Shown piece after piece: positions 1-12,782 of a DNA stretch of 12,782 nucleotides (position 1 is the first letter of the stretch; the number at the start of each line of letters is the position of its first letter). The stretch lies in IMG/VR virus record IMGVR_UViG_3300020721_000006; one strand, 5' to 3'. Below the pieces are notes generated by a model that made no database searches, was not told the origin of the DNA, and saw only the letters and a list, made by a program, of their open reading frames with translations. Source of the stretch: a virus. Lineage: Duplodnaviria > Heunggongvirae > Uroviricota > Caudoviricetes. A program made the position numbers and the translations under genes.

Positions 1-2
1 AT

Positions 3-68
3 GTTACGGTAAGGTGGTGTATATCGAGAGAAGCTGATGTTAATTGGTTTGTTTTGAGGTGGTCATGA
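3..68 (+). CDS. Array A gene A0, 3' end only (...EADVNWFVLRWS)
   Basis: Read manually; TGA 66-68 overlaps ATG 65; truncated by window edge. Confidence 0.75.
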   Translation, partial: VTVRWCISREADVNWFVLRWS

Positions 69-256
69 AAACATTTTATATGGAAGATTTTCCAAGAGTA
101 GTAGAGGCTGCTTCCAGTCTTGGTTATGCTGAATTTTTAAGAAGAGATGGATTTAAAACTACAGAATATATTGGTAATAAGTTTGAAGTTAGTTATTGTC
201 CATCACATTGTATGAGTGAAGAAGAATATACTTGGTTTGTTTTGAGGTGGTCATGA
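65..256 (+). CDS. A1, 63 aa WFxLRWS-tail protein (D[FY]PKF/GYK subfamily)
   Basis: ATG in ATGA after GAGGTG; ends SEEEYTWFVLRWS. Confidence 0.85.
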   Translation: MKTFYMEDFPRVVEAASSLGYAEFLRRDGFKTTEYIGNKFEVSYCPSHCMSEEEYTWFVLRWS

Positions 257-495
257 AAGAACGTGAAATCAAATTAGGGGGTAGGTGGCATAGTTGTCCA
301 CGTTGTTGGCAGAATTTTATTATAGCATTGGATTTCCATGATGATGAATCTGACATTCAGAGAGATAGTAAAATACGAAAAGAGTTATTAAAGTTTAATG
401 CTAAAAGAATTGGTGATTTTAGAAGTGATGACGGTACAACAATACTATTTAAAACCCCAGTAGATAAGACTTGGTTTATATTGAGGTGGTCATGA
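253..495 (+). CDS. A2, 80 aa WFxLRWS-tail protein (paralogue of A33)
   Basis: ATGA-coupled; ends TPVDKTWFILRWS. Confidence 0.85.
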   Translation: MKEREIKLGGRWHSCPRCWQNFIIALDFHDDESDIQRDSKIRKELLKFNAKRIGDFRSDDGTTILFKTPVDKTWFILRWS

Positions 496-692
496 TAGAG
501 ATGATAGGAATAATAGCTAGTGATGATCAGTATTCATATAGAATTGGGTTTAGTGATAGACCTAAAATTCCATTAGAAGTAAGGCAATGGTGTCGAGAAA
601 ATTTTAATGAAGAACGATGCTATGTTGGAACATGGACTATTTGGTTTAAGACCTCTGCTGAGTTAAATTGGTTTATATTGAGGTGGTCATGA
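492..692 (+). CDS. A3, 66 aa WFxLRWS-tail protein (WCxxxF subfamily)
   Basis: ATGA-coupled; QWCRENF, ends NWFILRWS. Confidence 0.85.
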   Translation: MIEMIGIIASDDQYSYRIGFSDRPKIPLEVRQWCRENFNEERCYVGTWTIWFKTSAELNWFILRWS

Positions 693-901
693 ATATACTA
701 GAAATACCATTCTATACAGAATTGGATAAGAAGTTAGAAGAAATGTGGCGTCAAACTGAAGGCACTCCAGATGAATGGATTGATTTTATAAAAGAATTAG
801 ATAAAAATATAATAGGTGTAGAAGATAGAGCACAGAAAATTACTACTATAACATTTAGTAAACCAGAACATATAACTTGGTTCTTATTGAGGTGGTCATG
901 A
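689..901 (+). CDS. A4, 70 aa WFxLRWS-tail protein (paralogue of A14)
   Basis: ATGA-coupled; IPFYTELDKKLEE, ends TWFLLRWS. Confidence 0.85.
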   Translation: MNILEIPFYTELDKKLEEMWRQTEGTPDEWIDFIKELDKNIIGVEDRAQKITTITFSKPEHITWFLLRWS

Positions 902-1149
902 TTGACAAAATTATATTAAAATGTTCTGGGGCACACCGTGATCCACGCAAGGGTGTAGATTATTATATAGTTTCTAGGAGTAATCATTTTTATTGGATGT
1001 ATGATGAACAGCACACCTGGTGTGTAGAAACATTTGGTGAGCGAGGTGATTTTTCATCTAGTGATATATGTAGATGGTATCATAATGGTTCTGTTTTTTA
1101 TTTTTTAAATGAAGAAGATTGTAATTGGTTTATATTGAGGTGGTCATGA
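898..1149 (+). CDS. A5, 83 aa WFxLRWS-tail protein (WCxxxFG subfamily)
   Basis: ATGA-coupled; WCVETFG, ends NWFILRWS. Confidence 0.85.
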   Translation: MIDKIILKCSGAHRDPRKGVDYYIVSRSNHFYWMYDEQHTWCVETFGERGDFSSSDICRWYHNGSVFYFLNEEDCNWFILRWS

Positions 1150-1358
1150 TTGTATCGTGGAGTGATTTACCGTTATCTGTGCAAATGCATTTAGATGATA
1201 TCTCTGGATATACTAACACTAGTATTTTAACAAAAGAATGGATTAGTAATTTAAATGTGTGTTTGGAACCATTCACGGCAACATTTGATTTTGATGATGA
1301 TATTATTTACTTTGACAGTGAAGAATGTTATACTTGGTTTATATTGAGGTGGGCATGA
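1146..1358 (+). CDS. A6, 70 aa WFxLRW-tail protein (paralogue of A22)
   Basis: ATGA-coupled; WSDLP...LEPF, ends TWFILRWA. Confidence 0.85.
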   Translation: MIVSWSDLPLSVQMHLDDISGYTNTSILTKEWISNLNVCLEPFTATFDFDDDIIYFDSEECYTWFILRWA

Positions 1359-1540
1359 AAAGAATAAAGTTTGATACATATGATTTCCCAAAATTCATTG
1401 ATGCAACGGATGATATTATTGGGTGGAATGAATCTTTTATTTCACAAGGGTATAAGACTTATCAAAATGATTATAATAGTTATCCCAGACACAGTTTGAG
1501 TGAAGAAGAATATACTTGGTTTTTATTGAGGTGGTTATGA
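1355..1540 (+). CDS. A7, 61 aa WFxLRW-tail protein (D[FY]PKF/GYK subfamily)
   Basis: ATGA-coupled; ends SEEEYTWFLLRWL. Confidence 0.85.
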   Translation: MKRIKFDTYDFPKFIDATDDIIGWNESFISQGYKTYQNDYNSYPRHSLSEEEYTWFLLRWL

Positions 1541-1748
1541 TCAAAAGAATGAGCGGAAATTGGGTCAGGATTGGTGATAACGACGTTGAAGCAGGTAGAT
1601 GGTTAGAAGATAATATGGATGGAAAATTTGTCCCATATGAACGTTACAGTTGGTGGTATTCTATAGGCACACACTCACACGGTCATCCTATTGTTGTTTT
1701 ATTTCATGATGCTAAAGATATGACATTTTTTTATTGAGGTGGGCATGA
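1537..1748 (+). pseudogene. A8, array A gene with 1-nt deletion in T7 run (1726-1732) that removes the LRW tail
   Basis: Reads ATG ACA TTT TTT TAT TGA (stop 1737); one extra T gives MTFFLLRWA* ending at the ATGA of A9. Confidence 0.7.
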
Positions 1749-1960
1749 CATATAAAGTTAATGTTGATCATCACACCAATAAACCTGTTTGGAGAGCTTA
1801 TGCAAATTCATATGAAGCATTCAAGCACCCACTAGGTCATAAGGCTGGAAAATCATTTTGGGATGCATACATAGCAGAACATAATGTTGAACTAGTTGAT
1901 GGGCATCTTGTTTTTAAAAGTGAAGCACATTTTACTTGGTTTATGTTGAGGTGGTCGTGA
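1745..1960 (+). CDS. A9, 71 aa WFxLRWS-tail protein
   Basis: ATG 1745 after GAGGTG; ends FKSEAHFTWFMLRWS. Confidence 0.85.
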   Translation: MTYKVNVDHHTNKPVWRAYANSYEAFKHPLGHKAGKSFWDAYIAEHNVELVDGHLVFKSEAHFTWFMLRWS

Positions 1961-2154
1961 TTATTAAGGAAGGGTTAGATTATTCAATGAAGTTGTCACC
2001 AAATTTTATAGAATTGAGTTATATCATCGAATGGTGCGATGACAATTTTGGATTTAACAACTGGGATTGGGAGCAAAATGATTATGTTGGGTATTGTACA
2101 TTTTATTTTCAAACAGAAGAATATCGTAATTGGTTTATATTGAGGTGGTCATGA
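1957..2154 (+). CDS. A10, 65 aa WFxLRWS-tail protein (paralogue of A15), GTG start
   Basis: GTGA overlap; IIEWCDDNFGFNNW...GYCTFYF. Confidence 0.85.
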   Translation: MIIKEGLDYSMKLSPNFIELSYIIEWCDDNFGFNNWDWEQNDYVGYCTFYFQTEEYRNWFILRWS

Positions 2155-2336
2155 AGTATGTTAAATTTCAGTTATGGGATTATCCCAAGTTTGCAAAATG
2201 GGGATGTTCTACCAATGATGCTATTACTTGGCCATCTGTTTTTAAGGTAGCAGGGTATAAAACTGCTACATTGGAGTCTGGGTATATAACAATGCGTGAA
2301 GATGAATATACTTGGTTTGTATTGAAATGGTCATGA
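2151..2336 (+). CDS. A11, 61 aa WFxLKWS-tail protein (D[FY]PKF/GYK subfamily)
   Basis: ATGA-coupled; ends EDEYTWFVLKWS. Confidence 0.85.
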   Translation: MKYVKFQLWDYPKFAKWGCSTNDAITWPSVFKVAGYKTATLESGYITMREDEYTWFVLKWS

Positions 2337-2577
2337 AAAAAGTGGATACATTGAGGTATCAGATGGATTTTGTTATTATGCGTGGGTAAATACTGAAATT
2401 TTAGAAGAATCTACCAAATGGGCAACTGAACATTTTGGTAACCCATTACGTCAAGGTAATTATGGTGAACATTACTTGAAAATAGATACAGGTAATTTTC
2501 GATGGAAGTTATTGACGTGTACTTTCTTTTTTAAAACAGAAGCAGATAAAACTTGGTTTATGTTGAGGTGGGCATAA
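2333..2577 (+). pseudogene. A12, array A gene missed by the ORF track, frameshifted in an A6 run just after ATG
   Basis: ATG 2333 frame stops at 2389; one extra A gives an 81-aa MKKSGYIEVSDGF...KWATEHFG...ADKTWFMLRWA* ending TAA 2577. Confidence 0.75.
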
Positions 2578-2787
2578 ATGGTAAAATATATTGGACATAA
2601 CCCACGATGGTGGGTCAAGTATAAGGAAACTACTTATATTGAATATAAGAAATTAGTTCCAGACTGTGGGTTTGAGGAGTGGTTCAAGCGTGATTTAGCC
2701 AAGCAAGGTGTTCATATATTTACGTCCTATATGCTTGAATTTAAATCTGAATCGCATTTTACAATGTTCGTAATGAAATGGTCATGA
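2578..2787 (+). CDS. A13, 69 aa array A protein (ends MFVMKWS)
   Basis: ATG directly after TAA of A12; FKSESHFTMFVMKWS. Confidence 0.85.
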   Translation: MVKYIGHNPRWWVKYKETTYIEYKKLVPDCGFEEWFKRDLAKQGVHIFTSYMLEFKSESHFTMFVMKWS

Positions 2788-3020
2788 ATACATTAAGAAT
2801 CCCATACTATTCAGAATTGGATATTAAGTTAGAAGAATTATGGCAAGAAACACCTGGTCATTGGTGTGATTTTTTATATACTCTTGATGACCATATAACC
2901 AATGTCTATGTTGAAGAAATAAAATTGAATGATGGAAGAAGTATTAGTCCCGAATCAGCGACGTATATAGAATTTTTCAAAGAAGAACATGTAACTTGGT
3001 TCTTATTGAGGTTGGTATGA
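2784..3020 (+). CDS. A14, 78 aa array A protein (paralogue of A4)
   Basis: ATGA-coupled; IPYYSELDIKLEE, ends TWFLLRLV. Confidence 0.85.
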   Translation: MNTLRIPYYSELDIKLEELWQETPGHWCDFLYTLDDHITNVYVEEIKLNDGRSISPESATYIEFFKEEHVTWFLLRLV

Positions 3021-3229
3021 GTGAGATAGACATGACATATAGCGGGTTGGTATACCATACAAAATTATTGTCAATACCTTTTTTAAAACTGTTAGAAATT
3101 ATCGAATGGTGTGATAAACAATTTGGATTTCATAATTGGGAGTGGGTGAGTGATGATCAATATGGTTATTGTACATTTTATTTTAGCCACGAAGAACATA
3201 TAACTTGGTTTTTAATGAGGTGGTCATGA
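3017..3229 (+). CDS. A15, 70 aa array A protein (paralogue of A10)
   Basis: ATGA-coupled; IIEWCDKQFGFHNW...GYCTFYF. Confidence 0.85.
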   Translation: MSEIDMTYSGLVYHTKLLSIPFLKLLEIIEWCDKQFGFHNWEWVSDDQYGYCTFYFSHEEHITWFLMRWS

Positions 3230-3459
3230 GTTATGAAGTAATAATAGATTGGAGTTATGATAAAGAACGCATTAAATGGAGCACTTTTGACAACCATATT
3301 ATAAATCTTTGTGAGGTTTGTGATAATAACTATCTAAAATTATGGGCTAGTGAAATTGAAAAATATGGTGGTAGAGTAATAGAAGAAACTGATCGTATTA
3401 CAAGACTTTATTTTGAAAGTGAAGCACATTATACTTGGTTCTTATTGAGGTGGTCATGA
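3226..3459 (+). CDS. A16, 77 aa WFxLRWS-tail protein
   Basis: ATGA-coupled; ends FESEAHYTWFLLRWS. Confidence 0.85.
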   Translation: MSYEVIIDWSYDKERIKWSTFDNHIINLCEVCDNNYLKLWASEIEKYGGRVIEETDRITRLYFESEAHYTWFLLRWS

Positions 3460-3800
3460 AGAAAATATTATCAATACTTAGAAAAGTAATCCCTACAACT
3501 ATCGCACAAGACATTATAAGTGTTCAACCAATGACTGCACCACTTGGCAGGATTTTTACTGTGTTAGATGGCCGTGTTGGATTTTCAAAGTTTGCATTGG
3601 CCAATAATCAAGATGAATGTTTAAAGTATCCAGGGGAACATTATGCAGTTGATATACGACCAGAAGTTGAGCAATGGTTAGTTGAACAAGGTAATTACAA
3701 TTGGAAATACGCAGAAGAAAATGATGATTTGCACTTTGCATTTACTCGTGTTATAATAACAGCAGAATTGTATACTTGGTTAATAATGAGGTGGTCATGA
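3456..3800 (+). CDS. A17, 114 aa: N-terminal T4 gp23 (major capsid) Gol-like segment fused to an array A domain
   Basis: ILRKVIPTTIAQDIISVQPMTAPLGRIF resembles gp23 MVRRAIPNLIAFDICGVQPMNSPTGQVF (recalled); ends TWLIMRWS. Confidence 0.8.
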   Translation: MKKILSILRKVIPTTIAQDIISVQPMTAPLGRIFTVLDGRVGFSKFALANNQDECLKYPGEHYAVDIRPEVEQWLVEQGNYNWKYAEENDDLHFAFTRVIITAELYTWLIMRWS

Positions 3801-4264
3801 ACTCTATTTGCACAATAGATACGTTAGGTAATAAAGAATGGTTTTTAAATGGCCTTCGACATCGAGAGGATGGCCCTGCAATTGAAAATGTAAATGGCTC
3901 TAAACATTGGTATTTAAATGGCCTTCGACATCGGGCTGATGGACCTTCTTGTGAATGGCCAGATGGTGCTAAACATTGGTTTTTGAATGGCGTGAGACAT
4001 AGACTAGATGGCCCTGCTGTTGAATGGCCAGATGGTGCTAAAGATTGGTATTTACATGGCCGATTACACCGACTAGATGGCCCTGCTCGTGAAAGAGAAA
4101 ATGGTGATAAAGTTTGGTATTTAGATGGCAAATACCACAGACTAGATGGCCCTGCTGTTGAATGGACAAATGGTCATAAAGAATGGTGGTTAAATAACAA
4201 AAAATATACCGAAGAAGAATATATTATGATACAATTTATGAATAGGAAGAACATCTATGCCTGA
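3797..4264 (+). CDS. B1, 155 aa HRxDGPA-repeat protein (5 repeats)
   Basis: Starts at an A-type ATGA junction; 23-aa repeats; ends YTEEEYIMIQFMNRKNIYA. Confidence 0.88.
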   Translation: MNSICTIDTLGNKEWFLNGLRHREDGPAIENVNGSKHWYLNGLRHRADGPSCEWPDGAKHWFLNGVRHRLDGPAVEWPDGAKDWYLHGRLHRLDGPARERENGDKVWYLDGKYHRLDGPAVEWTNGHKEWWLNNKKYTEEEYIMIQFMNRKNIYA

Positions 4265-4520
4265 ACCAATACTAACTGAACTTTCAAATGGTGATAAACA
4301 TTGGTATTTAAATGGAAAACATCATCGAGAAGATGGCCCTGCTGTTGAATTACCAGATGGATATAAATCATGGTATTTAAATGGCCAATTACATAGAACT
4401 GATGGCCCTGCTATTGAATTTCCAACTGGACATAAATCTTGGTATTTAAATGGCAAACATTATACAGAAGAAGAATATGCTCTAATACAATTTATGAATG
4501 GTGTGAATGTATATGCTTAA
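4257..4520 (+). CDS. B2, 87 aa HRxDGPA-repeat protein (2 repeats)
   Basis: MPEP start, YTEEEYALIQFMNG tail. Confidence 0.88.
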   Translation: MPEPILTELSNGDKHWYLNGKHHREDGPAVELPDGYKSWYLNGQLHRTDGPAIEFPTGHKSWYLNGKHYTEEEYALIQFMNGVNVYA

Positions 4521-4884
4521 AGTATGGTCTAATGAATTTGGTCAATATCATCGTCTAGATGGCCCTGCAGTTATGGATGGTGATGGTAATGATTCATGGT
4601 ATTTAAATGACCAATTACATCGAGAAGATGGCCCTGCAGTTATGGATGGTGATGGTAATGATTCATGGTATTTAAATGACCAATTACATCGAGAAGATGG
4701 CCCTGCAGTATTGTATGCTAATGGTTCCAAATTTTGGTATCAGCATGGCCTACGACATCGAGAAGATGGCCCTGCTACTGAATGGGCTAATGGTCGTAAA
4801 AGATGGTTTTTAAATGACAAAGAATATACCGAAGAAGAATATGTTATGATACAATTTATGAATGGAAAGAATATCTATGCCTGA
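4513..4884 (+). CDS. B3, 123 aa HRxDGPA-repeat protein (4 repeats, atypical N-terminus)
   Basis: ATG 4513 gives the standard 8-nt overlap; exact internal 69-bp duplication. Confidence 0.85.
   Translation: MLKVWSNEFGQYHRLDGPAVMDGDGNDSWYLNDQLHREDGPAVMDGDGNDSWYLNDQLHREDGPAVLYANGSKFWYQHGLRHREDGPATEWANGRKRWFLNDKEYTEEEYVMIQFMNGKNIYA
4558..4709 (+). repeat. Exact 69-bp tandem duplication (2.2 copies) within B3
   Basis: 4558-4626 is identical to 4627-4695, and the first 14 nt recur at 4696-4709. Confidence 0.95.
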
Positions 4885-5140
4885 ACCAAAACTAATCGAA
4901 TATGCTAATGGTGATAAACATTGGTGGTTAAATAACCAATTACATCGAGAAGATGGACCAGCTATTGAATATACAGATGGTCATAAAGCATGGTATCTAA
5001 ATGACCTACGACATCGGCTAGATGGCCCAGCTATTGAAACTGCAGATGGACGTAAATATTGGTATTTAAATGGCAAAGAATATACTGAAGAAGAATATGT
5101 TATGATACAATTTATGAATGGAAAGAATATCTATGCCTGA
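4877..5140 (+). CDS. B4, 87 aa HRxDGPA-repeat protein (2 repeats)
   Basis: MPEPKL start, conserved tail. Confidence 0.88.
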   Translation: MPEPKLIEYANGDKHWWLNNQLHREDGPAIEYTDGHKAWYLNDLRHRLDGPAIETADGRKYWYLNGKEYTEEEYVMIQFMNGKNIYA

Positions 5141-5465
5141 ACCAAAACTAACTGAATTTGCAAATGGTACTAAACATTGGTATTTAAATGACAAATTACA
5201 TCGAACTGATGGCCCAGCAGTTGAATGGGCTACTGGTCGTAAAGAATGGTATTTAAATGGAAAATTACATCGAGAAGATGGCCCTGCAGTATTGTATGCT
5301 AATGGTTCCAAATTTTGGTATCTGAATGACGAATTACATCGAGAAGATGGCCCTGCAATTGAACGGCTAAATGGTGATAAAGAATGGTATTTAAATGGCA
5401 AAGAATATACTGAAGAAGTATATGTTATGATACAATTTATGAATAGGAAGAACATCTATGTCTGA
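5133..5465 (+). CDS. B5, 110 aa HRxDGPA-repeat protein (3 repeats)
   Basis: MPEPKL start, conserved tail. Confidence 0.88.
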   Translation: MPEPKLTEFANGTKHWYLNDKLHRTDGPAVEWATGRKEWYLNGKLHREDGPAVLYANGSKFWYLNDELHREDGPAIERLNGDKEWYLNGKEYTEEVYVMIQFMNRKNIYV

Positions 5466-5700
5466 ACCAAAACTAATACAGTGGTTGTTAAATGGAAAAT
5501 ACCACCGAGAAGATGGTCCAGCTATTGAATATCCAGATGGCAGTAAAACATGGTGGTTAAATGGCCGATTACACCGAGAAGATGGTCCTGCTGCTGAATG
5601 GGCAAATGGGTATAAAGAATGGTATTTAAATGACAAACAATATACCGAAGAAGAATATATTATGGTACAATTTATGAATGGGGTGAATATCTATGCCTGA
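5458..5700 (+). CDS. B6, 80 aa HRxDGPA-repeat protein (2 repeats, shortened N-terminus)
   Basis: MSEPKLIQWLLNG lacks the usual EYxNGxK turn. Confidence 0.85.
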   Translation: MSEPKLIQWLLNGKYHREDGPAIEYPDGSKTWWLNGRLHREDGPAAEWANGYKEWYLNDKQYTEEEYIMVQFMNGVNIYA

Positions 5701-5887
5701 ACCAATATTAACTGAATATGCAAATGGTGATAAAAAATGGTCTTTGAATGGCAGATGGCATAGAGAAGATGGTCCAGCTATGGAATATTCAAATGGTACT
5801 AAACAGTGGTTGTTAAATGGAAAATACCACCGAGAAGATGGTCCAGCTATTGAATATCCAGATGGCAGTAAAACATGGTGGTTAAAT
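5478..5887 (+). repeat. Identical 85-bp block shared by B6 (5478-5562) and B7 (5803-5887)
   Basis: Base-by-base comparison. Confidence 0.9.
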
Positions 5888-5956
5888 AACGAACAATATA
5901 CTGAAGAAGTATATGTTATGATACAATTTATGAAAGGTGTGAATATCTATGTCTGA
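5693..5956 (+). CDS. B7, 87 aa HRxDGPA-repeat protein (2 repeats)
   Basis: MPEPIL start, conserved tail. Confidence 0.88.
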   Translation: MPEPILTEYANGDKKWSLNGRWHREDGPAMEYSNGTKQWLLNGKYHREDGPAIEYPDGSKTWWLNNEQYTEEVYVMIQFMKGVNIYV

Positions 5957-6281
5957 ACTAATACTAACTGAATTTGCAAATGGTGAGAAATTTTGGTATT
6001 TAAATGACAAATTACATCGAACTGATGGCCCAGCAGTTGAATGGGCTACTGGTCGTAAAGAATGGTATTTAAATGGAAAATTACATCGAGAAGATGGTCC
6101 AGCATATGAAGGTATATATGGGCGTAAAGTATGGTATTTAAATGGCCTACGACATAGAACAGATGGCCCAGCTGTTGAATACCCAAATGGGTATAAAGAA
6201 TGGTTTTTAAATGACAAAGAATATACCGAAGAAGAATTTGCACTCATACAATTTATGAATGGTAAGAATATCTATGTCTGA
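5949..6281 (+). CDS. B8, 110 aa HRxDGPA-repeat protein (3 repeats)
   Basis: MSELIL start, conserved tail. Confidence 0.88.
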   Translation: MSELILTEFANGEKFWYLNDKLHRTDGPAVEWATGRKEWYLNGKLHREDGPAYEGIYGRKVWYLNGLRHRTDGPAVEYPNGYKEWFLNDKEYTEEEFALIQFMNGKNIYV

Positions 6282-6675
6282 ACCAACACTTATTGAATAT
6301 GCCACTGGTCATAAAGAATGGTTAGTGAATGGAAAATTACACAGACTAGATGGTCCAGCTTGTGAATTTGCAAATGGTGATAGATCGTGGTGGTTGAATG
6401 GCGAACTACATCGACTAGATGGCCCAGCTATTGTATATTCGGATGGTTCTAAAGCCTGGTATTTAAATGGTAATTTGCACAGAGAAGATGGCCCAGCATA
6501 TGAAAGGGATGATGGTCAAAAAGAATGGTGGTTGAATGGCAAATTACATCGAGAAGATGGCCCAGCATATGAAAGGGCTGGTGGTCATAAAGAATGGTAT
6601 TTAAATGGCAAAGAATATACTGAAGAAGAATACGCACTAATACAATTTATGAATGGGAGGAATATCTATGTTTGA
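6274..6675 (+). CDS. B9, 133 aa HRxDGPA-repeat protein (4 repeats)
   Basis: MSEPTL start, conserved tail. Confidence 0.88.
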   Translation: MSEPTLIEYATGHKEWLVNGKLHRLDGPACEFANGDRSWWLNGELHRLDGPAIVYSDGSKAWYLNGNLHREDGPAYERDDGQKEWWLNGKLHREDGPAYERAGGHKEWYLNGKEYTEEEYALIQFMNGRNIYV

Positions 6676-7069
6676 ACCAGAATTATATGTATATTCAAAT
6701 GGTAATAAATTTTGGCGATTAAATGGCCGATTACATCGAGAAGATGGTCCGGCAGTTGAATATGCAAATGGTACTAAACAATGGTTTTTGAATGGAGAAT
6801 TACATAGCCTAGATTGCCCAGCTCGTGAATTTGAAGATGGTTATAAAGATTGGTGGGTAAATGGCAAACGACATCGAGAAAATGGCCCTGCTATTGAAAA
6901 TGCAGGTGGATATAAAGCATGGTATTTAAATGGCAAATTACACCGAGAAGATGGCCCTGCTAGTGAAGATGAAGTTGGTCATAAAGAATGGTATTTAAAT
7001 GGCAAACGGTACACCGAAGAAGAATATGTTATGATACAATTTATGAATGGGAAGAATATCTATGCCTGA
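6668..7069 (+). CDS. B10, 133 aa HRxDGPA-repeat protein (4 repeats)
   Basis: MFEPEL start, conserved tail. Confidence 0.88.
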   Translation: MFEPELYVYSNGNKFWRLNGRLHREDGPAVEYANGTKQWFLNGELHSLDCPAREFEDGYKDWWVNGKRHRENGPAIENAGGYKAWYLNGKLHREDGPASEDEVGHKEWYLNGKRYTEEEYVMIQFMNGKNIYA

Positions 7070-7403
7070 ACCAATACTAACTGAATATGAAGATGTTTCT
7101 AAACGTTGGGTTTTAAACGGCATAATCCATAAAGCATCTGGCCAATCTATTGTATCAGAATTACCAGACGGAACTAAAATATGGTGGTTGGATGGCAAAC
7201 GACATAGAGAAGATGGACCCGCTATTGTATGGGCCAATGGTTCTAAATTTTGGTATTTAAATGACCTTTTAAATAGAGAAGATGGCCCAGCAGTTGAATG
7301 TGCTGATGGTTTTAAACAATGGTGGTTGAATGGCAAAGAATATACCGAAGAAGAATATGTTATGATCCAATTTATGAATGGTAAGAATGTATATGAAGTA
7401 TGA
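7062..7403 (+). CDS. B11, 113 aa HRxDGPA-repeat protein (2 intact plus 1 degenerate repeat)
   Basis: MPEPIL start; tail QFMNGKNVYEV overlaps the A18 start. Confidence 0.85.
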   Translation: MPEPILTEYEDVSKRWVLNGIIHKASGQSIVSELPDGTKIWWLDGKRHREDGPAIVWANGSKFWYLNDLLNREDGPAVECADGFKQWWLNGKEYTEEEYVMIQFMNGKNVYEV

Positions 7404-7695
7404 ACTTATAACAAGAACTCTTAATCCGTTAAGAAACATCTTTTGGTATTGGATACCAGGTACTACAGTATCATGGACATTATCAGGTGAACAGATGTAT
7501 TCACCATTACATTATATTGATTATGTATTCGAAGAAGAAGTAGGGGCATGGCTAACAAATAATGTAGGTAAACAAGGAAGATATTGGGATTGGCGATATA
7601 ACTCTACAGATGAAAATGACCATTATAAAATATCAGTTAAGATTATAAAATCTAGACAACACTGGTGTTCTATGTTATTATTGAGGTGGTCATGA
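7393..7695 (+). CDS. A18, 100 aa array A protein
   Basis: Starts at the B-type junction position; ends MLLLRWS with an A junction. Confidence 0.8.
   Translation: MKYELITRTLNPLRNIFWYWIPGTTVSWTLSGEQMYSPLHYIDYVFEEEVGAWLTNNVGKQGRYWDWRYNSTDENDHYKISVKIIKSRQHWCSMLLLRWS

Positions 7696-12782: not shown

What the first reader, a model, noticed from the sequence alone, without database searches (positions are those of the whole stretch)
3456..3563. T4 gp23 Gol-peptide-like segment grafted onto an array protein
Seen: A17 begins ILRKVIPTTIAQDIISVQPMTAPLGRIFTV. From memory, T4 gp23 has MVRRAIPNLIAFDICGVQPMNSPTGQVFAL (14/30 identical by my alignment). Established: this gp23 region is the Gol peptide, which binds EF-Tu and activates the e14 Lit protease. 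Inference: a capsid fragment captured as a cassette N-terminus could be a decoy for capsid-sensing defences, an EF-Tu-binding module, or a capsid-docking piece. It also suggests the array carries anti-defence or host-takeover functions and that the genome is T4-like.
Basis: partly seen in the sequence, partly recalled or inferred. Interest (0 to 1): 0.78.

Follow-up and report, generated by a model that had tools for sequence, protein, structure and literature searches.

The report
Capsid "Gol" peptide on small phage protein
A small, probably early gene of an uncultured ~300-kb freshwater phage joins a detached copy of the most conserved stretch of the T4-type capsid protein to one of the phage's many small cassette domains; the design is conserved in about 50 sequence clusters, but its job is untested.

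Summary
ORF 3456-3800 (114 aa) starts with a 34-residue stretch that matches Pfam Gp23 above the curated cut-off. It is not a mis-assembly: the identical gene lies on at least 23 metagenome contigs, one of 284 kb.

It is also not a one-off graft. About 50 clusters of 90-145-aa proteins share the same design: the capsid peptide followed by a small alpha/beta body. Profile comparison shows that only the peptide is capsid-derived. The body belongs to the same domain superfamily as the ~30 neighbouring "WFxLRWS" cassettes.

The peptide is the best conserved part of the family. It is conserved at the protein level, not the DNA level, and is predicted to be disordered on its own. The gene sits in a sigma-70-led run that is depleted of late-promoter boxes, far from head genes in the complete relatives I could check.

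My best reading (about 0.35) is a portable mimic of the capsid stretch that host EF-Tu/GroEL or Lit-type sensors read. A ticket into the head is the main rival. The function is untested.

This scan has found the same phenomenon before on other DNA. I found no published description.

The parts
3447..3453 (+). Shine-Dalgarno GAGGTGG for the gene. It lies inside the last codons (L-R-W-S) of the upstream cassette.
   Evidence: Read directly from the sequence. The same TTGAGGTGGTCATGA junction precedes most cassettes.
3456..3800 (+). The gene: a 114-aa protein. Its ATG overlaps the upstream stop (ATGA, 3456-3459), and its stop overlaps the ATG of the next gene (3797-3800).
   Evidence: ORF list. 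Identical on 23 contigs. A 96% allele lies on 10 contigs.
3462..3563 (+). Capsid-derived peptide, residues 3-36. It is homologous to T4 gp23 95-127 (end of the N-arm plus the first ordered hairpin, including the Gol region).
   Evidence: Pfam Gp23 32.9 bits. PDB alignment. hhalign 98.1%. AF2 pLDDT about 48-50, so no fold of its own is predicted. It is the most conserved part of the family: 49% mean pairwise identity in the core 14-33.
3564..3659 (+). Variable linker and first strands of the body (residues 37-68).
   Evidence: Least conserved part of the family, 17% mean pairwise identity over residues 37-60. AF2 strands at 34-37, 40-43, 46-48 and 62-67.
3660..3797 (+). Array-type alpha/beta domain core (residues 69-114), with invariant W74 and W83 and a C-terminal helix ending in ...LYTWLIMRWS.
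   Evidence: hhalign against a profile of 30 cassettes from this window: probability 90%, E 1.5e-6, 43 columns. AF2 pLDDT 85-95. No match to a solved or predicted viral fold of known function.

Best explanation
What it is (about 0.95 sure): a 114-aa accessory protein made of two parts. The first is an N-terminal peptide of about 34 residues, disordered on its own, descended from the most conserved stretch of T4-type major capsid proteins (T4 gp23 95-127, which contains the Gol region). The second is a small alpha/beta domain of the same superfamily as the ~30 'WFxLRWS' cassettes around it. It is one member of a conserved, unannotated family found in large uncultured phages. How it most likely works (inferred, about 0.35): the peptide is a portable docking motif. 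In T4, this stretch of the unassembled capsid protein is read by host machinery: it binds EF-Tu domains II-III, this binding lets the Lit protease cleave EF-Tu, and the gp23 N-terminus carries fusion proteins to GroEL. I propose that the small protein, made from a sigma-70-led and therefore probably early transcript, presents the same peptide. It would then occupy or re-target that partner (EF-Tu and/or the chaperonin, or a sensor that reads the capsid motif) before the capsid protein itself is made, and the cassette domain would supply a second activity or block. Shown here: homology, architecture, family-wide selection on the peptide, and position in a non-late, non-structural array. Inferred: early expression, the partner, and the direction of the effect.
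For: Homology of the peptide to gp23. The body is an array-type domain and not capsid-derived. The family holds 66 hits at E<=1e-3 among 1.84 billion representatives, most 90-145 aa and aligned end to end. In all, 43 of 51 aligned members hit Pfam Gp23. The peptide core is the best conserved part (49% pairwise identity, against 35% for the body and 17% for the linker; VQPM 91-100%). Identical residues are mostly written with different codons (for example 9 of 13 against P0024, and 8-10 of 12 against capsid genes), so selection acts on the peptide and there was no recent DNA copying. Members that lost the first half keep the core I-A-x-D-I-V-G-V-Q-P-M-T-x-P-x-G-x-I-F. This core maps to about T4 106-124, the part that is already ordered in the unexpanded prohead shell (first modelled residue L106), not the flexible arm 66-105 thought to contact the scaffold (PMC9546572). 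AF2 gives the peptide no fold of its own, while the body is confident. That is what I would expect of a motif that folds on a partner. Non-late setting: no TATAAATA in 12.8 kb, and ATAAATA occurs once against 11.2 +/- 3.4 expected. On the 284-kb contig with the identical gene, the array is led by a terminator followed by TTGACA-17-TG-TAAGAT, and two 12/12 sigma-70 consensus promoters lie further down the array. In complete relatives, look-alike small genes lie 68-185 kb from the capsid gene. Published portability of this stretch: a 29-residue Gol peptide binds EF-Tu (PMC3014915), and the gp23 N-terminus targets fusion proteins to GroEL (PMC3012670).
Against: No binding partner was shown by any tool here. 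The host is unknown, and Gol/EF-Tu/Lit and GroEL targeting have been shown only for T4 in E. coli. A17 is only 14/30 identical to T4 in this stretch, and I could not read which Gol residues matter because the primary papers are not held. In T4 a free Gol peptide switches Lit on, so a simple copy would harm the phage unless the body blocks the protease. In one complete genome the small protein's peptide is only about 62% identical to that phage's own capsid motif, while the capsid proteins of that clade are about 95% alike. The copy therefore does not track the capsid protein closely. Two of five complete relatives lack any detectable copy, so the gene is dispensable. Early expression is inferred from promoter-like sequences only. 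A later check of a similar finding elsewhere in this scan priced the mimicry reading at only 13/100 (unverified by me).
Confidence: 0.35

Rival explanations
1. Ticket into, or dock onto, the head. The capsid-like N-terminus lets the small protein bind the scaffold, the procapsid interior or neighbouring capsomers as the capsid protein's own N-terminal region does. The cassette domain would then be packaged and injected, or would decorate the capsid.
For: In T4 the gp23 N-terminal region up to residue 105 lies inside the unexpanded shell, probably contacts the scaffold, and later forms the N-arm/N-fist that ties capsomers together (PMC9546572). Some family members extend the capsid homology upstream by about 27 profile positions (P0014, P0028 against PHROG 138 positions 35-103). 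One complete 385-kb genome has a free-standing copy of the whole capsid N-terminus, propeptide included (L115).
Against: A17 has no propeptide and starts directly at the motif. Its first glutamate is residue 54, so there is no L/I-x-E prohead-protease site near the tag. The minimal part kept across the family maps to the T4 hairpin at 106-124 (the first residues ordered in the shell), not the scaffold-facing arm. There are no late-promoter boxes in the array, and the gene is never next to head genes.
Confidence: 0.2
2. Assembly modulator or poison subunit. The peptide binds unassembled capsid protein, either the phage's own (to hold it back until the scaffold is ready) or that of a co-infecting T4-type phage (exclusion).
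For: The peptide is the stretch most conserved across T4-type capsid proteins, so one copy could address many phages (PMC3014915). The gene lies among fast-shuffling accessory cassettes.
Against: In the folded capsid protein, by my reading of the T4 structure paper, this hairpin is part of the subunit's own ordered core (L106 is the first modelled residue). That leaves no obvious empty site for a second copy. No capsid-binding evidence was obtained, and an early protein would have to persist until late.
Confidence: 0.1
3. Relic or generic N-terminal extension. The peptide was captured once by illegitimate recombination and is now only a spacer, an oligomerisation strand or a folding aid for the cassette domain, with no link to what it does in the capsid protein.
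For: The body occurs without the peptide in seven aligned relatives (P0004, P0007, P0010, P0012, P0032, P0036, P0051). The gene is missing in some complete relatives. The last strand of the motif (I-F-T-V) is modelled as part of the body's sheet.
Against: The peptide is more conserved than the body, and exactly at the positions that are conserved in capsid proteins (P..IR.V.P..IA..I.GVQPMT.P.G.I). The same peptide is found on different body subtypes (P0042, P0054, P0057, P0061, L116) and even split by an insert (L117). That argues for repeated retention of the peptide as such.
Confidence: 0.1
4. Artefact: a chance resemblance, or a mis-assembled piece of the real capsid gene.
For: None beyond the shortness of the match (34 residues).
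Against: The score is above Pfam's curated cut-off. The profile-profile E-value is 7.7e-14. The gene is identical on 23 independently assembled contigs. Most shared residues are coded by different codons in A17 and in the capsid genes I compared (8 of 12, 10 of 12 and 5 of 12).
Confidence: 0.01

Closest known systems
Gol region of T4 gp23 (Gol / EF-Tu / Lit exclusion; review PMC3014915)
   Same: It is the homologous stretch: A17 residues 4-36 align to gp23 95-127. In T4 the stretch works as a free 29-residue peptide, so it is portable, and it is the most conserved part of gp23.
   Different: Here the stretch is encoded apart from the capsid gene, at the N-terminus of a small non-structural protein. 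It is 14/30 identical to T4. Binding to EF-Tu and any effect on a Lit-type protease are untested, and the host is unknown.
gp23 N-terminus as a GroEL-targeting tag for fusion proteins (Snyder & Tarkowski 2005, as cited in PMC3012670)
   Same: A piece of the capsid N-terminus joined to an unrelated protein.
   Different: Those were engineered fusions in E. coli, whereas this is a natural, selected fusion. I could not read which gp23 residues were used, so the overlap with A17's 34 residues is unverified.
T4 internal proteins IPI-III and Alt with their capsid targeting sequence (CTS)
   Same: Small phage accessory proteins whose N-terminus carries a head-related address.
   Different: The CTS is a ~10-residue tag unrelated to the capsid protein and is cut off at an L/I-x-E site by the prohead protease (own knowledge). 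A17 has neither such a site nor the CTS-like tag reported for this genome, and it sits in a region without late-promoter boxes.
Major capsid protein family Gp23 (Pfam PF07068, PHROG 138)
   Same: A significant match to 34 profile positions.
   Different: It covers 34 of 376 positions. The remaining 78 residues do not align to capsid proteins and fold as a different small domain, so this is not a capsid protein.
The window's own 'WFxLRWS' cassette family (about 30 copies here, about 30 more in the next window per note e1-1678060)
   Same: The body aligns to the cassette profile (probability 90%). It has the same C-terminal helix and the same SD-in-stop-codon junction.
   Different: A17 is the only cassette in this window with a capsid-derived N-terminus: there is no other VQPM-type motif in six frames, and no PHROG hit for 30 other cassettes. 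Its body belongs to a distinct subtype (..VDV..V..WIEEQP..MWK..).

Membership tests
Gp23 major capsid protein family (PF07068) | Score above the curated gathering cut-off | tested here: met
   32.9 bits against 24.4. 43 of 51 family members also match.
Gp23 major capsid protein family (PF07068) | Full-length HK97-fold capsid domain (about 376 profile positions, protein of 390-520 aa) | tested here: not met
   Only profile positions 7-40 match. hhalign aligns 41 columns and nothing else. The protein is 114 aa, so it is not a capsid protein.
Gol peptide (functional class: EF-Tu-binding activator of Lit) | Sequence homology to the gp23 Gol region | tested here: met
   Residues 4-36 align to gp23 95-127. 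The exact Gol limits (about 94-122) are from my memory, not from a held paper.
Gol peptide (functional class: EF-Tu-binding activator of Lit) | Binds EF-Tu domains II-III | not testable with these tools
   Needs a pull-down or ITC with the cognate or E. coli EF-Tu.
Gol peptide (functional class: EF-Tu-binding activator of Lit) | Makes Lit (peptidase U49) cleave EF-Tu at Gly59-Ile60 | not testable with these tools
   Needs an in vivo or in vitro Lit assay (PMC3014915 describes the assay system).
CTS-tagged packaged proteins (T4 IPI-III, Alt type) | N-terminal targeting tag followed by a prohead-protease site (L/I-x-E) | tested here: not met
   A17 begins M-K-K-I-L-S-I-L-R-K and its first glutamate is residue 54. 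The tag reported for this genome is MKIxEIL(S/N)E (note e1-1678062).
CTS-tagged packaged proteins (T4 IPI-III, Alt type) | Available at the time of head assembly (late promoter) | tested here: inconclusive
   No TATAAATA, and ATAAATA once against 11.2 expected. The array is led by a sigma-70-like promoter. Sequence motifs cannot settle expression timing.
'WFxLRWS' array-cassette domain of this phage | Profile-level homology of the body, including the W...W...helix-LRW(S) pattern | tested here: met
   hhalign probability 90%, E 1.5e-6, 43 columns.
'WFxLRWS' array-cassette domain of this phage | Translationally coupled junction (SD inside the last codons, ATGA overlap) at both ends | tested here: met
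   GAGGTGG at 3447-3453 with ATGA at 3456-3459, and the same at 3788-3800.

The most novel reading that the evidence does not exclude
The family is a new kind of counter-defence: a 'pattern mimic'. The early protein displays the one capsid peptide that host sensors of the Lit type read, through EF-Tu. Its cassette domain makes the complex unproductive, so the sensor or EF-Tu site is blocked before the real capsid protein appears. The many different carrier domains seen on this peptide would then be an arms-race repertoire.
Probability: 0.12. Interest if true: 0.85.

Novelty: new variant of a known kind. Interest (0 to 1): 0.58.

Why it matters
The Gol stretch is the most conserved part of T4-type capsid proteins. 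Why that is so has been open since its EF-Tu binding, Lit activation and GroEL targeting were described. One possibility is the capsid fold; another is a conserved dialogue with the host's translation and folding machinery. Natural proteins that keep this stretch under selection while lacking the whole capsid fold are independent evolutionary evidence that the stretch acts as a portable module. They also offer small, easily expressed reagents for finding its partner. If the partner is a defence sensor or EF-Tu, this would be a widespread, unannotated class of host-takeover or counter-defence proteins in huge phages. There is also a practical point: automatic pipelines label these 100-aa proteins 'Gp23 / major capsid protein' (precomputed Pfam tags), which is wrong.

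Tried and rejected
1. This phage's own capsid gene could not be reached.
- No genome is held for the window.
- The ENA, JGI and NCBI contigs behind my loci are not searchable.
- The exact gene is not in IMG/VR.
- In JGI metagenome contigs it lies only on a 3.4-kb piece.
- A word-based search for longer proteins sharing the N-terminus found nothing.
- The direct comparison 'A17 peptide against own capsid motif' was therefore replaced by three pairs in complete IMG/VR genomes. Those genomes are not close relatives of this phage, since none has a homologue of the window's deoxynucleotidase.

2. Co-folding of A17 (with its family alignment) with E. coli EF-Tu returned 'no answer'; the controls were not run. 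This is neither support nor evidence against.

3. The AlphaFold model of a 390-aa capsid protein of the 121Q-like freshwater clade failed (mean pLDDT 34). The ordered state of the peptide inside a capsid protein therefore rests on the T4 cryo-EM paper, not on my model.

4. Fold searches of the A17 model found no informative match: Foldseek PDB had no hit at E<=0.001; BFVD's best hits were uncharacterised phage proteins; VIA-align wide gave a best Z of 3.5.

5. NCBIfam and PADLOC gave no hits for A17 or two relatives.

6. A weak echo between the body (V-A-I-N-V-D-R-E-V-A-Q-W-I-E in P0028) and the T4 gp23 region I-M-L-E-I-N-R-E-V-V-D-W-I-N scored -1.4 bits. The profile comparison does not support it, so I rejected it as chance.

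7. The primary Gol papers (Georgiou 1998, Bingham 2000) are not held, so I could not map the 13 critical Gol residues onto the family.

8. A search of cultured phages found only capsid genes and no small family member (0 of 97 records cover 80% of the query).

9. A literature search for capsid-fragment decoys or mimics returned only general reviews.

Full report
THE OBSERVATION. The window is one long run of small plus-strand genes. Most of them end in W-F-x-L-R-W-S, and their last codons (TTGAGGTGGTCATGA) carry the Shine-Dalgarno and the overlapping start of the next gene. ORF 3456-3800 (114 aa) is one of these cassettes.

Several searches confirm the capsid match:
- Pfam Gp23 (PF07068) matches residues 3-36 at 32.9 bits, above the curated 24.4-bit cut-off, to profile positions 7-40 of 376.
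- PHROG 138 'major head protein' matches the same residues.
- phmmer against PDB chains aligns residues 4-36 to T4 gp23 95-127.
- tblastn against 50,697 cultured-phage records hits only capsid genes. The best hits are the 121Q/PBECO4/Rak2-type jumbo phages, at 60% over 35 residues.

NOT AN ARTEFACT, NOT A ONE-OFF. The exact protein is encoded on 23 contigs read from independent assemblies. These include a 284,302-bp ENA contig and an 81-kb JGI contig. A 96% allele lies on 10 further contigs. Earlier notes of this scan describe the genome as a ~300-kb phage.

A full HMMER scan of 1.84 billion representatives gave 66 hits at E<=1e-3. Most are 90-145-aa proteins aligned from residue ~4 to 114, so they share both the capsid peptide and the body. 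I aligned 51 of them (A1), and 43 hit Pfam Gp23 on their own. None carries a name in any source.

ARCHITECTURE. Two profile-profile comparisons separate the parts.
- Against capsid proteins, the family aligns over 41 columns only (family columns 5-45 to capsid residues 57-97; probability 98.1%, E 7.7e-14).
- Against a profile of 30 other cassettes of this window, the body aligns (columns 72-118; probability 90%, E 1.5e-6).

AlphaFold2 with the family alignment models residues 34-114 confidently (pLDDT 85-95, a small alpha/beta domain). It gives residues 1-33 no fold (pLDDT about 48). The body matches no solved fold (best Z 3.5) and matches only uncharacterised phage proteins in BFVD.

The parts combine in several ways:
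- Seven relatives have the body without the peptide.
- Others carry the peptide on a different cassette subtype (P0042, P0054, P0057, P0061).
- In some, capsid homology reaches about 27 positions further upstream (P0014, P0028) or further downstream (P0006).

SELECTION. Within the family, the peptide core (residues 14-33) is the most conserved part. Mean pairwise identity is 49% there, against 35% for the body and 17% for the linker; V-Q-P-M is 91-100% conserved. Residues that are identical between members, or between A17 and capsid genes, are mostly written with different codons. The constraint is therefore on the peptide, and there was no recent DNA transfer from a capsid gene.

Members truncated at the N-terminus keep the core I-A-x-D-I-V-G-V-Q-P-M-T-x-P-x-G-x-I-F.

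The two alleles of A17 differ at 5 nucleotides. All five are non-synonymous, and four fall in codons 5-12. The sample is too small to interpret.

CONTEXT. On the 284-kb contig the array begins right after a terminator hairpin and a TTGACA-17-(TG)TAAGAT promoter. Two perfect 12/12 sigma-70 consensus promoters lie in the only real intergenic gaps of the window. The T4-type late box TATAAATA is absent, and its core ATAAATA occurs once against 11.2 +/- 3.4 expected. I infer that the array is transcribed early by host polymerase. This is inference from motifs only.

The same kind of gene sits inside arrays of ...F-x-L-(R/K)-W-(S/A) cassettes in two other lineages:
- L024 is 47% identical, on contigs up to 338 kb.
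- L025 is in a 71-kb IMG/VR record, next to a ClpX / S21 / deformylase / HSP20 / ClpS / ClpP cluster.

In complete 347-385-kb IMG/VR genomes with a 390-aa 121Q-like capsid protein, I found extra small ORFs with the motif 68-185 kb from the capsid gene:
- one with A17's design (L116, inside an array);
- one free-standing copy of the whole capsid N-terminus (L115);
- one with the motif split by a ~75-residue insert (L117).

Two of the five genomes have no such ORF. In L116 the peptide is about 62% identical to that phage's own capsid motif, by my hand count.

WHAT THE STRETCH DOES IN A CAPSID PROTEIN. In T4, residues 66-105 of cleaved gp23 are flexible in the unexpanded head. They probably face the scaffold and later form the N-arm/N-fist. 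L106 is the first ordered residue (PMC9546572).

The same region is the Gol region. A 29-residue peptide binds EF-Tu domains II-III, inhibits its GTPase and lets the e14 Lit protease cut EF-Tu. It is the most conserved part of gp23, which led to the proposal that all T4-type capsid proteins talk to EF-Tu (PMC3014915). The gp23 N-terminus also drives fusion proteins to GroEL (PMC3012670).

The part the small-protein family never loses corresponds to about T4 106-124. These are the first ordered residues of the shell and, as I recall the limits (about 94-122), also the Gol core. It is not the scaffold-facing arm.

READING. A peptide that keeps the capsid protein's conservation pattern, yet has no capsid fold to pack against and no predicted fold of its own, is most simply a linear motif for a partner that also reads it on the unassembled capsid protein. 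The non-late, non-structural setting points to a host-directed role: EF-Tu, the chaperonin, or a sensor of the motif. I put this at about 0.35.

The rivals are:
- a packaging or docking ticket (0.2), which fits propeptide-bearing relatives such as L115 better than it fits A17;
- an assembly modulator or poison subunit (0.1);
- a relic or generic extension (0.1).

The remainder is 'something else'. Nothing here shows binding.

COMPARISON AND NOVELTY. A17 is not a capsid protein, because the full-domain test fails. Whether it is a Gol peptide in the functional sense is untestable here. It does not fit the CTS class. I found no paper describing such proteins.

This scan has met the same phenomenon repeatedly on other DNA, with other carrier domains (notes listed). 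Those notes are leads, not evidence. One of them was later priced at 13/100 for the mimicry reading, which tempers my confidence.

This instance contributes four things:
- a carrier that is the phage's own expanded cassette domain;
- a profile-level separation of the two parts;
- the minimal retained core;
- within-genome pairs in complete genomes.

Noticed in passing
window 3797-7403 (+): Twelve tandem paralogous genes (80-155 aa) directly follow A17. Each holds 2-5 copies of a ~23-residue W-(Y/F)-L-N-G-x-x-H-R-x-D-G-P-A repeat (MORN/YwqK-like by eye; Pfam gave no hit above E 0.002) and a shared tail ending in ..Y-T-E-E-E-Y-x-M-I-Q-F-M-N-G-K-N-I-Y-A. Gene number and sizes differ between contigs that carry the identical A17 gene (L012, L013, L014). 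Two of those contigs (L013, L014) end at or just after this block.
   Followed up: partly
window 877-1366, 3041-3460, 3435-3841, 7393-7695 compared with L005: Cassette order is shuffled between this phage and the phage carrying the 96% allele. The same cassettes (90-98% DNA identity) appear in a different order, and there the repeat-gene block lies upstream of the A17 gene instead of downstream. Cassettes therefore move as units.
   Followed up: partly
window 2333-2577 (+): This apparent 'gap' is a broken cassette. An ATG at 2333 opens a frame that stops at about 2385. Downstream, another frame still reads ..W-A-T-E-H-F-G-N-P...F-F-F-K-T-E-A-D-K-T-W-F-M-L-R-W-A-stop. It is either a pseudogene or a frameshift.
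   Followed up: no
window 8761-8789 and 11639-11667 (+); 12396-12402 (+): Two perfect 12/12 sigma-70 consensus promoters sit exactly in the intergenic gaps. The late-box core ATAAATA is strongly depleted: one copy against 11.2 expected, and that one lies just after the deoxynucleotidase gene.
   Followed up: partly
window 3468-3491 (codons 5-12 of A17) and codon 94: The two natural alleles differ at 5 nucleotides. All five are amino-acid changing and conservative (L/I, R/K, V/A, I/M, F/I), and four cluster in codons 5-12 of the capsid-like peptide. There are no synonymous differences. This could be a small conversion patch or local selection; the numbers are too small to tell.
   Followed up: no
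L115 (IMG/VR 385-kb genome G002, about 370.1 kb), L117 (G006, about 230.2 kb): These are other designs using the same capsid piece. L115 is a 123-aa free-standing copy of the capsid N-terminus (propeptide start, a different middle, then the motif) with no carrier domain. L117 is a 114-aa protein in which the motif is split by a ~75-residue insert.
   Followed up: partly
L025 647-9956: In a 71-kb phage record the family gene follows a cluster of proteostasis and translation genes: ClpX, ribosomal protein S21, NifU, peptide deformylase, HSP20, ClpS and two ClpP. In L024 a Cpn10-like gene lies 10 kb upstream. This is suggestive for a link to translation or folding, but it may be coincidence.
   Followed up: no
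L012 4802-5872 (upstream of the array on the 284-kb contig): An ART-PolyVal (ADP-ribosyltransferase-like) gene lies just before the array. The contig with the 96% allele has two such genes in tandem inside the array.
   Followed up: no
This hints that the phage belongs near that clade.
   Followed up: no
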